Shown here piece after piece: positions 1 to 54,233 of a DNA stretch of 54,233 nt. The DNA is taken from assembly GCA_040878325.1 (NCBI GenBank), contig JBBDMM010000015.1, positions 1-54,233 on the forward strand. The letters run 5' to 3'. How positions within the stretch are numbered: position 1 is the first letter of the stretch; every line of letters begins with the position of its first letter. Made by a program: the position numbers and the translations under genes. The DNA is from Acidimicrobiia bacterium. GTDB lineage: Bacteria > Actinomycetota > Acidimicrobiia > Spongiisociales > UBA11373. The notes under the pieces were generated by a model. It had not been told where the DNA came from. It was given only the letters and a program-made list of their open reading frames with translations, and did not search any database.

Positions 1-48
<48 letters not shown>

Positions 49-65
49 ACGACTCGCTCGACGGT

Positions 66-452
66 CTAGGCGGCGGACTTGCCGCGGCCCTTGACGAGTC
101 CGACGATGCCGATCACGACACCGAGGAGCAGCAGCCACATGCCGATGCCGATGCTGCCAACACCGGCGTCTTCGATTGTCTCGCGGATGTCCAGGAAGTT
201 GATAATCGCGATTGCTGTCCAATTGGCGAGCACGGCCCACGCCAGCCACATCGGGTAGGGGCGACCGGTGAACGTGAGGAAACCGAGGACCATGAAGGCC
301 AATCCGGCGAAGAAAGTCATCCAGCCGTCCGTGAGATCTATGCCGGTTATCCCCGGGATCCCCGAAAGAAAGCCGGTTGCCCAAGGGAGCCACGAGCCAA
401 TCGCGGCCAGCCCTCCTGCCAGCATGATCATCACTCCTGCGTACCTGCTCAT
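66..452 (-). CDS. Small integral membrane protein, unknown function
   Basis: 128 aa with about 4 hydrophobic segments; 'GSWLPWA' and 'GIGMWL' patterns typical of small actinobacterial membrane proteins. Confidence 0.7.
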   Translation of the reverse strand: MSRYAGVMIMLAGGLAAIGSWLPWATGFLSGIPGITGIDLTDGWMTFFAGLAFMVLGFLTFTGRPYPMWLAWAVLANWTAIAIINFLDIRETIEDAGVGSIGIGMWLLLLGVVIGIVGLVKGRGKSAA

Positions 453-563
453 CGACGGTGCGAACCCTTCCCGAAGCCAAGTCGACGAAGCCGAGCATAG
501 GTCGTTGCTCCCAGAGGGGCGGTCCTAAACCCGAAGGCCTCAACCCGCTATCAGCGCCCGCCG

Positions 564-1424
564 ATGCCATCTCCAGTGATCGCTGTAGTCCACATCCACA
601 AGACCGCCGGAACCACGCTCGCCGGCGTCTTCAAGCGTTCGTTCGGTGGTCGGCACTGCGACGTCCGGCTCACCGATCCCGCCGCAGACCATCTGACGCC
701 CGATGGGCTGACGCAGCTCCGCCGGTGGTATCCCCGGCTCGAGAGCATCCTCGGTCATCCGGTGCGCGCCTACGCCGGGCTGGAAGAGGTGGCGGGGGAG
801 ATCCGATATGTCTCGTTCTTGCGTGACCCGATCGTCCGCACCGCCTCTCACTATCAATACGACGTCCAGCGTGGTGGCGTCGACCTTCCCTTCGAGGATT
901 GGATCACTCACGACGCGGTGCGCGACCGGCAGACCCGGATTCTGGCGGGGCCCGATGGGACCGCCGCCGAGGCCGTCGGCCACCTCGACCGTTTCGCGTT
1001 CGTAGGACGGGCCGACCGGTTCGACGAGTCGCTGGTGATGTTGAAGCGCTTCGTAGGGATGCCCGATGTCACGTACGCATCGAAGTGGGTGGCGCCGACC
1101 GACGACATCAAGAAGCGGCTACTGGCCGATCCCGAGGCAGTTGCCAGGATCGCCGCGGTGAACCAGGCCGATCTCGAGGTCTGGGATCACCTGATCCACG
1201 AGATCTATCCGAAGCAGGTGACGCGGTACGGGCCGGGCATCGCACGGGATACGGCCGCGCTCGAGAAGGCGAACTCCCGTATGACAGTTCGTCGGATGTA
1301 CGCCCATCCCCGCTACGCCTGGTACGTCGCCAAGTGGCGGTGGGGCTACTCACCCTGGGTGAGTCGACAGCGCGCCGCTCTCGGTGAGTCCACCCCTGCG
1401 GAAACTCAGCCCACCGAGCGCTAG
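564..1424 (+). CDS. Sulfotransferase family protein
   Basis: PAPS-binding-like HIHKTAGTT motif and FLRDP..R..SHY motif. Confidence 0.85.
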   Translation: MPSPVIAVVHIHKTAGTTLAGVFKRSFGGRHCDVRLTDPAADHLTPDGLTQLRRWYPRLESILGHPVRAYAGLEEVAGEIRYVSFLRDPIVRTASHYQYDVQRGGVDLPFEDWITHDAVRDRQTRILAGPDGTAAEAVGHLDRFAFVGRADRFDESLVMLKRFVGMPDVTYASKWVAPTDDIKKRLLADPEAVARIAAVNQADLEVWDHLIHEIYPKQVTRYGPGIARDTAALEKANSRMTVRRMYAHPRYAWYVAKWRWGYSPWVSRQRAALGESTPAETQPTER

Positions 1425-1470
1425 GCCGGCTCAAGAGAGGATGGGAGCCGGAACCGGGCGGCTTTCGGGG

Positions 1471-1546
1471 TGGTGGGTCGGGTGGGAATCGAACCCACAA
1501 CCTTCGGGTTAAAAGCCCGCTGCTCTGCCAATTGAGCTACCGACCC
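1471..1546 (-). tRNA. tRNA-Lys (anticodon TTT)
   Basis: Minus strand reads GGGTCGGTAGCTCAATTGGCAGAGCAGCGGGC-TTTTAA-CCCGAAGGTTGTGGGTTCGATTCCCACCCGACCCACCA: 76 nt, cloverleaf, TTC T-loop, encoded CCA. Confidence 0.97.
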
Positions 1547-1623
1547 GCCGCGAAGGTAGCACCACCCCCGCCCGGCCTCGCTGCCCCGCGAGCAGAGGAG
1601 GACAGAAGGGGGAACGGCCTTTA

Positions 1624-1674
1624 TCTTGCGGGAGGCGGGTGGCCCTCCTGCTGGAGACTGGCGACTGGAGACTG
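1624..1674. repeat. Intergenic heptamer repeats with TCTTGC end motif
   Basis: tcttgcgggaggcgggtggc followed by ctggaga-ctggcga-ctggaga-ctg immediately before the ATG at 1678. Confidence 0.7.
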
Positions 1675-1677
1675 AAA

Positions 1678-3486
1678 ATGATCGCGTTTGGTGTTTCCGG
1701 GCTCCCACCCGAAGACGGGGACGACGCGGCGTTTCTCGACGGCCTGGCCGCCCGGGGGCACCGCGCGTATGAGTTCGCCTTCGTGAAGGGCTTCCCGTGG
1801 AAGGAGAAGCGGTGCGCTGCCTTCGGGGCACTCGCCGCCGAGCGCGGCATCGCCATCTCGATCCACGCCCCCTACTTCGCCATCCTCACCTCCGACGACC
1901 CCGAGAAGGCGAAGCTCACCCGCTCGGCGCTCGAGCACACCATGAAACTGGGAGCGGCCTTCGGCAGCCGGGTGATCGTGGCGCACACCGGCTACACCAA
2001 GGGTCGGCCACCCGACGAGCTGCACGCCTTGGCGGCTAAGAGCCTCGAGGTGATCGAGCCCAAGGTGCGCCATCTGGGGGTGGCCCTCGGCCTGGAGGTC
2101 GGCGGGTCCGATCGTGCCTTCGGAACCCTCGGCGACATCGCCCTCATCGCCGGGAACTTTCCCTTCGTCCACCCGGTGGTCGATTGGGCTCACCTTCATG
2201 CCATGTCGCGGGGGGCCTTGACCAGCAAGGAGGCCTTTCTCGGAGTTTTCGCATTCCTGCGCGACAACTTCCCGGGCTGGTCGCTCGATCCGCTCCATTG
2301 CCAGTTCACCGACAACGAATTCGGGCACGCCGGGGAGATCCGCCACCTTCCGTACGGCGAAGGGTCGTTGCGGGTGACCCCGCTGGTCGAAGCGGCAGTC
2401 GAAGCAGGGATGCGGATGACCCTTATCTCCGAGGCCAGGGAGGGGTCGAGCCATGAGGCGATCCAGGCGGAGTTGGAGCAGGCGCGGTCGGCAACGCGGT
2501 CGCCGGCGCAGAACGATGACGACACCCGCTCACTCGCCTCGGGGTCCGTGCCCTTCCCCGCTGGGGTCCAGGTCCGTGCCGAAGCCGACGGATGGATTCC
2601 AGTCGGCCGGGATCGCCAGGTGCGCCTCACCAACATCGACAAGCCGTTCTTTCCCGACGGCTATACGAAAGGTGATTTGATCGCCTATTACGCGGCGATC
2701 GCCCCACTGCTGCTGCCCCATTTGCGTGACAGGGCGATCGTGCTGGCCCGGTTCCCCGACGGGGCCGACGGCGACTGGTTCTATGAGAAGCGGGCACCAT
2801 CACACGCGCCGGAATGGCTGCCGACGGCGCCGCTGTGGTCCGGCCACAAGGGGGAGGACATCGACTTCGTGACCGCACCCGACGTCGAGTCGTTGATGTG
2901 GATCGCCAACCTCGGTGCCATCGAGATCCACCCCTGGTTGAGTCGGATCCTCACTTCGACGGAGCCCGATTTCGCCATCTTCGACCTCGACCCGGCCGAG
3001 GGCGCCGAATGGGACCAGGTGGTCACTGTGGCCAAGGTGATCCGGGTTGCGCTCGAGCGCCTCGGGCTCGCCGGCTACCCCAAGACCTCGGGTGCCACCG
3101 GCCTCCACATCTACGTGCCGCTCGATCCAGTGCACCCCTACGAGCGGGTACGGAAGTTCATCGAGACGGTGGGTCGTCTCGTCGTCGGCGCGGACCCGAG
3201 CCTGGCGACGATGGAGTGGGACATTCCCAAGCGCAAGGGCAAGGTGTTCATCGACCACAACCAGAACGTCGGCGGCAAGACGATTGCCTCGGTGTATTCG
3301 GTGCGCCCCCGCCCCGGTGCACCCGTGTCGACCCCCATTCTGTGGGACGAGGTCGGCGCAGTGAATCCATCGGACTTCACCATCGCCAGCATCTGGGACC
3401 GCGTCGCCCGCCACGGCGACCTCTTCGCGCCGGTCCTGAGAGGCGGGCAGACGCTAGATCGCGCGGAGAGCACACTCGGGAACTAG
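1678..3486 (+). CDS. Fusion: endonuclease IV-like (AP endonuclease family 2 TIM barrel) + LigD/Prim-PolC-type AEP primase-polymerase
   Basis: N-half has HAPY, VAHTG, GLE, DWAHLHA, GEIRH, ISE (Nfo metal ligands). C-half has LTNIDKPFFP..TKGDLIAYY, IFDLDP, KTSG..GLH, FIDHNQN, SVRPRPGAPVSTP. One uninterrupted frame. Confidence 0.9.
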   Translation: MIAFGVSGLPPEDGDDAAFLDGLAARGHRAYEFAFVKGFPWKEKRCAAFGALAAERGIAISIHAPYFAILTSDDPEKAKLTRSALEHTMKLGAAFGSRVIVAHTGYTKGRPPDELHALAAKSLEVIEPKVRHLGVALGLEVGGSDRAFGTLGDIALIAGNFPFVHPVVDWAHLHAMSRGALTSKEAFLGVFAFLRDNFPGWSLDPLHCQFTDNEFGHAGEIRHLPYGEGSLRVTPLVEAAVEAGMRMTLISEAREGSSHEAIQAELEQARSATRSPAQNDDDTRSLASGSVPFPAGVQVRAEADGWIPVGRDRQVRLTNIDKPFFPDGYTKGDLIAYYAAIAPLLLPHLRDRAIVLARFPDGADGDWFYEKRAPSHAPEWLPTAPLWSGHKGEDIDFVTAPDVESLMWIANLGAIEIHPWLSRILTSTEPDFAIFDLDPAEGAEWDQVVTVAKVIRVALERLGLAGYPKTSGATGLHIYVPLDPVHPYERVRKFIETVGRLVVGADPSLATMEWDIPKRKGKVFIDHNQNVGGKTIASVYSVRPRPGAPVSTPILWDEVGAVNPSDFTIASIWDRVARHGDLFAPVLRGGQTLDRAESTLGN

Positions 3487-3502
3487 ACATCATGTCGGCC
3501 TC

Positions 3503-3596
3503 GGTTCTGCGATGCGCAATGTGCAATGCGCAATGCGCGACGCGTCTAGGTCCTCGTTGGCTCCAACGCGCTGCTCATTGCTGATTGCGCATCGCG
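3503..3596. repeat. Inverted heptamer-repeat hairpin element (GCGCAAT/ATTGCGC family)
   Basis: ggttctgcgatgcgcaatgtgcaatgcgcaatgcgcg ... cattgctgattgcgcatcgcg between convergent genes. Confidence 0.8.
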
Positions 3597-3616
3597 GGCC
3601 GGGGCGCAGCCCCGGC

Positions 3617-4465
3617 CTAGTACGGAAGCACCTCGCCTGGTTCGTCTCCGGTGACAAATGGCATCTCGGCGCTGCTCCAGTCGCTCCAGGAGCCGGGGTA
3701 CAGGATCGGCTCGCCGAGGCCGGCCACGACCATCGCCAGGGCGGCGTGGCAGGCGGTGACGCCGCTGCCGCAGTAGACGACGGTGTCGTCGCCGTGGGCA
3801 CCCACTGCGCGGTAGCGGGCGGAGAGCATCCGGAATGGAAGAAACCGACCTTCCGTGTCGATGTTCTCCTCGTAGGGGATGTTGACGGCCGTGGGGATAT
3901 GGCCGCCGATCGGGTCGATGGGTTCCTGGTCGCCGCGGTACCGCTCGGCCGAGCGGGAGTCGATGAGCGTCAGCTCCCCGAGACTCTCCGCCAGGGCCTC
4001 ACGGTCGATGGTGCGGGTGGTGGCGGGGCGCACCGTCATGGTCGCCACGGGCCGTGCGGCGGTCGCCGACTCCAGCGCGTGGCCGGCTGCCACCCAGGCA
4101 GGCAGTCCGCCGTCGAGCACCCGGACCCGGTCGTGCCCGATGTCGCGGAGCATCCACCAGAGTCGGGCGGCGATTGCCCCGCCACGGTCGTCGTAGGCCA
4201 CGATCAGGTCGTCGTTGCCGAATCCAAGTGATCCCATCGTCGCGGCGAAGTCGCTTCGGGTGGGGAGAGGATGGCGGCCGGCGCCGATGGGGCCGCTGAG
4301 CTGGGTCTCGAGGTGCAGGTACACGGCTCCGGGAATGTGCCCCTCGGCATAGGCGGCGAGACCCTGCTCTGGCTCCGCGAGGTACCAACGGGTGTCGGCG
4401 ACCTTGGCGTCGCCAGTTGCCAGCAACCCCGCGAGCTCATCCACCGAGATCAGCGGATCGGTCAC
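3617..4465 (-). CDS. Two-domain rhodanese / 3-mercaptopyruvate sulfurtransferase (SseA-like)
   Basis: GHIPGA, GRHPLP, RLWWML, YCGSGVTAC, YPGSWSDW motifs; GTG start overlaps the upstream TGA (GTGA). Confidence 0.9.
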   Translation of the reverse strand: MTDPLISVDELAGLLATGDAKVADTRWYLAEPEQGLAAYAEGHIPGAVYLHLETQLSGPIGAGRHPLPTRSDFAATMGSLGFGNDDLIVAYDDRGGAIAARLWWMLRDIGHDRVRVLDGGLPAWVAAGHALESATAARPVATMTVRPATTRTIDREALAESLGELTLIDSRSAERYRGDQEPIDPIGGHIPTAVNIPYEENIDTEGRFLPFRMLSARYRAVGAHGDDTVVYCGSGVTACHAALAMVVAGLGEPILYPGSWSDWSSAEMPFVTGDEPGEVLPY

Positions 4466-4980
4466 GGCACCTTCGGCCGAGGCTTCGGCTTGAGGACCCG
4501 GGCGGCGGCGGCGGCCTCCCATGGCCTGGCGATGACGTGCCAAGAGAGGATCAGCGCGTGTACCGGCACCGCCACGTCGGTGTGCACGTCGACCCGGTTG
4601 TAGGTCAGGGCTGTGCCGGCGAGGCGGCCGACCGGATGTCCCCCGATTCGCAGCGTCCATCGGCGGGGGGTCGGGTCCGAGGTGAGTTCGTAGCCGAAGG
4701 TGGTACCGGTCACCTCCCAACGCCGCCCCCACCACGACTGGCGTTCGATCCTGGCCTTCTCGGAATCGCCCACCGCCACAACCGTGCCCCAGCCGTCGGG
4801 CTTCAGCTCGAGTTTGCGGCCATCCGGGAGCCACACCAGCGAAGTGTGTGTGGACGGGACCCGGCGCATTCGTGCGACGACCCCGTCGGGGCCGATCAGC
4901 TCCCAGTCATTGGACAGGAATCGGCTGACGAACTGGTGCTCCCCGACCAGGGCGGAGCGGAATTGCCGTTTGGAGGTCAC
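4462..4980 (-). CDS. Hypothetical protein
   Basis: 172 aa ORF packed between neighbours with a 4-bp overlap; no recognised motif. Confidence 0.65.
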   Translation of the reverse strand: MTSKRQFRSALVGEHQFVSRFLSNDWELIGPDGVVARMRRVPSTHTSLVWLPDGRKLELKPDGWGTVVAVGDSEKARIERQSWWGRRWEVTGTTFGYELTSDPTPRRWTLRIGGHPVGRLAGTALTYNRVDVHTDVAVPVHALILSWHVIARPWEAAAAARVLKPKPRPKVP

Positions 4981-4989
4981 CGGGAGAGG

Positions 4990-5406
4990 CTACCGGCCCG
5001 GCTCCTCCACGGATCGCGGGGCGTTGGGTATTCGGAGCACGAAGCCGATGGCCCAGATACCGATGGCGGCGACGAGGAGCCGCAATGCCATCGGTCCCAG
5101 CACCCACCCGACGCTGTAGGTGAACGCCGCCGTCATAGCCAGAACCGCGACCACCTTGGTCCGCACCGGGATCCCCCGGCCGCTCTGGAAGTCGCTGATG
5201 AACCGGCCGAAACGCTGATGGTTGACGAGCCAGTCGTGCAACCGATCCGAGGACCGGGCGAAGAAGAAGGCGGCGAGCAGAAGCGGGCCCGTCGTAGGTA
5301 TCAAGGGAAGAAAGACGCCCACGATGCCGATGCCGACGAAGAGCAGACCGAGTACGAGGTAGAGGGCGCGCAACGCCGGTCCCCGCGGATGAAGGCCAGC
5401 AGCCAT
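4990..5406 (-). CDS. YbaN/DUF454 family membrane protein
   Basis: GIVGVFLPLIPTTGPLLLAAFFFARSS..LHDWL..H..FG signature; start placed at ATG 5406. Confidence 0.88.
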   Translation of the reverse strand: MAAGLHPRGPALRALYLVLGLLFVGIGIVGVFLPLIPTTGPLLLAAFFFARSSDRLHDWLVNHQRFGRFISDFQSGRGIPVRTKVVAVLAMTAAFTYSVGWVLGPMALRLLVAAIGIWAIGFVLRIPNAPRSVEEPGR

Positions 5407-5462
5407 GGTCTCCTGCACACCCCGACAGTATCGAACGGGTTTTCGACGGCGAGTCGGGGGAG

Positions 5463-5504
5463 GGCCTCGCTGCACTCGGCCTGCGATGGGCGATTGGCGA
5501 TTGG
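5463..5504 (+). repeat. 19-bp GGCC-capped motif + GCGATTG heptamers
   Basis: GGCCTCGCTGCACTCGGCC then gcgatgg-gcgattg-gcgattg. Confidence 0.75.
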
Positions 5505-5601
5505 TAAGAGGGCACACTGCGTCGTGTCGACGGGAAAGTGGGCGGCAGGCCTTCCGGCCGGAGCCGGGGCTGGAGCGCTTGTAGTCGAATAGCCTGGTGC
5601 G

Positions 5602-6474
5602 ATGAAGAGGCTTCATCTGCTCGATGGAACCTACGAGCTGTTCCGGTCTCACTTTGGGGCACCGTCGCGGTTGTCGCCCGACGGGAGCGAGATCGGGGCC
5701 GTTCATGGGATCGTCGCGTCGACACTCAACCTGCTGCAGGAAGATGGGGTGACCCATCTCGGGGCTGCGTTCGATACGGTCATTCGGTCGTTTCGCAACG
5801 ACCTGTACCACGGCTACAAGACCGAGGTGGGGGTTCCCCCGGAGTTGCTGGCACAGTTCCCGATCGCTGAAGACGCGCTCGACGCAATCGGTGTGACTGT
5901 GTGGCGGATGCGCGAGTACGAGGCGGATGATGCGATTGCGTCGGCGGTCGTCAGGTACGGCGGCGATTTCGAGCAGGTGGTGATCCTGTCCCCTGACAAG
6001 GATCTCCGCCAATGTGTCGACGGCCAGCGGGTGGTGGGCTTCGATCGCCGTCAGGGGATCTTCATCGACGAAGCGGGGGTCGTCGAGAAGTTCGGCGTAT
6101 CGCCCGCGTCGATCCCCGACTACCTCGGCCTGGTGGGCGACAGCGCCGATGGATTCCCGGGCGTCCCTGGATGGGGAGCCAAATCGGCCTCGGTGGTGCT
6201 GGCCGAGTACCGGCACATCGAGAACATTCCGCTCGAAGTCGGTCTGTGGTCGGTGTCGGTCCGGGGAGCGCTACGGCTGGTGGAGTCGTTGCGGGAGCAC
6301 ATGGGCGACGCGCTCCTCTTCAGGTTTCTCGCTCGACTTCGACCCGACGTGCCGCTCACCGAGACCACCGAGGATCTCCGCTGGAAGGGCGTGCCCCGGA
6401 AGCGATTCACCGACTTCTGCGACCGGTACGGATTCGACACCATTCGCGACCGCCCGCGGGTGTGGGCGGATTAG
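5602..6474 (+). CDS. Stand-alone 5'-3' exonuclease / flap endonuclease (PolA N-terminal-like)
   Basis: LLDG, FRNDLY.GYK, YEADD, SPDKD, LVGDSADGFPGVPGWGAKSA (H3TH) motifs. Confidence 0.92.
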   Translation: MKRLHLLDGTYELFRSHFGAPSRLSPDGSEIGAVHGIVASTLNLLQEDGVTHLGAAFDTVIRSFRNDLYHGYKTEVGVPPELLAQFPIAEDALDAIGVTVWRMREYEADDAIASAVVRYGGDFEQVVILSPDKDLRQCVDGQRVVGFDRRQGIFIDEAGVVEKFGVSPASIPDYLGLVGDSADGFPGVPGWGAKSASVVLAEYRHIENIPLEVGLWSVSVRGALRLVESLREHMGDALLFRFLARLRPDVPLTETTEDLRWKGVPRKRFTDFCDRYGFDTIRDRPRVWAD

Positions 6475-6547
6475 CGACGGTGCGCTCGAAGATCAGGCGC
6501 TTCTCGCCCCGGTAGCCTGAATGCGAGTCACGAGAGATCGGATAGGC

Positions 6548-7510
6548 ATGCAGTTTGGTGCGTTCGTCCCGCAGGGTTGGAAGATGGACCTGGTCGGGAT
6601 CCCGGAGCCGGAACAGTGGCCGACGATGCTCGCTGTAGCGCGCCGCATCGAAGACCGCGGGTACGACACGGTGTGGGTGTACGACCACTTTCACACCGTG
6701 CCGGAGGCTTCCCAGGAACCCACTTTCGAGTGCTGGACCGTCATGGCCGCCCTCGCTGCCGTCACCCAGCGGGTGCGCCTCGGCCAGATGTGCACCTGCA
6801 ACTCCTACCGCCAACCGTCTTACATGGCCAAGGTGGCCAGCACCGTCGATGTGATCTCGGGTGGTCGCCTCGAGTTCGCCATCGGAGCGGGTTGGTACGA
6901 AGAGGAGTATCTGGCATACGGATACGAGTTCCCCAAAGGCTCCACCCGGATCCGGCAGCTGGATGAAGCGGTGCAGATCATCAAGAAGATGTGGACCGAA
7001 GACCAGGCGACATTCGACGGCAAGCACTACTCGATCAAGGGGGCGATCAACCGGCCGCGGCCGCTGCAGCGCCCCTACCCGCCGCTGTGGATCGCGGGGA
7101 GCGGTCCCGAAATGACCTTGAAGGTGGTCGCCAAGCACGCCGACTACGCCAACTATGCCGGCTCGATCGAGCGCTTCCGTGAGAACGGCGTGATCCTCGA
7201 TGCCCATTGCGCGAAGATCGGCCGTGACCCGGCGGAGATCGGGCGGACCACCCACCTGGAGATAATGGTCGCCAAAGACGAGGCCTCTCTCAAGAAGGCG
7301 GCGGTACGGGCCGCCGAGCAGCGCGGCCGCCCGGTCGATAAGTGGCTCGAGTCCACTCTTACCCTCGCCGGGACCACCCAGCAGGTGGTCGAGGCCCTGG
7401 GCGAGTTCAAAGACGAGGGCTGCGCCCACGTGATCGGGTACTTCCCCGACGCGGCCTGGGGCGACTCGATCGAGCTGTTCGCCACCGAGGTGATGCCAGC
7501 CCTCAAGTAG
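6548..7510 (+). CDS. LLM-class (probably F420-dependent) oxidoreductase
   Basis: VWVYDHFHTVP, LGQMCTCNSYRQP, GRLEFAIGAGWYEEEY, WIAGSG motifs. Confidence 0.9.
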   Translation: MQFGAFVPQGWKMDLVGIPEPEQWPTMLAVARRIEDRGYDTVWVYDHFHTVPEASQEPTFECWTVMAALAAVTQRVRLGQMCTCNSYRQPSYMAKVASTVDVISGGRLEFAIGAGWYEEEYLAYGYEFPKGSTRIRQLDEAVQIIKKMWTEDQATFDGKHYSIKGAINRPRPLQRPYPPLWIAGSGPEMTLKVVAKHADYANYAGSIERFRENGVILDAHCAKIGRDPAEIGRTTHLEIMVAKDEASLKKAAVRAAEQRGRPVDKWLESTLTLAGTTQQVVEALGEFKDEGCAHVIGYFPDAAWGDSIELFATEVMPALK

Positions 7511-7693
7511 CAAGAGTCAAGAGTCTCGGCTGTAGGTACTTGTCTTTGGCCCTTGACTCTTGACTCCAGCTCCGGCCACGGCCCCAGCCGGACACTCGGT
7601 CGCTGGAGTGAAGTCTTCTCTGGCTGGGGCTGGGGCTGAAGCCGGAGCGAAGTCTTCTTGGCTGAAGCCGGAGCCGCCGAGCGAAGCGAGGCT
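7510..7693. repeat. Complex repeat tract: inverted CAAGAGT/ACTCTTG heptamers, CCCCAG/CTGGGG hexamers, duplicated ggctgaagccggagc, reverse copy of 19-bp motif
   Basis: caagagtcaagagtc ... cttgactcttgactc; ggctggggctggggctg; cgccgagcgaagcgaggct at 7675-7693. Confidence 0.75.
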
Positions 7694-7739
7694 CGTTAGT
7701 CTCACCCCCCGTGTCGGCCCTTTGCCTGCGCCGGCGTTC

Positions 7740-8243
7740 ATGATCGGCAAGATCGGCTCCGGCATTTGGATCGCGTTCCTGGCATCGACCCTGATGCTCG
7801 CGGTGGGCGTGGTGGTCTACGACGTGTCGATCGACTTGGAACGGTTGCCGGCGGCCCTCATCACCTTCCTGTTAGGTGCCGGCTCGTTCGCCGGCCTCGG
7901 GTTGGCCCTCGGATCACTAGCTCCAACCGGCGAGAGCTCGCCCGCCATCGCCAACGCGACCTACCTTCCGCTGGCGTTTGCATCCGACGTGTTCATTGCC
8001 GTGGGTGATCCCCCCGCGGTGCTCGAGTTCATCGGGAAGGTGTTTCCACTCAAACACTTCGTGAACGCGTTTCAGGATGCCTTCAACCCACTCACCGCCG
8101 ATTTGGCGTTTCGTCCTGGCAGTTGGGCGGTGATGGCAGCCTGGGGCATCTTCGGTGCCTTGATCGCCTGGCGATTCTTTAGGTGGCAGCCTCGTCATCG
8201 AACCAGGAAAAGCCGCCGCGAACGGCGCGCCGAGGCCGGCTGA
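7740..8243 (+). pseudogene. 5'-truncated ABC-2 type transporter permease (C-terminal part)
   Basis: LGLALGSL, LPLAFASDVF, FPLKHF, WRFFRW are typical ABC-2 permease C-half features. Preceded by 'PLPAPAF' (like the 'TPL' loop), but the N-terminal helices and a cognate ATPase are missing. Confidence 0.55.
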
Positions 8244-8291
8244 TCCGTTTGCGCCCGGTCCTACTCTTTCGGTTCACCTGAGGAGGTGCCT

Positions 8292-9020
8292 ATGGGCGGT
8301 GAATCAGCAGCCCGGGTCGAGAATGCCACCAAGATCTACGGCGAGGGTGATACCCGCGTCGTCGCGCTCGACGGCATCGCGGTTTCCTTCGAGCGGGGCC
8401 GCTTCACCGCGATCATGGGCGCCTCAGGCTCGGGCAAATCGACGCTGCTGCACTGTCTGGCGGGCCTCGACGACCTGACATCAGGCTCGGTCTTCATCGG
8501 CGACACGTCCCTCGGCGACCTCTCCGAGCGTGAGCTGACCCTGATTCGCCGCGAGCGGGTGGGGTTCATCTTTCAGTCCTTCAACCTCATCCCCACCCTC
8601 GACGCCGGGGAGAACATCACCCTCCCGGTGGCGATCGCCGGGGGCACCCCCGATGTCGCCTGGTACGACACGGTGGTCACCACGATGGGGCTCGGTGATC
8701 GACTCAAGCATCGCCCCAGCGAGCTCTCCGGGGGCCAGCAACAGCGAGTGGCCGCGGCCCGGGCACTGGTGTCCCGCCCCGAGATCGTTTTCGCCGACGA
8801 GCCGTCGGGGAACCTGGACTCGAAGTCGGGTGACGAACTGCTCGGCTTGTTGCGCCGGGCGGCGGACGAGTTCGGCCAGACCATCGTGATGGTTACTCAC
8901 GATCCGCGGGCGGCCGCCTGGGCCGACCGGGTGGTCTTCCTCGCCGACGGCCAGGTTGTGGGCGAACTCCACGATCCGACCGCCGAGCAGATCCTCGAGT
9001 TCCTCAAGGGCATGGGCTAG
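8292..9020 (+). CDS. ABC transporter ATP-binding protein (LolD/MacB-type)
   Basis: Walker A GASGSGKST, LSGGQQQR, ADEPSGNLD, VTHD; GAGGAGG RBS upstream. Confidence 0.95.
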   Translation: MGGESAARVENATKIYGEGDTRVVALDGIAVSFERGRFTAIMGASGSGKSTLLHCLAGLDDLTSGSVFIGDTSLGDLSERELTLIRRERVGFIFQSFNLIPTLDAGENITLPVAIAGGTPDVAWYDTVVTTMGLGDRLKHRPSELSGGQQQRVAAARALVSRPEIVFADEPSGNLDSKSGDELLGLLRRAADEFGQTIVMVTHDPRAAAWADRVVFLADGQVVGELHDPTAEQILEFLKGMG

Positions 9021-9026
9021 GCCCCA

Positions 9027-11558
9027 ATGCTGCGCATGGCCCTGAAGGGCGTCTTCGCCCACAAGGTCAGGCTGGCGCTGACCGCCCTTGCGATCGTGTT
9101 GGGCGTGGCGTTCGTCGCCGGCACCTATGTGTTCACCGACAGCATCCAGCGGTCGTTCGACGACCTGCTGGGCGAGGTCAACGAAGGGGTCGATCTCTAC
9201 GTCAGGGGCACCTCCGAATTCGGGCTGGGCGGGACCCGTATCGACGAGGACGTGGTGCAACTGGTGGCTGCGGTCCCCGGCGTGGTGATTGCCGCCCCGA
9301 GCGTCGAAGGTATCGCCCAACTGGTCGACAAGGAGGGCGAGCCGGTCGGCGGCAGCGGCCCGCCCACTTTCGGGTTCTCGTACGTGCCGGCCGGCGAGAC
9401 GCTGACCCCGGTCATCATCCGCTCGGGTGATTGGCCCCGGTCGCCCGACCAGGTGGTGATCGACTCCTACGCGGCCGACGCCAACGACTTCGAGGCGGGG
9501 GACTCCATCCAGGTGATCCTCCCCGTGGGCACCGAGACCTTCACTATCGCGGGCATCGCCGCTTTCGGCGACGCCGACAACCTGCTCGGCGCCACCCTCG
9601 CCATCTTCGAATTCGAGACCGCCCAGCGGGTGTTCGAGGCCGAAGGTCTGGTCGACTCGATCGCGGTAGTCGTCGATGACGGTGTCGACCCGCTACTGGT
9701 GCTGGCTCAAATCAGCGAGTTCCTCCCCGAGGAGACCGAAGTGGTCACCTCGACCCAGCAGACCGAGGATGAGGTCGCCCTCTTCACCGAGGGGCTGACC
9801 TTTCTCAGCACCATCCTGCTGGTGATCGCCGGGGTGGCGATCTTCGTGGGTTCCTTCCTCATCCAGAACACCTTCCGGATCATCGTGTCTCAGCGGACCC
9901 GCGAGCTCGCCCTGCTTCGGGCGATCGGGGCCACCAGACGGCAGGTGACGATGATGGTGGTGATCGAGGCCCTGATCGTCGGCCTGATCGCCGCCGTGGT
10001 CGGGGTGGGGGTGGGGATCCTGGTCGCGTTCGGCCTCAAGGCGGTGTTCTCCGCCGCCGGTTTCGGTATTCCGTCGTCGACGCTGGTGGTGGCCCCACGA
10101 ACCGTCTTGGTCAGCCTGGTGGTTGGGGTGCTGGTCACCGTGGTGGCAGCGGTGGCACCCGCGCGACGGGCCTCGCGGATCCCGCCGATCGCCGCGCTGC
10201 GAGAGGTGGCCGCTCCACCCCGCTCGCTCCGCAGCCGGATCGCCGCGGGGGCGGCGGTCACTGCCATCGGGCTGTCGTTGGTGCTGCTGGGCCTGCTGCT
10301 GGAGATCTCCAACTCCATCGCTCTGGTCGGGGTCGGTGCCTTGATCACCTTCGTCGGGGTTTCGATGCTCGCCCCTCTCGTCGCCCGCAACTTCGCTGCC
10401 GTGGCCGGGGCCCCGCTTGCCCGGTACCTCGGGGTGGTGGGCCAGCTCGCCAGGGAGAACGCCATCCGCCGGCCGCGGCGTACCGCCGCCACCGCCTCGG
10501 CGCTGATGATCGGAGTGGCGCTGGTGAGCGTGATCGCCGTGTTCCAGGCTTCGGCCAAGGCGGCTGTCGCCGACGCCTTCCGCGAGGACTTCGCCACCGA
10601 CTTCCAGGTGCGGCTCTCAGGGTTCGGTGACCCTCGCGCCTCAGGGCTGTCGTCCTCCCTCGCCCCTGAGCTCCGCCAGGTCGAGGGGGTCGAGGTGGTC
10701 GTGCGTGATCGGATGGGGGAGTATCGGGCGGGGCCCGACGGGGTCGAGAAGTTCTTGCTCGGCGTCGACGGTCCGCTCGACCTGGTCGCCGCCCTGGAGA
10801 TGCGCGAGGGGGAAGTCGCCGACCTCGGGCCGGGTACGGCACTGCTCTCCGTAGAGGAGGCGAACTCGTTCAAAGTGGGCGCGGGGGACTCGTTCCAGAT
10901 CCAGTTGCCGTCGGGGCGTTTTGTCGAACTCACCGTCGCCGGGATCTTCGAGGAGTCACCGATCGGAGTGCCGCTGATCATCGACCTGGCCACCTTCGAG
11001 GAGAACATCGACTTCAACCTCGACCGGTTCATCTACATCCTTCTCGAGGAAGGAGCCGACCCCGAGGCGGTACGGCCGGCAATCGAGCAGGTCACCGATC
11101 GCTACCCCAATGCCGCCCTCACCAACACCGAAGAACTGATCGCAGACATTGAGGAGCAGATCGACGACCTGCTCAACCTGTTGGTGGTGCTGCTCGGCTT
11201 TGCACTCATCATCGCCCTGCTCGGGATCATCAACACGCTTGCCCTGTCGATCTCGGAGCGCCGGCGCGAGATCGGGCTGCTCCGGGCAGTCGGCATGCAG
11301 CGCCGCCAGGTGCGCCGGATGATCCGCTGGGAGGCGGTGCTGATCGCGGTGTTCGGCGGTTTGCTCGGCCTGCTGGTGGGGGTGGTGCTCGGTTCGGCCA
11401 TCGTGCTGTCGGTTGGCCAGGGCCTCACTCTGGCGATCCCGTGGACCCAGCTGGCCATCTACGTGCTCCTCGCCGGGATCGGTGGAGTGATCGCCGCGAT
11501 AGTGCCGGCACGCCGAGGCGCCCGGATGGACATCCTTGAGGCGATTTCGTATGAGTAG
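9027..11558 (+). CDS. FtsX/MacB-like ABC transporter permease (duplicated)
   Basis: Two QRTRELALLRAIGA / ERRREIGLLRAVGM motifs; multiple TM segments. Confidence 0.93.
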   Translation: MLRMALKGVFAHKVRLALTALAIVLGVAFVAGTYVFTDSIQRSFDDLLGEVNEGVDLYVRGTSEFGLGGTRIDEDVVQLVAAVPGVVIAAPSVEGIAQLVDKEGEPVGGSGPPTFGFSYVPAGETLTPVIIRSGDWPRSPDQVVIDSYAADANDFEAGDSIQVILPVGTETFTIAGIAAFGDADNLLGATLAIFEFETAQRVFEAEGLVDSIAVVVDDGVDPLLVLAQISEFLPEETEVVTSTQQTEDEVALFTEGLTFLSTILLVIAGVAIFVGSFLIQNTFRIIVSQRTRELALLRAIGATRRQVTMMVVIEALIVGLIAAVVGVGVGILVAFGLKAVFSAAGFGIPSSTLVVAPRTVLVSLVVGVLVTVVAAVAPARRASRIPPIAALREVAAPPRSLRSRIAAGAAVTAIGLSLVLLGLLLEISNSIALVGVGALITFVGVSMLAPLVARNFAAVAGAPLARYLGVVGQLARENAIRRPRRTAATASALMIGVALVSVIAVFQASAKAAVADAFREDFATDFQVRLSGFGDPRASGLSSSLAPELRQVEGVEVVVRDRMGEYRAGPDGVEKFLLGVDGPLDLVAALEMREGEVADLGPGTALLSVEEANSFKVGAGDSFQIQLPSGRFVELTVAGIFEESPIGVPLIIDLATFEENIDFNLDRFIYILLEEGADPEAVRPAIEQVTDRYPNAALTNTEELIADIEEQIDDLLNLLVVLLGFALIIALLGIINTLALSISERRREIGLLRAVGMQRRQVRRMIRWEAVLIAVFGGLLGLLVGVVLGSAIVLSVGQGLTLAIPWTQLAIYVLLAGIGGVIAAIVPARRGARMDILEAISYE

Positions 11559-11645
11559 GCCGCCTTCCGCCTTCCGCCATCCGCCTTCCGCAAGACAGGA
11601 GTAACGCCGCCCGCCACCCGCCTCCCGCCTCCGGCAAGACAAGAG
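11559..11645. repeat. Two tandem units of CCGCCTT-type heptamers, each ending GCAAGAC
   Basis: gccgccttccgccttccgccatccgccttccgcaagacaggag / gcccgccacccgcctcccgcctccggcaagacaagag. Confidence 0.8.
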
Positions 11646-11670
11646 AAGAGGTTTCACCTCCCGCAGGACA

Positions 11671-12393
11671 TCACCCGGTTAGGGCGTGCTGGCGGAGGCG
11701 GTTGTAGAGGGGGCGGCACTCGGCCAACAGGGGGATCAGGTGACCCGGCATCGGCGGGACGCCGGGCTCGGAGGGTTCGAAGCCGGTGGACCGATGCACC
11801 CGCTGGTACCAATGCTGGGCCCAGACCCCATCCTCCGGCTTGGGGCCGGCCGGCCACGAGAGCATCGCCGGGTCGAAGTCGAGTCCCAGGCGATCGCACA
11901 AGGCCGCCAGCACCCCGGGAGGGTCCGCGAGGAGCAACCGGGAGTCGAGCACCAGCGGAGAGCGGCCTGCGTGCTCCATCCGCTCCAGCAGCCTCACCTG
12001 CATCGGAAGACTGGTCCCCTCCAGGGTGGGGTTGGGCACCTGCTTCACCAGCGAAGGCAGCATCTCCATCGGGTCACGGGTGAGGAGCACGTTGTCGGCA
12101 CGGTCGACGAGGGAGAGATCGAGGTCGACCAGGTGGTGGGCCATGTGCTTTAAGAAGCGCACCGGGGTCGGCGAGGGTCCGAACACGACCGTCTCGATCA
12201 CATGCGCCCCGTCGGTGTCCTGGGAGGCGATGACGTTCTGAACCACGGGGTGCTCGACTCCGGTCGCGGCGAGGTAATGGGCGTAGAGCGGCTCGTCGAC
12301 CACGCTGGTGTCGGACCGCTCGCGGAACGAGTACATCAGGGCGGTCGAGACGTTGCGGGGACCCGACCACAGGCAGATCCGCTTCGTGGTCAA
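11671..12393 (-). CDS. Sulfotransferase-like P-loop protein associated with class IV aminotransferases
   Basis: WSGPRNVSTALMYSF, DEPLYAHYL, KHMAHHL, MLSWPAGPKPEDGVWA..WY motifs. Confidence 0.85.
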   Translation of the reverse strand: MTTKRICLWSGPRNVSTALMYSFRERSDTSVVDEPLYAHYLAATGVEHPVVQNVIASQDTDGAHVIETVVFGPSPTPVRFLKHMAHHLVDLDLSLVDRADNVLLTRDPMEMLPSLVKQVPNPTLEGTSLPMQVRLLERMEHAGRSPLVLDSRLLLADPPGVLAALCDRLGLDFDPAMLSWPAGPKPEDGVWAQHWYQRVHRSTGFEPSEPGVPPMPGHLIPLLAECRPLYNRLRQHALTG

Positions 12394-13304
12394 CCGCCCG
12401 TCTCCCGCTCCACCCGGGCCTCGTAGAGAGCCCTGAGGCGATCCGTCATCGGGCGGAGCTTCCCGTCACCGATCGGGTTGCCGTCGATGGCGGCGACCGG
12501 GGTGAGGCCACCGAATGTGCCCGTGACGAATGCCTCATCGGCCGGGTGGGCGTCAGCCAGGGTGAAGGCGCGTTCGTGCGCCGGAATGCCCGCAGCGCGG
12601 GCCTCCTCCAGAACCACGGCGCGAGTGATGCCGGGAAGGTTCGCATGGCCCACGGAGGTCCACAGCTCGCCGCGGGTGACGATGAAGAAGTTGGTGGCGT
12701 TGCAGGTGGCCACATGGCCCTCGGTGTCGAGCATCAGGGCCTCGTCGGCGCCCGCCTCGGTCGCCTCTACGAGGGCGATGACCTCATGGAGCTTCGAATG
12801 GGAGTTGAGGCGTTGGTCGAGCGTGTCAGGCGGGGGACGGCGCACCGTGGAAGTCGCCAGCTTGATCCCGCGGTCGCGGACGGTTGGGTCGGCCTGTTTC
12901 CACTCGGCGATCACCACGACGTTGGGTCCGCCAACCAGGTTGGCCGGATGCTGCGACGGAGTCTTCTTGTCCCCCCGGGTGATCATCAATCGAACGTGGA
13001 CGCCGTCGGTCATGCCGTTGCGGTCGACGACTTCATGGAGCAGGGCCTCGATCCCGGCGCGATCGAACCCGCACTCGATCGAGGCGACGTCCAGCCCGTG
13101 AAACAGCCGGTCGAGATGTCGATCGAGGAATGCGAACTCGCCGTGGTGGAGCCGGATCCCCTCCCAGATGCCGTCACCGATCAGGAATCCCGAATCGAAG
13201 ACCGAGATCCTGGCCTGGTCGCGGGGGAGGAACTCCCCGTTCACGTAGACGAGCACGCCGGCATTGCGGTCGTCGTGCAGGGCCGAATGGGTGGTGGGCG
13301 CCAC
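12390..13304 (-). CDS. Aminotransferase class IV (BCAT/D-amino-acid transaminase-like)
   Basis: FDSGFLIGDGIWEG, SHSKL, DEALMLD, NATNFF, LPGITR, FVTGTFGG. Confidence 0.92.
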   Translation of the reverse strand: MAPTTHSALHDDRNAGVLVYVNGEFLPRDQARISVFDSGFLIGDGIWEGIRLHHGEFAFLDRHLDRLFHGLDVASIECGFDRAGIEALLHEVVDRNGMTDGVHVRLMITRGDKKTPSQHPANLVGGPNVVVIAEWKQADPTVRDRGIKLATSTVRRPPPDTLDQRLNSHSKLHEVIALVEATEAGADEALMLDTEGHVATCNATNFFIVTRGELWTSVGHANLPGITRAVVLEEARAAGIPAHERAFTLADAHPADEAFVTGTFGGLTPVAAIDGNPIGDGKLRPMTDRLRALYEARVERETGG

Positions 13305-13380
13305 CGCCGGCAGCGTAGTGAGGCAGGGTCGCCCCCATAGCCTCGGTCAGCCCGATAATCGACGGTCTAGCCTCGCGGGT

Positions 13381-14289
13381 GTGATCGACCGCATCGCCGA
13401 TTGGCTGAACCTCACCCATACCCAGTCCCAACTGGTGCTGACCGCAGTCTGGCTTGTCGGCCTGGTCGTCATTCGTGCGGCGGTGCTGGCGATCGTGAAG
13501 CGGCGGATCGAGGACACCGGGGTCTGGTACCGAACCCGCAAGTTCCTCAGCTACGCGATCGGGCTCATCGGTGCGATCGTGGTGGTGACGCTGTGGGTGG
13601 AGGGCAGCGGCATCCCCACCTACATCGGGTTCCTCACTGCGGGACTCGCCATCGCTCTCTCGGATGTGCTCAAGAACCTGGCGGGCTGGCTGTACATCGT
13701 CGTTCGGCGCCCGTTCCGGCTGGGCGAGCGCATCGAGGTCAGGGGCCACAAGGGCGATGTGGTGGACATCCGCGCGTTCCGCTTCACCTTGTTCGAGATC
13801 GGCACCGACCGCGTCGATGCCGAGCAGCCCACCGGTCGGCTGCTCCACATGCCCAACGGGACGCTATTCACCGAGCCGGTCGCCAACTACACCGAGGGCT
13901 TCCGGTACCTGTGGCTCGAGATCCCGGTGCTGGTCACCTTCGAGTCAAATTGGGAGGAGGCCGAGCAGATCCTGTCGCGGGTCATCGAGGAAGTCGCTCC
14001 CGATCGGTCCGAGGTCGCCGCCGGCCTCGAGCTCCGCAAGTCCGCCGATCACTACCGGATCGGGATCACGATGCTCGACCCGGTCGTGTTCGTGACGGTC
14101 CGGGACAGCGGGATCCTGCTGACGGCAAGGGTGGTGGCAGCAGTCGGCCGTACCCGGCAGATGGAACAGGAGATCTGGAAGGGCTTTCTGCGGGCGATCG
14201 CCGATCGGCCCGACATCGAGCTCGCCTACCACACGATTCGGACCCACCTGCGCGGCCCGATCGAGCTACAGGATCGCGGGGAGAAGTAG
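13381..14289 (+). CDS. Mechanosensitive ion channel, MscS family
   Basis: AGLAIAL.D.LKNLAGW, RPFRLGERI, G.VVDI, PN motifs. Confidence 0.9.
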   Translation: MIDRIADWLNLTHTQSQLVLTAVWLVGLVVIRAAVLAIVKRRIEDTGVWYRTRKFLSYAIGLIGAIVVVTLWVEGSGIPTYIGFLTAGLAIALSDVLKNLAGWLYIVVRRPFRLGERIEVRGHKGDVVDIRAFRFTLFEIGTDRVDAEQPTGRLLHMPNGTLFTEPVANYTEGFRYLWLEIPVLVTFESNWEEAEQILSRVIEEVAPDRSEVAAGLELRKSADHYRIGITMLDPVVFVTVRDSGILLTARVVAAVGRTRQMEQEIWKGFLRAIADRPDIELAYHTIRTHLRGPIELQDRGEK

Positions 14290-14344
14290 CGATTGGCGAT
14301 TGGCGATTAGCGATTGCGGTAGCGGGTAGTGGGAGGCGGGTAGC
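14289..14344. repeat. Heptamer repeats (GCGATTG)x4 + (GCGGGTA)-type
   Basis: gcgattg-gcgattg-gcgatta-gcgattg-cggta-gcgggta-gtgggag-gcgggta. Confidence 0.8.
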
Positions 14345-14367
14345 CGCTTACGCGCGACAATCCCTCC

Positions 14368-15036
14368 ATGTGCGGTCGATTCGTCCAGGCCCAGAGCGCC
14401 CAGTCCTACGCCGACCACTTCGGGGCGGGCTTGGCGCTGCCCGAGTCGCTCGATCCCTCGTGGAACGTCGCGCCAACCGACGAGGTCTACGCAGTCGCTC
14501 AACACGAGGGCGCGCGGACTCTGGGGAAGTTCAAATGGGGACTGATCCCCTGGTACTCGGATTCACCGAAGGTCGCTTCGAAGCACATCAACGCCCGGGC
14601 GGAGACGGTTGCCTCGAAACCGGCCTTCAAGGATTCCTTCGCTCGTCGCCGTTGCATCGTCCCGGCCGACGGGTTCTACGAGTGGGAGCGGCTCGAGTCG
14701 GGCGGGAAGCTGCCCCACTTCATCCACTCGATCGACGGGGAGCCGCTCGCCCTGGCGGGACTCTGGGCCTCGTGGCGCGACCCGGAGGGCGAGCGGATCA
14801 CCACTTGCACCATCGTCACCACCAAGCCGAACGAACTCGTCGGCAAGATTCACGACCGAATGCCGGTGGTGCTCCCGTCCGATACATGGGAGCGCTGGCT
14901 CGACCCCACCTTTGACGACGCAGGGTCGTTGCGGTCGATGCTGGTGGCAGCCGACCGACTGATCGAACACCCGGTCTCGACCCTGGTCAACAGCGTGATG
15001 AACAACTTTCCGGAGTGCGCCGAACCCCTCCGGTGA
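14368..15036 (+). CDS. SOS response-associated peptidase (SRAP/YedK/HMCES family), abasic-site protecting
   Basis: N-terminal MCGRF, NVAPT, WGLIP, INARAET, DGFYEW, IHDRMPV. Confidence 0.95.
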   Translation: MCGRFVQAQSAQSYADHFGAGLALPESLDPSWNVAPTDEVYAVAQHEGARTLGKFKWGLIPWYSDSPKVASKHINARAETVASKPAFKDSFARRRCIVPADGFYEWERLESGGKLPHFIHSIDGEPLALAGLWASWRDPEGERITTCTIVTTKPNELVGKIHDRMPVVLPSDTWERWLDPTFDDAGSLRSMLVAADRLIEHPVSTLVNSVMNNFPECAEPLR

Positions 15037-15045
15037 CCTCGCGGC

Positions 15046-15924
15046 TCAGGATCGGGCGAAGGGGACCGAGTGCTCCCAATCGGCGAGGAGGGTTCGCAGC
15101 GACGACACCAGCGAGAGCGGCTGGTCGAGGAGCAGATGGTGATGGGCCTCGGGGATCGTGACCATCGGAGACACCCTGCCCATCAGGTCGTACATATAGG
15201 CCGCGGTGTCTTCGGGTACTACGACGCTGTGCTCACCCCGCAGCACCGCCACCCGGCAGCGGACCGACGCCAGCTGGTCGTTCATCGCCACCATCGTGTG
15301 GGTGAAGAGGTTCGGATCGAACTTCCACGTCCAGCCGTGGGGGGTCTCCTTCAGTGAGTGCCTGGCGACATGGTCGAGCACCCAGGGCTCGGGGTCGGGC
15401 TGCGGGGGGATCAAGTGGAAGTGCCCCAGGGCGATCTCCAACTCCGGATAGATCCCTGGCGACCGGAAGGCGCGGCCCCGGGTTCCCTCCTCCGACTCTG
15501 GGTCGGGACGCCGCACCGGGGAGTCGACGATGACGGCCCCGGCGAGTTCCTCGCCGTACGTGGCTGCGGTCTGGATGGTCACGAGGCCGCCGAGCGAGTG
15601 ACCGATGACAACCGGTGGCCCCGGGAACCCTGCCGCCTTCGCCACCGATACGACCTCCCTTGCCCAGATGTCATGGGAGTACCGCTCGCGCCATCCGCTC
15701 TCGCCGTGGCCGCTCAGGTCGATCGCCGCCACGTGGTAGTGGGACGTGAAGAGTGGGGCGAGATGAGCCCACCATTCGGCGTGGGCCGCGCCTCCGTGCA
15801 CGAACACGAGCCCGGGGTGCCCGACATCTCCCCATTCCACGAAATGGACTGAGGCGCCGTCGACATCGACCCGCCGATCCCGGCGCGCGGCCGTCAGCGC
15901 TCTGGTGAACCACGCCGGGGTCAT
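15046..15924 (-). CDS. Alpha/beta hydrolase
   Basis: HGG, DLSGHGES, GHSLGG nucleophile elbow, C-terminal His; ATGA overlap with upstream gene. Confidence 0.9.
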   Translation of the reverse strand: MTPAWFTRALTAARRDRRVDVDGASVHFVEWGDVGHPGLVFVHGGAAHAEWWAHLAPLFTSHYHVAAIDLSGHGESGWRERYSHDIWAREVVSVAKAAGFPGPPVVIGHSLGGLVTIQTAATYGEELAGAVIVDSPVRRPDPESEEGTRGRAFRSPGIYPELEIALGHFHLIPPQPDPEPWVLDHVARHSLKETPHGWTWKFDPNLFTHTMVAMNDQLASVRCRVAVLRGEHSVVVPEDTAAYMYDLMGRVSPMVTIPEAHHHLLLDQPLSLVSSLRTLLADWEHSVPFARS

Positions 15925-16721
15925 CGGGCGGCCTCGAGATGGCTCCATGCCCGGGTGAAAGCGCCTTCGAGGACGCTCACCGGATAGGGCCCTCCTCGAG
16001 ACGCCGCCGCCTCCGGCGTCAAGCCCTCGGCGTGGTACTGGCGGGCGAGCGAAGCCACTTCGGCCAATTCGGCCTGCTGGGAGTTCACGAATGCCGCGTC
16101 GACCACCGCCCCATGACCCGGCACCACCACTCCACCCGACGCGGCGGCGAGAGCGGCAGTGGTCTCCGGCCATTCGAGGGGATACGAGTCGTTGAATGAA
16201 GGAGGGGCCCCCTCCTCGATCAGATCACCGGCGAACACCACTCCCTGAACGAACACGGCAGTGTCGTTGTCGGTGTGGCCCCGGCCCAGGTGACGCAGCA
16301 CCACCTCGCGCCCGCCGAAAGAGACCTGGGACTCGGTGGTGAAGGTGAAGGTGGGCGGCTTGATCACGACCTCTTCGAATTCGGCAGCGTGTTCGGGTGC
16401 CATCTCGACGACCGAGCGTCGCATCGCCTCACCGTGCTCTTGCAGGGCTTCGGCGCACCGAGCGTGTCCCCAGATCGCCGACCCCTCGAACACCGCGTTG
16501 CCGAAAGCGTGGTCCCAGTGGTGGTGGGTGTTGATCACCCATCGGACCGCAAGCCCGAACGCATCGAGGGAGCGGTGCAACTCTCTGCCCTGGCGATGGC
16601 TGGCGCGAGTGTCGATCAGCAGGATGCCGCCGGGGCAGATGACGGCCCCGATGTTGAGATCGAGTGATCGATGGCGGCGCACATGGACTCCGTCGCCGAC
16701 CTCGGTCCATTGCTCCGCCAT
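15921..16721 (-). CDS. MBL-fold metallo-hydrolase
   Basis: INTHHHWDH..GN, GHT..D, FAGD, PGHG. Confidence 0.9.
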   Translation of the reverse strand: MAEQWTEVGDGVHVRRHRSLDLNIGAVICPGGILLIDTRASHRQGRELHRSLDAFGLAVRWVINTHHHWDHAFGNAVFEGSAIWGHARCAEALQEHGEAMRRSVVEMAPEHAAEFEEVVIKPPTFTFTTESQVSFGGREVVLRHLGRGHTDNDTAVFVQGVVFAGDLIEEGAPPSFNDSYPLEWPETTAALAAASGGVVVPGHGAVVDAAFVNSQQAELAEVASLARQYHAEGLTPEAAASRGGPYPVSVLEGAFTRAWSHLEAAR

Positions 16722-16821
16722 GAAGAGGAGGGTAAACAGCCCGCTGCCGGCCACCCGACGCGCGACTCGGGGCTCGACTCCTACAAGATGACTCACCCGA
16801 AACCATTCGGCGGTCGCAGCT

Positions 16822-16885
16822 TCTTGCGGGAAGCGGGAAGCCCGAAGCCGGAAGCCGGAAGCCGGCAGCCCGAAGCCGGAAGCCG
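16822..16885. repeat. Heptamer repeats (GGAAGCC)n with TCTTGC end
   Basis: tcttgcgggaagcgggaagcccgaagccggaagccggaagccggcagcccgaagccggaagccg. Confidence 0.85.
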
Positions 16886-16909
16886 ATTGTTCCTCCTAGC
16901 CTTCGGCGC

Positions 16910-18328
16910 GTGACCCACTACGAACGGCTCTCGTTTCTCGACAACACCTTCCTGGCGATGGAGGGACCGTCGAATCCGATGCACGTCGGGGGCACGCTGG
17001 TGTTCGAGGGCGGTGGTATCGGGCTACCGGGGGGCGGGGTCGACATCGGTGCTGTCCGCAGCTTCATCGAGAACAAGCTGCAATACGTCCCTCGCTACCG
17101 GCAGCGGCTCCAGTGGGTCCCCGTCGAACGGCACCCGGTGTGGGTCGATGACGACCACTTCGACTCGACCTATCACATCAGGCACATCGCTCTACCTCAT
17201 CCCGGCACGGAAGCGCAGTTGCGGATGACGGCAGGGCGCATCCTCAGCCAGCGGCTCGACCGTGCCAGACCGATGTGGGAGGTGTGGGTGGTCGAGGGTC
17301 TCGAGAACGGCGGTTTCGCCTTGGTGACGAAGGTCCACCACTGCATGATCGACGGCATCGGGGGGGTCGACCTGATGAAGGTCCTACTCACGCCCTTCGC
17401 GACCGAGGAGATCGGGGAGCCCGACGATTTCGAGCCGCGGCCGGCGCCTACCCCTACTCAGCTGTTCGCCGATGAGGCCATCCGGCGGTTGGTTGCTCCG
17501 ATCGCCGCCGCCCAGAGCGCCAAGCGGTTCGTCGACGAGACCAAGGAGTTGGGTAAGGATCTGCAGCACCGCTTCCTGGCGATCCGTCAGTCGGCGGCCT
17601 CCGGATGGTTCACCCGCGCCTCGGCGACCCCCCTGAATGGGAAAATCGGCCCAAACCGGCGGATTGCGTTTCTGGAGACCCCGCTCGACCAGCTGAAGGC
17701 GATAAAGAAGGGCCTCGGAGGCACGGTCAACGACGGGGTGATCGCCGCCACCGCCGGCGCGGTGCGGGCCTTTCTGATCGAGGACCGCGGCGTCGATGTC
17801 GACGGGATCGACTTTCGCGCCATGGTCCCGGTCTCCACCCGGCGGGGGGCGTCGGCTGGAGGGCTTGGCAACCAGGTGACGATGTGGCTGCTCGATCTGC
17901 CGATAGCCGAACCGGACCCTGCCAAGCGGCTGAAGGCGGTTAGTGCGATGACGATCGACCGCAAGCGGTCAGACCACGCACTCGGTGCCGCCTTGATGAC
18001 CCAGAGCGCCTCCTTCACCCCTTCGACGATCCTCTCAGTGGCGGCGCGGGTGGTGGCGGCCACTGCTCGACCCTTCAACATGACGATCACCAACGTCCCC
18101 GGCCCCCAGGTGCCGCTGTTCCTTCTGTCGGCCCGCCTCACCCGGATCCACCCGATGGTGCCTCTCTGGGTCAACCACGGGCTCGGGGTGGCGCTCTTCT
18201 CGTATCAGGGGAAACTCAATTGGGGCATCGCCGGCGATTGGGATCTCGTGCCCGATATGGACCGGTTCGTCCAGCGGATCGTCGAGTCACTCGATGAGCT
18301 CGAAGCGGCCGCACAGTCGGCCAAGTGA
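16910..18328 (+). CDS. Wax ester/triacylglycerol synthase O-acyltransferase (WS/DGAT)
   Basis: PMHVG, HHCMIDG catalytic motif, TNVPGP. Confidence 0.95.
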   Translation: MTHYERLSFLDNTFLAMEGPSNPMHVGGTLVFEGGGIGLPGGGVDIGAVRSFIENKLQYVPRYRQRLQWVPVERHPVWVDDDHFDSTYHIRHIALPHPGTEAQLRMTAGRILSQRLDRARPMWEVWVVEGLENGGFALVTKVHHCMIDGIGGVDLMKVLLTPFATEEIGEPDDFEPRPAPTPTQLFADEAIRRLVAPIAAAQSAKRFVDETKELGKDLQHRFLAIRQSAASGWFTRASATPLNGKIGPNRRIAFLETPLDQLKAIKKGLGGTVNDGVIAATAGAVRAFLIEDRGVDVDGIDFRAMVPVSTRRGASAGGLGNQVTMWLLDLPIAEPDPAKRLKAVSAMTIDRKRSDHALGAALMTQSASFTPSTILSVAARVVAATARPFNMTITNVPGPQVPLFLLSARLTRIHPMVPLWVNHGLGVALFSYQGKLNWGIAGDWDLVPDMDRFVQRIVESLDELEAAAQSAK

Positions 18329-18364
18329 CTCGTGGATTCGTGTCCACTTCAGTGACGATCGGGC

Positions 18365-19876
18365 CTACCAGGACCTGTCGCCGATCGCCCAGATCCAGCC
18401 CTCGAGGGTGCCGACGACGATGATGCCGTCGTCGCTGATGGCCGGTGAGGAGAGGATCGGGTATCCGGACTCGCTTTCTTCGCAGAAGTCGTCGTTGAAC
18501 CCTGCAGGGAAGGTGCCGCCTGGCTGGTTCACCTGGTTCCCGAGGTAGATCTCCCACACCATGGTCCGATCGGTGAGGCTCACGGCGTACAGGCCACCGT
18601 CGTCGCGCGGCATGATCACCTGGTCTCCGGCGATCAAGGGTGAGGGCCAATGGGGCAGACAGTACGACCCGACCTCGGCGCTCCATCGCGTCTGGCCGGT
18701 GAGCAGGTCGAGGGCCACCAGCGAGTCCGAGTAGGCCTCGCCAAACAGCACCAGCTCTCCGGCGACCGCCACCGATGATCTGATGTTCGCCCAGTTGCCC
18801 GTCTTGATGCCGGCCACGTCCACCGCCTGCCAGACGATGTCTCCGGTGGCGCGGTCGAGGGCCACCACCGCCGGCTCGGCGTACACGTCGAGTCTGACGA
18901 GAGTCACGATGAGCAAATCACCGGCGATCGTGGGGGCGGCGAAGATCCGCGTCTGCTCCGCGCTTTGGCCTCGGGCGGCCACCTTCGTCCGCCACAATTC
19001 TTGGCCCGAGAAGTTGAAAGCGGCCACCTCGTTGTTCTCGCCGGCGACGAAGATCCGCTCGCCATCGGAGGAGGCTCCACCGCGGATGGCGCCATCCACC
19101 TCCGCCGGCTCATCCCATCTCGGAGTGCCCGAGTGGATGTCGTAGGCGGTCAATTGGCCGAGCCCGTCGCCAACGATGGCCATACCCCCGACTGTCAGCG
19201 GATTGCTGTAAATCGGAGTATCCAGGTCGTTGGACCAGACCAGACTGCCGTCCCGGGCATCGAAGCCCCACACCCGTCCCTCGTCTCCCGTCGCCACCAC
19301 GATGCCATCGAGGTAGCCGATGCCGTTCACGTCGAGTTCGGCCTGGTAGTACCAGTTCTGCCGGCCCGTCCTGAGGTCGAGCGAGTAAATGGCATCGCGG
19401 CGATCGGCAACGAACTGCGCCACGCCGGCGCTGCTCACGTAGATCGAGTTGCCGACGATGATCGGATTGTTGAGCCAGCCTTGGATCCCGACCTCTGCCT
19501 TCCACAGCACGCGCGGGTCGGTGATCACCCGGGTGGGGGCGGCGCAACCGGTTCTTCCCGGCCCGCCCTGGAAAGTCGTCCAGTCCTCGGCCGTCTCGAG
19601 GCACTCGAATGAGGCATCTCCCGCGAACTCGCCGCCGTCGCCTCCGGCCGGGAGCAGCAGGGTGGGGACGGTCTCGTCTTCCATGGTGATGATCGCAGCG
19701 GCGTCGGCATCCACCTCCCTGAACCCGAACCACCAGAGGGAAACGCCGAGGATCGCGACCGCCAGGCCGGGAAGCAGGATCCGGGAGATGCCGAATCTTC
19801 CTTCGAAACCGGCGAATTCCCGGCGCTTGCCGCGCCGATCACCGAAGAAGCTGACGTATTCGTGCCGGCGAGCCAT
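18365..19876 (-). CDS. Membrane-anchored PQQ-binding-like beta-propeller protein (BamB-like repeats)
   Basis: One N-terminal TM segment, WTTFQGGPGRTG, repeated A[LF]D..TG...W motifs. Confidence 0.85.
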   Translation of the reverse strand: MARRHEYVSFFGDRRGKRREFAGFEGRFGISRILLPGLAVAILGVSLWWFGFREVDADAAAIITMEDETVPTLLLPAGGDGGEFAGDASFECLETAEDWTTFQGGPGRTGCAAPTRVITDPRVLWKAEVGIQGWLNNPIIVGNSIYVSSAGVAQFVADRRDAIYSLDLRTGRQNWYYQAELDVNGIGYLDGIVVATGDEGRVWGFDARDGSLVWSNDLDTPIYSNPLTVGGMAIVGDGLGQLTAYDIHSGTPRWDEPAEVDGAIRGGASSDGERIFVAGENNEVAAFNFSGQELWRTKVAARGQSAEQTRIFAAPTIAGDLLIVTLVRLDVYAEPAVVALDRATGDIVWQAVDVAGIKTGNWANIRSSVAVAGELVLFGEAYSDSLVALDLLTGQTRWSAEVGSYCLPHWPSPLIAGDQVIMPRDDGGLYAVSLTDRTMVWEIYLGNQVNQPGGTFPAGFNDDFCEESESGYPILSSPAISDDGIIVVGTLEGWIWAIGDRSW

Positions 19877-19921
19877 GTGGTGTCCTGGGTCCAGCCGAGC
19901 GTAGGCGGAAAGTGAAAGCAA

Positions 19922-20001
19922 GCCACCAGTCACCAGTCACCAGTCACCAGCCAACAGCCACCAGCCACCAGCCACCAGCCTCTGGCCGTGGGCCGTGGGC
20001 C
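19922..20001. repeat. Heptamer repeats (CACCAGT/CACCAGC)x~8 + (GGCCGTG)x2
   Basis: gccaccagtcaccagtcaccagtcaccagccaacagccaccagccaccagccaccagcctctggccgtgggccgtgggcc. Confidence 0.85.
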
Positions 20002-20017
20002 CTCTTATCCTTCCTTT

Positions 20018-21784
20018 GTGGTTTCTAATGCCGACATTGCTCGCCATCTCTATGAAATGGCGCGGCTCGCAACTCTTGCCGAAGGGTCCAGCAATGCCTT
20101 TCGGGTTCGCGCCTACGAGACGGCGGCTCGCACCATCGACGGGCATCCCGACGCGGTGGCGGAGATGACCGGGCCTCAACTCACCGAGCTGCGCGGCGTG
20201 GGCAAGAGCACGGCGGAGAAAATTCGCGAACTTGTCGAGAAGGGCTCGATCGCGCGGCTCGAGGAGCTGCGGGCACTGTTCCCCGCTGGCTTCGTGGCGC
20301 TCACCCGGGTTCCCGGCATCGGGCCGAAGACGGCGGTGCGCCTGCGCGACGAACTGGGAATCTCGAGTGTCGAGGAACTGCGGGCGGCCATCGACCGACA
20401 TGAGCTGCGCGACATGCCGGGCATGGGGGAGAAGACCGAGGAGAACATCCGCAACTCGATCGAGCGCCTCGGTGTCGGCGGGAAGGAGAACCGAACCCCG
20501 ATCATCGAGGCGATAGGTGTCGCCCGCGAGGTCTGCGAGGCACTCCTCGGAGTGCCGGGCGTCCGATCCGCCGAGCCGATGGGGAGCCTGCGTCGATTCC
20601 GCGAGACCATCGGCGACATCGACATCATCGCGGTGACCAAAGGTGATCCGGAGGAAGTGATGCAGCGGTTCGTGGGGCTGGCCATCGTGCAGGAAGTGGT
20701 CGGGTACGGGGCCCGCAAGTCGGCCATCATCGGGAGGCAGGGGATGCAGATCGACCTACGGGTCGTGGAGCCTGCTGAGTTGGGGTCGGCGTCCGTCTAC
20801 TTCACCGGCTCGAAGGCGCACAATATCCGCTTGAGGCAGATGGCTCTCGACCGGGGCTGGACGCTGAACGAGTACGCCCTCTCAGAGATCGACACGGGGA
20901 AAGTCGTTGCCTCGAGGACCGAGGAGGACGTGTACGCCGCTCTCGGTCTGCCGTGGATTCCGCCCGAGATCCGCGAGGACGACGGCGAGATCGAGGCCGC
21001 GCTCGACGGCTCGCTTCCGAAGTTCGCCACAGAGAGGGGATTGAAGGGTGACCTGCACGTTCACACCGACCTCAGTGGCGACGGCCACGTGTCGCTGGAC
21101 GAGGTGATCGCCGCGGTCGCGGAACGCGGTTACCGGTACGTCGCGATCACCGACCACGCCGAGGATCTCACGATCAACGGCGCCACCCGCGACCAGCTTC
21201 TCAGCCAGCGCCGGGCGATCGGGCGGCTGCGCCGCCGCTATCCCGACCTGGCCATCCTCCAGGGGCTCGAACTGAACATCGGGGCCGGCGGCACCATCGA
21301 CTACGACCCGGATTTCCTTTCTGGTTTCGACTTTGGCGTGGCCAGCGTCCACAGCCAGTTCCGGCTTTCCCCGAAGAAGCAGACCGCCCGGGTGGTCGCC
21401 GCGATGCGCAACCCGGCGGTGAATGTCATCGGACACCTCACGGGCCGGCGAATCGGGAAGCGGCCGGGTATCGACCTCGACATCGACGCGGTGCTGGCGG
21501 TGGCCGTCGAGACCGGCTGCGCGCTCGAGATCAACTGCCACCTCGACCGTCTCGACACCCCGTCCGAAGTCCTTCGCCGGGCCATCGAGCACCCGGAGGT
21601 GGTGTTCGCCATCAGCACCGACACCCACCGCCTCCACGAACTGGACAACACGGTAAATGGCCTCCGCCTCGCCCGCCGGGGCTGGGTCGACCGCAGCCGG
21701 GTGGTGAACACCTGGCCGCAAAAGAAGTTCCTGGCGTGGGTGAAGAGGAAGCGCAATTCGCAATTCGCAATTCGCAATACGTAG
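20018..21784 (+). CDS. polX: DNA polymerase X with PHP domain
   Basis: FRVRAY, HhH GVGK/GIGPK, GSLRR..ETIGDID, IDLR, FTGSKAHN; PHP domain DLHVHT, ITDH, GHLTGR, STDTH. Confidence 0.95.
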   Translation: MVSNADIARHLYEMARLATLAEGSSNAFRVRAYETAARTIDGHPDAVAEMTGPQLTELRGVGKSTAEKIRELVEKGSIARLEELRALFPAGFVALTRVPGIGPKTAVRLRDELGISSVEELRAAIDRHELRDMPGMGEKTEENIRNSIERLGVGGKENRTPIIEAIGVAREVCEALLGVPGVRSAEPMGSLRRFRETIGDIDIIAVTKGDPEEVMQRFVGLAIVQEVVGYGARKSAIIGRQGMQIDLRVVEPAELGSASVYFTGSKAHNIRLRQMALDRGWTLNEYALSEIDTGKVVASRTEEDVYAALGLPWIPPEIREDDGEIEAALDGSLPKFATERGLKGDLHVHTDLSGDGHVSLDEVIAAVAERGYRYVAITDHAEDLTINGATRDQLLSQRRAIGRLRRRYPDLAILQGLELNIGAGGTIDYDPDFLSGFDFGVASVHSQFRLSPKKQTARVVAAMRNPAVNVIGHLTGRRIGKRPGIDLDIDAVLAVAVETGCALEINCHLDRLDTPSEVLRRAIEHPEVVFAISTDTHRLHELDNTVNGLRLARRGWVDRSRVVNTWPQKKFLAWVKRKRNSQFAIRNT

Positions 21785-21935
21785 GAACGGGAAACACTCT
21801 CTCGGCGGTGGGGCGATCGGCCGCGCCGCGGTTTCTGCGATGCGCGATGCGCAATGCGCGGACTCATTGGGCCCTCGGACGCGGTCTTCGCATTGCGCAT
21901 TGCGTATTGCGCATCGCGAATCGCGAATCGCGAAC
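21752..21935. repeat. Nested heptamer elements: (CGCAATT)x4, GCGCAAT/ATTGCGC hairpin, (CGCGAAT)x3
   Basis: cgcaattcgcaattcgcaattcgcaatac ... ggtttctgcgatgcgcgatgcgcaatgcgcg ... cgcattgcgcattgcgtattgcgcatcgcgaatcgcgaatcgcgaa. Confidence 0.85.
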
Positions 21936-21959
21936 GGGCTCGCCTAGCCTGGTCGCAAC

Positions 21960-23003
21960 ATGAACCCCTCCGAAGAGCGCATCGCTCTTTTCTTCGACTT
22001 CGAGAACCTTGCGATCGGGGCGCGTGAGGATCTCAACGGTCATGTTTTCAATGTGAAGCCCATCGCCGATGCTCTCGCCGAGCGGGGGCGGGTGATCGTC
22101 CGGCGGGCATACGCCGACTGGAACCTCTTCGAGGAATTCAGGCGGATGCTCGTCGAGCACCACGTCGAGATGATCGAGATCCCCCAGCGACTTGGGTCGG
22201 TCAGGAAGAATGCCGCTGACATCAAGATGGCGGTCGATGCCATTGAATTGTCCTTCGAGCGTGAGTACATCACGACGTTCGTCATCGCCACCGGCGACAG
22301 TGACTTCACGCCGTTGGTCCACAAGCTGCGCGAATTGAATCGTCGGGTGGTTGGCATCGGTCTCAAGGCGTCGACGTCGGCATTGCTCCCGCCGGCGTGT
22401 GACGAGTTCCTGTTCTACGAGTCGCTTGAGGGTGTCGAGCCTCCGCCGCGGACGGCGCGGCCGAAGCCGGGTAAGACCACCGACGCTCCGGTGGACAAGC
22501 CCCCGACGGAGCCCGACGGTGAGGCAGCCAACCTCGAGCGGCTGATCACCCAGACCCTCGCCGGTCTGCAGCGCTCGGCAGACGGTGTGGTGTTGGCGTC
22601 GAACCTCAAGCGGGCACTGCTGCGGAAGGACCCCACGTTCTCGGAGGCTGATCACGGGTTCCGAGCGTTCGGCGAGCTGCTCCGCCATCTGCAGGAGCGC
22701 GGGGTGATCGACCTGAGTGAGGGCGGAGCGCGCGGCGACCCTGAGGTGAACTTCCGTGAGGAAGGTGGGCAGGAGGAGCAGGCGTTCGTGCTGCTCCGAC
22801 GGGTGGTCGAGAAGGCGAAGTCCGGATCTGCGCCGCTGTCAGGCCTGAAGGATGCGATCCGAAAGATAGAACCCGGCTTCAGCGAGAAGGCCTACGGCTA
22901 CAACGGATTTCTCCAGTTCACTAGAGCGGCGGCGGCGCGCGGAGTGGTCGAGATGGTCTGGTCCGACGACGCCGACGACTACCTGGTGGCGCTTCCCGGC
23001 TGA
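21960..23003 (+). CDS. NYN domain protein with two OST-HTH/LOTUS domains
   Basis: FFDFEN, RAYADW, KNAADI, TGDSDF, ACDEF; two P.FSE..[HY]G[FY]..F motifs. Confidence 0.9.
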   Translation: MNPSEERIALFFDFENLAIGAREDLNGHVFNVKPIADALAERGRVIVRRAYADWNLFEEFRRMLVEHHVEMIEIPQRLGSVRKNAADIKMAVDAIELSFEREYITTFVIATGDSDFTPLVHKLRELNRRVVGIGLKASTSALLPPACDEFLFYESLEGVEPPPRTARPKPGKTTDAPVDKPPTEPDGEAANLERLITQTLAGLQRSADGVVLASNLKRALLRKDPTFSEADHGFRAFGELLRHLQERGVIDLSEGGARGDPEVNFREEGGQEEQAFVLLRRVVEKAKSGSAPLSGLKDAIRKIEPGFSEKAYGYNGFLQFTRAAAARGVVEMVWSDDADDYLVALPG

Positions 23004-23768
23004 ATGCAACCCATCGCTTTCCTTCGAGAGGTCACCGAGTCGTTCGCCCGATGCGTGACCCGCATCCCTGCGGTGCCCCCTCTCGATCCCGGACTCGCCC
23101 GCCGACAGCACCGTGGCTATCGGGATGCCCTCGAGGCGGGGGGCTACGAGGTGGTCGTCGTGCCCGGCGATGAGGCTCACCCGGACGGCTGCTTCATCGA
23201 GGACGCAGCGGCGGTGATCGGTGACACCGCCTTGATGGCCAGGTCGGGTCACCCGTCACGGCGGGGCGAGGTGGGGCCGGTCGCTGAAGCCCTGGCCGGA
23301 TACTTCGCCGTCGAGCACCTGGACGATGGCACCCTCGATGGAGGGGATGTGCTTCAAATGGGAAGGACGGTGTTCGTGGGGACCGGAGGCCGGACGGACC
23401 CGGCCGGCGCTCGGCGGCTCGCCACTCTTGCCGCACGTGCGGGCAAGCGGCTTGTCGAGGTCACGGTGCGGGATGCTTTGCATCTCAAGTCGGGGGTAAC
23501 CGCGATCGACGACGACACGGTGCTGTGGCATCCGGCGGCCTGCGACCGGGAGACATTCGATGGGATGCGCGTCGTCGAGGTGGAGGGAACCGATCCGGAA
23601 GCGGCCAATGTGGTGCGGCTCGCCGATGGCACCATCCTGGTGGGGGTGGGGCGCGACGCTGTAGCCGACCAGATCGTGAGCCTCGGCTACCAGGTGATTG
23701 CCTGCGACACGTCCGAGTTCGCCCGCGCCGATGGGGGCTTGACGTGTCTATCGATCCGGGTCAGGTGA
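23004..23768 (+). CDS. Dimethylarginine dimethylaminohydrolase / amidinotransferase family
   Basis: HPD.CFIED, SRRGE, LDGGDV, HLKS, DGGLTCLS. Confidence 0.9.
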   Translation: MQPIAFLREVTESFARCVTRIPAVPPLDPGLARRQHRGYRDALEAGGYEVVVVPGDEAHPDGCFIEDAAAVIGDTALMARSGHPSRRGEVGPVAEALAGYFAVEHLDDGTLDGGDVLQMGRTVFVGTGGRTDPAGARRLATLAARAGKRLVEVTVRDALHLKSGVTAIDDDTVLWHPAACDRETFDGMRVVEVEGTDPEAANVVRLADGTILVGVGRDAVADQIVSLGYQVIACDTSEFARADGGLTCLSIRVR

Positions 23769-23793
23769 GATCGGCCGCCATTATCCTGGGGCG

Positions 23794-24258
23794 ATGGCCG
23801 ATGACGCAGCACCAGACGGGCCGGATGCCGTAGAGACGCCGAGGTACGAGGAGGGCTCGTTCGCCAGCGCGCCCAAGTTGATGCGCATCGCTTCGATGAC
23901 GCGGGCGATGCTCGAGGAGACCAGACAGGCTCCGTTGGACGATGCGGGGCGACGCCGCATGGCGGAGATACACGAGAGCACTCTCGAGGAGATGAAGGAT
24001 GTGCTGTCCTCGGATCTGCGCACCGAGATGAACGAGTTGTTCACGCCCCTCTCCAGGGAGAGTGTGACCGAGGCCGAATTGCGGGTGACCCAGGCGCAGC
24101 TGGTCGGCTGGCTCGAAGGGTTGTTTGCCGGAATCCAGGCGACACTGTGGAGCCAGCAAGCGGCCGCTGCCAGCCAGTTGCAGGAGATTCGCATGCGAGC
24201 GATAGAGGCGCAGCGACGCGACCCGGGAGAGCCGACGCCGCCGGGCCAATACCTCTGA
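23794..24258 (+). CDS. bpa: Bacterial proteasome activator (Bpa/PafE)
   Basis: KLMRIASM, ELRVTQAQLVGWLEGLF.GIQ, C-terminal GQYL HbYX-type motif. Confidence 0.93.
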   Translation: MADDAAPDGPDAVETPRYEEGSFASAPKLMRIASMTRAMLEETRQAPLDDAGRRRMAEIHESTLEEMKDVLSSDLRTEMNELFTPLSRESVTEAELRVTQAQLVGWLEGLFAGIQATLWSQQAAAASQLQEIRMRAIEAQRRDPGEPTPPGQYL

Positions 24259-24308
24259 TGGGCGCGGCCGCGGCGGGGATCGATCGTCGCCACGGGTTCC
24301 GCCTCTAG

Positions 24309-25313
24309 ATGTCCGAGTCGAGAGGACGGCGCCTCCGGCGTCGGCTGCGCACCGTTCCCGCGACTCTCGGGCTCCTCGTCCTCGCCACGGTGCTGGCACC
24401 GTTGTGGCTGATCGTCGGCGTGCTGGTCGATGTCGTCCGTTGGGTGGTCGGGCGCCGACCATTCATGGCGGTGCGGATGCTCGCCTTCGGCTGGGTCTAC
24501 CTCGCGGTGGGGGCGTGGTGCCTCGCCACTCTGCTCGTCCATTGGGTCGCCGCCGGTTTCGGCAGAAACCGCATGAGGATGAGGGAGGGGTCGTACCGGC
24601 TGCAGGAGTGGTGGGCAGACGTGCTGTTCGGCACCGTGAAGCGGATCTTCCGACTCAGGGTCACGGTCGAGGGTCTCGACGTGGTGCCCCCCGGTCCGGT
24701 GATCGTGATGATGCGCCACGCCAGCATCATCGACACGTTGTTGCCGAACGTCTTCGTGACCCGCGGTGCGGGAATCCGCCTGCGGTACGTGCTCAAGCGT
24801 GAGCTGCTTGCCGATCCGACCCTCGACATCGCCGGAAATCGCCTGATCAATCACTTTGTCGACCGCGATGGCGACGTGGCGGTCGAAGTCGGCGCCGTGC
24901 TCGCCCTCACCGAAGGGATGACCGAACGGGAGGGGGTTCTGATCTACCCGGAAGGAACCCGCTTCACCGCCGAGCGACGACAGCGAATCGTCGACCAGCT
25001 GGGTGAGCGGTCATCCGATCTGGCCGACCGGACGCGCGCACTCAAGCGGGTTCTTCCGCCGCGGCCGGGCGGTTCGGCCGTGCTGCTCGGGACGGGTCAC
25101 GATGTGATAATCGCCGCCCACACCGGTCTCGAGCCCCTCGCCACCATTCCTGCCGCATGGTCGGGCAGCGTGGTCGGCTCAGACGTGAGGATTCGATTCG
25201 AGCGCTTCGCCGGCGGCTCGATTCCGACCGACCGGCGGGGCCGGGTCGAGTGGCTCTTCGACCGGTGGGCGGAAATTGACAAGTGGATCCTGAAAGTCGC
25301 TCCCGCCGACTGA
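24309..25313 (+). CDS. 1-acyl-sn-glycerol-3-phosphate acyltransferase family
   Basis: RHASIID (HxxxxD) and IYPEGTR motifs; N-terminal TM segments. Confidence 0.88.
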   Translation: MSESRGRRLRRRLRTVPATLGLLVLATVLAPLWLIVGVLVDVVRWVVGRRPFMAVRMLAFGWVYLAVGAWCLATLLVHWVAAGFGRNRMRMREGSYRLQEWWADVLFGTVKRIFRLRVTVEGLDVVPPGPVIVMMRHASIIDTLLPNVFVTRGAGIRLRYVLKRELLADPTLDIAGNRLINHFVDRDGDVAVEVGAVLALTEGMTEREGVLIYPEGTRFTAERRQRIVDQLGERSSDLADRTRALKRVLPPRPGGSAVLLGTGHDVIIAAHTGLEPLATIPAAWSGSVVGSDVRIRFERFAGGSIPTDRRGRVEWLFDRWAEIDKWILKVAPAD

Positions 25314-25314
25314 A

Positions 25315-25400
25315 AGCCCCAGCCCCGGCCCCGGCTCCAGCCTGAACCGGCGCGGCCCCATCTACCCGTTCTGGCCGGAGCTGGAGCTGGGGCTGGGGCC
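25315..25400. repeat. Inverted hexamer-repeat hairpin (CCCCAG/CTGGGG) between convergent genes
   Basis: agccccagccccggccccggctccagcc ... ggccggagctggagctggggctggggcc. Confidence 0.75.
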
Positions 25401-25921
25401 TAGCCCTCGGTGTCTGCCGGGTGAATGGTTACGGAATTGATGACCGGTGGCTCGGCTGGTCGATCGTCGCCGCCGCGGGGGAGGGCGGCGATCGCGTCCA
25501 CGACATCCATTCCGTCGGTGACCCGTCCGAAGATCGTGTACTGGTGGGGCAACCCGGTGTCGCCGTGGCAGATGAAGAATTGGGACCCGTTGGTGTTCGG
25601 GCCGGCATTTGCCATCGCCACGGTCCCCCGGGGATAGCCCCCCGGCCCCTCCAGTTCGTCGCGGAACTGATATCCGGGACCGCCGGTGCCCTTCCCGGTG
25701 GGATCGCCGCCCTGGATGACGAATTTGGGAATGACTCGATGGAAGATGACGCCGTCGTAGAAGCCCTCGCCGGCGAGGAACAAGAAGCTGCTGGTGGCGA
25801 TTGGCGCTCTGTCGGCGAGGAAATCGATCGTGATGTCGCCCAGTGAGGTGTGCAGGGTGGCCGAATGGCGGGTGTCGAGGTCGATCGTGATCACAGGGGG
25901 AGCGGAATACTGCTTTGCCAC
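25400..25921 (-). CDS. Cyclophilin-type peptidyl-prolyl cis-trans isomerase
   Basis: FYDG..FHRVI..FVIQGGDP.G.GTGGPGY, AMANAGPNTNGSQFFI. Confidence 0.95.
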   Translation of the reverse strand: MAKQYSAPPVITIDLDTRHSATLHTSLGDITIDFLADRAPIATSSFLFLAGEGFYDGVIFHRVIPKFVIQGGDPTGKGTGGPGYQFRDELEGPGGYPRGTVAMANAGPNTNGSQFFICHGDTGLPHQYTIFGRVTDGMDVVDAIAALPRGGDDRPAEPPVINSVTIHPADTEG

Positions 25922-25986
25922 GCCGGGCCCTTCCATTGGGGAAGGGCACCCTAGACCCGGCAAACCCCCCGTTCACAGCCCAGGAT

Positions 25987-26023
25987 CCGTCTTACGCGCG
26001 AGATGTGCGCGTAAGACGGTTTT
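25987..26023. terminator. Strong hairpin, probable intrinsic terminator after the acyl-CoA dehydrogenase
   Basis: CCGTCTTACGCGC-gagatgt-GCGCGTAAGACGG perfect 13-bp stem; T-run on the + side. Confidence 0.6.
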
Positions 26024-26035
26024 GTAGTTCCGCGA

Positions 26036-27811
26036 TCAGCGGTCGAGGGCCTCCTCCGGCACCCCGAAAGTCGTGGCGGCGCCGGCTATCACGGAATGGA
26101 GCATTCCGGGAACGGTTGAAAGGTGGTGGTCGGCGTAGAAGCCGGCGGTGGCTCGCTTGGCCTCGAGGAATTCCCGGTCGAAGCCGTCACCATCATCCGC
26201 CGCCAGCACCGACTGGACGAGGAACCATCCACCGAGCGTGAGTCCCAGCATCGTGGTGTAGACGGTGGCACCGGCGAGGGCGTCCGCCAGGCGGTCGCCG
26301 AGTGCCCCGAGCAGGTCTTCGGTCGCCTTCTCGGTCGCCTCCACGGCCGCGGCCAGTTGCTCGCCCAGGGTGGTACCGGCGAGGGCCCGGGCATCGTTCC
26401 GGGCTGCGGACAGCAGCCCGCGGATGGCGTCGCCCCCGGCGAGCGGGAGCTTGCGGGTGACGAGGTCGATCGCCTGGATCCCGTTCGTCCCTTCGTAGAT
26501 GGGGGCGATCCGTGAGTCGCGCCAGAGTCGGGCGATCCCCGTCTCCTCCACATAGCCCATTCCCCCGTAGACCTGGATCGCCACCGAGGCGAGGGAGACG
26601 CCGAGGTCGGTGCCCCAGGCCTTCGACACCGGGGTGAGGATCCCGGCGATGTCCGACTCGGCGTCGCGGACGGCCTCGTCGGGGTGATGGTGTGCCAGGT
26701 CGATGGCCACCGCATTGCGGTACATCAGGCAGCGCATCGCCTCGATCTGGGACCGCATCTGCATGAGCATGTGCCGCACGTCGGGGTGGCGCACGATCGG
26801 GGAGGTCCCCTGGTCGTCGCCCACGGCCCTTCCCTGGGTGCGTTGCCGGGCGTAGGCAACGGCTTCTTGATAGGCCCGCTCGGCGATGGCGAGCCCCTCC
26901 AGCCCTATCTGGAGGCGGGCGTTGTTCATCATCGTGAACATGTAGCGCATCCCCTGGTTCTCCTCGCCCACCAGGTAGCCGACCGCGCCCTCCCCCTTCT
27001 CTCCGAACGACAGCACGCAGGTGGGGCTGGCGTGGATCCCCACCTTGTGTTCGAGTGACACGGTGGTGATGTCGTTCAGCTCACCGACCGAGCCGTCCGC
27101 TTCAACGAGGCGCTTCGGCACGATGAAGGCCGAGATCCCCTTCGTCCCAGTCGGGGCGTCGGGGGTCCGTGCCAGCACGATGTGGACGATGTTGTCGGCG
27201 AGGTCGTGGTCGCCCCAGGTGATGAAGATCTTGGTGCCGGTGAGGCGATAGGTCCCATCCGCGGCCTTCACCGCGCGGGTCGAAACCGCGCCGACGTCTG
27301 ATCCGGCATGAGGTTCGGTCAGCACCATGGTGCCCGTCCACTCTCCGCTGATCAGTCGCTCGAGGTAGGTGGCCCGCTGCTGGTCGGTGCCGTGCTGGAG
27401 GAGCATTTCGTCGGCCGAGTAGGTCAGCATCGGACAAAGGGAAAACGCCATGTCCGCCGACGTCAGCATTTCCTGAAGGGCTACCCCTACGGCCCACGGG
27501 AGCCCTCCACCGCCCCACTCTGGGGGCATCGCCGCCGCCGGCCATCCGGCGTCACGAAACTTTCGATACGCCTCGCGGTACCCGGGAGGCGTCACCACGG
27601 TCCCGTCGGCCGCAAGGACAGAGCCGACCCGATCGCCGTCGGGTCCGAGCGGGGCGATGACCTCCGCCATGAACCTCCCCGCCTCTTCGAGAACGCCCCC
27701 GGCCGTGTCAGCGTCGATGTGCGAGAAGGCGTCCAGCGCCGTGACCCGTTCGAGCCCGACCACCCGGGTGAGCGCAAAGAGCATGTCGGTGACGGGAGCG
27801 CGATAGCCCAT
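26036..27811 (-). CDS. Acyl-CoA dehydrogenase (long, DmdC/FadE5-like)
   Basis: GTMVLTEPHAGSD, GTKIFITWG, EHKVGIHASPT, IYEGTNGIQAIDL. Confidence 0.93.
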   Translation of the reverse strand: MGYRAPVTDMLFALTRVVGLERVTALDAFSHIDADTAGGVLEEAGRFMAEVIAPLGPDGDRVGSVLAADGTVVTPPGYREAYRKFRDAGWPAAAMPPEWGGGGLPWAVGVALQEMLTSADMAFSLCPMLTYSADEMLLQHGTDQQRATYLERLISGEWTGTMVLTEPHAGSDVGAVSTRAVKAADGTYRLTGTKIFITWGDHDLADNIVHIVLARTPDAPTGTKGISAFIVPKRLVEADGSVGELNDITTVSLEHKVGIHASPTCVLSFGEKGEGAVGYLVGEENQGMRYMFTMMNNARLQIGLEGLAIAERAYQEAVAYARQRTQGRAVGDDQGTSPIVRHPDVRHMLMQMRSQIEAMRCLMYRNAVAIDLAHHHPDEAVRDAESDIAGILTPVSKAWGTDLGVSLASVAIQVYGGMGYVEETGIARLWRDSRIAPIYEGTNGIQAIDLVTRKLPLAGGDAIRGLLSAARNDARALAGTTLGEQLAAAVEATEKATEDLLGALGDRLADALAGATVYTTMLGLTLGGWFLVQSVLAADDGDGFDREFLEAKRATAGFYADHHLSTVPGMLHSVIAGAATTFGVPEEALDR

Positions 27812-27831
27812 TACCAGCGGGAGGGTAACCG

Positions 27832-27955
27832 GGCCTCGCTTCGCTCGGCCACGATTGGCGATTGGCAATTCACAATTCGACCGAGCGGCCTTGCCCTCCT
27901 CTTCCCTCTTGCGGAAGGCGGATGGCGGATGGCGGATGGCGGATGGCGGATGGCC
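27832..27955. repeat. 19-bp GGCC-capped motif + CGATTGG heptamers, and TCTTGC + (GGCGGAT)x5
   Basis: GGCCTCGCTTCGCTCGGCCacgattggcgattggcaatt ... tcttgcggaaggcggatggcggatggcggatggcggatggcggatggcc. Confidence 0.85.
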
Positions 27956-27962
27956 TTGCCGC

Positions 27963-29069
27963 TCAGCCGCCCTCGTACGCAGTTGGATCCTCGGTGAGGT
28001 AGGACTCGATCACGGCGTGGCGTTCGAGGTAGGTCGACACGAAGGCCTGGGCCGTCGCGGCGACGGGCAGAGCCATCAGGGCTCCGGGTACCCCGAGCAG
28101 GGTGCCACCGGCGATGGCGGAGCCGAACGAGATCGCCGGATGCAGCGACATGGTGCGCGCAGTGATCCGGGGGGCTAACAAGTAGTTCTCGATCTGCTGA
28201 TAGACGATGACATAGATGAAAACCGCCACCGCGCTCCCCGGGCTCTCGAGGAGGGCAATCACCAGGGGGAGCGCACCGCCGATGTAGGTGCCGACGACGG
28301 GCACGAACTGTGACAGCACCGCCATCCAGATGGCAAGAGCCAGGGCAAACGGCAGCCCGATCACCATGAACATCGACCATGCGAGCACTGCCGATATTCC
28401 GGCCAGGAGCACCCTGCTGTAGAAGTACCCACCGGTCTTTTCGATCGCGATCTCCCACGCCCGCAGCACTTCGCGTTGGCGGGCCGGAGGGAGCAACGAG
28501 CACACGGTCCGCCGGAGCCGGGGTCCATCGGCGGTCATGTAGAAGGTGAAGAGGCCGATCGTCAGCAACTGAAAGATGCTGCCTATCAGGGTCAATCCCA
28601 CGCCGAATACCTGGCCGGCGAAGTCGGCCCCGAAATCGCTGAGATCCTGGCTCGCTTCCTCGAGTGCCTCCCGAATGCGCTCGCCCGAGAACTCGATCCC
28701 CATCCCGGCCAGGAAGTCAGAGAGTTGATCGATCGATTCGGGGAGCCGCTCGACCAGCCGGGTCACCTGGTCGACGATCAGCGGGACCATCATGCCGGTG
28801 AACGTTCCGGCGATGGCCACCAGGGCCAGGAACATCAATCCGGTGGCCAGACCGCGCTTCCAGCCTCGCCTGGAGAGGAAGTTGACCGCCGGTTCGAGGG
28901 CGATCGAAAGGAAGAGGCTGATCATCAGCAGGATGAGCAACCCGCGGAGTCGGCCGACGACGTGATAGGCGGCGAACAGCCCGATGATGACGAGAACGAT
29001 GATCGTCAGCAGGCGGGGTATCCACGGAGGCATCCCGTTGCGGGTCTTCTTTACATCGCGCTTGGCCAC
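27963..29069 (-). CDS. AI-2E family transporter (PerM-like)
   Basis: Multiple TM segments; QFVPVVG, YQQIENYLLAPRI, LHPA..G.LLG..GALMALPVAA. Confidence 0.92.
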   Translation of the reverse strand: MAKRDVKKTRNGMPPWIPRLLTIIVLVIIGLFAAYHVVGRLRGLLILLMISLFLSIALEPAVNFLSRRGWKRGLATGLMFLALVAIAGTFTGMMVPLIVDQVTRLVERLPESIDQLSDFLAGMGIEFSGERIREALEEASQDLSDFGADFAGQVFGVGLTLIGSIFQLLTIGLFTFYMTADGPRLRRTVCSLLPPARQREVLRAWEIAIEKTGGYFYSRVLLAGISAVLAWSMFMVIGLPFALALAIWMAVLSQFVPVVGTYIGGALPLVIALLESPGSAVAVFIYVIVYQQIENYLLAPRITARTMSLHPAISFGSAIAGGTLLGVPGALMALPVAATAQAFVSTYLERHAVIESYLTEDPTAYEGG

Positions 29070-29097
29070 GTCGGGAGGCTAATGCCCGCCGGGTTGG

Positions 29098-31191
29098 CTA
29101 GACGGCGATGGCGGGGCGGGCCGCCCCGGGAAGGCGGATCTCGAAGATGCTTCCGCCATCGTGGCGGTAGACGAGGTCGCCGCCCATGAGCCGGGCCAGC
29201 CGCCGCGAGACCGGGAGCCCCAGGCCGATCGACCCCGGCAGGGCCGAGTCGGCCGTGGCACGCACATACGGCTGGAAGATCCGCTCGCGTTCTCCTGCCG
29301 GCACGCCGGGCCCGTCGTCGATGACTTGCACATAGATGCCGGCGTGGTCGAGCCCGGCGCGGATCGTGACGTTGGCTCCTCCGTAACGGCGAGCATTGGT
29401 GAGCAGGTTCCGCACGATCTGCCGGAACCGGAGCGGGTCGACCCAGGCGTGCACTCCGGTGGGGACGTCCACCGAAGGGATGTCGCCAGAGGGCGATGAG
29501 GCGACGATCTGGTCGATCTCGACCCGCAGGTCTACAAGCTCGGGGCGTACGACGAGGGTGCTCAGGTCGGCGCGGGCGGCGATCAGCAGGTCCTCGACGA
29601 TGTTGGAGAGCTCCCGGCTCTGGTCGGCGATGATGTTGATCAGGTCCCTGGTCTCGTCGGCGGAGAATTCGGACGCGTTGTCGCGTAGCTCGAACGCCAT
29701 TCCGTAGATCGTGGTGATCGGTGTCCGCAGCTCGTGCGAGACGCTCGCCACCAACTCGTCCTTGGAGGCCACCAGCGCCGCCAGTTCGCGTTCCGCTCGT
29801 TTGACCACCCCGATGTCGGTGATCCCGACGATGACCCGGGAAGCGTCGAGGCGGCCATCGGCCGTGCGAGTGGCCGCCCAGTGGAGCGAGAGATCGAGCG
29901 GCTGGCCGTCGACCGTGAGGCCATTGATCTCGAGGGCCAGGTGGTCGCGGTTCTCCCATACCGCCACGAACTGGTCGATGAACGATTCGAGCAACGGCGG
30001 AGGGGGGTTGTTGGGGACGACCCGTAGTAAGGCGTCTTCCTTCGAGGTTGCGCCGATGAGGTTGATCCCTGCGGGGTTCACGTCGAGAAAGGCGATCCGG
30101 GATATCAGGTCATGGGTCGCGGCGGGGTCGTCTTGAAGGTGGGCGCGCAGGTCGGTGACGCCGATGTGGCGCAGTTCGTCGAGCCGTCGAACCACCGCGC
30201 TGTAATCCTCCTCCCAAAGGGCGATCGGGGCGCGTTCGAACAGTGTCTTGAATCGGGCGGCATTCAGGTATGCGGTCTCTTCCACCTCGCGGCGCTGGGT
30301 CACATCCTCGACGGCCGCTTCGAAGTAGCGGAGTTCTCCATCGTCGTCACGGATCGCCTGGGCGTTGCCCCTGACCCAGAGGGAGGTGCCGTCGGCTCGC
30401 ACCCACCGGTTGGCGAAGCGCTGCGGCCCATCCTCGGATTCGAGTGCGGCTGCCAGGCCGCGCCACTCGCCGGCGTTGGCATGGAGTTCGCCGATCGACC
30501 TGCCGAGCAGATCGGCCGGCTCGTATCCCAGCATGGCGCCGAGGGCGGGGTTCGCATCGATGATCCGACCAGAGAGGGAGCACCTGAACAACCCGAGAGG
30601 CACCCGCCGAAAGATCTCGATTCGGGCGCGTTCGCTCTCCTCGAGCATCCGGCGAGCCATCCCCACGGCAGCGAGTCCCGCTGTCATTGCAAAGAGCCCG
30701 ATGAGCGTCGCCGAGATCGCCTCGCCCCCGGTGGCCAGGCCCATCGTCGGCCAGGCCAGTTGCCCCAGCGTCAGGGCTGCCATGAATGCCACGGTCCGCT
30801 GGCGCGAGCCTTGGGGCAACAGGAGCATGCCGACCAGCGCCAGCATGACGAGTCCGGCGGTGGTGGCGCCGCGCACCACCGGCGGAACGAGCAGGCCCGC
30901 AATGGAGGCACCGAAACCCGACAGGACCAGCAGGATCTCCGTGTCATAGCGGAGTCGGGCGAGGAGCACGGCCGAGCTGACGCCAATGGCGATCGCCACC
31001 GCGCCCATCAACAGGAATGCAGGGTTGCCGGTCACGGTGAACCCTATGAGATACCCGGCCAGCGCTATCGGCGACAGCCAGACGCCGGCAGTGAGAGCCA
31101 TTCGGTCGAGCCGACGCAACACCGATACGACGGTCATGTCGCGAGCAGCCGTATCCTGAGCCCCGGACGGGCTAAAAGTGAGCGAATCCAT
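29098..31191 (-). CDS. Membrane PAS-domain sensor histidine kinase
   Basis: TM region, two PAS-like regions, SHELRTP (H box), NLLTNA (N box), DDGPG, IFQPY, GLGL. Confidence 0.92.
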   Translation of the reverse strand: MDSLTFSPSGAQDTAARDMTVVSVLRRLDRMALTAGVWLSPIALAGYLIGFTVTGNPAFLLMGAVAIAIGVSSAVLLARLRYDTEILLVLSGFGASIAGLLVPPVVRGATTAGLVMLALVGMLLLPQGSRQRTVAFMAALTLGQLAWPTMGLATGGEAISATLIGLFAMTAGLAAVGMARRMLEESERARIEIFRRVPLGLFRCSLSGRIIDANPALGAMLGYEPADLLGRSIGELHANAGEWRGLAAALESEDGPQRFANRWVRADGTSLWVRGNAQAIRDDDGELRYFEAAVEDVTQRREVEETAYLNAARFKTLFERAPIALWEEDYSAVVRRLDELRHIGVTDLRAHLQDDPAATHDLISRIAFLDVNPAGINLIGATSKEDALLRVVPNNPPPPLLESFIDQFVAVWENRDHLALEINGLTVDGQPLDLSLHWAATRTADGRLDASRVIVGITDIGVVKRAERELAALVASKDELVASVSHELRTPITTIYGMAFELRDNASEFSADETRDLINIIADQSRELSNIVEDLLIAARADLSTLVVRPELVDLRVEIDQIVASSPSGDIPSVDVPTGVHAWVDPLRFRQIVRNLLTNARRYGGANVTIRAGLDHAGIYVQVIDDGPGVPAGERERIFQPYVRATADSALPGSIGLGLPVSRRLARLMGGDLVYRHDGGSIFEIRLPGAARPAIAV

Positions 31192-31282
31192 TGCTTGAGG
31201 TATCGACCGCTCGGGGGATCGCCTTGACCGTTCGAAAGTCCGATTCTCACCCGTATCGAGTGATTCGGGCTACCGTTCCGCC

Positions 31283-31924
31283 ATGCCGGCCCCATCGATC
31301 CGCAGGGTGGCACTCGTGCTCGCCGCAATGGCGGTCGCGGCGGCATGCTCCGAGCCCTTGTCGCAGGAATCGACTCCGATCCGCGACGACGGCCGGGAGA
31401 TCTTCTTCGAGCTCCCGTCGGGCTGGACCGTGGTGCCGGAGTCCGAAGTGGCCGCGCTCGGCAGGACCCCCTTCGTTGCTCAGACCAGCTTTACGTTGCC
31501 CGTGGTGTCCCGGGTGGTGTTCCATGGCCCGGGTTTCGCTTTCAGTGACGCCGCCCTGGACACGTCGCTGTTCGGCAGCCCGGTGGGGTCGGCGGTGGTC
31601 CGCACCATCCCCGAAGGTTCCCGCGACTTCATCAGCCGCTACCTGCTGGCCGAGCTAGTGGTCCCGTATCACAGCGAGCCCATCGCCACCGAGCACTTCA
31701 AGCAGGACATCGAGCTCGCCGATGGCTACGACGGCGTCCAACTGCTCATCAGCTACGCCGAGACCGAGGAACAAGTACCGGCGGCGGTACTGTTCACCGT
31801 GGTGACCGACCCCGATGATGAGCGGATGTACTCGATCGCCGTCGGGTGTTCGGCCGAGTGCTTCAACACCCATGGTGAGGCGATCACCGCGATCATCGAC
31901 TCCTGGCTGGTGAACACCGGATGA
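31283..31924 (+). CDS. Hypothetical lipoprotein
   Basis: Lipobox-like VAAAC; ATGA overlap with the downstream AAA gene. Confidence 0.7.
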   Translation: MPAPSIRRVALVLAAMAVAAACSEPLSQESTPIRDDGREIFFELPSGWTVVPESEVAALGRTPFVAQTSFTLPVVSRVVFHGPGFAFSDAALDTSLFGSPVGSAVVRTIPEGSRDFISRYLLAELVVPYHSEPIATEHFKQDIELADGYDGVQLLISYAETEEQVPAAVLFTVVTDPDDERMYSIAVGCSAECFNTHGEAITAIIDSWLVNTG

Positions 31925-34158
31925 GCTACCCGCGCCGCCGCCGGGCCGGCTTCTTCGACCGGATCAAGGTCTTCTTGTTCCTGTTCATCGTGCTCGCCTT
32001 CTTCGTGGTCAAGGAACTCAACGACCCGTTTGTCACCCTGCGCGAATCGTTCGAATCGTTCGCGTCCACCACCTTCGGGGTGGTGGTCGTCAGCCTCCTC
32101 TTGGTCGAGATCCTCCGCCAGATCCACTACCTGATCTCTGAGAACTGGGGCCGGTACAACCACTTCTGGACGGACCGGGTCTTCGAGGGCACCTCGCGCG
32201 GTGTTGCCCGGCGGGTAGGCGAATTCACCCGCTATCGGATTCGCCGCATCGTCCGCTGGCTGATCCTGATAACCGTCTACGCCTACATTGTGGTGATCAT
32301 GCGCGACGACATCGATTCGCCCGTAGATGCAATCGTGCGTACCCCCGAGGTGATCGGCGACATCCTTCCGATTGTCCTTCAGTTCGTCTTCCTCGGCAGC
32401 CTGGTCATGTTCCAGTTCGTGGCGATCTTCTGGTTCCTGTCTCGGGGCGGCATCGACATCGTGTTTCCCGAGGACATCGAGACCCGGTTCGATTCGGTAT
32501 GGGGCCAGGACCATGTGCTGTCCCATGTGAAGGAGAACATCGCCTTCCTCGAGAAGCCCGACGAGATCGAGGCAAAAGGCGGCTACATCCCTGGAGGCAT
32601 ACTTCTTTGGGGTCCCCCGGGCACCGGCAAGACGCTGATCGCCGAGGCGATCGCGGGCCAGGTCGGGAAGCCGTTCGTGTTCGTGGACCCGGGTGCCTTC
32701 ATCCAGATGTTCATGGGCGTGGGTGTCCTGAAGGTCAAGCGCCTATTCCGCAAGCTACGCAAGCTGTCGATCAAGCACGGGGGCGTCGTCGTCTTTTTCG
32801 ATGAAGCCGACTCACTGGGCAACCGGGGGATGCTCACCGGGGGGCCCGGCCCCGTCCAGCCGATGGTGGGCGGCGACCCCAGCTGCAACGGCACATCGTT
32901 TCTCACCCCGCAGACCCAGCGACTGCTGGCCGAGGCCTTCAACCCGACCACCGTGGCCGACCCCGACCGGGAGCAGCGCGGCATGGTCCACCGGATGATG
33001 ATGGGAATGGGCGGCGGCGGCGGAGGTATGGGGACATTGCAGGCCCTGCTCACCGAAATCTCCGGATTGACGAAGCCGCGCGGTCTCGGCAATCGCCTCC
33101 GGCGAATCCTCGGTATGAAGCCGAAGCTTCCTCCGAAGTACCGAATCCTCATCATGATGGCCACCAACATGCCGAACGCCCTCGACCAGGCGTTGCTCCG
33201 GCCGGGCCGAATCGACCGCATGTACAAGGTGGGTTTCCCCTCATTGGAAGGCCGGAAGCGCACCCTCGAGGGGTATCTGGCCAAGGTCAAGAACACCCTC
33301 ACGCCGGACGAAGTCGAGAGAGTCGCCTTGACCACCCCGTATTTCTCCGGTGCCAAGATCAAGGACCTCGTCAACGAGGCGCTCATCCACGCGATTCGCT
33401 ATGGGCGCGACACGGTGAGCTTCGCCGACGTGTGGCATGCAAAGGCTCTCAAGCAGTTCGGGCCCCCCGACGACCACGAGTACATCGTGCGGGAGCGCTG
33501 GGCCGTGGCGATCCACGAGGCGTCCCACGCGGTGGCCGCCCATTTGCTGCGGGCTCACGCCGCCATCGACATCGTCACCATCGAGCGCCGCGGGGAGACC
33601 GGGGGCTTCGTCTCCTGGATCGATGTCGAGGACCGATTCACCCATTGGCGCACCGAGCACGAAACCGATATCAAGACCGCGTTGGCGTCCCTCGCCGGCG
33701 AGAAGTTGTTCTTCGGGGACGACAACTCGTCTGGTGTCGGCAGCGATCTGCGCAACGCCACCCACATCGCGGCTCTGATGGAAGGCGTCTGGGGGATGGG
33801 CGACCAAATCACGTCCCACATGGCCCTCTCGCAGGCTTTCGTAGGAAACGCCCCTGACCCGAGCGAGAGCATCCTCAAGTCGCTCGGCAAGCAGGTGGAG
33901 GAGCGTCTCAAGGGGCTCTATGACGAGGTCTATGCCCTTCTGGAGGAACACCGCGAGGGTGTCATGAAGATCGCCGGCGAACTCGTCGAACGGAAGACGA
34001 TCTCGGGGGACGACATCACCCGGATCCTCGAGGTCGAACCCGGCTCACGGACCATCCACAAGCCGGTCGGCTATCGAGCCTTCCAGGTGGAAGGGAACGG
34101 CGAAGTTCGCACGTCCGACGGTGACAAGCGCACTTCCGGGGGCGTGGCGGTGGAATAG
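31921..34158 (+). CDS. FtsH-like membrane AAA+ zinc metalloprotease (peptidase M41)
   Basis: GPPGTGKT, FFDEAD, ATN..NALDQALLRPGRID, HEASH, SSGVGSDL. Confidence 0.88.
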   Translation: MSYPRRRRAGFFDRIKVFLFLFIVLAFFVVKELNDPFVTLRESFESFASTTFGVVVVSLLLVEILRQIHYLISENWGRYNHFWTDRVFEGTSRGVARRVGEFTRYRIRRIVRWLILITVYAYIVVIMRDDIDSPVDAIVRTPEVIGDILPIVLQFVFLGSLVMFQFVAIFWFLSRGGIDIVFPEDIETRFDSVWGQDHVLSHVKENIAFLEKPDEIEAKGGYIPGGILLWGPPGTGKTLIAEAIAGQVGKPFVFVDPGAFIQMFMGVGVLKVKRLFRKLRKLSIKHGGVVVFFDEADSLGNRGMLTGGPGPVQPMVGGDPSCNGTSFLTPQTQRLLAEAFNPTTVADPDREQRGMVHRMMMGMGGGGGGMGTLQALLTEISGLTKPRGLGNRLRRILGMKPKLPPKYRILIMMATNMPNALDQALLRPGRIDRMYKVGFPSLEGRKRTLEGYLAKVKNTLTPDEVERVALTTPYFSGAKIKDLVNEALIHAIRYGRDTVSFADVWHAKALKQFGPPDDHEYIVRERWAVAIHEASHAVAAHLLRAHAAIDIVTIERRGETGGFVSWIDVEDRFTHWRTEHETDIKTALASLAGEKLFFGDDNSSGVGSDLRNATHIAALMEGVWGMGDQITSHMALSQAFVGNAPDPSESILKSLGKQVEERLKGLYDEVYALLEEHREGVMKIAGELVERKTISGDDITRILEVEPGSRTIHKPVGYRAFQVEGNGEVRTSDGDKRTSGGVAVE

Positions 34159-34221
34159 CCAGCCGCCAGCCGCCAGCCAACAGTCTTGATTCCTCTTGCT
34201 GGAGGCTGGTGGCTGGAGGCT
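34158..34221. repeat. Inverted heptamers (CCGCCAG)/(CTGG[AT]GG) with TCTTGC
   Basis: gccagccgccagccgccagccaacag ... tcttgctggaggctggtggctggaggct between convergent genes. Confidence 0.8.
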
Positions 34222-34223
34222 TC

Positions 34224-35528
34224 TTATGGTGCTTGCCAGCCCGGATCACCCAGGGTCGCCGGCCCGCAGCGGGTCGTCAGCAGTCTCACTTCGTCGGTTC
34301 CCACGGCTGCGTAGAGCAGGTCGGTGCCATCGCTCACGATGACATGCTCGCCGTCGCCGGCCGGCCACACCGTTCGTGCCCCGCTCAGTGATTCGGGGAG
34401 AGACCCCTCCGTCGTCGATCCCGTGATCACATCCGTGACCTGGAGCATCGCCAGTGATTGCGGCGAATCGACCCAGAGCAGCCGATCTCGTGCGTGCCAG
34501 CCGATGACGAGCGCTCCGTCGGGGACCCCGCGAACGGGCGTCACCACCGGCTCGCCATCCTCGAGAGTCAGCAGCAAATGGCTCTCCGGGTTCGGCTCCC
34601 CCAGTGGGGTCAGGCGGATCAAAGCCCGGTCGCGGAAAGGGTCTCGGGCGGCGGATGAGGGCAGGAAGGACCCTGTCGACTGATCGGCGATCTCGACGGT
34701 CCACAGCAGCTCGCCCGTGGTGGCGTCGATGCCGAGTACCGCCGACTGGACGCCGCTAGGTCGCCCCTCATCCGGCTGCAACGCCCCGACGAGAAGGACG
34801 TCGTCGATGACGGTCAGCGATGTCAGCACGTCCCAATCCACTGCCGCGACGGTGACGATGGTTCCGGCGATCGTGCCCACCGCGGCCAGTTGGCCATCGG
34901 GCAAGGAGTCGAACTGGTAGATCTCAGACTCGCCTGCCACGAAGGTCTCGGCGCCAGCGATCGGGAGGCTGCCGAGCGACGCCCAGCGGAGGCCGGCCGG
35001 GTCGAATAGGAGGTAGCGGTCCTCGAACCGCACCACTCGAACCAGTGAACCGACGAACTCGATGTTGGCGCCCGCGAGAGTCCTGACGGCTTGCCGCTCT
35101 TGCCGGGTGACGGTCGCAACCCCGAGCAGCGGGGTCCCGGCTATATCGGGATGCTCGCCCAACCTCACCTCGACGGTGAGCGGCTCGAAGTCGTTGCGAA
35201 CGAGGGCAACCCTCACCACTTCGCCGGTGGCGTGGGTTTGGACGACCTCGCGCAGGTCCGCCGAGGTCACCACTCGGGTGCCTGCGACGTCGACGATCGT
35301 GTCTCCAGGCAGGAGAACGCCGTCGGCACCGCTTCCTTCGGTGACGGCTGTGACCTGGGCACCGAGACCCGGGCCGATCGACAGCAGGCATGCGCCGACC
35401 CCGACATTGGTCCCGTCGTCGACCGCGGCGAGCGGCACGGTGGGGAGGGTGGTGACGCGATCGCTCCGGTTGGCGCACGCCCCGGCGACGAGTGCCATTA
35501 CCCCGACGAGCGCGTAGATCCGACGCAT
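34224..35528 (-). CDS. PDZ-domain lipoprotein
   Basis: Lipobox VAGAC; PDZ pattern V..V..GSGADG.L.PGD.I..V.G; beta-rich C-terminus. Confidence 0.75.
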   Translation of the reverse strand: MRRIYALVGVMALVAGACANRSDRVTTLPTVPLAAVDDGTNVGVGACLLSIGPGLGAQVTAVTEGSGADGVLLPGDTIVDVAGTRVVTSADLREVVQTHATGEVVRVALVRNDFEPLTVEVRLGEHPDIAGTPLLGVATVTRQERQAVRTLAGANIEFVGSLVRVVRFEDRYLLFDPAGLRWASLGSLPIAGAETFVAGESEIYQFDSLPDGQLAAVGTIAGTIVTVAAVDWDVLTSLTVIDDVLLVGALQPDEGRPSGVQSAVLGIDATTGELLWTVEIADQSTGSFLPSSAARDPFRDRALIRLTPLGEPNPESHLLLTLEDGEPVVTPVRGVPDGALVIGWHARDRLLWVDSPQSLAMLQVTDVITGSTTEGSLPESLSGARTVWPAGDGEHVIVSDGTDLLYAAVGTDEVRLLTTRCGPATLGDPGWQAP

Positions 35529-35580
35529 TGCGGAAGGGTAAGCGACTTGCCGGTTTTCTGAGTTCAGCCGGGAAGATCTC

Positions 35581-36354
35581 CTAGGCAGCTCGGGCGGGTC
35601 GACACACCTGGCAAGCCCGGTAGCCGGCCTTCTCGGCGGCGACCTCGGAAGGAAACTCCACCCTGTGGGGCTCGGTGATTCGGCGGGCGTTGTGGCAAGT
35701 CGGGTGGCAGAAGATCCGGGTGGTATCGCTGCCGAGGAAGCGGACCCCCCGGGCAGTGAGCCGCTCGAACCCTTCGACGTCGAGGCCTTCGATCTCGAGG
35801 AGGGCTCGCTTGTTGTCATCGGATCCGAGCGAGTACTTGCCGAGCGTGCCGTCCGACCGCACCACGCGGTGGCAGGGGATGATGACCGGAACCGGGTTCC
35901 GGGCAAGGGCCGACCCCACCGCGCGGACGGCATCGGGCTTCCCGATCTCCTTGGCGATCCAGCCGTAGGGACGGACTTCACCCCGGGGGATGGTCGCCGC
36001 CCGCAGGAGCACGGCTTGCTGGAACTCGGAGAGACCGGACAGATCGAGCGCAAGCTGTCCAGGTCGTCCGTCGGCGAGTGCCTTGTCGACCTGGGCGGCG
36101 ATGACCGCGGGCAGCGCCGTCGCCGGAACGACGTTGCGGCCGTGAATCTCGAGAAAGCGCCGTTCGAATGCCTCCGGTGAGGTGGCGAGGTCGACAGTGG
36201 TGACCCCCCGTCGGTTGAAGGCGACGAACACGTCGCCGAGCGGGCTCGACCGGCGGGCGTACTGGTCGGCCAGGCCGACGTCGGCGAGAATCCGGTCGAT
36301 CAGGCCCGTCGGAGCAGGCTCCCGGAGTGACTGGAGATCGTCTTGGAGCGTCAT
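35581..36354 (-). CDS. Methylated-DNA-protein-cysteine methyltransferase (Ogt) with C-terminal Ada metal-binding domain
   Basis: IPRGEV..YG.IA, RAVGSAL..NP, PCHRVV active site; C-terminal TTRIFCHPTC...AGYRACQVCRP (4 Cys). Confidence 0.92.
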   Translation of the reverse strand: MTLQDDLQSLREPAPTGLIDRILADVGLADQYARRSSPLGDVFVAFNRRGVTTVDLATSPEAFERRFLEIHGRNVVPATALPAVIAAQVDKALADGRPGQLALDLSGLSEFQQAVLLRAATIPRGEVRPYGWIAKEIGKPDAVRAVGSALARNPVPVIIPCHRVVRSDGTLGKYSLGSDDNKRALLEIEGLDVEGFERLTARGVRFLGSDTTRIFCHPTCHNARRITEPHRVEFPSEVAAEKAGYRACQVCRPARAA

Positions 36355-36902
36355 GGTCCCTCCGATGGGGGGTAGGTGGCGCGCAGGCGGGCGAGCCCGC
36401 GGTGGACATCCGAGCGGATCGTCGCCGCGGGGCGATCGAGTGCAGTGGAGATCTCGGCGTACGAGAGACCGACCACGTGTTTCAAGACGACGGCGGTACG
36501 CATTTCCCAGGGCAATTCGAGCAAGAGATTGGCCAGTTGACCTTCGATCTCGGAGGACAACACGGTCGCCTCGGGTCCCGCGGTGGGTTCGGCCGGCTCG
36601 TGAGTGCCCAGGCTCACGGCTTGGTGGCGCGCCCGTGATCGCAGCCGGTTTCGGCAGAGGTTGGCGGCGATGGTCCACACCCATCCCCTGAGCCGCATCT
36701 CGCGGATGCGGTCCTGCGGATACTCACCCAGGGCCCGGTAGGCGCGGATGAGGGCCTCCTGCGTGACCTCCTCGGCGTCACTCCTATTGCCGAGCATGCG
36801 CAGTGCCCCCGAGTAGAGGCCGGGGGTGAGATCTCTCACGAGATCCGGGAACGCACCGTCGAGGTCATCGGCGAGCCGCATGGCGAGACGATCGGCGCTC
36901 AT
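36351..36902 (-). CDS. ECF RNA polymerase sigma factor
   Basis: DAEEVTQEA..RAY, W.WTIAANLCRN, GLSYAEIS..L..PAATIRS.VHRGL; start could be 36902-36926. Confidence 0.92.
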   Translation of the reverse strand: MSADRLAMRLADDLDGAFPDLVRDLTPGLYSGALRMLGNRSDAEEVTQEALIRAYRALGEYPQDRIREMRLRGWVWTIAANLCRNRLRSRARHQAVSLGTHEPAEPTAGPEATVLSSEIEGQLANLLLELPWEMRTAVVLKHVVGLSYAEISTALDRPAATIRSDVHRGLARLRATYPPSEGP

Positions 36903-36920
36903 GGTCATCATCGTCCCAGA

Positions 36921-36948
36921 GAACACCGGCCATCACCCATCCGTTGCA
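36921..36948 (-). promoter_or_regulatory. Possible ECF-type (autoregulatory) promoter
   Basis: Minus strand TGCAAC-N16-GTGTTC just upstream of the ECF gene; AAC in the -35 is typical of ECF promoters. Confidence 0.35.
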
Positions 36949-36971
36949 CCCGCAGGGCTACCTTTGGTGCC

Positions 36972-37667
36972 ATGGCCGGCTGCTGCGACCCATCCGGATA
37001 TCGGCAGGTATTCAACAAACGCGAAGCCCGCCGGGCGGCCCGGGCGTACCGGCGCCGCGGGCTCGACTCCACCGCCCGGCCGATGGTCGCGGCTCTCGCG
37101 GCGAGGGGGATCGATGGGGCATCCGTGCTCGAAGTTGGCGCGGGGGTGGGGTCGGCGCAGGTGGCGCTCCTCGAAGCCGGTGCCCGGTCAGGAGTCGCCT
37201 ACGACCTCTCGCCTGCCCACAAGGAGGTGGGCGAGGACCTGCTGGCGGAACACGGGTTGACAGATCGCGTCGAGTGGAGGACTGGCGACTTCGTCGCTGA
37301 TAGGGCCGCACCGCAAGCCGACGTCGTGTTCCTCAATCGGGTGGTGTGTTGCTATCCCGGCATCGAGCTCGTAGACGCGGTCGCGTCCCGCTCGGTTCGG
37401 CTGCTGGCCATGGCGTATCCGCGGGACCGATGGTGGGTGCGTGCCGGGGTACGGGCGCTGAACGGCTTCCTGCGGATCGGGCGAACCACCTTTCGGGTCT
37501 TCGTGCACCCAACCGCCGAGGTCGGACGGCGAGTTGCCGCCGCCGGGCTCCGAGAAGTCGCGTCGGGGCGGAACCTGATGTGGGAGTGGCACGTCTGGGA
37601 ACGTCGACAGTCAGCGACGACCGCGACGGCGCAGGTAGGCGTGCCAGATCAGATGGGCGGCGGCTGA
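36972..37667 (+). CDS. Class I SAM-dependent methyltransferase
   Basis: VLEVGAGVG motif I, GDF, ADVV.LNRVVCCYP. Confidence 0.85.
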   Translation: MAGCCDPSGYRQVFNKREARRAARAYRRRGLDSTARPMVAALAARGIDGASVLEVGAGVGSAQVALLEAGARSGVAYDLSPAHKEVGEDLLAEHGLTDRVEWRTGDFVADRAAPQADVVFLNRVVCCYPGIELVDAVASRSVRLLAMAYPRDRWWVRAGVRALNGFLRIGRTTFRVFVHPTAEVGRRVAAAGLREVASGRNLMWEWHVWERRQSATTATAQVGVPDQMGGG

Positions 37668-38225
37668 CCGACGGGGAGCCCACTCCTCGGCGATGGCGCG
37701 GAGTGCTCGTTCGCTCGGAGGCTCGGACCCGCCCCTGAGTTCGTGCCATCCGAGACGCAGCGCCAGGTCTCCGGCCGGAAAGACATCGCGGTGGCCGGCA
37801 CAGAAGATGAGGAAGCATTCTGCGGTCCAGCGGCCGATTCCCCGCAGAGCAGTGAGTTCTGCCACCACCTCGTCAGCTGTGCCGGCCGAGGCGCGGGCAA
37901 AGTCCAGACCGTCGAGTGCGGCCCTCGCCAGGCCCCGGGCGTACTCGGCCTTCATGCGAGTAAACCCGCAGGCCCGCATCGTGGCGTCGTCCATTGCGAG
38001 CAGCGCCTCCGGCGTGACGGTTCCCAAGGTCACCCGCAGTCGCCGGAACATCGCATCGGCCGCCTCGATCGACACCAGCTGCCCAAGGATGAGATGGATC
38101 ATCCCGGCAAAGCCGGGCTCGAGGAACTCCACCGGTACCGGTCGGGGGACGGCGGCGAACAGCGGGTGGCGCCGGCCGAGTACGGCCATGTCGCGGCGGA
38201 TCGCGGTCACCCGGGGATCGGTCAT
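37611..38225 (-). CDS. DNA-3-methyladenine glycosylase II (AlkA/HhH-GPD)
   Basis: ILGQLVS..AA, LRGIGRWTA, DVFPAGDLAL, WAPRRS.AA..IW. Confidence 0.9.
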   Translation of the reverse strand: MTDPRVTAIRRDMAVLGRRHPLFAAVPRPVPVEFLEPGFAGMIHLILGQLVSIEAADAMFRRLRVTLGTVTPEALLAMDDATMRACGFTRMKAEYARGLARAALDGLDFARASAGTADEVVAELTALRGIGRWTAECFLIFCAGHRDVFPAGDLALRLGWHELRGGSEPPSERALRAIAEEWAPRRSAAAHLIWHAYLRRRGRR

Positions 38226-38275
38226 GGTCGGGACCATACGGGCCCGTGATACTTGCAAGCTGGCCCGATACCACG

Positions 38276-38353
38276 CGATGAAGCGCTCCACTGGAGCGCT
38301 TCATCGAACGTTCGTATCGGATCCATCGGGAAGGCACCGCGCCGGTGCTTCCC
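38276..38353. terminator. Two hairpins between the DUF2188 gene and alkA
   Basis: CGATGAAGCGCTCCA-c-TGGAGCGCTTCATCG (38276-38306) and GGGAAGGCACCG-cgc-CGGTGCTTCCC (38328-38353). Confidence 0.55.
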
Positions 38354-38363
38354 GGGTTCGTGA

Positions 38364-38804
38364 TCAGCCGCGGCCGCGGGGGTCGTTCCCGTACGAGTTC
38401 CGCTCGCCCATCTTCCCGCTGGCATTGTGGATGATGTGCTCGACCTTTTCGCGCATCGCCGTCTCGCGGCCAGCCTTCTGGGCGGCGGTCTTCGTCGAGA
38501 AGACCCTGCTCACCTTGGAGGCGCCGGCGCGCTTGTTGGCCCAGCCCTTGTCGTGGGGAACGGTGTGGACCGCGGGACCCTGCTTTGCCTTCTTCCTCGG
38601 CGCGGCCTTCTTGACCGCCTTCTTCACGGTCTTCTTGGCAGCGGCCTTTTTCTTCGGCGCAGCCTTCTTGACGGTCCTCTTCACGGCCTTCTTGGCCGCG
38701 GGCTTCTTGGCTGCGACCTTCTTGGGCGCGGCCTTCACTTTCTTGACCGCCTTCTTCACGGCCTTCTTGACCGGCTTCCTTGCCGCGGGCTTGCGTGTGG
38801 TCAC
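38364..38804 (-). CDS. Histone H1-like Lys/Ala-rich N-terminus + DUF2188 domain
   Basis: About 75 aa of KKAV/KKAA/PKK repeats, then VHTVP...GWANKRAG...F.TK..AQ..GRE.A...EHIIH...G...ERNSYG.DP. Confidence 0.85.
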   Translation of the reverse strand: MTTRKPAARKPVKKAVKKAVKKVKAAPKKVAAKKPAAKKAVKRTVKKAAPKKKAAAKKTVKKAVKKAAPRKKAKQGPAVHTVPHDKGWANKRAGASKVSRVFSTKTAAQKAGRETAMREKVEHIIHNASGKMGERNSYGNDPRGRG

Positions 38805-38866
38805 GAGTCCTCCTCACTTGTCACACACTGATGATGCCAGGTGTTGGTGCGAATTGTCGGTAACGA

Positions 38867-38896
38867 ACTTCGGGGACCTCGCGAGGTCCCCGAAGT
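38867..38896 (-). terminator. Perfect 30-bp palindrome downstream of nrdJ, probable terminator
   Basis: ACTTCGGGGACCTCG|CGAGGTCCCCGAAGT, 20 bp after the nrdJ stop. Confidence 0.7.
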
Positions 38897-38916
38897 CTCG
38901 ACCGGTGAGTGGCGGT

Positions 38917-41900
38917 CTACGAGCAGCCCATCGAGTTTCCGCAGTTGAGGCAGCGGTAGCACGACCCGTTGCGAACGGTGATGTGGCCGCAGGTGTCGCA
39001 GAGGGGGGCGTCGCCCATCATCTCGCCCAGGGCGGCCTGCATCGAAGCCGTTTGTGTGGCCGCCGCCGTCGCCTTTGCCGTGACTGCCACCATCGTCCCG
39101 CGCGACTTGCCGTTGCCGTTGCCGGCATGCCCCTTGCCGTTGGTCGCGGTGACCTGCGGCTTGGCCACCGCCGGGTGGCTGATCGGAGCGGTCAGCGGCA
39201 TGTCGTCGTCGAGGCCAAGCTGCACTCCTGCGTCGACGGCGAGGCCACTGGGTGGCTCAGGGAGCTCACCGACCTCCTTCGGAGGGATCTGCACCAGGTC
39301 GGTTCGGCCGAGGTACTCCATCCCGAGCGAGCGGAAGACGTAGTCGATGATGGAGTTGGCCATCTTGATGTTGGGATGGCCCTCCACCATGCCTCTCGGC
39401 TCGAACGTCTGGAACGTGAACGACTCGACGAACTCCTCGAGGGGAACCCCGTACTGGAGACCCTTCGATACCGCGATCGCGAAGCAGCCGAGGATGCCCC
39501 GCAGTGTCGCCCCCTCCTTGGCGAGGTCGATGAACAGCTCGCCGAGCGTGCCGTCTTCGTATTCGCCGGTGCGGAGGAAGATCTTGTGGCCGCCGACCTT
39601 GGCCTCCTGGGTCCAGCCCTGGCGTCGTGACGGAAGCAAGAACCTCGGGCGATTCACCCCGTGGTACGCCTGGGTCGGGCTGATCCCCGGGGCAAACGTC
39701 CCGGTGACGAGCCGCGCCTCGGCATCGATCGCGTTGGCGAGTTCCTCCGATTCGTCTTCGTGTGAGTCGCCTTCACCGGTGGTGGAGGACAGTGGCTGGC
39801 TGGCCTTCGAACCGTCCCGGTACAGCGCCATCGCCTTCAGTCCCAACTCGGCGGAGAGGGCGTACGAGTCCTCGATGTCACCGATCTCGACCTCGTGGGG
39901 CATGTTGATCGTCTTCGAAATCGCCCCCGAAATGAACGGCTGGGCTGCCGCCATCGCCCGGATGTGGCCGGTGTGATGAATGAAGCGGACCCCGTGCTTG
40001 CCGTTCTTGTTGGCGCAATCGAACACCGGCAGATGGTCGTCCGCCAGATGCGGGGCACCCTCGATGGTCTGAGTGCCGCATATCACCCGGTTGGCCTCGT
40101 CGATGTGCACCGGAGTGAACCCGAGGGCGCGCAACAGGTCGAAGTCGAATGAGGTGTACTCGTCTTCATCGAATCCGAGCCGTTGCAGTGCGGACTCGCC
40201 GACCACGAACACGTTGAACGCGTGCCGTAGCTCGAAGACACCGGGCAGCGTCGCCTCGATCGCGTCGATCTCGCTGTCGTTGAAGCCCGTGGCGCTCAGC
40301 GACTCCCGGTTCACATGGGGGGTTCCGTCGAGGGTCATGGTGCCCACTACGTAGTCGACGATCTCGCGCCGCTGCTCCTCGTCGTAACCGAGGCGGCGGA
40401 GCGCCGGATCGATCGACTGGTTGGCGATCTTGAAGTAGCCGCCTCCGGCCAGCTTCTTGAACTTGACCAAAGCGAAGTCGGGCTCGACCCCGGTGGTGTC
40501 GCAATCCATCAGCAAGCCGATGGTCCCGGTCGGTGCCAGCACGGTGGCCTGGGCATTGCGGTAGCCATACTCCTCACCCATCGCCACCGCGTGGTCCCAG
40601 GACTCGCGGGCGGCGGCCAACAGATGGTCGGGGCACAGGTCGGGGTCGATGCCGACGACGCGGTGAGTGACACCGTCGTACTCGGACGGGTCGGCGTTGT
40701 ATGCGGCCCGGCGATGGTTGCGCATCACCCGGAGCATCGACTCGCGGTTCTCGGAGAACCGGGGGAATGGGCTCAGCACCGCCGCCATCTCCGCCGACGC
40801 CGCGTAGGCGTCGCCTGTGAGGACCGCGGTGAGCGCACCCGTGATCGCCCTGCCCTCGTCCGAGTCGTAGGGGATGCCCTGGCGCATCAACAGCGATCCC
40901 AGGTTGGCGAAGCCCAGCCCGAGCGTGCGGTAGTCGTACGACCCCTGGGCGATCTCCTGCGACGGGAAGTGGGCCATGGTGACCGAGATCTCGAGCACCA
41001 TCGTCCACAGCCGGATGGCGTGCTTGTAGCCCTCGATGTCGAATGCCCCGGTCTCGTCGTCGTAGAACGTCACCAGGTTGAGGCTCGCCAGGTTGCAGGC
41101 CGTGTTGTCTATGAACATGTACTCCGAGCAGGGATTCGACGCCCGGATGGGCCCGCCTGCGGGGCAGGTGTGCCATTGGTTGATGGTGGTGTCGAACTGC
41201 ACCCCGGGGTCGGCGCACGCCCAGGCGGCCTCGGCGATCTGACGCCACAGGTCGCGGGCCTTCATCGTCTTCATGACATGCCCGTCGATACGCGCGGTCA
41301 GCTCCCAGTCACCATCCTCAGCCACCGCCCGGATGAACTCCTCGCTTACCCGGACGGAGTTGTTGGAGTTCTGGCCCGAGACCGTCTGGTACGCCTCGCC
41401 GTTGAAGTCGGAGGGGTAGCCGGCGGCGATCAGGGCGCGCACCTTCTCTTCCTCGATCTTCTTCCAGTTGATGAAGAGCTCGATGTCGGGGTGGTCGATG
41501 TCGAGGATGACCATCTTGGCGGCGCGGCGGGTGGTGCCACCCGACTTGATGGCTCCGGCGGCGCGGTCGCCGATCTTGAGGAACGACATGACTCCGGACG
41601 ATTTGCCGCCACCGGAGAGGGTCTCGTTCTCGGCGCGCAGGCTCGAGAAGTTGGTGCCGGTGCCCGAGCCGAACTTGAACAGCCGGGCCTCGCGGGTCCA
41701 GAGGTCCATGATCCCGCCCTCGTTCACCAGATCGTCGTTCACCGACTGGATGAAACAGGCGTGTGGAGCGGGACGGGTGTAGGAGTCGTCGGAGGGAACG
41801 ACCTGACCGGTCGCCTCGTCGACGAACCAGAAGCCCTGCGCCGGCCCGGTGATCCCGTAGGCGTGGTTGAGCCCGGTGTTGAACCACTGCGGGCTGTTGG

Positions 41901-42315
41901 GGGCGGCGATCTGGTGGACGAGCATGAACGCGAGTTCGTCCTCGAAAGCCTGGGCGTCGGCCTCGGTGGCGAAGTAGCCGTACTGCTCACCCCACATCCG
42001 CCAGGTGGAGGAGAGACGGCCGATCACCTGGCGGGCGCTGCGCGCGCGCGCGCGCGCCGGGTTGCCGTCGTCGTCGACAATCAGGTCGCCCGCTTCGTCG
42101 CGCTGCGGAACCCCTGCCTTACGAAAGTACTTCGACACCATGATGTCGGCTGCGACCTGCGACCAGGTGGCCGGAACCTCGGCGTCCTTCATCTCGAAGA
42201 CCACCGATCCGTCGGGATTCGCAATCCGGGAGGTTCGGGTGCTCCACTCGGCCGTGTCGAACGGATCGGTTCCCGCATCCGTGAAGTAGCGGCTGATTCT
42301 GAGCCCGTCACCCAT
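38917..42315 (-). CDS. nrdJ: Vitamin B12-dependent (class II) ribonucleotide reductase
   Basis: PNSPQWFN, ACFIQ, GSGTG.N, SNPCSE, APTGTIG, GAISKTIN, C-terminal CxxC..CxxC..GCS; ATG 42315 preceded by AGGGAGG. Confidence 0.96.
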   Translation of the reverse strand: MGDGLRISRYFTDAGTDPFDTAEWSTRTSRIANPDGSVVFEMKDAEVPATWSQVAADIMVSKYFRKAGVPQRDEAGDLIVDDDGNPARARARSARQVIGRLSSTWRMWGEQYGYFATEADAQAFEDELAFMLVHQIAAPNSPQWFNTGLNHAYGITGPAQGFWFVDEATGQVVPSDDSYTRPAPHACFIQSVNDDLVNEGGIMDLWTREARLFKFGSGTGTNFSSLRAENETLSGGGKSSGVMSFLKIGDRAAGAIKSGGTTRRAAKMVILDIDHPDIELFINWKKIEEEKVRALIAAGYPSDFNGEAYQTVSGQNSNNSVRVSEEFIRAVAEDGDWELTARIDGHVMKTMKARDLWRQIAEAAWACADPGVQFDTTINQWHTCPAGGPIRASNPCSEYMFIDNTACNLASLNLVTFYDDETGAFDIEGYKHAIRLWTMVLEISVTMAHFPSQEIAQGSYDYRTLGLGFANLGSLLMRQGIPYDSDEGRAITGALTAVLTGDAYAASAEMAAVLSPFPRFSENRESMLRVMRNHRRAAYNADPSEYDGVTHRVVGIDPDLCPDHLLAAARESWDHAVAMGEEYGYRNAQATVLAPTGTIGLLMDCDTTGVEPDFALVKFKKLAGGGYFKIANQSIDPALRRLGYDEEQRREIVDYVVGTMTLDGTPHVNRESLSATGFNDSEIDAIEATLPGVFELRHAFNVFVVGESALQRLGFDEDEYTSFDFDLLRALGFTPVHIDEANRVICGTQTIEGAPHLADDHLPVFDCANKNGKHGVRFIHHTGHIRAMAAAQPFISGAISKTINMPHEVEIGDIEDSYALSAELGLKAMALYRDGSKASQPLSSTTGEGDSHEDESEELANAIDAEARLVTGTFAPGISPTQAYHGVNRPRFLLPSRRQGWTQEAKVGGHKIFLRTGEYEDGTLGELFIDLAKEGATLRGILGCFAIAVSKGLQYGVPLEEFVESFTFQTFEPRGMVEGHPNIKMANSIIDYVFRSLGMEYLGRTDLVQIPPKEVGELPEPPSGLAVDAGVQLGLDDDMPLTAPISHPAVAKPQVTATNGKGHAGNGNGKSRGTMVAVTAKATAAATQTASMQAALGEMMGDAPLCDTCGHITVRNGSCYRCLNCGNSMGCS

Positions 42316-42399
42316 GAGGACCTCCCTGTCCTGGTGCGCTTCGTGCGCCGCTTCCGTTCGTCTGGGGACCGTGACCGCAAGGGTCGACTTGTCCACAGC

Positions 42400-42447
42400 C
42401 ACAAGATGTGGTGGTCGAGGAAGTGAAGGACCACTACTTGATGTGGA
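42400..42447 (-). promoter_or_regulatory. Tandem NrdR boxes
   Basis: cacaagatgtggtggt (42400-42415; reverse ACCACCACATCTTGTG) and cactacttgatgtgga (42432-42447), 32 bp apart, upstream of nrdJ. Confidence 0.75.
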
Positions 42448-42453
42448 CCCACC

Positions 42454-42483
42454 ACTGTAATTACACGCGTGTCATCCCGTCAA
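42454..42483 (-). promoter_or_regulatory. Housekeeping sigma promoter for nrdJ
   Basis: Minus strand TTGACG-N18-TACAGT immediately upstream of the NrdR boxes. Confidence 0.6.
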
Positions 42484-42616
42484 GCAACCACTGCGACGGG
42501 GGAAGTCGCCGGGGGGAAGAAACCGGCGTGAGACTGTTGTAGCGGTGCGCCCCACTCGGGGCAACTCCGCGCACTAGGGAGATTTCGCGTTGAAGTGTCG
42601 GGCCCCGGACGCTTCG

Positions 42617-42901
42617 TCAGCCATCGAGAAACTGGGCGCAAGCGAAGCTCGCTTCGAAGAACTCCGGCGGTGGCTCGTCCGTCCCTTCGATCGCCAGCGA
42701 CATGATCTCTTCCTGGGTGAATCGGTCTTCGAGTTCGCCGAGGTAGCAGATGCAGAACTCCTCAGATTCATCATCAGTGCAGTTCTCCATGAAGAGCCGG
42801 CGAAAGTCCTCGCTGAACTCGCTGCCGCCTCCATCGTCGCCGCACGCCGACGCCAACACGACGACCGACAGGGTGGCTGCGAGCAGCCGGCGGAACTTCA
42901 T
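42617..42901 (-). CDS. Small acidic lipoprotein
   Basis: MKFRR signal peptide, LASAC lipobox, four further Cys. Confidence 0.7.
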   Translation of the reverse strand: MKFRRLLAATLSVVVLASACGDDGGGSEFSEDFRRLFMENCTDDESEEFCICYLGELEDRFTQEEIMSLAIEGTDEPPPEFFEASFACAQFLDG

Positions 42902-42955
42902 CTCGGCTCTCCTTGTGACGGCGCGAGCGTACCCCGACCAGTGAACAGCCACGCG

Positions 42956-44536
42956 TCAGGCTGCGGCGAGCGCCTCGATGATGGCCCAGGCGAGAATGCC
43001 GTATCCGACCGACTTGGGGTGAATGTCCGGTTCGGCGTCCAGCATGTGGGTGGTGGCTGCCGTCGTCCCGCGCATCGGCGTGAACCCGTCGGCGACGATC
43101 ACGCCGAGGTTCTCAGCCACCCGGGTGCCGAGTGCGTTGAACGCGGCGACGATCTGGTCGCTCCGACCCTCGAAGCCGACGCCGCCCGCCAGGCCGAGGC
43201 TGAACGGGTTGTAGGCGGTGAGGTACACCACCGGCACGTCGGGGGCGGCGGCCGCCAGGCGTTCGAGGATCACCGACAGATTCGCCTCGTAGGTGGTGAA
43301 TGCGGCATCGAGTCTGGCCGAACAGTCGGGGGAGTCGATGTCGTCGGAGCAATCGTCCGAGCCGAGGTGGCCGAGGAGGTCATTGGCACCGATGTCGATC
43401 ATCACATAGGCGACGTCCACCGTCTCGATGTATGCGATCGCGGCGTCGAGCTGGCCTCCGCGGATCATGGTGCCCGTCGTCTCCCCGGAGACGCCAAAGT
43501 TCCGCAGCCCGAGGGTACGGGCGTCGCGCCGCTGCAGTTCGGCGTGGACCCTCGAGACATATCCCCTTCGCGGCTCGTCGACGCCGACATTGGCGGCCAA
43601 CGAGTCACCGAGAGCGACTACCACGGGAACCCCGGGGAAGAGGGTGCCATTCACTTCGCCTGGTCCCAGTCGCTGGTCGGGAGGCTCGACCCCCGATCCC
43701 AGGCCGGCTGCCTGATCGGCGAGAGCAGTCAACAGCGCTGCGGAGGTGATCGTGGCGCCACCGCCATGGGAGCCGGTGACCACGATCTGGTCGTTGCCGA
43801 GGGTGATCGATTGGACATCGGCGTTGAGGCCGACCAGCACGTCGTTGAGATCCGCCACTTCGGCGAGGATGTCCTCGATGGCGTCGCGGCCGATTCCGGG
43901 GAGGTCGAGATCGCCCACCTCGAGGTGAGTCACTTCCACCCGGATGGCGCCGGCGTCGAGGTGGAAGCCGACCGTGCCGCTGAACTCAATCCCACCGCTC
44001 TTGAAGAATCCGACGATGGAGAGGGTGCCCGACTCGTCGTCGCCGGTGGCGGGGTCCTCGATGTCTACTTCGATCCTTCGAATCGGGTTGTTGGCGATCT
44101 CGCCCAGACCCTTCTGCAGGTAGGCGCCGGTCTCCTCTTCGGTGAGAACGATCCGGAAGCCGTTCTGGGCGTTCGCCACGGCGATGGCGGCTTCGGCGGA
44201 GGCAACCGAATTGGGGTCGGCCTCGTCGACCGGTCCCTCGGTCGTAGAGATGGCGCGATAGATCTCCAGCGCATGGCTCACCCCGTAGTAGATGCTCCCC
44301 ACCACCAATGCGAGCATGAGGAGGGCGATGAAGATCGACGGGCCGCGGGTCGCGGCAAACGCCGAATACATGGCGACCGCGAAGGTCAGACCGCCGAGAA
44401 CCAGCCCCCAGACCGCGCTTCCGGATCTCAGCCAGGCGAGGATCCCGACCAGGACCGCGGCCGGCACGCCGAGCAGCACCGAGGCCGTGCGGGCGCCGGA
44501 ACTCTTCGGGGCAGGGGCGTAATAGGAGTACGACAT
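42956..44536 (-). CDS. Membrane-anchored SGNH/GDSL hydrolase with an extra N-terminal domain
   Basis: 3 TM segments; ALGDSL, GVSGET, IGAND, DIHP blocks. Confidence 0.88.
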   Translation of the reverse strand: MSYSYYAPAPKSSGARTASVLLGVPAAVLVGILAWLRSGSAVWGLVLGGLTFAVAMYSAFAATRGPSIFIALLMLALVVGSIYYGVSHALEIYRAISTTEGPVDEADPNSVASAEAAIAVANAQNGFRIVLTEEETGAYLQKGLGEIANNPIRRIEVDIEDPATGDDESGTLSIVGFFKSGGIEFSGTVGFHLDAGAIRVEVTHLEVGDLDLPGIGRDAIEDILAEVADLNDVLVGLNADVQSITLGNDQIVVTGSHGGGATITSAALLTALADQAAGLGSGVEPPDQRLGPGEVNGTLFPGVPVVVALGDSLAANVGVDEPRRGYVSRVHAELQRRDARTLGLRNFGVSGETTGTMIRGGQLDAAIAYIETVDVAYVMIDIGANDLLGHLGSDDCSDDIDSPDCSARLDAAFTTYEANLSVILERLAAAAPDVPVVYLTAYNPFSLGLAGGVGFEGRSDQIVAAFNALGTRVAENLGVIVADGFTPMRGTTAATTHMLDAEPDIHPKSVGYGILAWAIIEALAAA

Positions 44537-44540
44537 GAAA

Positions 44541-44610
44541 CGGGGCGGGCTTGGTGCCCGCCCCGTGACGTTAGAGGCTCAGGGGGTTAGCGAATAGGTC
44601 GCTAACCCCC
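44541..44610. terminator. Two GC-rich hairpins in a 95-bp intergenic gap
   Basis: CGGGGCGGGC-ttggt-GCCCGCCCCG (44541-44565) and GGGGGTTAGCGA-atagg-TCGCTAACCCCC (44582-44610). Confidence 0.6.
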
Positions 44611-44630
44611 CCACTCGACTTGCGAACCGC

Positions 44631-44969
44631 CTACTCGTCGCCCTCCTCCTCGACCGGCAGCTCCGCGGGCATCGCCGCGGTCGCCGGCCGTGCCGGTTCG
44701 GCGGGCGTCGCCGGTGTCGCCGGGGCTGGCGGGGCCGCCGGGGCGGCGCCGGCTCTCATCGGTGCAGGGCCTTTGGGCTTCTTCGCCGGGGCGAACAGGC
44801 CCCAGAGGAGGCCGAACGCCGCCCCCGCCACCGTGTAGATGATGGCTGTGGGAATGTCGAGCCGGACGATGCTGAGGACCATCAGCAGGAGGATCCCGCC
44901 GAAGCCCATCAGCAATCCCCAAAGCGCTCCTCGTATGGGATGCCGATGCAATACGGTGTCGCTGTTCAT
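44631..44969 (-). CDS. Small membrane protein with Pro/Ala-rich tail
   Basis: 2 TM segments; TGATG coupling to the upstream gene. Confidence 0.65.
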   Translation of the reverse strand: MNSDTVLHRHPIRGALWGLLMGFGGILLLMVLSIVRLDIPTAIIYTVAGAAFGLLWGLFAPAKKPKGPAPMRAGAAPAAPPAPATPATPAEPARPATAAMPAELPVEEEGDE

Positions 44970-45811
44970 CAGCCCTCCCTCCATGACAGCGCCGGCCGTG
45001 CGTTGAACAACACACCGGTGAACCCGGCCGCGGCGAACAAGGTTGCCAGGATTCCCGGCGGGGTGAGGAATGGGTTCGGCCCCACGAACTTCACCCAGCC
45101 TCGTCCGATGCAGTTGGGTTCGGGATAGGTCGCCTGATCGGGCAGTTCGGTTGGGCCCCACTCGTCGACCCACGCGCCTTCAGCCACCACCAGCGCGGTG
45201 AAGGGGAAGGGGAGTAGCGCCCCGAAGTCGACCGACCCGGCATTGCGGTTCTTGTCCCGCGGGTTCGGATCGCCGCCGTCGTCCTTGAAGATCCCTTCGG
45301 CCTTCAGGTACCAGCGGTGGTTGTGGAAGGTGGCGGGCTGGCTCGATCCGAAGTAGAGCAGGGTCCCCCGGGTGTCGACCTCGAAGGGGTTGCTCTTCGT
45401 CATCGCCTGGTTGCCGTTGATGTCGATCAGGGGATCGGGTCCACCCCGGTCGATGAACGCGTCGACCGAGCTGCCGTCCGCGTCGTACGAGATCACAACG
45501 CCCTTGCAGGGTCCGGTCAGGCTCGACCCCTCGTCGTCGGTGTCGAACGAATCCGACCCGACGGCATCGAGAAAGGCCTGATCCTCGACTTCGCCGACCG
45601 CATCGTCCCAGATCCCGGCTATGCCCTCTGGGGGGACCTCTTTGAAGTCGGGAATGCCATCACCGTTGCGATCCTCGAAGTCGTCTCGGAACTGCTCGGG
45701 AATGAACTCGAACAGATCGATGGTCGGATCGCCTTGCGCTGTCGCATACGGTGCGGCCCCAATCAACATGATCAAACCGACGGCGAGCAACAGGTTGCGC
45801 CATCGTTTCAC
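44969..45811 (-). CDS. Secreted/surface hypothetical protein with C-terminal TM anchor
   Basis: Signal peptide, DRNGDGIPD acidic motif, C-terminal hydrophobic helix. Confidence 0.7.
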   Translation of the reverse strand: MKRWRNLLLAVGLIMLIGAAPYATAQGDPTIDLFEFIPEQFRDDFEDRNGDGIPDFKEVPPEGIAGIWDDAVGEVEDQAFLDAVGSDSFDTDDEGSSLTGPCKGVVISYDADGSSVDAFIDRGGPDPLIDINGNQAMTKSNPFEVDTRGTLLYFGSSQPATFHNHRWYLKAEGIFKDDGGDPNPRDKNRNAGSVDFGALLPFPFTALVVAEGAWVDEWGPTELPDQATYPEPNCIGRGWVKFVGPNPFLTPPGILATLFAAAGFTGVLFNARPALSWREG

Positions 45812-45864
45812 GGATGATCCCCCTTGTAAGTGCCGCGGAGTCTATCGGCCGGTCGGCTGCCGCG

Positions 45865-46050
45865 TCAGGGGGTTTCGTCGGCCTCCTCATCCTCCGGCAC
45901 CACGAGGTCGTACCGATGGCCGCAGTCTTCGCAGACGTAGGCGACGACATCACCGGCAACGAACCCCTCATCCGGCGAAAAACTCATCAGATTCGCCGTC
46001 CCCTGGCATTCGAGACAGGGGATCTGCAAAGGCGTAGGAGGAGTCGCCAT
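45865..46050 (-). CDS. Small zinc-ribbon protein
   Basis: CLEC ... CEDC pair in 61 aa. Confidence 0.7.
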   Translation of the reverse strand: MATPPTPLQIPCLECQGTANLMSFSPDEGFVAGDVVAYVCEDCGHRYDLVVPEDEEADETP

Positions 46051-46070
46051 TGAGACAGGTTAAGGACTGG

Positions 46071-46130
46071 ATTGGCTATTGGCTATTGGCGACTGGCGAC
46101 TGGGGACTGGGGACTGGGGACTGGGGACTA
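46071..46130. repeat. Graded heptamer array TTGGCTA > TTGGCGA > CTGGCGA > (CTGGGGA)x4
   Basis: attggctattggctattggcgactggcgactggggactggggactggggactggggacta. Confidence 0.85.
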
Positions 46131-46505
46131 TTGAAGGCTTCTCAGGTAGGCGATGATGTCCCTGATCTCCGAGTCGGTGAGGTTGGTGCGTCCGCCTCGG
46201 GGGGGCATGGCGATGCCGCTGGTGTTCTCCGGATCGGTGGTGGGTCGTCCCATGACGATGAACGCGAGAAGATCCTCATCGGTCAGGCCTGCAATGAAGT
46301 CGGAGTGGGACAGGGGCTTGCCCAGCCCGATGATGCCTTCTCCCGCGGAACCGTGGCAGGCACCGCAAGCCACCAGGTAGGCGGATTCTCCTCGCCCTGC
46401 ATCGGCTGTGCCCGGGTCAGCCGGGGCGTTGCCTCCGCAGGCGACGGCCAGGAGCAGCGCTCCGACTACGGCCACGGCCCTCTGCGCTCTCTTGGTCGGC
46501 GACAT
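46128..46505 (-). CDS. c-type cytochrome lipoprotein (monoheme)
   Basis: LAVAC lipobox, CGACH heme motif, distal MPP. Confidence 0.88.
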   Translation of the reverse strand: MSPTKRAQRAVAVVGALLLAVACGGNAPADPGTADAGRGESAYLVACGACHGSAGEGIIGLGKPLSHSDFIAGLTDEDLLAFIVMGRPTTDPENTSGIAMPPRGGRTNLTDSEIRDIIAYLRSLQ

Positions 46506-46583
46506 GAACGCCGAGTGTACGGCCAGACCGATGACTTTCGGGACGCGCCTCCTGGCCCCGAACCGGGTATACCCTCCTGCGCG

Positions 46584-47744
46584 ATGTCCCGATTTCCCAC
46601 CCTGCTGCTCGCGGCGGCGCTGGTCGTCGTTCCGGCGTGCGCCTACGAGTCGTCGGGCACCACCACCACCGTCACCGCAGCACCAGAGGACACGCCGCCG
46701 CCTTCCGCGCCCGCCGAGATCGTGGCCCTCGACCAACAGATCGAGGGGTCGTCGGTGCTGGTCGAATCGGTGTCATTGCCCTCCCCCGGGTTTGTGGTGG
46801 TACGCCGGGACGCCGGTGGATCACCCGGAGAGGTCATCGGGATCAGCGAGCTGATCAGCACCGGCGTCATCTCGCGAGTTCCGGTGCCGTTCTTTCTGCC
46901 GATCGTTGAGGAGACGACGGTGCACTTGACGGTTCACATCGACATGGACCGCGACGAGCGCTTCACCTACGAGCCTCCAGACTCTTTCGTGGACGAGATC
47001 GCCACCACGGCCGCCGGGGATCCGGCGACCACGACCGCGCTGCTCACTCTGTTGGCGCCACTCTCACCGGCCGATGTCTTCGTCGATCCGCAAACCAACA
47101 ACGGAACCACTCTCGATGTTGCCTCGGCGAGCCTGCCGTCGCCGGGGTGGGTGGCGGTCCACCAGAGCGAGGGCGGTGAGCCGGGCGTGGTCCTCGCCAT
47201 CTCCGATCTGCTGCCCGCCGGGATCACCACGGGCCTGGTGTTCGACCTCGACCCGGCTCTGGCGTCCACCCAGTCGGTGTTCGTCGCCGTCTGGATCGAC
47301 CGCGATCAGGACGGGATCTTCGATCCAGAGGACGGGCTCGATGAGATCGGAGTGCGCGACACCGGCGCCCTCGCCCTCGAGAACCCGGTGATCACTGTTC
47401 TCAGCCGGAGCCCCGGCGACCTGTTCGTGCTCGACCAGGAGTCCGATGGCACCAGCATCACCCTCGACTCGGTGCAGTTCCCCGCCCCGGGATTCGTCGA
47501 GATCCTGTCCGACGACGACGGTGCGCCCGGCACCCGGCTGACGGTTTCCGACCTGATCCAGGCTGGAGTGTTCCCCGACCTCGAGGTCGAGTTCGAAGAG
47601 GCGCTCACCGAGAGCGCAGTCCTCTGGGTGAGGCTGTGGATCGACTTCGATCAGGACGGCACCCTCTCCGATGAAGATCTGACCGTTCTCGACGAACCCG
47701 ACGGCGACCGGATTCAGGACTCGTTCGAGGTGACGATCGAGTAG
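46584..47744 (+). CDS. Acidic lipoprotein with three tandem beta-rich repeats (DUF7282-like)
   Basis: VPAC lipobox; three repeats of DQ...G....V....[LF]P.PG[FW]V......G.PG.....S.L...G, each ending in D.D.D. Confidence 0.75.
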   Translation: MSRFPTLLLAAALVVVPACAYESSGTTTTVTAAPEDTPPPSAPAEIVALDQQIEGSSVLVESVSLPSPGFVVVRRDAGGSPGEVIGISELISTGVISRVPVPFFLPIVEETTVHLTVHIDMDRDERFTYEPPDSFVDEIATTAAGDPATTTALLTLLAPLSPADVFVDPQTNNGTTLDVASASLPSPGWVAVHQSEGGEPGVVLAISDLLPAGITTGLVFDLDPALASTQSVFVAVWIDRDQDGIFDPEDGLDEIGVRDTGALALENPVITVLSRSPGDLFVLDQESDGTSITLDSVQFPAPGFVEILSDDDGAPGTRLTVSDLIQAGVFPDLEVEFEEALTESAVLWVRLWIDFDQDGTLSDEDLTVLDEPDGDRIQDSFEVTIE

Positions 47745-47859
47745 GCCTCGCTGTGCTCGGCCAACAATTCGCGATTCGCAATTCGCAATACGACGGACGG
47801 CTGAGTTCCTAACGGACGCGGTCGCCAGCTTCCTTCGTATCGCGTATTGCGTATCGCGA
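47744..47859. repeat. 19-bp GGCC-capped motif + inverted CGCAATT/CGCGTAT heptamers
   Basis: GGCCTCGCTGTGCTCGGCCaacaattcgcgattcgcaattcgcaatacg ... cgtatcgcgtattgcgtatcgcga. Confidence 0.8.
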
Positions 47860-47860
47860 T

Positions 47861-48748
47861 CTACTTCGGCCAGGCGGCGGCCCTGGGGAGCATCGCCTTA
47901 GAGCCCTCGTGTCCCAGTTGCTCCGCCAGCCACTGGCCGGTTTCGGCGAGGCGTTTCGGGTCGAGGCCCGTGTCAATGCCGGAGCGGTGCAGCATCCAGG
48001 CAAGGTCCTCGGTGGCGATGTTACCGCCGGCGCCGGGGGAGAACGGGCTGCCGCCGAAACCGCCGACCGAGGCGTCGAGAGCCTGCACTCCTGCAGCCAC
48101 CGCGGCAAAGGCGTTCGCATACCCGGTATTGCGGGTGTTGTGGAAGTGGCAGCGGGTGCGAGTCTCCGGGACCGCGGCCGTCACCATCGCCAGGAGGCGC
48201 GCCACCTCCGAGGGGACGGCGACGCCGATCGTGTCGCCCAGGGCGATCTCGTCGACCCCCGCTTCGTTCAGGTCGCGGGCGATGTCCGCCACGCGCTCGG
48301 CCGACACCGGGCCGTCGATCGGGTCGCCGAATGCCACCGAGATCGTCACCGAGACCCGCAGGCCGGCTTCCTTCGCCTGGACCGCGAGCACGGCTGCCTC
48401 GGCGTTGCGGTCGTCGGCACCGGCATCGCTGTTCTTCAGGGCGTAGCCGTCGGAGGCGTACGCCACCAGGTTCACTTCATCGAGATCGGTGTCCATGGCC
48501 CGCTCGAGGCCGCGATCGTTGAGCACCAGGCCGATGGCCGAAAACGTCCGCTCACCGAGAGCGCTGCAGATCGCCTCGGCGCCATCCATCTGCGGCACGA
48601 GCCGGGGATGAGCGAACGAGACGGTCTCGATCCTGGTGGCGCCGGCGGCCTCGAGCCGCCGGATCAGGTCGACCCGGGTGGGCACGGGAAGGACGAGATC
48701 CTCGCTCTGGAGGCCGTCCCTGGGGCCGACTTCGACGATCTCGATCAA
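47861..48748 (-). CDS. Hydroxymethylglutaryl-CoA lyase
   Basis: EVGPRDGLQ, LGDTIG, HFHNTR, GGFGGSPFSPGAGGNIATED; TTG start inferred. Confidence 0.9.
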   Translation of the reverse strand: MIEIVEVGPRDGLQSEDLVLPVPTRVDLIRRLEAAGATRIETVSFAHPRLVPQMDGAEAICSALGERTFSAIGLVLNDRGLERAMDTDLDEVNLVAYASDGYALKNSDAGADDRNAEAAVLAVQAKEAGLRVSVTISVAFGDPIDGPVSAERVADIARDLNEAGVDEIALGDTIGVAVPSEVARLLAMVTAAVPETRTRCHFHNTRNTGYANAFAAVAAGVQALDASVGGFGGSPFSPGAGGNIATEDLAWMLHRSGIDTGLDPKRLAETGQWLAEQLGHEGSKAMLPRAAAWPK

Positions 48749-48767
48749 GAGATGTGTGCCACTGACG

Positions 48768-49889
48768 TCAGAGGTTGCCCCGAAGCGCCTGCTCGCGCTC
48801 GATGGCTTCGAAGAGGGCCTTGAAGTTCCCCTTGCCGAACCCGGTGGCGCCACGCCGCTCGATGAACTCGAAGAACACCGTCGGGCGGTCCTGCAGCATC
48901 CGGGTGAAGATCTGGAGAAGGTATCCGCCCTCGTCCTGGTCGAGCAATATCTGCAGGGCCTCCACTCGTTTGCGGTCGACATCGATGTCGGGCATCCGCG
49001 CCCACACGTCTTCGTAGTAGGTGGCCGGGACGGTGAGCGTCTTGAGACCCCTCGCCGATGCTTCGGTCACCGTCGACAGCAGATCGGCGGTGTGCATCGC
49101 GATGTGCTGCACTCCGGCTCCGCGATAGAACTCCAGGTACTCGTCGATCTGTGACTTCTTTAGGCCCTCGGCCGGCTCGTTGATCGGCAGCTTGATGATC
49201 CCGGTGCCATCCCACATCACTTTCGACATGAGGGCGGTGTACTTGGTGCTGATGGCGTCGTCGTCGAAGTGGCGGAGCATGGTGAACCCGAACACCCGCT
49301 CGTAGAACTCGACCCAGTAGTCCATCTTGCCCAATTCCACATTGGCGACCACGTGGTCGATGAACTGCAGGCCGATCGGATTGGCGATGTCGTCTTCGAG
49401 GGGCACGAAGTCGGGGAAGACCCGGCCACCCTCCACGAAGGAGTGGACCGTGTCGCCGTAGGCCTGGATCGCCGAGGTGACCGTACGGCCCCGGTCGGTC
49501 TCGACGACGAAGGGCTTCGACTCGGGGTCGGCCCCGCGATCGACGGCCAACTCGAAAGCGGCTTCGGCATCGGGTACCTGGAGGGCCACGTCGTGCACGC
49601 CGGGGCCGTGCAGGTGCACGTGGGCGCTCACCGGATGATCAGGCGTCATCGCGCCGGTGACGACGAAATGGATGTCGTTCTGCCTCAGCAAGTAGGAGGC
49701 AGTCTCCCGGGTACCGGTCTCCGGGCCGCGATAGCCCGCGATGCTGAATCCAAGGAGGGACCGGAAGAACTGTGCGGTTTGGAAGGCGTTGCTCACCCAC
49801 CACTCGAGGTGAGAGAAGCCCATGAGCGGGAAGTCGTCGCGCTTGGCCATGTCCTTGGCCCGCTCGAGAGTGGCGTCGTGTTCGGTCAT
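48768..49889 (-). CDS. hppD: 4-hydroxyphenylpyruvate dioxygenase
   Basis: IDHVVANV, PINEP, SQIDEYL, GVQHIA, YLLQIFT, FFEFIER, GFGKGNFKALFEAIEREQ. Confidence 0.97.
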   Translation of the reverse strand: MTEHDATLERAKDMAKRDDFPLMGFSHLEWWVSNAFQTAQFFRSLLGFSIAGYRGPETGTRETASYLLRQNDIHFVVTGAMTPDHPVSAHVHLHGPGVHDVALQVPDAEAAFELAVDRGADPESKPFVVETDRGRTVTSAIQAYGDTVHSFVEGGRVFPDFVPLEDDIANPIGLQFIDHVVANVELGKMDYWVEFYERVFGFTMLRHFDDDAISTKYTALMSKVMWDGTGIIKLPINEPAEGLKKSQIDEYLEFYRGAGVQHIAMHTADLLSTVTEASARGLKTLTVPATYYEDVWARMPDIDVDRKRVEALQILLDQDEGGYLLQIFTRMLQDRPTVFFEFIERRGATGFGKGNFKALFEAIEREQALRGNL

Positions 49890-49958
49890 GGTGTCGCTCC
49901 GTGGAGTTGGTGGGTCCATTCTCGCGTGTCTCGGGCCGCTTGGTGCGCGATTGGGGGG

Positions 49959-50086
49959 AGCGCAATGCGCAATGCGGCAAACCGCCGATCGCGTCGATTG
50001 GTGCTCACGCGTTGCGCATCGCGCATCGCGCATCGCGAGAACCCCCTAGGACGGACCGCCCCTCTACGGCGAATCGCCAATCGCCC
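49959..50086. repeat. Inverted heptamer hairpin (GCGCAAT / GCGCATC) + AATCGCC repeats
   Basis: gcgcaatgcgcaatgcg ... ttgcgcatcgcgcatcgcgcatcgcgagaacc; gaatcgccaatcgccc. Confidence 0.8.
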
Positions 50087-50111
50087 ATTCTTCCTTGCCT
50101 AGCCTTGTTGG

Positions 50112-51029
50112 ATGCTCGACATCACCCGACCTGACGCCCGGGTGGCGGCGTTGGGAGGGCTCATCGACTACGCCGGGTTGTTTCCGCCGGCCGCACTCGG
50201 CATGGCGGATGCCGTGGCGGAGTATCGGGCGGCCCGCGCCGGCGGTGATGCGTGGATGGTCGAGCGGTTTCTCTGCCCCGTCGGCCGCCTCGAAGAACTC
50301 GCCGCCGTGCTGATGCCGACGATGGCGTCGGGCGAGGCGGCCTGGCGGCTCTCGGCCATCGCCGCCGGCACCGATCTCGACGCCGACGTCGCCGCGATCG
50401 AGGCCTTCGACACCGAGTTGAGTGGCGGAGCCACCATCGAATTGGTGGAGACCAAGGTTCCTCCAGATGACCTGGCCGGCTGGGCCGCGCGAGCGGTGGC
50501 AATGCTGGACCGCATGGTGTTCTTCGAAATCCCCTGGGCGGGCGATCTGGCCGGTTCCTTCGACGCGCTGGTCGCGGTCCGTGAGAGTTCCGGTCGCATT
50601 CTGGGAGCGAAGCTGCGGACCGGAGGGCTGGCGGCCGGCGACTTCCCGTCGCCGGAGGCGGTGGCGGCGTTTCTGGCCGGCTGTCGCGATCGGTCCCTCC
50701 CGATGAAGGCGACCGCCGGGTTGCATCACCCGGTTCGCCACCTCGACCCCGCCACCGGGTTCGTTCACCACGGGTTCCTCAATCTTCTGGTTGGTGCGGC
50801 CCTGGCCGTCCGCGGCGAGGACGCGGCCGCGATCGCCGCCGTCCTCGCCGACGATGAGCCGGGTGCATTCCAGTTCGATCGAACCGGGATCCGTTGGCGG
50901 GGCACCACGGCAGGCATCTCCGACTTGCAGGCAGCCCGGAGGGGCCTGTTCGTGGCATACGGATCCTGTTCCTTCGACGAGCCTGTCGAGGACCTCACCG
51001 CCCTTGGCGTGCTCCCGGTGGCGTCGTGA
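50112..51029 (+). CDS. Conserved hypothetical protein coupled to fahA
   Basis: LIDYAGLFPPA, KLRTGG, KATAGLHHP, HHGFLN, YGSCSF.EP; GTGA overlap with fahA. Confidence 0.8.
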   Translation: MLDITRPDARVAALGGLIDYAGLFPPAALGMADAVAEYRAARAGGDAWMVERFLCPVGRLEELAAVLMPTMASGEAAWRLSAIAAGTDLDADVAAIEAFDTELSGGATIELVETKVPPDDLAGWAARAVAMLDRMVFFEIPWAGDLAGSFDALVAVRESSGRILGAKLRTGGLAAGDFPSPEAVAAFLAGCRDRSLPMKATAGLHHPVRHLDPATGFVHHGFLNLLVGAALAVRGEDAAAIAAVLADDEPGAFQFDRTGIRWRGTTAGISDLQAARRGLFVAYGSCSFDEPVEDLTALGVLPVAS

Positions 51030-52222
51030 CAGCGGACCGATCCGACTTTCCGGTCGAGAACCTGCCATACGGCGTGTTCGACGCAGGCGGGGGCTCGCGG
51101 GTGGGTGTCGCCATCGGTGAGCATGTCCTCGACCTACGCGCGGTTGCCGGTCATCTTCCAGCGTCCTCCGCCGAGGCCCTTGCCGCCGAAACCCTCGGCC
51201 CGTTCCTCGGTCTGGGCCGGAGGGTCTGGACCGAGGCGAGGATGCAGATCACCGCCCTGCTCTCCGCCGACCGGGCTCCGCTCGCCGATGCCCTCCACCG
51301 GAGGGACCGGGTCGAGATGCTGCTGCCCTTCGAGCCCGGCGACTATGTCGACTTCTACTCGTCGGTCGAGCACGCCACGAACCTGGGGAAGATGTTCCGG
51401 CCCGATCAGGAGCCACTGCTGCCCAATTGGCGTCATCTTCCGGTCGGCTATCACGGTCGGGCGAGCAGTGTCGTGGTGAGCGGAACGCCTGTGATGCGAC
51501 CTGCCGGCCAGCTCAAACCGGCCGACGGGCCGCCAATTCAGGGTCCGACCAGGTCTCTCGACATCGAGCTGGAGGTGGGGTTCGTCACCGGGCCGGGCAA
51601 CGAACTCGGCCGACCGATTCCCATCGACGAGGCGCGGGAACACATCTTCGGCCTCGTGCTCGTGAACGACTGGAGCGCCCGGGACATCCAGCGGTGGGAG
51701 TACCAGCCGCTCGGTCCATTCCTGGGCAAGTCGTTCGCCACCAGCGTGTCGCCATGGGTGGTAACCCTCGACGCGTTGGAGCCATATCTGACGAGGCCAC
51801 CGGCTCAGGAGCCTGAACCGCTCGACTACTTGCGTACCGGTGCCAATTGGGCGGTCGATCTGGAGCTCGAGGTGCTGCTCCAGTCGGCGGCGATGTCGGC
51901 TCCGCAATCGATCTCGCGCACCAACTTCGCGGGGATGTACTGGACGATGGCGCAGCAACTGGCCCATGTCACCGTGAACGGCACGAACGTCCGCCCTGGC
52001 GACCTCTACGCGTCGGGAACCGTGTCGGGACCCGATCCCGGGAGTTACGGCAGCCTGATCGAACTGACCTGGGGTGGAGAGCAGCCGATCATGCTCGAGG
52101 ACGGTTCCGAGCGTCGCTTCCTCGAGGACGGCGACACGGTGATCCTGCGCGGATGGTGTGAGCGCGCCGGGCAGCCGCGGATCGGGTTTGGCGAGTGTGT
52201 CGGGACCGTCGTCGGGCAGTGA
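51026..52222 (+). CDS. fahA: Fumarylacetoacetase
   Basis: NLPYGVF, DYVDFYSS..HA, PVGYHGRASS, LDIELE, NDWSARDIQ.WEY.PLGPFLGKSF, GFGEC. Confidence 0.96.
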   Translation: MTADRSDFPVENLPYGVFDAGGGSRVGVAIGEHVLDLRAVAGHLPASSAEALAAETLGPFLGLGRRVWTEARMQITALLSADRAPLADALHRRDRVEMLLPFEPGDYVDFYSSVEHATNLGKMFRPDQEPLLPNWRHLPVGYHGRASSVVVSGTPVMRPAGQLKPADGPPIQGPTRSLDIELEVGFVTGPGNELGRPIPIDEAREHIFGLVLVNDWSARDIQRWEYQPLGPFLGKSFATSVSPWVVTLDALEPYLTRPPAQEPEPLDYLRTGANWAVDLELEVLLQSAAMSAPQSISRTNFAGMYWTMAQQLAHVTVNGTNVRPGDLYASGTVSGPDPGSYGSLIELTWGGEQPIMLEDGSERRFLEDGDTVILRGWCERAGQPRIGFGECVGTVVGQ

Positions 52223-52274
52223 TCGGGGCCCGCTGGGCGTCGAAGCGCCGGATCGCCACGGTACCCTCCTGCCG

Positions 52275-53108
52275 ATGCCCCTCAACTTCGCCCTCGGCGG
52301 GAAGATCTACGAGCCGGTCGAGCGGACGATCACCGGCGAAGAGATCCAGGCCTACGCCGCCGCCTCGGGCGATCTGAACCCCCGGTACGGCGAGGGGCCC
52401 GACCAGGTGGCTTCGCCGATATTCCCTGTCGTGCCCGGCTTCCCCCTCATGGGCGCCGTCACCACCGACCGGGAACTCAACGTCGAGAACCCCTTGATGA
52501 TCCTCCACGGCGAGGAGGAAATCGTCCACCATCGCCCGATTCGCCCGGGAGACGCGCTGGTGTTCACCCCCGCCCTCGAGTCGGTGGAGGACAAGGGACG
52601 CAACGGGGTGTTCGTGATTCGGGTCGACGCCACCTCGGTCGCCGGCGAGAAGGTCAACGAACAGCGGGCCACCATCGTGGTTCGCGGAGCAGGCAGCGGC
52701 CGGGAGCAGCCCGCAACGACCAAGGAGCCCGCTCCCGATCGTGGGACTCCGGCGGTCTCCTTCGTCAATCGGGTGGCCGATGATATGCCCACTAGGTACG
52801 CAGCCGCTGGTGGCGACCACAACCCGATTCACCTCGACGAGTCGGTTGCCCGGATGGTGGGCCTTCCCGGCGTCATCAACCACGGTCTGGGCACACTGTC
52901 CCTCGTCACCGGAGGCCTGGTCGAGCATCGCGCCGGTTCCGACCCGGCCCGGGTTCGCCGTGTCAAGGTTCGATTCACCGATGTGGTGTTCCCCGGCAGC
53001 GAGCTGACCACCAGGGTCTGGGACACCCCTGACGGTCATCACTTCGAGACGGTTCGGCCCGACGGGAAGGTCGTGATGCAGGGAGTCTTCGAGGCGACGG
53101 CAGGCTGA
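52275..53108 (+). CDS. MaoC-type double hot-dog dehydratase/enoyl-CoA hydratase
   Basis: YAAASGDLNP, LHGEE, GD.NPIH.D...A...G....I.HGL, VRF...VFPG. Confidence 0.9.
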   Translation: MPLNFALGGKIYEPVERTITGEEIQAYAAASGDLNPRYGEGPDQVASPIFPVVPGFPLMGAVTTDRELNVENPLMILHGEEEIVHHRPIRPGDALVFTPALESVEDKGRNGVFVIRVDATSVAGEKVNEQRATIVVRGAGSGREQPATTKEPAPDRGTPAVSFVNRVADDMPTRYAAAGGDHNPIHLDESVARMVGLPGVINHGLGTLSLVTGGLVEHRAGSDPARVRRVKVRFTDVVFPGSELTTRVWDTPDGHHFETVRPDGKVVMQGVFEATAG

Positions 53109-54088
53109 TGGCGCGGCTCAGGCTGTTCGCCAACTTGCGGGAGATCGCCGGCATCGGCGCGGTCGATGTCGACGGCGGCACGGTCGATGAGGTGCTCGAA
53201 GGGGCAATCGCCCGATTCGGATCCGACTTCGCACGCGCCCTCGAGCCTGCACAGGTGTGGGTCGACGGCGAGCGAGCGAGCCGCGACGCCACGGTGTCCG
53301 CGCACTCGGAGGTGGCGGCGATCCCCCCGGTGTCGGGTGGGGCGCTGCTCGTTCGTTCTCCGATGGCCATCGAGATCGGCATCGTCGGAATCCTGGCCGC
53401 CATGCTGTTCGGGGCCAACGCGGTCTCGCTGCAGTGGTTCGCGGTGACGGTGGTGTTGGTCGTAGGGGTCTGGGCTTTCGACATCACCACCGCGGCGGAG
53501 CGGCGTGATCTCCCGGTTGCATCGGTCCCCGCGATCTCTGCCGCTCTGGGCGGGGCGCTTGCCACCTATCGATTCGGAGCGAACGGGGCGGCAGCGGCCA
53601 CCATCGGGGCGGTGCTGCTCGCGTTGACGTGGAGCGTCTTCTCCTATCGGCTGCGTGAGATCGATTCGATCACGGCCGGGGCCATGATCGCGATGTCGTC
53701 CGCGCTGGGATCGTCGGCCCTGGTGATGCTCCGCTTGCGATCGTATGACGAGACACAGGTCTTCCTATTCGTCGCCGCGGTTGCCGTCTTCGTTTCCTGG
53801 CTGTCGGACCGGTCTGAGATGCCGATCGTCGACCCGCTGGTGGCGATGCTCATCGGGGCCATCCTCGGCGGGGCGGTGGCCGGGGCATTCTGGGCCCCCG
53901 ACTTGCTCGCCGCGATCGCCGGAGCAGTCGCCGCCGCCATCGCGCTCGTCGCGGGGCGGAATCTCGGCATGCTCGTCAGGGCCGGGGGATTCTTCGCCGG
54001 CGGCCACGCGCCGGGCAGCCTCTCCTATCTCGACGGAGTGGTGATCGCCGCCGCCGCCTTCTGGACCCTGCTGACGGTTCTGTCTTAG
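53108..54088 (+). CDS. MoaD/ThiS ubiquitin-like domain fused to a polytopic (CdsA-like) membrane domain
   Basis: RLFANLRE.AG ... EVAAIPPVSGG, then about 8 TM segments ending in PGSLSYLDG. Confidence 0.8.
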   Translation: MARLRLFANLREIAGIGAVDVDGGTVDEVLEGAIARFGSDFARALEPAQVWVDGERASRDATVSAHSEVAAIPPVSGGALLVRSPMAIEIGIVGILAAMLFGANAVSLQWFAVTVVLVVGVWAFDITTAAERRDLPVASVPAISAALGGALATYRFGANGAAAATIGAVLLALTWSVFSYRLREIDSITAGAMIAMSSALGSSALVMLRLRSYDETQVFLFVAAVAVFVSWLSDRSEMPIVDPLVAMLIGAILGGAVAGAFWAPDLLAAIAGAVAAAIALVAGRNLGMLVRAGGFFAGGHAPGSLSYLDGVVIAAAAFWTLLTVLS

Positions 54089-54180
54089 GCCTCGCTTCGC
54101 TCGGCCGGCGATTGGCGACGGAACGGTGAACTCGTGCGGACGCGATAGCCCGTTCCTTCCTATCGCGTATCGCCTATTGG
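54088..54180. repeat. 19-bp GGCC-capped motif + GGCGATT / TATCGCG heptamers
   Basis: GGCCTCGCTTCGCTCGGCCggcgattggcgacggaacgg ... ccgttccttcctatcgcgtatcgcctattgg. Confidence 0.8.
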
Positions 54181-54233
54181 AGAACCATCAGGACATCGTT
54201 GACGGTTTGTAGACGGTCTATGTCCATCAGGAC

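What the first reader, a model, noticed from the sequence alone, without database searches (positions are those of the whole stretch)
1678..3486. Endonuclease IV-primase/polymerase fusion: a possible one-protein 'cut-and-fill' base-excision repair enzyme
Seen: one continuous ~602-aa frame with an AP-endonuclease-2 TIM barrel (~1678-2480), a linker, and a complete AEP polymerase domain (~2617-3486) with intact DxD, SGxxGxH and D motifs. The N-terminal motifs (HAPY, DWAHLHA, GE.RH, ISE) resemble the archaeal-type Nfo subfamily. The ORF has no ligase or phosphoesterase domain, and there is no ku gene in the window. Known: LigD normally joins Pol to PE and ligase domains for NHEJ, while mycobacterial Prim-PolC/LigC act in excision repair. 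Inference: this is a Rosetta-stone fusion in which AP incision hands a 3'-OH straight to a gap-filling polymerase. One expected His ligand appears to be Gln (LHCQF versus LHxHF), so nuclease activity may be altered. I do not recall this architecture being characterised.
Basis: partly seen in the sequence, partly recalled or inferred. Interest (0 to 1): 0.82.

Follow-up and report, generated by a model that had tools for sequence, protein, structure and literature searches.

The report
EndoIV-like barrel fused to end-joining polymerase
One real, conserved gene of uncultured Acidimicrobiia joins an endonuclease-IV-like barrel to a LigD-type repair polymerase; it travels with the break-binding protein Ku, so it likely cleans blocked DNA ends and fills gaps during double-strand-break joining, an arrangement that no paper I found describes and that nobody appears to have tested.

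Summary
The fusion is real: one 602-aa frame, AP_endonuc_2 barrel (aa 23-267) plus LigD Prim-Pol (aa 330-583), found in 100 of 131 genomes of the order. The polymerase lacks Prim-PolC Loop 3 and groups with Ku-linked LigDs. It is this genome's only Prim-Pol; Ku and an NHEJ ligase lie elsewhere without one. Presence tracks Ku (95 both, 5 fusion only, 12 Ku only, 19 neither). Canonical Nfo is kept in 128 of 131, and a PolX-PHP lies in this window. The barrel keeps 8 of 9 metal-ligand positions; the His-to-Gln change is family-wide and an Asn needed for duplex AP cleavage is missing. A reverse-order (Pol-barrel) fusion exists in another Actinomycetota lineage. Against: one genus keeps the gene with no Ku, ATP-dependent ligase or PolX found. 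No activity has been measured. Best reading: a 3'-end-healing plus gap-filling NHEJ module standing in for LigD's phosphoesterase (0.55). New variant of a known kind. The scan found this fusion before in at least ten other genomes.

The parts
1678..3486 (+). Single ORF, 602 aa (P0001): EndoIV-like barrel fused to LigD-type polymerase
   Evidence: AlphaFold2 mean pLDDT 94.3, pTM 0.90
1667..1670 (+). GGAG, likely ribosome-binding site, 7 nt before ATG 1678
   Evidence: sequence
1678..2496 (+). Archaeal-type endonuclease IV-like TIM barrel (aa 1-273); ligand positions H63, H103, E140, D169, H172, Q209, E220, H223, E252; wedge Y66
   Evidence: PF01261; fold match to T. maritima and E. coli Nfo, Z 26.6-25.4, rmsd 2.6-2.9; columns
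1882..1884 (+). I69, position of the complementary-strand Asn of EndoIV (N75/N76); Asn in 0 of 86 Actinomycetota-clade barrels
   Evidence: role of N76 from PMC6341776 passage
2302..2304 (+). Q209 in place of the sixth metal-ligand His; Gln in 73 of 77, His in 9 of 9 other Actinomycetota-clade barrels
2497..2583 (+). Linker aa 274-302; short low-confidence loop then predicted strands
   Evidence: pLDDT 70 in aa 271-280, over 90 after; bridged by contigs in three runs
2584..3483 (+). LigD-type Prim-Pol (PolDom): catalytic D436, D438, D526; 5'-phosphate pocket N319, K322, K331; no Prim-PolC Loop 3
   Evidence: PF21686, TIGR02778; columns and tail length; fold Z 37.3 to 5dmu

Best explanation
The gene encodes one protein with an endonuclease-IV-like barrel joined to a LigD-type polymerase, and it likely serves as the end-cleaning and gap-filling part of a split Ku-dependent end-joining system. 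Shown: two domains, intact polymerase catalytic and 5'-phosphate residues, 8 of 9 barrel ligand positions, a separate Ku and NHEJ ligase in the genome with no polymerase or phosphoesterase beside them, and co-occurrence with Ku. Inferred: Ku would recruit the protein to a break through the polymerase domain; the barrel would remove 3' blocks (3'-phosphate and sugar remnants, perhaps an AP site next to the end) to leave a 3'-OH; the polymerase would anchor on the downstream 5'-phosphate and fill the gap, probably with ribonucleotides; the stand-alone ligase would seal. The barrel would thus replace LigD's phosphoesterase with an unrelated fold.
For: Only Prim-Pol in a 98.9%-complete genome. Ku (TIGR02772, 293 bits) and a stand-alone NHEJ ligase (TIGR02779, 250.6 vs cut-off 227.75) lie about 1.1 kb apart on contig C16 with no Pol; no PE found. 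In 131 genomes of the order: fusion and Ku 95, fusion only 5, Ku only 12, neither 19 (Fisher p 1e-10, overstated because kin are not independent), while canonical nfo is in 128 of 131. 80 of 95 Ku-plus-fusion genomes have no PE found, against 6 of 12 Ku-only genomes. In 5 of 5 Ku-only genomes checked in family f2, an ORF with PE, Lig and Pol matches (open frames of 833-869 aa) lies about 2.5 kb from Ku. G017 holds only remnants of both Ku and the fusion. Pol tree: fused Pols sit with Ku-linked Pol-PE-Lig LigDs (SH-aLRT 97) apart from Loop-3 paralogues (100) (similar); mean identity 52% to 24 Pol-PE-Lig domains, 36% to 12 Prim-PolC-like. EndoIV enzymes remove 3' blocks (PMC6341776, PMC5663958 passages). 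The Asn needed for duplex AP cleavage in T. eurythermalis EndoIV is missing. Other fusion-bearing lineages G288 and G145 also have Ku plus ligase with no Pol in the 14 kb fetched.
Against: No activity or binding measured. The gene is never next to ku or a ligase in the 59 loci examined. Three genomes of genus g20 (95-100% complete) keep the fusion with no Ku, ATP-dependent ligase or PolX found. An NHEJ-type ligase at E 1e-60 or better was found in only 65 of 100 fusion genomes and in 1 of 23 of family f10. Across all 131 genomes PE and fusion are not anti-correlated (16/84/7/24, p 0.42); G145 has a stand-alone PE and G185 a full Pol-PE-Lig LigD as well as the fusion. Five Ku-only genomes checked (G382, G384, G370, G395, G360) have Ku plus ligase without the fusion; G384 has the orthologous Pol alone. 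The three M. tuberculosis Ku-contact residues (PMC13717202) are not conserved (R461, K493, T497), although two of the three also differ in the nearest Ku-linked LigDs. The AU test against grouping with Prim-PolC is only borderline (p 0.044). B. subtilis LigD works without any PE (PMC8656161 passage).
Confidence: 0.55

Rival explanations
1. Ku-independent cut-and-fill enzyme: the barrel nicks 5' of an abasic site or cleans a single-strand break and the polymerase fills the gap, as main or second role.
For: H63, H103, E252, Y66, R222 and H223 match residues tested in archaeal EndoIV. Retained in genus g20 with no Ku, ATP-dependent ligase or PolX found. This genome has no Prim-PolC/LigC and no xth found. 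EndoIV was the best partner of Prim-PolC in vitro and LigD also contributes to oxidative-lesion repair (PMC5663958 passages). A 5'-3' exonuclease gene is near it in 14 of 59 loci.
Against: No Loop 3. Canonical nfo in 128 of 131 and PolX in 87 of 100 fusion genomes, so it does not fill a gap left by them. Lost with Ku while Prim-PolC-like paralogues stay (G008, G014). Asn75 equivalent lost, His-to-Gln at a ligand.
Confidence: 0.27
2. The barrel is catalytically weakened and acts mainly as a damage- or end-binding module that positions the polymerase.
For: Q209 in 73 of 77; Asn75 equivalent lost; Phe at the Arg37-like position by alignment. A Pyrococcus Nfo-like protein missing key residues was inactive (PMC2770678). 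High pTM 0.90 predicts a fixed domain packing.
Against: Eight ligand positions are invariant or nearly so in 77 of 77 (E252 76 of 77), and His is kept at 209 in 4 of 77 and in 9 of 9 other clade members, including both other fusion types.
Confidence: 0.12
3. The barrel acts on a non-DNA substrate (sugar epimerase-like or CbiR-like phosphodiesterase) and the fusion is incidental.
For: Best PDB profile hit is the uncharacterised MJ1311; Foldseek E-values mix epimerases and EndoIV; weak CbiR hits for relatives.
Against: Structure alignment ranks 13 EndoIV entries first among barrels (Z 26.6-24.9); EndoIV ligand pattern kept; fusion to a repair polymerase in two domain orders.
Confidence: 0.06

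Closest known systems
LigD (Pol-PE-Lig; M. tuberculosis, P. aeruginosa) and split NHEJ sets such as Methanocella paludicola Pol (PDB 5dmu)
   Same: PolDom fold (Z 37.3, rmsd 1.7 to 5dmu), catalytic aspartates, 5'-phosphate pocket, Ku and NHEJ ligase in the genome, an end-processing domain joined to Pol.
   Different: No ligase in the chain; the end-processing domain is an EndoIV-like TIM barrel, not PE; not in an operon with ku.
Mycobacterial Prim-PolC / LigC with EndoIV (PMC5663958)
   Same: EndoIV-type 3' processing followed by Prim-Pol gap filling; 36% identity by structure alignment, Z 37.1.
   Different: No Loop 3; no LigC or Prim-PolC in this genome; nuclease fused; travels with Ku.
Endonuclease IV, archaeal type (P. 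furiosus PF0258, T. eurythermalis EndoIV) and bacterial Nfo
   Same: TIM barrel, 8 of 9 ligand positions, HAPY wedge Tyr, terminal catalytic Glu; nearest unfused relatives include proteins named from Methanobacteriota, Micrarchaeota and Diapherotrites archaea.
   Different: His-to-Gln, Asn75 equivalent lost, far below nfo cut-offs (18 vs 129.65 bits), fused to a polymerase, coexists with canonical Nfo.
Bacterial PolX-PHP (B. subtilis, T. thermophilus)
   Same: One chain with a repair polymerase and a trimetal barrel that has AP-endonuclease and exonuclease activity (PMC7893174 passages): the one-protein cut-and-fill idea is already known.
   Different: Unrelated polymerase family and barrel; a PolX-PHP is encoded separately in this same window (19988-21784).

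Membership tests
LigD polymerase domain (Prim-PolD) | AEP fold with three catalytic aspartates | tested here: met
   TIGR02778 over cut-off; D436, D438, D526 in 76 of 76
LigD polymerase domain (Prim-PolD) | 5'-phosphate pocket (Asn, Lys, Lys) | tested here: met
   N319 75/76, K322 75/76, K331 76/76; pocket described in PMC5663958 section 11
LigD polymerase domain (Prim-PolD) | Ku and an NHEJ ligase in the genome | tested here: met
   G000; Ku in 95 of 100, ligase (E 1e-60) in 65 of 100 fusion genomes
LigD polymerase domain (Prim-PolD) | Physical or functional interaction with Ku | not testable with these tools
Full LigD | Ligase and/or PE domain in the same chain | tested here: not met
   only barrel and Pol
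Prim-PolC | Conserved C-terminal helix plus Loop 3 | tested here: not met
   19 residues follow F583; 12 of 12 LigC-type paralogues have 51-72 with the YPK-type loop
Prim-PolC | Linked to a LigC ligase gene | tested here: not met
   No ligase cluster among neighbours of 59 loci; one ATP-dependent ligase in G000, of NHEJ type
Endonuclease IV (Nfo) | TIM barrel of the EndoIV type | tested here: met
   Z 26.6, rmsd 2.6-2.8 over 265-267 residues to T. maritima Nfo
Endonuclease IV (Nfo) | Nine metal ligands | tested here: not met
   8 of 9 positions kept, one as Glu for Asp as in the archaeal type; Q209 for His. Part of the E. coli numbering (R37, H109, E145, D179, H182, H216, D229) is recalled
Endonuclease IV (Nfo) | AP-site recognition residues Tyr72, Asn75, Arg230 | tested here: inconclusive
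   Y66 73/77, R222 60/77 (Lys 12), Asn75 equivalent 0/77; roles from PMC6341776
Endonuclease IV (Nfo) | AP endonuclease and 3'-diesterase activity | not testable with these tools
   needs assay

The most novel reading that the evidence does not exclude
An archaeal-type EndoIV has been recruited into bacterial end joining as a second, unrelated end-healing module: it was joined to the Ku-type polymerase at least twice (barrel-Pol and Pol-barrel), lost duplex AP-site contacts, and forms a rigid two-active-site unit that hands a freshly cleaned 3'-OH straight to the polymerase, replacing the LigD phosphoesterase across a whole order.
Probability: 0.3. Interest if true: 0.75.

Novelty: new variant of a known kind. 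Interest (0 to 1): 0.55.

Why it matters
Surveys of bacterial NHEJ count Ku, Pol, PE and Lig domains; these proteins are labelled simply 'LigD' or 'NHEJ DNA ligase' although they have no ligase. If right, bacteria have a further way to build the end-joining kit, with an EndoIV-type healer that could also deal with abasic sites beside a break. A 602-aa two-domain enzyme with natural His and Gln variants and both domain orders is a direct test of end-healing-to-polymerase hand-over.

Tried and rejected
Chimera or frameshift: rejected. Strain-specific decay at Q209: rejected. Prim-PolC membership: rejected. Replacement of housekeeping Nfo or PolX: not supported. Conserved repair operon around the gene: not found; commonest neighbours were rhodanese 24, HisA-like 21, 5'-3' exonuclease 14 and aldehyde dehydrogenase 14 of 59 loci. 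A suspected barrel-Pol-Lig triple fusion in G185 (889-aa open frame) was only upstream open frame. Overall PE/fusion exclusion: not significant. Promoter/terminator scan: 0 sites. Sequencing runs: no RNA holder listed. ESM Atlas gave only AP_endonuc_2 clusters and had no structure. The careful Pol tree did not finish; quick trees were used. Literature: eight full-text searches listed no paper describing the fusion; supplements were not read and subscription journals are not covered.

Full report
Observation. Window 1678-3486 (+) is one open frame of 602 aa. Pfam gives AP_endonuc_2 at aa 23-267 (84 bits) and LigD_Prim-Pol at aa 330-583 (297 bits). NCBIfam gives ligD_pol over its cut-off and only weak nfo scores (18 bits). 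The fusion is not an assembly artefact. Of 870 proteins of 331-1054 aa that match the barrel, 119 of the 120 listed also carry the polymerase family. 57 of 59 genome loci have both domains in one frame; the other two run off the locus end. Contigs of related strains in runs X5 and X7 bridge the linker, and one X1 contig (possibly the source) spans the gene without differences. Record titles name mostly Acidimicrobiia and Actinomycetota.

Structure. AlphaFold2 on 144 sequences gives pLDDT 94.3 and pTM 0.90. A pTM this high for two domains predicts a fixed arrangement; I could not inspect the coordinates. The polymerase matches the Methanocella NHEJ polymerase, Prim-PolC and M. tuberculosis PolDom at Z 37.3-35, which does not separate them. 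The barrel matches EndoIV entries best (Z 26.6, rmsd 2.6-2.8), ahead of MJ1311 (24.8) and sugar epimerases (23.8 or less). Foldseek E-values alone mix the two groups.

The barrel. In 77 distinct Acidimicrobiia-type fused barrels, H63, H103, E140, D169, H172, E220 and H223 are invariant and E252 is present in 76. Position 209 is Gln in 73 and His in 4; it is His in 9 of 9 other members of the clade and in 86 of 92 more distant unfused relatives. The mapping to EndoIV rests on alignment with canonical Nfo from these genomes and on HMM alignments; part of the E. coli numbering is recalled. The Asn six residues after the first His is present in 74 of 92 distant relatives and in 0 of 86 clade members (four of the 92 later proved to belong to the clade). 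In T. eurythermalis EndoIV the N76A mutant lost activity on duplex AP sites (PMC6341776, passages). The loss predates the fusion, since unfused clade members share it. A FastTree tree places the clade (support 100) inside archaeal-type Nfo-like proteins, away from canonical Nfo, with all fused barrels together (support 90, including one unfused protein). The named distant relatives include archaeal proteins. I did not align the characterised Pyrococcus or Thermococcus enzymes themselves.

The polymerase. D436, D438 and D526 are invariant in 76 of 76 and the 5'-phosphate pocket is kept. Prim-PolC is defined by a C-terminal helix and Loop 3 (PMC5663958, section 11). Twelve of 12 LigC-type paralogues from the same order have this tail; the fusion ends 19 residues after F583. 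Identity is 52% to Pol-PE-Lig LigD domains and 36% to those paralogues. In quick IQ-TREE trees the fused polymerases fall in a clade with Ku-linked LigDs (SH-aLRT 97, 32 rows chosen from the loci in hand; 92, 65 rows, where the reverse fusion fell just outside). Forcing them with Prim-PolC is rejected only narrowly (p-AU 0.044).

Genome context. G000 (98.9% complete) has one Prim-Pol, this one. It has Ku and a stand-alone NHEJ ligase about 1.1 kb apart on contig C16, no PE found, a canonical Nfo (374 bits vs cut-off 244), a PolX-PHP in this window and no xth found. In 131 genomes of the order, at least 90% complete, the barrel is in 100, Ku in 107, nfo in 128, PolX in 105, PE in 23 and an NHEJ-type ligase (E 1e-60) in 78. 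Fusion against Ku is 95/5/12/19; kin are not independent, but joint absence is seen in several genera of families f1, f2 and f12. Among the 12 Ku-only genomes, 6 have PE; the 5 checked carry a PE-Lig-Pol ORF beside Ku and G036 has a broken set beside Ku. Five others have Ku plus ligase without the fusion, one with the orthologous Pol alone; G002 was not examined further. G017 has remnants of both Ku and the fusion. The unpublished G039 is one genome in the counts of 41 and 131 and one row; four unpublished genomes are in the denominator of 301; no claim depends on them.

Results against. Genus g20 (3 genomes) keeps the fusion with no Ku, ATP-dependent ligase or PolX found. Family f10 has fusion and Ku in 23 of 23 but an NHEJ-type ligase in 1 of 23 at my threshold; other ATP-dependent ligases exist in the one f10 genome. 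PE and fusion are not exclusive overall (p 0.42). The gene is never beside ku. M. tuberculosis Ku-contact residues (PMC13717202, abstract and sections 4 and 23) are not conserved.

Wider range. In 301 genomes of the phylum the barrel clade is in 11: six of this order, two forward fusions elsewhere (G288, G185), one reverse fusion (G145) and two unfused copies in unrelated surroundings. The reverse Pol-barrel order is seen in P0132, P0298, P0299 and P0300. Holding all fused polymerases in one clade is rejected narrowly (p-AU 0.032). This fits two or more fusion events, or shuffling of linked genes; it is not proof.

Mechanism. Most likely (0.55) the protein is the healing and filling half of a split NHEJ system. 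Ku would recruit it through PolDom, the known Ku-binding hub (PMC13717202). The barrel would turn blocked 3' ends into 3'-OH, an activity of EndoIV (PMC6341776, PMC5663958, passages). PolDom would fill the gap and the separate ligase would seal. All steps after domain content and gene distribution are inferred. A Ku-independent excision or single-strand-break role (0.27) may coexist, as LigD itself contributes to such repair (PMC5663958, passage), and best explains genus g20.

Novelty. Eight searches listed no description of this architecture. Passages searched in PMC10140301, bioRxiv 10.1101/869602, PMC8656161 and PMC12008989 do not mention it; PMC2770678 and PMC7893174 were read as passages; no supplements were read. 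The parts are known and a one-chain AP-endonuclease-plus-polymerase exists as PolX-PHP, so this is a new variant of a known kind. Earlier notes of this scan report the same fusion in other genomes; I had reached the Ku-linked reading before seeing them. The reverse-order fusion, the missing Asn and the Loop 3 test were not in the lines shown to me. Interest 0.55.

Noticed in passing
window 19988-21784 (+): PolX with HhH, Pol-beta thumb and PHP domains, a known one-chain repair polymerase/nuclease, 16.5 kb from the fusion; present in 105 of 131 genomes.
   Followed up: partly
window 14368-15036 (+), 37614-38291 (-), 5602-6474 (+): Further repair genes in the window: SRAP family (abasic-site protection, role recalled), HhH-GPD glycosylase, stand-alone 5'-3' exonuclease. 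The exonuclease is near the fusion in 14 of 59 loci.
   Followed up: partly
window 1624-1674 and 3503-3611: Two different short intergenic repeats flank the gene; each gives about 60 BLAST hits in the genome, with further copies in the window near 21819-21918 and 50005-50043.
   Followed up: partly
window 1471-1546 (-): tRNA-Lys(TTT) lies divergently 131 bases upstream of the fusion.
   Followed up: no
L150:2438-8364 (G145): A stand-alone LigD phosphoesterase sits in a cluster with genes that look like nth, fpg, dinB and another AP_endonuc_2 barrel, away from ku; labels other than PE and the barrel are read from sequence, not scanned.
   Followed up: no
G030, G338, G350 (L180-L182): Genus g20 keeps the fusion with no Ku, ATP-dependent ligase or PolX found; its barrel has F39 to L/I and H259 to T.
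   Followed up: partly
L118:2706-3330 and L119:3720-4253 (G017): Remnants of both ku and the fusion gene in one genome.
   Followed up: partly
L152:13847-17017 (G288): Genes that look like RuBisCO large and small subunits and a LysR regulator lie 4 kb from that genome's fusion; read from sequence, not scanned.
   Followed up: no
window 1-46: The contig begins with a run of C, likely an assembly edge artefact.
   Followed up: no
window 38920-42402 (-): Class II B12-dependent ribonucleotide reductase.
   Followed up: no
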